Below, piece after piece: positions 1 to 20,000 of a stretch of 20,000 nt of DNA (the first letter of the stretch is position 1; each line of letters begins with the position of its first letter). A model generated the notes under the pieces. It saw nothing but the letters and a program-made list of their open reading frames with translations, made no database searches and was not told where the DNA came from. The stretch lies in IMG/VR virus record IMGVR_UViG_3300017931_000006. The stretch is one strand, 5' to 3'. Origin of the DNA: an uncultured virus (IMG/VR IMGVR_UViG_3300017931_000006). Lineage: Duplodnaviria > Heunggongvirae > Uroviricota > Caudoviricetes > Crassvirales. The position numbers were made by a program, and so were the translations under genes.

Positions 1-2
1 TC

Positions 3-173
3 ATCACAGCTAAGAGTGCAGAGATTAAAAGACTGCATAATGTGTGCCAACAAAAAGACAAGGCGTTGAACACAATAATTCTCAGGCTTATTGCCTTATC
101 TTCGAGGCTTCCAATATTACTAAAACCTGTACTCCTTAACATTATTGACGACGCAAAAGAGATCATGGGTTAA
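3..173 (+). CDS. 3' end of a hypothetical protein (truncated by window start)
   Basis: Open frame ITAKSAEIKRLHNVCQQKDKALN...DDAKEIMG* ends at TAA 171-173; same strand as neighbours. Confidence 0.6.
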   Translation: MTAKSAEIKRLHNVCQQKDKALNTIILRLIALSSRLPILLKPVLLNIIDDAKEIMG

Positions 174-250
174 CCCACCAGCCGGAAGGGACTATAAGAG
201 GACTACCCCGAGCCTCCCGGCACATAGTTATAAACCAACACCTTAAAACA

Positions 251-958
251 ATGGAAAAGATCATGTACAAGGACTGCGAAATCCGCATCTATCAAGATGA
301 ATACGCAGAGAACCCACGTGAGGCATGGGACAACTTCGGACACATTGCCTACAAACACCACAATTACAAGCTGGGATCAGAAGAAATTCCAGACCCGGTT
401 GATTGGCTTATTGACAAAATCAGCTACACTGACAAAGGAGTACAGAGACTTTGTAAGATGCTCAACTGCAAAATGTATTCTAATGAATTCAAGGACTATT
501 TAGAATCAGTCTTTGCCAAGAGATACATAGCTTACAAGCTGTACCTGTACGACCACTCCAGCCAGTCAATCAGCACACAATCCTTCAACGGACGCGCCCA
601 GCATGCAGAATGGGATAGCGGACAGGTAGGCTACATCTATTGCACCATCACAGAAGCCAAGGCCGAAGGATGGAACAAAAAGTGGTTAGCAGGTAGATCA
701 ATCCGTCAGGCTGCACTGGATATTATGCAGGGAGAAATCGACGTCTTCGACAACTACATGCAGGGCAATGTGTACGGCTTCAAAACCATAGACCCGGAAG
801 ACGATACAGACATAGATTCATGCTGCGGATTCTTCGGAGACCCAAAAGAATCAGGCCTCATAGATGAAGCAGAAAGCTCCATCGACTACTATCTGGAAGC
901 TAAGGCTAAAGCGCAGAAGGAAATCATTGAATCACTTCAACCTGTGGAGGTAGTATGA
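251..958 (+). CDS. Conserved phage/ICE hypothetical protein (NPRE-x-WDN...LYLYDHS...WDSGQVG family)
   Basis: 235 aa ORF with AT-rich upstream region; motif set recalled from mobile-element proteins; function unknown. Confidence 0.8.
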   Translation: MEKIMYKDCEIRIYQDEYAENPREAWDNFGHIAYKHHNYKLGSEEIPDPVDWLIDKISYTDKGVQRLCKMLNCKMYSNEFKDYLESVFAKRYIAYKLYLYDHSSQSISTQSFNGRAQHAEWDSGQVGYIYCTITEAKAEGWNKKWLAGRSIRQAALDIMQGEIDVFDNYMQGNVYGFKTIDPEDDTDIDSCCGFFGDPKESGLIDEAESSIDYYLEAKAKAQKEIIESLQPVEVV

Positions 959-1452
959 AAACAGTACAGCAATTCGAGAAGGATCATAAAGGATCAATAG
1001 GCGATTTTTATTTTCACGATCCTCACAACTACAAGATTCCTGCCCTCAGTTTAATCTGGGTAGGGATCACTCCAAAGGGCAGAATATCCTGTCATTTCCA
1101 TCAAATGAGATTCTATAAGGGCAGAAAATATCCAACAAAAAAAACAGCCCTATTGGCGCCCCCGGATTATTCCCCGTTAACATACGGAGGGGATTCTGCC
1201 AAGATTGGGGATTCTGCCAAGATTGGGAATAAAGAAATCGTTTTAAAGACGGTTTTCTTCACAGGAACAAGACATACAGTTTTGTGGTACGGGAACGACA
1301 CTATCCATATTGGCTGCAAGCATATGACTATATCCAAATGGCTCAAAGATAAAGGTAACTCAGCCAGATCACAGAGATACTCAGAAGAGCAAATAAAAGA
1401 ATATCATCAATACATTTTAATCTGTAAAAACCTTCAAAAGCTTATCAAATGA
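955..1452 (+). CDS. Hypothetical protein with two hexapeptide (GDSAKI) repeats and a C-terminal IxIGC-x7-W domain
   Basis: ATGA overlaps at both ends; 18-bp tandem repeat; C-terminal motif shared with the pentapeptide protein at 14279. Confidence 0.7.
   Translation: MKTVQQFEKDHKGSIGDFYFHDPHNYKIPALSLIWVGITPKGRISCHFHQMRFYKGRKYPTKKTALLAPPDYSPLTYGGDSAKIGDSAKIGNKEIVLKTVFFTGTRHTVLWYGNDTIHIGCKHMTISKWLKDKGNSARSQRYSEEQIKEYHQYILICKNLQKLIK
1189..1230 (+). repeat. 18-bp tandem repeat GGGGATTCTGCCAAGATT x2 plus a partial copy
   Basis: Exact copies at 1189-1206 and 1207-1224, then GGGAAT. Confidence 0.9.
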
Positions 1453-1727
1453 AAAATCCAATCACATTACTTAAACAACTTGTCAACAAGACAAAGAGTG
1501 TTCCAAAGAAGGACATCGTTAAGAAAGACGAGAACAAACCAGCTCCCCAAATCCACAAAGAAAAGCGCAAAAAGAAACTGTCAGGACACTTTAAATGGAG
1601 AAGGACTCCGCTTATCGCGCAGCAAATATTAGACCAGAAGCGCAAGAGCAGAAACAGCCGCAACCGTATGCAGAAGCGCAGCAGGAAGATCAATCGTTAT
1701 GGAGCCTACACAAAGAAAGCAGCATGA
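1449..1727 (+). CDS. Small highly basic (K/R-rich) hypothetical protein
   Basis: 92 aa; ATGA overlaps with both neighbours. Confidence 0.7.
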   Translation: MKNPITLLKQLVNKTKSVPKKDIVKKDENKPAPQIHKEKRKKKLSGHFKWRRTPLIAQQILDQKRKSRNSRNRMQKRSRKINRYGAYTKKAA

Positions 1728-2047
1728 AAAAGACAAATTCTTTCTGGATCATAGGATACCTGTTAATAATACTAGCAACTATCTTCTTCAACTCCTGCAC
1801 CAAGCAGGATCAGGAAAAAGTGGTCTGGCAGAATCTGGACCAGACCACTACCTTCTTCGTATCAATAGATGGCTCAGGGTCTTTCGAAGTAGTCCCGGGA
1901 ACCACTAAGATCATCACTCACTGCTGCGGGCAGGCTATGTCAATAGGGCTTACCGCAAAGGTATATCAGATTGTAAATGACAGCGATATATACGTAAGAA
2001 GTATCACCGTCGTATCAAAAAATTATCTATTTTTGTCTAACAAATAA
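1724..2047 (+). CDS. Putative lipoprotein (107 aa; start corrected from 1595 to 1724)
   Basis: MKKTNSFWIIGYLLIILATIFFNS-C-TKQDQE: basic N-terminus, hydrophobic core, lipobox-like Cys; ATG overlaps the upstream stop (ATGA). Confidence 0.75.
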   Translation: MKKTNSFWIIGYLLIILATIFFNSCTKQDQEKVVWQNLDQTTTFFVSIDGSGSFEVVPGTTKIITHCCGQAMSIGLTAKVYQIVNDSDIYVRSITVVSKNYLFLSNK

Positions 2048-2051
2048 ATTA

Positions 2052-2288
2052 ATGGAACAGACATTAGATTTAAAAAAAGAATATGCCGACAAACTCAAGA
2101 GGTTTAAGGTATACAGGAAGTTTGTTAAATATACAGACCAATGCTTAGGTAATATCAATTTAGAGAAGTACGACCAACTGGCTTACATTAATCGCGCCCC
2201 AAACTTTTATCAATTCGTAGAAAGGGCATTTTTGTGGGACACAACTCCAGAAGGCCATGCATTTTGGAAAACAATCGCAGCAAAATGA
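2052..2288 (+). CDS. Hypothetical phage protein (AFxWxxTPEGxxFW motif)
   Basis: 78 aa; C-terminal motif recalled from Bacteroidota phage small proteins. Confidence 0.75.
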   Translation: MEQTLDLKKEYADKLKRFKVYRKFVKYTDQCLGNINLEKYDQLAYINRAPNFYQFVERAFLWDTTPEGHAFWKTIAAK

Positions 2289-2383
2289 AAGACGAAACCT
2301 ATTGCGCTATTGCCTTCATGGCAGTAGCTTTTATCATTATGACTATTAAAGAAATTGTTCAACTAATCAGAAAAAAGAAATGA
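2285..2383 (+). CDS. Small single-pass membrane peptide (32 aa), not in ORF track
   Basis: MKDETYCAIAFMAVAFIIMTIKEIVQLIRKKK*; fills the gap exactly with ATGA overlaps on both sides. Confidence 0.65.
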   Translation: MKDETYCAIAFMAVAFIIMTIKEIVQLIRKKK

Positions 2384-2958
2384 GAAAATCAATCGTTATC
2401 AAGGGATTCACGACAAGAATCCATGATGTATGCGGCAAAGATCCGCTCAGGGAATGGATGCAAAATATATTCTTCCATGATGGGAAGATCTACGCTACCA
2501 ACTCACATCTAGCAGTGAGGATACCACTGGAACGCTTTAATTTTGAGCCGGATGAGATTAACCTGCTAAATGGCAGGCACATCACAGCGCAACAATTCGC
2601 GTTAATGTTCAATAAGGAAATAAGGTTATCTGTGAGTAGTGGTAAGTTTGAAATAGACATACCCACCCTCGATATTTCTGTACACACCTTCAACACAAGG
2701 CTCACTTTTGAAGCTATGAGGCAGAACCCAATGAGTAAGCTGAATGAGCTATTCAGCGTTGACTGTAAAAGCGAAGGAACCCGGACACCACTGCTATCGG
2801 TAGGATTCATGCCAGCCTTCGCAATGACAATAGCAAAGGCACTGGGAACAACAGGAGCCTGCAAGTTCTACTTCTCAGCACAGAATAAGCCTATTATTGT
2901 CGAAGCTCAGGACGAAACCAAACCGGGGTTAGGATTTTTCATGCCCGTTACGATATGA
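2380..2958 (+). CDS. DNA polymerase III beta-clamp-like protein (short, 192 aa)
   Basis: DPLREWMQNIFF..GKIYATNSHLAV resembles the clamp D..R..L.G......VATDGHRL motif; C-terminal KPIIVE...FFMPV resembles the clamp P..I.....IMP end. Confidence 0.6.
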   Translation: MRKSIVIKGFTTRIHDVCGKDPLREWMQNIFFHDGKIYATNSHLAVRIPLERFNFEPDEINLLNGRHITAQQFALMFNKEIRLSVSSGKFEIDIPTLDISVHTFNTRLTFEAMRQNPMSKLNELFSVDCKSEGTRTPLLSVGFMPAFAMTIAKALGTTGACKFYFSAQNKPIIVEAQDETKPGLGFFMPVTI

Positions 2959-2974
2959 TGTTAATAACTTAATA

Positions 2975-3010
2975 TTGACAACCGGGTGTAAATATGCTAC
3001 ATTTGCCCGG
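2975..3010 (+). promoter_or_regulatory. Bacteroidota-type sigma70 promoter with overlapping imperfect palindrome (possible operator)
   Basis: TTGACA 2975-2980; TACATTTG (TAnnTTTG) 2998-3005; CCGGG 2982-2986 and CCCGG 3006-3010 are inverted arms; lies in an intergenic gap. Confidence 0.65.
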
Positions 3011-3028
3011 ATATAAATTTATAGCATC

Positions 3029-3217
3029 ATGGAAAAACTCACAGTAGTGCAGAAGTTCAAACAAAGTAGGGATTCTCATATTAGGATAGCGTATGGAGCC
3101 GCACCAGCACGACAGAAGAAGGAGATGGCAAGATCGCTGGCAAGGAAATACCACACCTGCTTGAAGACAATATACAACATCATTAAAAAAGGGAGGCAGA
3201 ATGACAACAACATCTGA
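3029..3217 (+). CDS. Small helix-turn-helix DNA-binding protein (Cro-like regulator candidate)
   Basis: MARSLARKYHTCLKTIYNIIK fits the HTH pattern LA.kyg.s..TIynI; first gene after the promoter. Confidence 0.65.
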   Translation: MEKLTVVQKFKQSRDSHIRIAYGAAPARQKKEMARSLARKYHTCLKTIYNIIKKGRQNDNNI

Positions 3218-3593
3218 AGTCTGGAGATACTTCCAGAGCCACCCAAAACTAGACATCTGTTACAGCACTTCTGATGGTAGAATATTTGAGGGACATGATA
3301 CGGCGGCGCAGCATGTTGACGATCCAGAAGGCCCAATGATGGACAAGGGAATTGTAGTCTGGCACAGGTCACTAGGAGTTATAGCTGAGTCCTTCGACCT
3401 ACTCGATAAGATAGATGAATACGTTGACAGGGGAAATCAATCATTAGGGGCAGCAGTAAACAAATTCAATGCAGAGGTAGTTTTGTCCCCGGAATATGAA
3501 GACCCAGAGCCAGTACAGTTTGCCATATGGTTATCCAAAAACAACAAGTTTAAGGCTCATGGCCGCGCTGCATACACAAAGCTCTATTCATAA
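3201..3593 (+). CDS. Hypothetical protein (YF..HP....Y.TSDG..F N-terminal motif)
   Basis: 130 aa ORF in operon context. Confidence 0.7.
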   Translation: MTTTSEVWRYFQSHPKLDICYSTSDGRIFEGHDTAAQHVDDPEGPMMDKGIVVWHRSLGVIAESFDLLDKIDEYVDRGNQSLGAAVNKFNAEVVLSPEYEDPEPVQFAIWLSKNNKFKAHGRAAYTKLYS

Positions 3594-3613
3594 TTTTGTA
3601 ACGAACAAACGAG

Positions 3614-3781
3614 ATGAAGAATACACTTTGGTTTATACTCTTACTCTTCTTCTTTCAGGAAAACTGGGAAGACAGGTGCAAGCACAAAACAAGGTACGAC
3701 ATCATGTTAGGAGTCCTTGTGTTGCTACTACTAGGATTAATTCTATTTATTTCTTACGCGTTTATAAAATACGTATTATGA
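3614..3781 (+). CDS. Small membrane protein (55 aa), not in ORF track
   Basis: MKNTLWFILLLFFFQENWEDRCKHKTRYDIMLGVLVLLLLGLILFISYAFIKYVL*; two hydrophobic segments; stop overlaps ATG 3778. Confidence 0.7.
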   Translation: MKNTLWFILLLFFFQENWEDRCKHKTRYDIMLGVLVLLLLGLILFISYAFIKYVL

Positions 3782-4653
3782 GAGACACTTTCACTAAAAA
3801 ATGGATAATAGAACACGCCATAGTCATTGTTGAACGCTATGAAAAAGGCGTACTAACATTGAGATCACTTCATTACCAGCTTTTCAGCGAAGGCATGACT
3901 AATGACTTACAACACTATAAACGTGTACTCACGGCCATGATCTACGCCAGATGGGAGGGATTAATAGACTTTGATCAATTCTCTGACCTTGATCGCGTAA
4001 TGGTAGGAGAGACTGCATGGAAGGAGACCGTTGTTGAAGACGAGATCTACACCGCCCAACGCCAAGTAAGAGCATGGATGACTAACTATCATAAAAACAA
4101 ATGGGAAAACCAGCCTTGGTACCCGGAAGTATTCATTGAGAAAAAAGCCCTTCAGGGTGTATTTCAAGATGTTTGCGAAGAGTGGAATATCGCACTGGGG
4201 GCCTGTAAGGGATACCCGTCCCTCACCTTCTTAAACGAAGCCTTCTTGCGGGTTCAGGAAGCCGAAAGAAGCGGCAAACAACCCATCATACTTTATTTTG
4301 GGGACTATGACCCCTATGGCGAAGATATACCTAGAAGTATACAAGAGAATATCGCAAGATTCGGAGTTGACATAGAGGTAAGAAGGATAGCCCTCATGGA
4401 AGACCAAGTTATCGAATGGAAGCTTCCACCAGCCCCAGCAAAGGTAGGAGACAGTAGGACTGCGAACTGGGATGGATTAGGACAAGTGGAACTCGACGCA
4501 GTGCGCCCAGAAAAATTAATGGATCTACTCAAAGAGGCTATTTCTTCAATATTTGACAACGAACTCTATGAAGAGCTCATGGAAAAAGAAGAAGAAGAGA
4601 GAACTCAATACCAGAAAGAACTGAAACAATTTGTAATCGACATTAAAGATTAA
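3778..4653 (+). CDS. Spo11/topoisomerase VI subunit A-like protein (winged-helix Tyr + Toprim); start corrected from 3496 to 3778 (291 aa)
   Basis: Motifs TLRSLHY (T.R.l.Y catalytic Tyr), FIEKKAL, CKGYPS, YFGDYDPYG and VELDA appear in the same order as in Spo11/TopoVI-A. Confidence 0.8.
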   Translation: MRDTFTKKWIIEHAIVIVERYEKGVLTLRSLHYQLFSEGMTNDLQHYKRVLTAMIYARWEGLIDFDQFSDLDRVMVGETAWKETVVEDEIYTAQRQVRAWMTNYHKNKWENQPWYPEVFIEKKALQGVFQDVCEEWNIALGACKGYPSLTFLNEAFLRVQEAERSGKQPIILYFGDYDPYGEDIPRSIQENIARFGVDIEVRRIALMEDQVIEWKLPPAPAKVGDSRTANWDGLGQVELDAVRPEKLMDLLKEAISSIFDNELYEELMEKEEEERTQYQKELKQFVIDIKD

Positions 4654-4657
4654 TCTT

Positions 4658-6610
4658 ATGAAAATAGTTTTAAAATCATTAACACTAACCAACTTCAAAG
4701 GAATCCGCTCGTTGGTTATTCCTTTCAATGATGAAGTCACGGAAATCGCAGGCGAAAACGAAATAGGCAAGACGACCATCATGGACGCCTTTCTGTGGCT
4801 GCTGTTCGGGAAAGACAGCAATGACAGCACCACCTTCAATATCAAGACGCTGGATAAAAACAACGAGGCTATTCCTAGGCTTCCTCACGAAGTAACAGGA
4901 GAGCTGGAGACCGACGGCTTCCCTATAAAATTGAGGCGCCTCTATGAAGAGAAATGGACTCGTAAACGTGGATCAGAAGATCAGGTATTTGATGGCCACG
5001 AAACCAGCTATTTCATTGACGACGTGCCTGTTAAGCAGAATGAGTACAAGGCCCGGATCAGCTCGATTGTGGACGAGGGACTATTCAAACTCCTAACCAA
5101 CTGCCTGTACTTCAATCAGATGGACTGGACCAAACGCAGAGAGATCCTTATTAAAATTGCAGGTAATCCATCGGATGAGGTTATCACAGAATCATCTCAA
5201 ACGCTGGGAGACAAATTCAAGAAGCTTCTGACAGATTTAAAAGGGTTGACACTTGATCAGTACAAACAGAAGATCTCAGCCCAGAAGAAGAAGATCGTCG
5301 AGCAATTACAATCCATCCCTGCACGTATTGACGAGGTATTGAGGAGTATACCTGAGCCAGAGGATTACGAATTCATTGAGCGGAAAATCGAAGAGGGTAA
5401 AATAAAGATCTTAGCCTTCGATAAACTCATCAACGACAAGGCAGAAGCTCACAAAGAAGAGCTCAAGGAGATCCAGAATAAGCAGGATAAAGTACATGAG
5501 CTCACAACCTTACTCAAAGTCCGGGAATTCGAGGTCAAGCAGGAGGCCAGTAAAGGACTCAATGATTACAAGGGGAAGCGCAATGCACTCCATCAAGAGC
5601 AGAGCAACCTGATCACCGAGAAGAATAACCTGAGCCGTCCTATCACCATCGCAGAGACTCATATTATTGATCTCAGGGGAAAACTTGAAGGCCTTCGCGA
5701 AGAGTGGACCAAGGAGAACGCCAAAGAATTCCATCTTGATCCATTAGATGCCATTTGCCCGGTTTGCAAACGTAGATTCGACAATGCAGACCAGAAAGAT
5801 ATCGAGCTTCGCGAAGACTTCAACACCAACAAAGCAAACAAACTCAAGAAGATCAACGAAAACGGGGTCCAGTACAAAGAAGATCTGGAGAAGGCACAAA
5901 ACGAAGTCACCGAGCTCACAAAGAAACGCTCAGATCTGGATATCAATATCGAAGAGTACAATAAGAAAATACAAGAGGCGTCTTTGAACCGGCCAGCAGA
6001 AATATCTATTGAGACCCTTGTTGTAGCAGATACAAAATGGAGTGACCTACATCGCCAGATAGAATTGATAGAAGAAGAGATCCGGGAAAAGCCAGCCCTT
6101 GATCTAGGAAAACTGGAAAAGGATAAGCAAGATGCCAACACCGCGCTAGACGGACTAAAGGCCAAGCTGGCAGTGAAAGAAACCATTGCCAAGCAGGAAG
6201 CCCGGAAGGAAGAGTTGCTGGCAGAAGAGCGCAAGATGGCCGCAGAACTCAGTCTTTTGGAAGGCGAGGAATTCGTCATCCAGCAGTTCGAGAACACTAA
6301 GATCAACATGGTAGAGATCGCTGTTAACTCAATGTTTGCGCTGGCTAGATTCAGACTATTCAAGCGCCAGATCAACGGAGGTATTGAACCTTGCTGCGAT
6401 ACACTGGTGAATGGAGTACCTTATCCGGATGTAAACAACGCAGGAAAGATTCAGGTAGGGCTTGACATCATTAAATCCATGTCAGCTTTCCATGAAGTTT
6501 GGGCTCCGGTATGGGTTGACAATTCTGAGGCAGTTAACATCCTGCCAAAGATGGATTCTCAGTTAATAGCACTTTATGTAACAACAGATAAACAATTAAT
6601 AATCAGGTAA
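4658..6610 (+). CDS. Rad50/SbcC-like coiled-coil ATPase (AAA_23-type) with zinc hook
   Basis: N-terminal LTLTNFKGI, Walker A GENEIGKTT, long coiled coils, central CPVC, C-terminal Walker B-like VWVDNSE. Confidence 0.9.
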   Translation: MKIVLKSLTLTNFKGIRSLVIPFNDEVTEIAGENEIGKTTIMDAFLWLLFGKDSNDSTTFNIKTLDKNNEAIPRLPHEVTGELETDGFPIKLRRLYEEKWTRKRGSEDQVFDGHETSYFIDDVPVKQNEYKARISSIVDEGLFKLLTNCLYFNQMDWTKRREILIKIAGNPSDEVITESSQTLGDKFKKLLTDLKGLTLDQYKQKISAQKKKIVEQLQSIPARIDEVLRSIPEPEDYEFIERKIEEGKIKILAFDKLINDKAEAHKEELKEIQNKQDKVHELTTLLKVREFEVKQEASKGLNDYKGKRNALHQEQSNLITEKNNLSRPITIAETHIIDLRGKLEGLREEWTKENAKEFHLDPLDAICPVCKRRFDNADQKDIELREDFNTNKANKLKKINENGVQYKEDLEKAQNEVTELTKKRSDLDINIEEYNKKIQEASLNRPAEISIETLVVADTKWSDLHRQIELIEEEIREKPALDLGKLEKDKQDANTALDGLKAKLAVKETIAKQEARKEELLAEERKMAAELSLLEGEEFVIQQFENTKINMVEIAVNSMFALARFRLFKRQINGGIEPCCDTLVNGVPYPDVNNAGKIQVGLDIIKSMSAFHEVWAPVWVDNSEAVNILPKMDSQLIALYVTTDKQLIIR

Positions 6611-6611
6611 A

Positions 6612-6911
6612 ATGAAAAAAGAAAACTTTGATCGCGCTAAAGAGATAGAAAAAGAGATAGACTCCATACTATCTCACGACAATGGCAGTTTTTTTAACGA
6701 AGAACAGCCATCAGTAACACCCGGATACTCTTGTCTCTGTCTACGGATAGGATCTAAGAGCTCAGTTTACGATAAGTTCATTCGTGTTAACTCTCTTCCT
6801 AAATCTATAAGGGAAACCGTCGAAGATGAGTTACTTATGTGCTATGACCGTATCCACACAAGGGTCCGGAAACACATCAAAAAACTGGAAAAAGAATTTG
6901 AACAACTTTAA
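6612..6911 (+). CDS. Hypothetical protein
   Basis: 99 aa; 1 nt after the upstream stop; helical ends (AKEIEKEI, LEKEFEQL) typical of small phage proteins. Confidence 0.75.
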   Translation: MKKENFDRAKEIEKEIDSILSHDNGSFFNEEQPSVTPGYSCLCLRIGSKSSVYDKFIRVNSLPKSIRETVEDELLMCYDRIHTRVRKHIKKLEKEFEQL

Positions 6912-6922
6912 TAAATAATCCA

Positions 6923-8023
6923 ATGGCAAAACCAGAAGAAAAGAAAGCAGAAGTGGCTAAGATTGCCACACAAGCTGTACAGCAGCAAAAGACCCCCGGG
7001 GAACGATTCAGTGAAATGGTAATCCGGGAATTCGCTGGCACAGGAGGCAAGATTGCAGTCACGGCTATGCAACAAAGACTAATGAATAACTATTTCATCT
7101 CTCTGGATCAGGTACTCCAGCTAGCTGAAGAAAAGCGCATCAAGAAGAATGAAAGAAACAGTCCTCCTATCACATGGCCTAATATAAACATGCCACAGCT
7201 AGCCCAGCATGTTGTAGCATGTGCACGAATAGGACTTGACCCCATGCTACCAAACCAGCTCCACATGATCCCCTACAAGAACAACACCACAGGGAAGTAT
7301 GATATCAACTTCAGGGAAGGATACCGGGGCCGGGAGATCAAAGCCAAGAAATACGGATTAGAGGTCCCGGATGAGATCGTAATAGAGCTTGTCTATGCAA
7401 ATGACGAGTTCAAGATGATCAAGAAGGATAAAGACAATTCTGTAGAGACCTACTCATTTAAAGTAGCAGATAGTTTTGGCCGGGGAGATGTTGTAGGAGG
7501 GTTCTGGTATCACAAATTCCTTAAAGAGCCATCCAAAAATAGGATCATGGTCTACACCAAAGAAAAACTCCTGAAGTATAAGCCCGATAATGCCAGTGTT
7601 GAATTCTGGGGAGGAGAAAAGGACAACTGGGTTTATAACGAAGAAAAGCAAAAGAACGAGAAGAAAGGTAAGGTTCAGGTTGAAGGCTGGGAAGAAGAGA
7701 TGTTATACAAAACCCTGTGCCACCGGGCTTATGCTGCCATCACCATCGACAGCCAGAAGATCGACGACGACTTTATTAAGTTATCCATCATGGAAAATAA
7801 AGCCAATGAGACCCTTGAGGACAAGGTGGAAACCGACATCAATCAGAACGCGAACAAAGAGACCATTGACATCCCCGGGACCGTCATTGAAAGCAAGCCA
7901 GAAGAAAGGCCCGCAGAAAAGAAAGGAGAAGAAAAAACCATCCACCTTTCAGGAGATGGACCAACAGGCCCCCTTCTATCCCCACAAAAACCGGAACAAG
8001 GTAAATTAGGCCCTGACTTCTGA
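6923..8023 (+). CDS. recT: RecT/Redbeta-family single-strand annealing protein
   Basis: ARIGLDP...HMIPY...EGYRG...ELVYANDEF...EEMLYKT core pattern, acidic disordered tail ending PDF; between ATPase and MBL genes. Confidence 0.88.
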   Translation: MAKPEEKKAEVAKIATQAVQQQKTPGERFSEMVIREFAGTGGKIAVTAMQQRLMNNYFISLDQVLQLAEEKRIKKNERNSPPITWPNINMPQLAQHVVACARIGLDPMLPNQLHMIPYKNNTTGKYDINFREGYRGREIKAKKYGLEVPDEIVIELVYANDEFKMIKKDKDNSVETYSFKVADSFGRGDVVGGFWYHKFLKEPSKNRIMVYTKEKLLKYKPDNASVEFWGGEKDNWVYNEEKQKNEKKGKVQVEGWEEEMLYKTLCHRAYAAITIDSQKIDDDFIKLSIMENKANETLEDKVETDINQNANKETIDIPGTVIESKPEERPAEKKGEEKTIHLSGDGPTGPLLSPQKPEQGKLGPDF

Positions 8024-8757
8024 TGAAACTCCATATCATAGGCTCAAGCAGCCACGGCAACGCATACATACTCGAGGGGGAGAAAGAAACCCTCCTCCTT
8101 GAGTGTGGCGTTCACTTTCAGGACATCAAAAAGGCCCTTAATTTCAATCTTCACAACGTAGTGGGCTGTCTGGTATCACATTCTCATAAAGATCACTGCA
8201 AGGGCGTAAAAGGAGCCACAGGAGCAGGGATAGATGTCTACTGTAGCAAACCTACTCTGGAAGAGATGGGGGTCTACAGCTATCACATTTTCCCAGTAGA
8301 AACCTATAAGCAATTTAAGGTAGGGTCTTTTGGGGTATTTCCATTCCCTCTTGTTCACGACGTATTTATTTTAGGATTCATAATTGATCACCCGGAGTCA
8401 GGAAGGATCTTGTTCTTCACAGATACAGAATATCTACCTTTTAAATTCACGGAAGTAAACCAGATCCTAGCAGAGTGTAATTACGACATGAATATTGTAG
8501 ATGCTAACATCGAAAACGGAGCTCCTATCCAAGTCAGAAACAGGGTTATTCAGTCTCACATGGGTATAGACACACTGGTAACAATGCTGAAGGACAACGA
8601 CCTCACTAAAGTAAACAATATCATCCTCCTTCACCTCAGTGATGGAAATTCTAATGAGCGTGACTTTGTTCGCCGGGTCCAAGAAGCAGCCCCCGGGAAG
8701 ACAGTCATGGCTGCAAACAAAAACATGAGTATTGATTTAAACTTAACACCATTTTGA
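8023..8757 (+). CDS. Metallo-beta-lactamase-fold hydrolase (YycJ/WalJ-like putative exonuclease)
   Basis: GSSSHGN, SHSHKDH metal motif, HD, TDT, ECNY, SH, LLHLSDGNS. Confidence 0.9.
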   Translation: MKLHIIGSSSHGNAYILEGEKETLLLECGVHFQDIKKALNFNLHNVVGCLVSHSHKDHCKGVKGATGAGIDVYCSKPTLEEMGVYSYHIFPVETYKQFKVGSFGVFPFPLVHDVFILGFIIDHPESGRILFFTDTEYLPFKFTEVNQILAECNYDMNIVDANIENGAPIQVRNRVIQSHMGIDTLVTMLKDNDLTKVNNIILLHLSDGNSNERDFVRRVQEAAPGKTVMAANKNMSIDLNLTPF

Positions 8758-8758
8758 G

Positions 8759-9118
8759 ATGAAAAATCCTGAGCTGAAAAACCTTCACCTTACACTCAAG
8801 AAAAAATGGTTTGATATGATCGCCTCTGGAATAAAGAAAGAGGAATACCGGGAAATAAAGCCATATTGGAATAGAAGGTTAGGTAGGCATGGGACTGATT
8901 TTGTATATGGGGTGGTGATATTTAAGAACGGTTACTCAAGGACCGCACCAACTATGGCCTTTGTAATTAATAGGATTACTACAGGGCTGCCCCGTATTGT
9001 ATGGACAGATCAGCCACTTAAAGAATGTTATATCATTGAATTAGGATACCAAATAAACCTTAATTATGGAAACAGCCGAGAAGAAAAAGAAAAAAGAACC
9101 GACCCCGGAACAGCTTGA
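8759..9118 (+). CDS. ASCH-domain protein
   Basis: LHLTLKKKWFDMIASGIKKEEYRE (GxKxxExR) and FKNGY motifs. Confidence 0.85.
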   Translation: MKNPELKNLHLTLKKKWFDMIASGIKKEEYREIKPYWNRRLGRHGTDFVYGVVIFKNGYSRTAPTMAFVINRITTGLPRIVWTDQPLKECYIIELGYQINLNYGNSREEKEKRTDPGTA

Positions 9119-9407
9119 AGAAAGAAAACGCAAGGAGTTATTCAGAGGCTTTAAGACCCGGGTGAAGAACAAACTCCATGACGCCAATGTAGGCGGTCTT
9201 CGTATCGTAGAACTTGAATACGAGCACGTTAAACGCACTCCTACTATCAGATTCAGGACCAAAATTACTCACGATGCTGCCTGTGAAGCATACAAGGAAG
9301 CCATCGCTGATTACAAGGCTTTTCCAGGGAACGGAGGTTGCCCACCTAAGAAAAAAAAGCCCAAGAAGACCGGAATCACTGTAAAAGAACCAGTTAGCCA
9401 AACTTAG
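9066..9407 (+). CDS. Basic hypothetical protein
   Basis: 113 aa ORF overlapping the ASCH 3' end; last gene before the intergenic promoter. Confidence 0.7.
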   Translation: METAEKKKKKEPTPEQLEERKRKELFRGFKTRVKNKLHDANVGGLRIVELEYEHVKRTPTIRFRTKITHDAACEAYKEAIADYKAFPGNGGCPPKKKKPKKTGITVKEPVSQT

Positions 9408-9433
9408 ACTAATTCCAAATTTCTATTAACCTA

Positions 9434-9463
9434 TTGACTTTTGAATTTTATTGATTACTTTTG
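9434..9463 (+). promoter_or_regulatory. Bacteroidota-type promoter for the replication operon
   Basis: TTGACT 9434-9439 and TACTTTTG (TAnnTTTG) 9456-9463; same layout as the promoter at 2975-3005. Confidence 0.7.
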
Positions 9464-9465
9464 TA

Positions 9466-9586
9466 AGGCAGATTTGAGAAAAACGAATGTAGCAACAGCC
9501 AAATAAAACAAAAAACCAGCCCCGGACGGATTTCCTCTTTGCATCCTGCAATCTCGAATCTGCCTCCCCGTCCGGGATTACTGGTT
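9466..9586 (+). ncRNA. Structured 5' leader with two interleaved helices (candidate cis-regulatory or antisense-type RNA)
   Basis: 9466-9479 pairs with 9552-9565 (14 bp, one G-U); 9521-9529 pairs with 9568-9576 (9 bp perfect); 9514-9519 pairs with 9581-9586. Confidence 0.55.
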
Positions 9587-9593
9587 CATCGAT

Positions 9594-10376
9594 ATGAGTT
9601 ATAGATACACTAACACGGATAAATGGAATGACGGATGGTTCAGTAATCTGAAACCATTAGAAAAACTCCTATTTAACTACCTTTGTGATGAATGTGATAT
9701 TGCTGGATTTATTGAGGTTATAACTAAAAATTGGGCCATTGAAATAGGCACAACCGAAAGCGCCATTAAAGAGGCTTTGAAGGGGCTTCAGAGGGCCTTT
9801 ATTTATTCACCAGAAGGCGACACAATATTCATTAGAAATTTTTTAAAACACCAAAAGAACCTTCCTTTAAAAGAAAACAACCCGGCACATAAAGGAATTT
9901 TGAAGAGATTTGAATTATATAGATATAAGTTTGACATTCAAGATGTTGACCTGTTTATTGAAAGGGGCTTAGAAGGGGCTTCTAAGGGGCTTGAAAGGGG
10001 CGTAGGTAATGGTAATGGTAATGGTAATATAAAAGCTATTAGTTGGAAGACAGATTATAACCTGTATCTAGAAGAGTGTAAAAGAGGATTTAAAGAAGCT
10101 TATGAGGATAAAGAATTTATGTCTAAGCTTCAAGAATTTCATATCAACCTTGATATAAGAAAATCAATGGAGAAGGCATTTCTTTCATTCTGGGGAACCA
10201 AAACAGGATGGAAGAATAAGAAGTCCTCCAGATCTAATGAGGTAGATTGGAGGGCGACCATAATGAACACAATAAGTAAAAACCCAGTATATAAAACAAA
10301 TGGAAGACAACAACCAACAATTAACGACGACGAAAGATTTATCAAAGGTCGAAGACAAGAACCTTCAGTTATTTAA
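9594..10376 (+). CDS. Phage replication initiator (replisome organizer-like, N-terminal wHTH)
   Basis: RYTNTDKWNDGWF..L...EKLLF.YL...CD.AG N-terminus, FIRNFLKHQ, internal iterons and (GN)n linker, C-terminal DWRAT; followed by a loader-like gene. Confidence 0.78.
   Translation: MSYRYTNTDKWNDGWFSNLKPLEKLLFNYLCDECDIAGFIEVITKNWAIEIGTTESAIKEALKGLQRAFIYSPEGDTIFIRNFLKHQKNLPLKENNPAHKGILKRFELYRYKFDIQDVDLFIERGLEGASKGLERGVGNGNGNGNIKAISWKTDYNLYLEECKRGFKEAYEDKEFMSKLQEFHINLDIRKSMEKAFLSFWGTKTGWKNKKSSRSNEVDWRATIMNTISKNPVYKTNGRQQPTINDDERFIKGRRQEPSVI
9769..9799 (+). repeat. Secondary iteron-like cluster (3 degenerate copies, 11-bp period)
   Basis: AAGAGGCTT 9769, AAGGGGCTT 9780, GAGGGCCTT 9791. Confidence 0.6.
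9962..10028 (+). repeat. Putative replication origin: AAGGGGCTT iterons x4 (11-bp period) followed by (GGTAAT)x4
   Basis: Copies at 9962, 9973, 9984 and 9995 (last is AAGGGGC); GGTAAT at 10005, 10011, 10017 and 10023; inside the initiator gene as in lambdoid origins. Confidence 0.75.
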
Positions 10377-11079
10377 TACTGCAAGAGAGTCTTCTACGAT
10401 AAAATCTGTAGATGACACTGCTATACGTGCAATGTTACTCTATGTGATGAAGATGGTTGGAGTTATTAATCTACCCACTGAAACGGAAGAAGTTGTCTTA
10501 TTAGACTATATCCATGGCTCTTTGGCTGATCACACCCTAGATGAATTCAAGCTTGCCTTCAAACTATACTGTGATGGAAGACTTGATACAGACCGGGAAC
10601 ATTTTCAAAAACTATCAGGTTTATATATTGGCCGGATCATGGAGAGTTACCGGAGATGGAGGTATTCTTATGTGAAGTTAATTGTAGATCAAGCAGACCA
10701 GCCTCATACACCTACCTCGGAAGACGACGAAAAAATAAAACAGGGATGTTTACGAGCTTTCAAGGTGTATAAAGAAACCCAATACTTTCAAGACTTTGGA
10801 AATGTGTATTTTAGATTCCTAGAGAGGAAAGAAATCTTAACCCTGAGTAATGAGAGAAAGCATGAGATCTTTTTAAGGGCTGAGGAAATCTATAAAGCCT
10901 TGCAGGTCCAGCTCCTGGATTCAATAAGGGAGATTGTTGATAATATCAGGACAGCTTCTTCTTCAGACAAAGACCGGGCTAAGGTACAGGGAATAGCCCG
11001 GGAGATAGCCTTAAAAGAATACTTTGATTTTTTGATTGAAAATGAGATTCCAATAGAAACTTTATTTGAAAAACAATGA
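10300..11079 (+). CDS. Hypothetical replication protein (helicase loader-like by position)
   Basis: Overlaps the initiator 3' end; helical, with TLDEFKLAFKL...G.LD...HFQ motif; function inferred from synteny only. Confidence 0.6.
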   Translation: MEDNNQQLTTTKDLSKVEDKNLQLFNTARESSTIKSVDDTAIRAMLLYVMKMVGVINLPTETEEVVLLDYIHGSLADHTLDEFKLAFKLYCDGRLDTDREHFQKLSGLYIGRIMESYRRWRYSYVKLIVDQADQPHTPTSEDDEKIKQGCLRAFKVYKETQYFQDFGNVYFRFLERKEILTLSNERKHEIFLRAEEIYKALQVQLLDSIREIVDNIRTASSSDKDRAKVQGIAREIALKEYFDFLIENEIPIETLFEKQ

Positions 11080-11243
11080 CATTAATTCTTGGAGTAACAA
11101 TAACATCGGGGGGTAAGACTATCATTATCCCTATCAACATTGAAGTCGGAGATGTGGATCAATTTGCCTTCGATTACAGGAGGATCCTAATCCCTAAATA
11201 CGGAAGATTAGCTACCTATAGTTTTACATACGGAAAGAAATGA
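11076..11243 (+). CDS. Small hypothetical protein (55 aa), not in ORF track
   Basis: MTLILGVTITSGGKTIIIPINIEVGDVDQFAFDYRRILIPKYGRLATYSFTYGKK*; ATGA overlaps at both ends. Confidence 0.7.
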   Translation: MTLILGVTITSGGKTIIIPINIEVGDVDQFAFDYRRILIPKYGRLATYSFTYGKK

Positions 11244-11827
11244 CCGACAAGGATTTTGACAAAAGGCTTGATTTTACGAATGAGGGATCTGCTCTTATCC
11301 CGGATAACCAGAACGCTCAGGATCTCATAGATCAGCTAGGTCTGGGGCAGGTAGTCTCTTTCAACGAGGTCACAGACAGAGATCTTAAATTCCATCGATG
11401 CTATATGGCGCTCATGGGATACGTCTGGTCATACTTACCTCCTAATTTTAAGAGTAAGGTCCCAAAACAACATTTCTATCAATGGGTTAAGCACTTGCAG
11501 CGTAATTATGATGTAATTTACTCTTTTAAAAACCCCGGCAGAAAAGCTGAGATCACAGAGCTACTAAAGTCTCTCAAGAAAGAGTTAAGGTTGACCTACA
11601 GGGCTATTGATATCGTTGCAGATTTTTGCAGCAAAACTGAATTGGTTGAATATAAATCAATCGCCTTTGGTCGTATGTCCGAGATCCAGTTTCACGAATA
11701 TGTGAAATCTCAGTTGCCTTTCTTATACGATCAGGTGATCAGACCCATGTTCCCAGATGATGAAATTTACAACACAATTATTGAAAATATAGAAACAGAT
11801 TTTAGAAACTTTATGTCAAGATTATGA
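11240..11827 (+). CDS. DUF1367-like (NinB/Orf-related) phage protein
   Basis: RDLKFHRCYMAL and KSIAFGRMSEIQF resemble the R...FHR.FFAL and SISF..MD..EF motifs of that family; upstream of NinG. Confidence 0.65.
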   Translation: MTDKDFDKRLDFTNEGSALIPDNQNAQDLIDQLGLGQVVSFNEVTDRDLKFHRCYMALMGYVWSYLPPNFKSKVPKQHFYQWVKHLQRNYDVIYSFKNPGRKAEITELLKSLKKELRLTYRAIDIVADFCSKTELVEYKSIAFGRMSEIQFHEYVKSQLPFLYDQVIRPMFPDDEIYNTIIENIETDFRNFMSRL

Positions 11828-12195
11828 CTCTAAAAATTTTAAACCAAGTAATTCACAATGAATACAATAAGCCGAAAGCCGACTTTCTTCTTGTGGATAT
11901 CGATTACGCTTGTTGTGTAGTTACGAAACTGCCATCTGACATGATTTACATTAAGACCCGAAAAAGAGAGATTGTGCAGGTCCGTCAGACGTCCATTGCC
12001 TTGAGGCAGATACTTAAAGGTCAGTCGCAGCCATCTATTGCCAGAGAATTCGGCAGGATGAACCACTCTACCTGCGCTCACTGCAAGAAGGTATTTCTTG
12101 AAAGATATAGTATATACCATGACTACCGGGAGACAATAAGGGATATTCTTTTTATCCTTGGGCTACCCAGAAACTTCTTTGATGACTTACAATAA
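11824..12195 (+). CDS. Stand-alone DnaA domain IV-like HTH protein
   Basis: KTRKREIVQVRQ...SQPSIAREFGRMNHST resembles DnaA R.r.i...RQ...Sl..Ig..Fg.rDHtT. Confidence 0.75.
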   Translation: MTLKILNQVIHNEYNKPKADFLLVDIDYACCVVTKLPSDMIYIKTRKREIVQVRQTSIALRQILKGQSQPSIAREFGRMNHSTCAHCKKVFLERYSIYHDYRETIRDILFILGLPRNFFDDLQ

Positions 12196-12605
12196 TGGAA
12201 ATCACAGCTAATCTTATTCAGAAGTATTCTAAATACAGCGTCCCTCAGTTAAGGATTAAAGCTGGAAATGTATTCCGTAAGTGGGTACGGGAAAGGGATG
12301 CTGGACAGAGGTGTATATGCTGTGGATCTCTTAGAACGAGTGATGCTAGTCATTTTTACTCAGCCGGTCATTACCCAGAGCTGGAGTTCAATGAAGATAA
12401 TTGCCATCTGGGATGCGCCTCTTGTAATCGATATAACGGGGGGAACCTATTGGCTTACCGCGTAAATCTAGTAAAGAAGATTGGATCAGAGCGCGTAGAG
12501 GTGTTGGAAAATACGGTTGCCATGTATAGAAAGATTGGATACCACCATGACCGGATAAGACTAATTGAGGTTATAGAAACCTATAAAAATAAACCCCATG
12601 GATGA
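12195..12605 (+). CDS. ninG: NinG/Rap-family recombination endonuclease
   Basis: FRKWVRERD...CICCG...DASHF...LEFNEDNCHLGCASCNRYNGGNLLAYR..L..KIG.E.VE.LE is the NinG signature. Confidence 0.9.
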   Translation: MEITANLIQKYSKYSVPQLRIKAGNVFRKWVRERDAGQRCICCGSLRTSDASHFYSAGHYPELEFNEDNCHLGCASCNRYNGGNLLAYRVNLVKKIGSERVEVLENTVAMYRKIGYHHDRIRLIEVIETYKNKPHG

Positions 12606-12810
12606 AGGCCATATAATCCCCAGAAGAATATGTCCTGAGTGTGGAAAGAAGGTAGAACCCGGCTTGTGGAGCTGGGTCGAGCATGTTAAGAATGACTGCA
12701 CTGAAGAGGTCAGGGCTGAATTCGCGGCAGCAGCTAAGTGGTTAGAGTCTTATGGGGAATACCTAAAGAAACACCCCAAGGGAATCAAATTATCAGATCA
12801 CTTAAATTAA
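12598..12810 (+). CDS. Small zinc-finger-like protein
   Basis: CPECG...WVEH....C pattern; overlaps the ninG stop. Confidence 0.65.
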   Translation: MDEGHIIPRRICPECGKKVEPGLWSWVEHVKNDCTEEVRAEFAAAAKWLESYGEYLKKHPKGIKLSDHLN

Positions 12811-12815
12811 TTAAT

Positions 12816-13358
12816 ATGAAAAAATTAACGCTTTTATTTCTGTTATTAACAGCCTGTACGAAAGAAAATGTAGTCCCCCAAGGAATTGATTACACTCTGA
12901 TCCCTCTTGAAAAATCCTCAATAACTGGCATAATTCCGAATGGAGGTGGTATAGGAACTACCGACTGGATTAACCCTACAAATGGACTTGCTGAATTTTG
13001 GGGAAAGGATTACAAGGGTATTTTATTTCAGAGCAAATGTATCGTTTTGAAAGGTAACGGCTTTGAGGGCAACTATCAGCAGATAGAAAACTCCTCACAG
13101 TACATGCTTTGGACAACTGCATTGGACTTTCCAACGAATCACTATGTACTATCCTTCAAATATAAAAGCACCTGTAAGATAACCGTATGTATCAGGAGAA
13201 CGCTTACCTGTGGCTATGTTTTAGCGACACTTCCGGCAACAAGAGAAATTACCTATGTGGAATTTCCAATTAATACAAATATTGTTCAGATACTTTTTTA
13301 TAATGACCCTTTCGGGGGTAAGAGTTGTTTTGATGAATTAAATATCAAGGAATTATGA
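12816..13358 (+). CDS. Putative lipoprotein with beta-rich (possibly carbohydrate-binding-like) domain; start corrected from 12738 to 12816
   Basis: MKKLTLLFLLLTA-C-TKEN lipobox; beta-strand pattern YVLSFKYKS...FDELNIKE. Confidence 0.75.
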   Translation: MKKLTLLFLLLTACTKENVVPQGIDYTLIPLEKSSITGIIPNGGGIGTTDWINPTNGLAEFWGKDYKGILFQSKCIVLKGNGFEGNYQQIENSSQYMLWTTALDFPTNHYVLSFKYKSTCKITVCIRRTLTCGYVLATLPATREITYVEFPINTNIVQILFYNDPFGGKSCFDELNIKEL

Positions 13359-13750
13359 AAGTAATTTTTGTAGGCATTCACAATAAAGAGGACATGATGC
13401 CCCTTGATATTCTTTCAAAATCAGGAAAGATAATTCATAAGATTGAAAAAGAACTTGGAATAAATGCTGTAAAAACCAATCTTTATGACATGGATAGGAT
13501 GCCAGAGGGAAATGAAATTGATATAGAGCCGATGGCGTGGTGGCATAGGAATGATGTTGAGATTGGAGATGTTATAGTCCTGCTTGGAATGTTCGTGCAT
13601 GATAACTTCCATTATGTGCCGATGTTTCATTATATTAAACTTCCACACCCCGCCTCTTCATTATTTCGTGGAGGAGGATCACAAAACGAATATATCAAAA
13701 AAGCAGTTGAAAAAATAAAACCTTTAATAATAATTGACCAACCTAATTAA
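13355..13750 (+). CDS. Minimal uracil-DNA glycosylase-superfamily-like protein
   Basis: VIFVG..N, SKSGK.I, TNL, VIVLLG..V and KLPHPAS match the UDG alpha/beta fold motif order. Confidence 0.65.
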   Translation: MKVIFVGIHNKEDMMPLDILSKSGKIIHKIEKELGINAVKTNLYDMDRMPEGNEIDIEPMAWWHRNDVEIGDVIVLLGMFVHDNFHYVPMFHYIKLPHPASSLFRGGGSQNEYIKKAVEKIKPLIIIDQPN

Positions 13751-13764
13751 ACAGGATAAGGAAG

Positions 13765-14085
13765 ATGAAAAAAGAAGAACCAATAAAAGGCAAACATATA
13801 GGTTGTTTAAATTGTGGCGGAAATGAATCTATATTGCCTAAAAGAACTCGCCTTTATAATTCTTTTGGTGGTTATATGATTACCAAAAATAAAGAATTAT
13901 TCTTTATGGAGGATGTAAAAACCGAATTTGACAAATGCAAAACATTGTGTTTTATAGAACGAAAGGCAAAACTTGAACCTGAGGCAGATTGGCGTTGTAT
14001 TCTTGACCTTCCATTAAGAAATGCCGAATATCAAAGGCAAGACGGTAAATGGGTTTTAATCAAAGAGGGATTGGGGTTTGCATAA
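13765..14085 (+). CDS. Hypothetical protein with CxxC
   Basis: 106 aa; GCLNCG, DWR, PL...EYQRQ...WVL...G.GFA. Confidence 0.75.
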   Translation: MKKEEPIKGKHIGCLNCGGNESILPKRTRLYNSFGGYMITKNKELFFMEDVKTEFDKCKTLCFIERKAKLEPEADWRCILDLPLRNAEYQRQDGKWVLIKEGLGFA

Positions 14086-14113
14086 TTATATTTAATCACT
14101 TAATAACATCACT

Positions 14114-14250
14114 ATGGAAAAGATTAAGACAGCAAAAGAAATTTTAGAAACATTTATATTGTAAAGGGTGCAATAGACTTTGGTATGATAACATTTCACG
14201 AATGGGATAACAAATTTTACTTTGAAAAACAATTAATTCCTTTTAACTAA
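14114..14250 (+). pseudogene. Probable gene remnant (two short frames joined out of frame)
   Basis: MEKIKTAKEILETFIL* is followed by an overlapping -1 frame RNIYIVKGAIDFGMITFHEWDNKFYFEKQLIPFN*. Confidence 0.35.
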
Positions 14251-14278
14251 TTAATTTACATTTAAAACTGTAAGTGAT

Positions 14279-14917
14279 ATGAAAACTAAAATTGAAATTT
14301 TAAATAGATGGAATAATGGGGTATTGTTTTCAACTGAATGCGAGGATAATACTCTTTTGAAATGCGTTCAAGAGGCTATTAGTAAAAGAGCCAATCTGTA
14401 CGGAGCCAATCTGCCCGGAGCCAATCTGCCCGGAGCCGATCTGTCCGGAGCCGATCTGTCCGGAGCCGATCTGTACGGAGCCAATCTGTACGGAGCCAAT
14501 CTGTACGGAGCCAATCTGTCCGGAGCCGATCTGTCCAGAGCCGATCTGCCCGGAGCCAATCTGCCCGGAGCCGATCTGTCCGGAGCCAATCTGTCCAGAG
14601 CCAATCTGTCCAGAGCCAATCTGTCCAGAGCCAATCTGTACGGAGCCAATCTGTACGGAGCCAAAATCGGTAATATAACTATAAAAAAGGCAATGGTTAT
14701 TAATGGTTTGTATAAATATTTAGCGATGCCAATTATTGCGGAAGACGGTAAGCAATACATCGGATTAGGTTGTCATTTAAGATCGGTTGACGATTGGGAA
14801 AATAATTTTTGGAACAATCCCAATGAATTTCCGAATGATAATTCTATAAAATCCCAATTACGGGTATTGGCTTTTGAAACAGCAAAGAAATGGCTGGAAA
14901 TAAACAAGGATAAATAA
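14279..14917 (+). CDS. Pentapeptide-repeat protein with C-terminal IxLGC-x7-W (DUF5758-like) domain
   Basis: 18 repeats of [GR]A[ND]L[YSP]; phage-type N-terminus KIEILNRW...VLF. Confidence 0.92.
   Translation: MKTKIEILNRWNNGVLFSTECEDNTLLKCVQEAISKRANLYGANLPGANLPGADLSGADLSGADLYGANLYGANLYGANLSGADLSRADLPGANLPGADLSGANLSRANLSRANLSRANLYGANLYGAKIGNITIKKAMVINGLYKYLAMPIIAEDGKQYIGLGCHLRSVDDWENNFWNNPNEFPNDNSIKSQLRVLAFETAKKWLEINKDK
14387..14656 (+). repeat. 15-bp coding tandem repeat RGAGCCRATCTGYMC x18
   Basis: Read directly from the sequence; 270 bp. Confidence 0.95.
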
Positions 14918-14939
14918 TTAACCCCAATATTTCAAACCA

Positions 14940-15233
14940 ATGAAAAAACTATATTTCCGAAACGAAGATTCAGAAAGATGCCACGAAAAGGAATATTTTA
15001 TTGATGAAATGAAAGATGTTGGTATTAAAGAAATGATGGTATTTGTGGTACAGAAAGATAAAAGTAAAGATTATTTTTGGTGCAAAGCCATTGATGATGT
15101 CTGTGCTAATGACGATACTCATTGTGGCAAAGAATGTGAAGATTACAAACCCTGTAACGGTAAATCGGGTAAATGCAGACTCAAAGGATATTGCTATATA
15201 CCAACAAATAAAGTAGTATTAACAATCAAATAA
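14940..15233 (+). CDS. Cys-rich hypothetical protein
   Basis: FWC....VC......CGKECEDYKPCNGKSGKC; probably metal-binding. Confidence 0.78.
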   Translation: MKKLYFRNEDSERCHEKEYFIDEMKDVGIKEMMVFVVQKDKSKDYFWCKAIDDVCANDDTHCGKECEDYKPCNGKSGKCRLKGYCYIPTNKVVLTIK

Positions 15234-15240
15234 AAATGAG

Positions 15241-15537
15241 ATGAAAACAAAAGAAGAAAGAACAAACCGAATCCTTGCCAGAGGGGAAGTATCTGGTCAT
15301 TCTCACATCATAACGGGAGAATGTGAAATTATCCGTGACGGTGACAACGTAACTATCAAGGCAGGGAAGAATTGTGTTATTAAACACCTTTTAGAACAAC
15401 CTTTCATTGAAGAGGGCAGGGAGGAATGGACTAAAGAACACAAAGACATTCCTTTAAAAGAAGGTAATACTTATAAAAACATTCAACAGATAGAGTATAA
15501 TCCTTACGAAAAAGCTATCAGAAATGTTACCGACTAA
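15241..15537 (+). CDS. Small His-motif beta-rich protein (LARGEVSGHSH...H...EH...QxEY), partner of DUF6745-like proteins
   Basis: GExxGHxH and H/EH motifs, ends RNVTD; overlaps the next gene by 14 nt. Confidence 0.8.
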   Translation: MKTKEERTNRILARGEVSGHSHIITGECEIIRDGDNVTIKAGKNCVIKHLLEQPFIEEGREEWTKEHKDIPLKEGNTYKNIQQIEYNPYEKAIRNVTD

Positions 15538-17212
15538 AATTGAAAAATTAACACCAAAACAAAAAGCTAAAATACCAATTTATCTAAAAAGATATTTTGA
15601 TAAGGTGTACCATGCGCAACCAATTAATAAAAAATTGTGCGAAGATTCAATTTGTTATATCTACGAGAAATTTGGATATAAAAAGCCATTTATCTGGTAT
15701 GTTGAAAGTCCATTAATGGCGCAAATAATAGTCAACATATTGACAGATAAAGATAAACTGGACAATCTCGTGGATAATCTCAGGGACAATCTCGTGGTTA
15801 ATCTCGGGGATAATCTCAGGGCTAATCTCGGGGATAATCTCGTGGCTAATCTCTGGGCTAATCTCGGGGCTAATCTCGGGGATAATCTCAGGGATAATCT
15901 CGGGGATAATCTCGTGGCTAATCTCTGGGCTAATCTCAGGGACAATCTCGTGGATAATCTCAGGGACAATCTCGTGGTTAATCTCGGGGATAATCTCAGG
16001 GCTAATCTCGGGGCTAATCTCTGGGCTAATCTCTGGGCTAATCTCGGGGCTAATCTCGGGGCTAATCTCAGGGATAATCTCGGGGATAATCTCGTGGCTA
16101 ATCTCAGGGATAATCTCAGGGATAATCTCGTGGCTAATCTCTGGGCTAATCTCAGGGACAATCTCGTGGATAATCTCAGGGACAATCTCGTGGTTAATCT
16201 CGGGGATAATCTCTGGGCTAATCTCGGGGCTAATCTCAGGGCTAATCTCAGGGCTAATCTCGGGGCTAATCTCGGGGCTAATCTCAGGGATAATCTCGGG
16301 GATAATCTCGTGGCTAATCTCTGGGCTAATCTCAGGGATAATCTCGGGGATAATCTCGTGGCTAATCTCTGGGCTAATCTCAGGGATAATCTCGGGGATA
16401 ATCTCGGGGCTAATCTTGGGGCTAATCTCTGGGCTAATCTCTGGGCTAATCTCGGGGCTAATCTCAGGGCTAATCTCAGGGCTAATCTCGGGGCTAATCT
16501 CGTGGCTAATCTCGGGAAATTAAACTATATTACAACTTCGTATTATGGTAATATTTCCGATTTTGGATGGACGTGTTTTTATGATTTTATTAATACAGAA
16601 CTTATCCCTTCTTATGAATTAGAATTATGGACGAAATGGAAGCAATTAATAGATTCAAATGTTTATGATACAATTCAAATGGATGGTTTGTGTGTAGTAA
16701 TGTCTATGCCAAAAATTGTGCATATAAATGAAAACAAAAGACTTCATTGTGAAAATGGGCCATGTGTTGAATGGAAAGATGGCTATAAAGGTTATGCTTG
16801 GAATGGGATTATTGTTCCTGACTTCTGGATAACGAATAAGGAAAAACTGACCAAAGAAATTATCATCAATGAAAAAAACGCAGAAAAACGTAGATGTATT
16901 CAGGAAATACTTGGTGGGGAATTTATAAAAAAACTTGATGTAGAATTAATTGATTCTGACAAAGAAGATGAATTACCCATAGAACTTTACAGAACCAAAC
17001 AGCCGGATGATATTATTAATGAGCATATTTATTATCTTAAAGTTGTTTGTCCTTCTACTAATCGGGAGTACTTCTTGTGTGTTCCTGAATCAAAAAATGT
17101 CTGGGAGGCAAAAGCATGGACTTTTCAAAATCAAAAAATTGAAATTAGGCATGGTGATGTAGGATTATTAAATCTATCACAAAAATTTGACAAACCTATT
17201 TTTCAGTCATAA
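15524..17212 (+). CDS. DUF6745-like protein with a long tetrapeptide repeat insert
   Basis: N-terminal IEKLTP.Q...P..IW.VESP; C-terminal RLHCENGPCVEWKDG...YAWNG, I..EKNAEKRR, VVCPSTNREY.L.VP......EA.AWTF. Confidence 0.85.
   Translation: MLPTKIEKLTPKQKAKIPIYLKRYFDKVYHAQPINKKLCEDSICYIYEKFGYKKPFIWYVESPLMAQIIVNILTDKDKLDNLVDNLRDNLVVNLGDNLRANLGDNLVANLWANLGANLGDNLRDNLGDNLVANLWANLRDNLVDNLRDNLVVNLGDNLRANLGANLWANLWANLGANLGANLRDNLGDNLVANLRDNLRDNLVANLWANLRDNLVDNLRDNLVVNLGDNLWANLGANLRANLRANLGANLGANLRDNLGDNLVANLWANLRDNLGDNLVANLWANLRDNLGDNLGANLGANLWANLWANLGANLRANLRANLGANLVANLGKLNYITTSYYGNISDFGWTCFYDFINTELIPSYELELWTKWKQLIDSNVYDTIQMDGLCVVMSMPKIVHINENKRLHCENGPCVEWKDGYKGYAWNGIIVPDFWITNKEKLTKEIIINEKNAEKRRCIQEILGGEFIKKLDVELIDSDKEDELPIELYRTKQPDDIINEHIYYLKVVCPSTNREYFLCVPESKNVWEAKAWTFQNQKIEIRHGDVGLLNLSQKFDKPIFQS
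15761..16516 (+). repeat. 12-bp coding tandem repeat x63 encoding [DAV]NL[RGWV]
   Basis: 756 bp; unit G(A/C/T)Y AAT CTC (AGG/GGG/TGG/GTG); higher-order blocks restart at 15761, 15941 and 16157. Confidence 0.95.
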
Positions 17213-17248
17213 ATGTAAGTTAGTATTTATTAATCAACGAAGGGAACA

Positions 17249-17332
17249 ATGGAAAAGACACCGCAACAAATTTTTAAGAGCATCCAAAAGATTATGGATG
17301 AATTTGACAACCATTTAAAACAGAAGGTATGA
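17249..17332 (+). CDS. Small peptide (27 aa), not in ORF track
   Basis: MEKTPQQIFKSIQKIMDEFDNHLKQKV*; amphipathic helix; ATGA overlap with 17329. Confidence 0.5.
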   Translation: MEKTPQQIFKSIQKIMDEFDNHLKQKV

Positions 17333-17565
17333 GAAATTTCTTTTTAGCCATAGCATTCTTCATGACTGCTCAGTTTGGAAATTATTATTATAAAGATCAT
17401 TTCCTTCAGCCGGCAACAGATAGTGTTTTGTTGAATGAACAATTCAAACAATCGAGGATGCTTTCAAAAGAAAGGAGATCCCTGATCCTAAATGGAGCGA
17501 TAAAGCGTATGAGTTCCTCTTGTGGTACATTAAATACCACGACTGGAGAACACCATTTATGGTAG
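17329..17565 (+). CDS. Hypothetical protein with hydrophobic N-terminus (3' half doubtful)
   Basis: MRNFFLAIAFFMTA start is coupled to the upstream stop; the 3' half overlaps a more convincing frame. Confidence 0.4.
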   Translation: MRNFFLAIAFFMTAQFGNYYYKDHFLQPATDSVLLNEQFKQSRMLSKERRSLILNGAIKRMSSSCGTLNTTTGEHHLW

Positions 17566-17738
17566 AGGATGTTAGAAAGTCAGCCATAGGAACCGTAGAA
17601 GAACCTCCTAGCTTGAGGGCTTGGGGGAGTATTATTGTAAAAGCTAGCAAGAATGGGTTTATTAAACGAGTAGGTTACAAACAGGTCAATAACCCATTGG
17701 CACACAAAACACCAGCCTCACTCTGGGCTATCGTTTAG
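17439..17738 (+). CDS. Conserved phage winged-helix-like protein (F..EDVR...PP..RAWG...G.I...G...AH.....W); 5' end appears disrupted
   Basis: The frame is open from 17439 (TIQTIEDAFKRKEIPDPKWSDKAYEFLLWYIK...), upstream of the TTG 17520 call, with no in-frame ATG there. Confidence 0.6.
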   Translation, partial: TIQTIEDAFKRKEIPDPKWSDKAYEFLLWYIKYHDWRTPFMVEDVRKSAIGTVEEPPSLRAWGSIIVKASKNGFIKRVGYKQVNNPLAHKTPASLWAIV

Positions 17739-19002
17739 GGAATAACTTCACTCCATACTCTTCTAATTTATCCATATATTCGAAGGCTGTATCTATCGAT
17801 TTAACATGGATCTCTAGACAGTACCCCTTCACCTGTTCGGCTATCGCTTTTAACTGATCAACAGCTCCCTCCAGTGTATCATCCTCAGCTCTTATAGCCC
17901 CTATTTCCGGGACCTCACATACCTGTGGCACCACATAGGTCTTCCCTTCAATCATGCAGCAATTCCTGAGCGTCACATTCTCTTTTATGCTGTCCGGGAA
18001 GTATATTGCCTGCCAGTTCTTAGGAGCCCATGCAGAGTGAATTAGAGCCTCTACCCCCCATTTCTTTGTGGTAATTGGCTCTACTATATTGCCATGGGCG
18101 CCTTCCCAGATTATATCAGCAAGGTTCTTGTACATTAAAAAGAAAAGCTCGCTAGGAGGTGAACCCGGGCGGGCGCAGAAATCGAGCATGTAAGATTTAT
18201 GATCCTTACCGACCCTGAATTCTGTTCCAAAGAATCCGCGATACCCGTAACTCTTAAAAGTGTCGGCCATTTTATCGTTGAATACGGTGATCTCCGGGGG
18301 AAGTGTTTTGTCTTCCCCAATAATCCCTATGTATCCAAGGTCTTTTACTTCGACCCCACACAGGTATCTCTTAGGGTATTTACCGTCCACAGTCCAGAAG
18401 TCAGAGGCTATCTCTACCTTGTCATCTAGAGCATCATCCACAACCCATGTATAAATATACTTCTTGGCCCCAAGTTTCCACTCCAACTCATCCAACATCG
18501 GCTCTGAAAGTTTGTAGTTCTCGGAGTGCCACGTCTCTCCATCCCCCCGGTAGAGATCCAATTTAACCCATACATTTTCATGTTCCTTTAGGTATTTCCT
18601 GAGATTATCTAGGCCAGTAATCTTCTCGTATCCACCAACAGGCATACCCAACTTTTTCATGTGTTCCTTAAAAGCAGCGCGATCAGTCTCCATCTCTTCA
18701 CCACGACGAGCTCCAAAAACAGGCTTACCAAGAGACTCTAGAAAAATCTCGAGATCCCACATCCCCATAACCTCTGAGGAGTAGAAGATATCAGTTTCAT
18801 CGATAACATCAAAAAGGTTATTAACCCGGTTGATCTCAGGAAATCCATAACCCGGCAGTGTAAAATTGGATTTTGGGAATGGTCCATTCCAAGGGGTCCA
18901 GTAATTAACTTTACCAAAATCCTTAGCCAGCGTGAGTGCGTGGTTCACAAAGATCCCGCCATCTATAACGGTAATACACTTGGTCCCATATTTCTTAGTC
19001 AT
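17728..19002 (-). CDS. ATP-grasp ligase, distantly PurD (GAR synthetase)-like
   Basis: PVFGA....EMETDRAFK-type segment, VWVK, E/D-rich ATP-grasp strands, YRGFFGTEF and YMLDFCARPGSPP (compare PurD lEfNaRfGdPe). Confidence 0.8.
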   Translation of the reverse strand: MTKKYGTKCITVIDGGIFVNHALTLAKDFGKVNYWTPWNGPFPKSNFTLPGYGFPEINRVNNLFDVIDETDIFYSSEVMGMWDLEIFLESLGKPVFGARRGEEMETDRAAFKEHMKKLGMPVGGYEKITGLDNLRKYLKEHENVWVKLDLYRGDGETWHSENYKLSEPMLDELEWKLGAKKYIYTWVVDDALDDKVEIASDFWTVDGKYPKRYLCGVEVKDLGYIGIIGEDKTLPPEITVFNDKMADTFKSYGYRGFFGTEFRVGKDHKSYMLDFCARPGSPPSELFFLMYKNLADIIWEGAHGNIVEPITTKKWGVEALIHSAWAPKNWQAIYFPDSIKENVTLRNCCMIEGKTYVVPQVCEVPEIGAIRAEDDTLEGAVDQLKAIAEQVKGYCLEIHVKSIDTAFEYMDKLEEYGVKLFPKR

Positions 19003-19378
19003 GCCCCGGTAGTTTTAAATAGTTTAACATCAGTCTCGTTACGAGTGTAGAAAATTGATGAGCCATCAAATATGGAGCTCTTGGATCATCCCCGGGCTCT
19101 GCATCTTTTGGGTGCAGGCCTTCGTCACATTCTTTTTCAAACATCTGGTCAAAGGCTAGTATATCTTCCTCAAGAATGCCTTCGTGATCCGTCAAAATAA
19201 ACTCAATCAATTCATGTAAGGCCACCAATCGGTCATCAAGGATATTTCCGCTCTCTGTCGCAGTTATTATAACCTTTTGGCCTTTACTTCCTTTCTCATA
19301 ATAATAATCCCCTTGATACATCGAGGGGAAGCGTGTCTCTTCCGCTGGGATGATTTTAATATTAATCTCACTCATCAT
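18995..19378 (-). CDS. Hypothetical metal-binding protein (GDY...LVALHELIE...EPGDDPRAPY..H)
   Basis: 127 aa; HExxE motif plus a distal His; translationally coupled to both neighbours. Confidence 0.8.
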   Translation of the reverse strand: MMSEINIKIIPAEETRFPSMYQGDYYYEKGSKGQKVIITATESGNILDDRLVALHELIEFILTDHEGILEEDILAFDQMFEKECDEGLHPKDAEPGDDPRAPYLMAHQFSTLVTRLMLNYLKLPGHD

Positions 19379-19743
19379 GTCCTGTTTATTAATCTGAATG
19401 TGACTTTACTTGTTTTAAAATAACACCTGACTAGCTCTTCTACAGCAAACCTGTCAAAGAACTTACAGGAGAAGATGTTCATGTACATTGAATGCGTGAT
19501 GTCCAATGTGTGAATAGTGATGTTGCTGGTCTTGATGAACTGAATACAACTCAATCCCTGTAAATGAGGGATGGGAGTGTCCTCCATCCAGAAAAAGGGA
19601 GGTTTTGCGCGTTCAACATCCAGTGTCGTAATTAGAAGATCTAAAAACGCCCTGATTTTTTTTCTTGTCATTAAGGATGGATCACAGTCGTGGGCGTCTA
19701 CGATCAATTCCATACCGTAATGGGTGCTGTCGCTTCCGATCAT
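19375..19743 (-). CDS. speD: S-adenosylmethionine decarboxylase-like pyruvoyl proenzyme
   Basis: YGMELIVDAHDCD, GLSCIQFIKT-SNITIHT (compare GvSg...laESHisiHT) and YMNIFSC (compare .DvFtCG); substrate not certain. Confidence 0.8.
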   Translation of the reverse strand: MIGSDSTHYGMELIVDAHDCDPSLMTRKKIRAFLDLLITTLDVERAKPPFFWMEDTPIPHLQGLSCIQFIKTSNITIHTLDITHSMYMNIFSCKFFDRFAVEELVRCYFKTSKVTFRLINRT

Positions 19744-19747
19744 TTTT

Positions 19748-20000
19748 CTACGGGTTTTTGATTGAGAATTTATTATATGAACTACGTTCTCTTATCGAAG
19801 GAGGTTCACCAGATCCTCCTCCTTTCTCCACGGTATCTACTACAGGTAATTTTGGTTTGTCATAATATTCAAGGCCTTCTTTTTGAACTCGATTGAACAA
19901 CATCTGTTCCAAAGAGTCCCTGACGGCTTGTTTTTTCTCAGCAGCCTCTTTCTTAGCCTCCAATTCTTCTTCTGGCAGTCCATACATCTTTACTTCTTCA
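19748..20000 (-). CDS. C-terminal end of a larger protein (truncated by window end)
   Basis: The frame stays open upstream of ATG 19987 to the window edge (EEVK-MYGLPEEELEAKK...); charged low-complexity tail; 4 nt before the speD-like start. Confidence 0.6.
   Translation of the reverse strand, partial: EEVKMYGLPEEELEAKKEAAEKKQAVRDSLEQMLFNRVQKEGLEYYDKPKLPVVDTVEKGGGSGEPPSIRERSSYNKFSIKNP

Follow-up and report, generated by a model that had tools for sequence, protein, structure and literature searches.

A widespread, previously undescribed viral gene module of a pyruvoyl decarboxylase, an HExxE protein and a PurD-derived ligase that probably joins polyamine-type amines to amino-acid-like acceptors

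Introduction

What would a tailed phage gain from a decarboxylase, a small HExxE protein and a ligase resembling a purine biosynthetic enzyme, encoded together directly behind the tail of a giant gene? We find that this trio belongs to a widespread viral module not described before. While the virus assembles, the trio probably makes a polyamine-type amine and couples it as an amide to an acceptor that resembles an amino acid. No description of the module was found in the literature searched, which included the accessible parts of PMC7824862, PMC5512222 and PMC9503650; most subscription papers fell outside its scope.

Results

Three coupled genes close a minus-strand operon

In the window, by which we mean the whole 20,000-nucleotide stretch analysed, three intact open reading frames lie on the minus strand: the decarboxylase (DC; 19743-19375, 122 aa), the HExxE protein (19378-18995, 127 aa) and the ligase (19002-17728, 424 aa). 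The translational coupling reported in the initial annotation can be read directly in the sequence, the DC and HExxE genes sharing an ATGA stop/start overlap (19375-19378; gap -4) and the HExxE and ligase genes overlapping by 8 nt (18995-19002; gap -8). Directly upstream is the 3' tail of a giant minus-strand gene (19748..20000), whose reading frame enters uninterrupted from the edge of the window and has its stop at 19748, with the DC start 4 nt further on. The ligase gene is the last on this strand and overlaps a convergent plus-strand ORF (17520-17738) by 11 nt. Just past its stop, a terminator-like minus-strand hairpin (17730-17713) is at chance level, as the scan returned 3 hairpins versus 2.3 ± 1.8 expected by chance, and a promoter scan of the stretch gave nothing above chance level. 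Contigs from four runs, belonging to four other studies, match the stretch letter for letter and without gaps where they cover it, none of them covering it end to end. An identical contig, L224, encodes a ligase 100% identical to that of the window; window and L224 together covered ~29 kb of the 38,204 bases of the source contig. The Pfam scan of the window took in 16 ORFs.

The decarboxylase retains its self-processing triad

Judged from its sequence, the DC is a class 1b AdoMetDC-fold pyruvoyl decarboxylase proenzyme. It matches PF02675 (E 6.9e-12; 46.1 bits versus a cut-off of 25), and its processing triad is intact, with S73, H78 and C93 equivalent to the Ser63/His68/Cys83 triad of class 1b AdoMetDC given in the available part of PMC10407285. 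Its substrate is probably one of the basic amino acids Orn, Lys and Arg. The Pro after His was taken as the P of HTWP, the motif diagnostic of bona fide AdoMetDC (SpeD); the window DC reads HTLD, none of 35 clade members has HTWP, and the DC scores 20.5 bits versus the equivalog cut-off of 75.65 for TIGR03330 (SpeD). At marker positions that we infer, the SpeDC-type candidates Q68, T72 and Y87 are present, with no Phe after H78. The nearest biochemically tested relative, from Sinorhizobium phage phiN3 (35% identity), likewise lacks the Pro after His yet is SAM-active, and according to the part of PMC9992855 available it is a bona fide AdoMetDC despite falling in the ODC clade, so the substrate of the DC is not readable from sequence.

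The main ligase-linked DC lineage mostly has Asp at the Thermotoga maritima His68 position, and some ligase-linked DCs may therefore not self-process. Sister DCs of the window DC have a different habitual partner: DUF3326 accompanies them at 36 of 55 loci, the ligase at 4, and both together at none. DUF3326 occurred in none of the ligase or HExxE loci examined. A DUF3326 protein and a lysine-decarboxylase-like domain are required for a triamine, as stated in the part available of a preprint (bioRxiv 10.64898/2026.06.12.731819), and portal genes also adjoin DC+DUF3326 pairs.

The ligase has the PurD fold and is not a PurD

The ligase (17728..19002, minus strand) appears to be a PurD-derived ATP-grasp carboxylate-amine ligase with invariant E105, R152, E218, K220, D274 and R278. 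It had no Pfam match, GARS families included, and scored 25.9 bits versus a cut-off of 288 for the purD model TIGR00877; PDB sequence searches were uninformative. Its AF2 model (pLDDT 96.8) and Foldseek nonetheless revealed the N/B/A/C-domain ATP-grasp fold of PurD, with GAR synthetase 2yw2 as best match (TM 0.76, 16% identity) and GAR synthetases in all 13 top rows listed.

PurD site residues were taken from the available part of PMC2978367 and mapped by motif onto five bacterial PurD sequences. The acyl-donor residues Asp217/Lys219/Arg292 are kept as E218 (Asp to Glu), K220 and R278, which are invariant (124 of 124). Arg13/Glu14 (GGREH) and Asp295 (RFGDPE) of the phosphoribosylamine (PRA) site and the B-loop GLAAGK are lost in the window's ligase and in all 22 other phage ligases of the alignment. 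On this residue comparison the ligase is not a PurD, as the PRA contacts are gone and the amino-acid/acyl-phosphate residues retained, which agrees with the earlier proposal that it is no ordinary GAR synthetase.

The ligase family comprises 1,173 clusters at 50% identity, mostly viral. In the Atlas, the closest cluster contains 1,438 members (96% viral), and matches among 50,697 GenBank phage records were metagenome-derived only. Homologues are annotated as purD or purK, one bearing the GenBank label 'phosphoribosylamine-glycine ligase'; such mislabelling would inflate counts of 'purine AMGs'. Inteins are lodged at conserved motifs of the active site, suggesting that selection acts on the enzyme. 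HAD and acylphosphatase fusions occur among the homologues, the HAD phosphatase being N-terminal in a few, and related ligases also appear in cellular records (e.g. L231 in a Bradyrhizobium chromosome, where the called ORF points to a possible frameshift).

The HExxE protein shows a weak resemblance to zincins

The HExxE protein (18995..19378, minus strand) carries H55-E56-x-x-E59 followed by EPGD...PY...H107 in a small, probably zincin-like fold. Among 98 homologues, HExxE is found in 92 and PY-xxx-H in 95, while HExxH is found in none; the protein thus lacks the HEXXH hallmark of zincin metallopeptidases (IrrE/SprT/MPTase). No family match was obtained in Pfam, NCBIfam or PADLOC, and the sole PHROG match was at chance level (E 0.15). 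With the structure model (pLDDT 92), the top match was CapP at a score below the tool's confident level (Z 5.4, rmsd 3.1, 87 aligned), zincins made up most of the top rows with weak scores, and comparison with M78 clusters gave a TM of 0.53-0.54, under the Atlas naming bar. We regard the protein as a putative metallo-hydrolase or partner of the ligase.

The ligase is the core of a recurring module

A single-sequence locus search of IMG/VR found nothing, and alignments were needed. From these we took the top 80 of 277 HExxE loci and, in two overlapping draws, the top 80 of 267 loci for the ligase, a sampling that skews frequencies to close relatives. The ligase was near HExxE in 53 of the 80 HExxE loci, whereas 45 and 19 of the 80 ligase loci had a nearby DC and HExxE, respectively. 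The window DC alone as query found a DC in 0/80 HExxE loci; a profile found one in 1/80 HExxE loci and in the 45/80 ligase loci. Junctions between module genes were at most 30 nt in 140 of 181 cases. The full trio occurs in four gene orders over ten ligase groups, this genome included, with further cases in L238 and, as an in-frame DC-HExxE fusion, in L265. A called ORF in P0026 that joins ligase and HExxE was not counted as a fusion because the junction looks like a frameshift.

The gene-neighbourhood survey thus found that the trio genes co-occur in relatives, as the initial annotation had anticipated; the trio recurs without being obligatory. Among ligase-anchored groups, which are 70%-identity clusters and not phylogenetically independent, HExxE and DC are independent of each other (p=0.77), and 15 of 48 groups have neither. 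As the two are neither exclusive nor linked, we rejected HExxE as a substitute for the DC in supplying the amine; we also rejected a DC located elsewhere in genomes without an adjacent one (0/46).

In quick trees, which carried long-branch warnings and make lineage counts approximate, the DC slot is filled by at least four separate AdoMetDC-fold lineages. In L112/L203 a pyruvoyl arginine decarboxylase of unrelated fold (PF01862, E 4.9e-45) shares an ATGA overlap with the ligase gene, and the quick tree places this ligase as sister to one accompanied by a DC. That several DC lineages and an unrelated arginine decarboxylase occupy the same slot implies that an amine is needed. HExxE accompanies both ligase clades of the quick tree. 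We conclude that the module is built around the ligase, that HExxE is both the most frequent of its partners and the earlier one, and that the DC was gained several times, both partners being optional.

Spermidine synthase (SpeE) was found in 0/30 related genomes, 15 of them at least 90% complete, so the search of these relatives for an aminopropyltransferase that might account for the DC came back empty. Arginase/agmatinase was found in 0/50 genomes (positive control 5/5), ThyA-like hydroxymethylase and TGT/DpdA each in 0/50 module-bearing genomes (38 at least 90% complete), and no pur genes near the module. Co-occurrence, the lack of SpeE in these 30 genomes and the failed PurD residue test support the earlier proposal of a pathway that makes an amine and ligates it.

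The module usually follows a large gene

In L224 the gene upstream of the module encodes more than 3,084 aa, with a radical SAM match (PF04055; residues 771-919, E 3.8e-9) and an HEXXH stretch spotted by eye; its size, its position and this stretch suggest that it is probably a virion-cargo/polyvalent protein. The module directly follows a gene of at least 500 aa in 55/81 groups versus 104/602 control genes, and one of at least 1,000 aa in 24/81 groups versus 14/602 controls; this count kept 81 of 94 groups, modules less than 3 kb from an edge having been dropped. The large neighbours are mutually unrelated (portals, terminases, ejection-like and baseplate genes), so a conserved substrate is not seen among them, and lysins and amidases are occasional neighbours. 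The module context is late virion genes.

Discussion

We tentatively favour a late-expressed phage module that makes an aminoacyl-polyamine for the virion. The DC would self-cleave at T72-S73 to generate its pyruvoyl group and would decarboxylate a basic amino acid to putrescine, cadaverine or agmatine; phages without a DC would draw on host amines. With ATP, the ligase would activate a free amino acid, or a peptide of very few residues, as its acyl-phosphate, this acyl donor being held in the pocket inherited from the PurD glycine site (E218, K220, R278), and the amine, seated at PurD's PRA site, would attack the acyl-phosphate to give the aminoacyl-polyamine. Speculatively, the product might be a counter-ion tailored to DNA and to acidic cargo proteins in head filling or ejection. 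The HExxE protein, perhaps a zincin-like amidohydrolase with a single metal ion, may trim, recycle or take off the amide, although a hydrolase adjoining the ligase could be futile unless separated from it in time or place. In favour of this reading are the co-occurrence and short junctions of the genes, the different decarboxylases in one slot, the lack of SpeE and arginase/agmatinase in the genomes searched, the DUF3326 partnership of sister DCs, the retained acyl-donor residues, the position after large genes and the inteins. Against it stand the SAM activity of phiN3 SpeD, the Asp of the main ligase-linked DC lineage, the 15 of 48 groups with neither partner and the independence of HExxE and DC, and it does not account for the HAD and acylphosphatase fusions.

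A bolder version is conceivable, and we hold it with more reserve: a PurD-derived enzyme of more than 1,000 clusters of uncultured tailed phages would reversibly 'polyaminate' the virion interior, with the HExxE metallo-amidase undoing the modification. Either ejected cargo proteins would be amidated or the DNA would be packaged together with a custom aminoacyl-polyamine. The DC+DUF3326 unit would then have arrived convergently at an answer to the same packaging problem. If true, virion chemistry would gain a new layer that cultured model phages lack.

The main rival, somewhat unlikely in our judgement, is amidation of proteins inside the virion, such as the giant cargo protein, a portal or a scaffold. 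The ligase would attach the polyamine to their C-termini or to Glu/Asp side chains, reversing their charge for packaging, and the zincin-like HExxE protein would take the tag off again or process the protein that bears it. ATP-grasp and peptidase genes reportedly form tagging pairs, which Iyer et al. are said to have described in 2009. The module's place directly after large genes, here one for more than 3,084 aa, and a zincin-like, peptidase-fold partner across both ligase clades mean that protein modification fits these features at least as well as the reading we favour; polyvalent virion proteins are also processed by zincin peptidases (PMC5512222, in the part available). Against it, the large neighbours are unrelated to each other, and the PurD-type four-domain fold with an acidic E218 at the amino-group site suits a small, free-amine donor.

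It is unlikely that the module acts on the host, in superinfection exclusion, envelope change or anti-defence, by placing the amine on a host metabolite or a peptidoglycan-precursor carboxylate. Optional, shuffled genes at an operon end do resemble morons, related ligases are found in records of cellular genomes, and lysins or amidases occasionally adjoin the module. However, the module is tightly coupled to late structural genes, no membrane or cell-wall partner recurs among the clustered neighbours, and PADLOC matched 0/5 proteins, leaving the anti-defence role raised earlier with no positive evidence.

A true AdoMetDC, whose dcSAM is itself ligated or feeds a host spermidine synthase whose spermidine the ligase then uses, is improbable. 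The PF02675 match and the SAM activity of phiN3 SpeD speak for it; the missing HTWP, the arginine decarboxylase of different fold in the same slot, the DUF3326 partnership of sister DCs and the lack of SpeE in 30 genomes speak against it. Transfer of the amine to a carboxylated base or nucleotide is more improbable still. Phage bases with amine modifications exist, the ligase descends from PurD, and a few homologues carry N-terminal HAD-phosphatase fusions. Yet the ligase has lost its phosphate/ribose contacts, the genes lie among late rather than replication genes, no base-modification enzyme recurs near the module, and the search for ThyA-like and TGT/DpdA enzymes, the two families covered, was empty, so the suggested DNA hypermodification is unsupported; of the options first named, a virion-linked one survives. 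An ordinary auxiliary PurD beside an unrelated speD is scarcely credible: GAR synthetase is the top structural match and one homologue is so labelled, but identity is 16%, the purD score lies far under its cut-off, the PRA-binding residues and B-loop are lost, and pur genes are absent nearby.

It has long been asked how phages manage to neutralise, and to eject, tightly packed DNA and giant cargo proteins, and on this question the module offers three small enzymes with a short list of candidate substrates. The PurD fold would gain a further reaction, and the zincins a new metal site of the HExxE type.

Comparison with known systems

Phages related to phiEco32 are said to carry COOH-NH2 ligase modules. 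These would likewise be phage-borne amide-forming clusters, but with different ligase families and partners; the three proteins studied here gave 0 matches to the corresponding Pfam or PHROG models. Glutathionylspermidine synthetase (GspS) and YgiC/YjfC are ATP-grasp enzymes that join a polyamine to a peptide carboxylate, and GspS carries its own amidase, an arrangement that resembles ligase plus HExxE. They belong to another ATP-grasp lineage, absent among the 42 Foldseek rows listed, and to a cellular envelope or redox context.

The DC shares fold and Ser/His/Cys triad with class 1b AdoMetDC, SpeDA (Arg) and SpeDC (Orn) (PMC10407285 and PMC9992855, both in part), and SpeE is absent from the 30 related genomes searched, as is the case for neofunctionalised AdoMetDC homologues. 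At the inferred marker positions it has the SpeDC-like Gln, Thr and Tyr, but Thr, not Phe, after His. SpeDA and SpeDC are coupled to HSS, DHS or agmatinase, whereas the DC is coupled to a ligase, a link absent from the accessible part of PMC9992855. PavA/PavB (decarboxylase plus DUF3326) similarly couple a decarboxylase to an amine-condensing enzyme (bioRxiv 10.64898/2026.06.12.731819, in part); DUF3326 is the usual partner of the window's DC clade, and here a predicted ATP-dependent amide ligase stands in its place.

The HExxE protein appears to share the three-stranded sheet and active-site helix of the zincins IrrE/PprI, CapP, SprT/Wss1, YbeY and the polyvalent-protein MPTases (PMC5512222, in part). 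It differs in having HExxE rather than HExxH, in a similarity of only Z 5.4, in being stand-alone and ligase-coupled, and in placing a His on its last helix at the position of the MPTase Glu, the ligands apparently swapped.

PurD/GAR synthetase (PF01071, PF02843; 2yw2) has the N-B-A-C ATP-grasp fold in common with the ligase (TM 0.76) and shares its acyl-donor residues, and the second phage-ligase clade keeps echoes of PurD as GPNTG and EWTPRFG. The phage ligase lacks the motifs GGREH and GLAAGK as well as the RFGDPE Asp, and it is set not in a pur operon but among viral late genes, with decarboxylases and a zincin-like protein as its partners.

Results

The three minus-strand ORFs proposed in the initial annotation, their two overlaps and their position at the end of the minus-strand block were all borne out in the sequence; they encode a pyruvoyl AdoMetDC-fold decarboxylase (PF02675; 19743-19375), a zincin-like HExxE protein (19378-18995) and a PurD-derived ATP-grasp ligase (19002-17728). 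Contigs from four further runs match the stretch letter for letter across the parts covered. The runs that share it come from metagenomes of peat and wetland; of the 24 runs listed, 15 contain at least half of its words, and three of these 15 are possible sources of the stretch itself. According to the metagenome contig L224, whose ligase is 100% identical to that of the window, the gene 5' of the module (window 19748-20000 plus L224:1-9255) exceeds 3,084 aa. Using Pfam, we found an internal radical SAM domain (PF04055) in this giant gene, which also has a HEXXH stretch; radical SAM has no occurrence in the accessible part of the polyvalent-protein paper (PMC5512222). The third cluster Cys of the domain is replaced (CxxxCxxY). 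The gene directly preceding the module is 500 aa or longer in 55 of 81 groups (70%-identity clusters), versus 104 of 602 control genes.

The plus-strand block carries replication and recombination genes, such as a Rad50/SMC-like ATPase. Elsewhere in the window, 15524-17212 encodes a DUF6745 protein in which N-L-x-x units repeat over a long tract; a small cupin-like ORF (15241-15537) precedes it, and 14279-14917 encodes a pentapeptide-repeat protein. The small ORF at 13355-13750 weakly matches the uracil-DNA-glycosylase superfamily (E 0.0017). By eye, the ORF at 3496-4653 contains a Toprim-like GDYDPYG stretch reminiscent of DUF3322/topo VI, with no Pfam support.

The ligase had no match in Pfam, its purD score falling below threshold, and the closest Atlas cluster is 96% viral. 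Clustering at 50% identity gives 1,173 representatives that match it, and for 664 of these E is 1e-30 or lower. The best structural matches to its model (pLDDT 96.8) are GAR synthetases (TM 0.76, 16% identity). Alignment of 23 phage ligases with five bacterial PurDs gave two phage clades, in one of which GPNTG and EWTPRFG, echoes of PurD, persist. Using the residue roles for human GARS in the available text of PMC2978367, with our own mapping by motif, we found that the ligase keeps the glycine/acyl-phosphate residues as E218, K220 and R278 (invariant in 124/124), and that phage ligases lack PurD's GGREH, GLAAGK and RFGDPE-Asp elements. Since the former are kept and the latter lost, the ligase is predicted from its sequence to work as a PurD-type carboxylate-amine ligase and not as a PurD.

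Among the 150 top-ranked ligase matches, 11 are 758-792 aa long, and all three of those scanned gave weak Hint/intein or LAGLIDADG matches. The insertions lie beside R278 or after the E-x-K-D motif, and are intein-like at these two active-site motifs in P0010, P0011, P0019, P0028, P0082, P0099, P0106 and P0155. An N-terminal HAD-phosphatase or acylphosphatase is fused to the ligase in P0050, P0062, P0070, P0138 (L035:8316-10001) and P0055. In a Bacteroides MAG (L229:9956-11248), and apparently also in a Bradyrhizobium chromosome (L231:10077-11702), the ligase is broken up over different reading frames, through error or decay.

Model searches returned no family match for the HExxE protein; 333 homologues were found via the homologue P0005. 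The motif is present in 92 of 98 homologues, and HExxH in 0/98. H55, E56, E59, P102, Y103 and H107 are invariant, and the confident model bears a weak zincin resemblance (Z 5.4, rmsd 3.1, 87 aligned); H55/E59/H107 would form a putative one-metal site, with E56 as base.

Among the best 80 of 277 HExxE loci, 53 (37/55 groups) hold the ligase, one holds the decarboxylase and 27 have no ligase in the fetched flank; HExxE genes without the ligase stand beside portal or terminase-like genes in L020, L023, L027, L063 and L073. The best 80 of 267 ligase loci include the decarboxylase in 45 (18/41 groups), HExxE in 19 (14/41 groups) and both in seven. Across 94 ligase groups, a tally enriched for HExxE through anchoring of the loci, HExxE alone occurs in 49, the decarboxylase alone in 13, both in 10 and neither in 22. 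The two partners are independent among 48 ligase-anchored groups (8, 12, 13, 15; p=0.77). HExxE is spread over both ligase clades of the tree, and the decarboxylases occupy one part of it plus two outliers, the window's genome among them. HExxE is the older partner of the ligase. With D, H and G for decarboxylase, HExxE and ligase, trios are ordered H-D-G, D-H-G, D-G-H and G-H-D, and one contig carries an in-frame decarboxylase-HExxE fusion of 251 aa followed directly by the ligase (L265:5986-6741). In L112 (9311-9853, in a head-gene region) and L203, the ligase is ATGA-coupled to a following pyruvoyl arginine decarboxylase (PF01862), of a different fold. Clustering of all neighbours revealed no further recurring enzyme partner adjoining the module, the neighbours being mainly terminases, portals, capsids and replication genes. 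In Pfam searches of 187 flanking proteins enzymes were only scattered, two GNATs included; these acetyltransferases lie just 5' of the decarboxylase-ligase pair (L101:8483-8929, L111:2066-2623) and are possibly polyamine acetyltransferases.

The window's decarboxylase has S73, H78 and C93, the processing triad in the accessible text of PMC10407285. HTWP is missing from it and from its clade (0/35 members). Its closest tested relative is phiN3 SpeD (35%), a true AdoMetDC although within the ODC clade (PMC9992855, available portion); its substrate is therefore not fixed by sequence alone. The ligase-linked decarboxylases comprise at least four lineages, an approximate count from quick trees. One is phage-specific (L085-L156, e.g. 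L110:7701-8072), with an ITESF..D.W motif and Asp replacing the processing His, and falls mostly under the Pfam cut-off. Among 55 viral loci with a window-type decarboxylase, DUF3326 is present in 36 (31 adjacent; L241-L292, e.g. L272:6001-7328, coupled), the ligase in four and neither in 15. The two never co-occur in these loci (0/55), DUF3326 is in none of the ligase/HExxE loci, and portal or MuF genes flank several of the window-type loci. N-(5-aminopentyl)pentane-1,5-diamine requires a DUF3326 protein and a lysine-decarboxylase-like domain, according to the accessible part of a preprint (bioRxiv 10.64898/2026.06.12.731819). By analogy, the pairing and this triamine point to the window's decarboxylase as a probable diamine producer. 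Ligase and DUF3326 suggest that the head-gene region offers two interchangeable routes for elaborating an amine.

Discussion

The analysis establishes the folds of the module's proteins, the integrity of their catalytic residues, the coupling and co-occurrence of the genes, the exchange of partners and the setting among late genes; amine production, amide formation and the identity of the acceptor are what we infer. Tentatively, and ahead of all rivals, we prefer a reading in which the acyl donor is a free amino acid or a short peptide, which would yield an aminoacyl-polyamine used in the virion. That virion proteins are amidated instead is rather unlikely, and a host-directed role is improbable. 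A SAM-based route is slightly more doubtful still; the aminopropyltransferase SpeE was found in 0/30 genomes of module-bearing relatives. A decarboxylase elsewhere in the genome was found in 0/46, where a positive control recovered 5/5 known decarboxylases. These searches covered relatives' genomes, and the window's own in part. In 50 module-bearing genomes, arginase/agmatinase (0/50), ThyA-like (0/50) and TGT (0/50) genes were absent. The latter two results speak against DNA modification, which we consider very improbable, but a ligase-bearing hot-spring virus outside the 50 has an annotated thymidylate synthase, which counts against the ThyA-like result. Loss of the three PurD elements leaves an ordinary PurD barely credible.

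No description of the module was found in the freely readable main literature, nor in the accessible parts of the Aravind-group surveys (PMC7824862, PMC5512222, PMC9503650). GenBank phage records matching the ligase are metagenome-derived hot-spring virus records only, labelled purK-like, purD or hypothetical. The ligase family, its partners and its virion setting are undescribed. New here is that HExxE is the older partner, that decarboxylase and HExxE are fused in one contig, that an arginine decarboxylase can stand in for the usual decarboxylase, and that ligase and DUF3326 are mutually exclusive. The amide ligation of a polyamine by an ATP-grasp enzyme is itself a known kind of chemistry.
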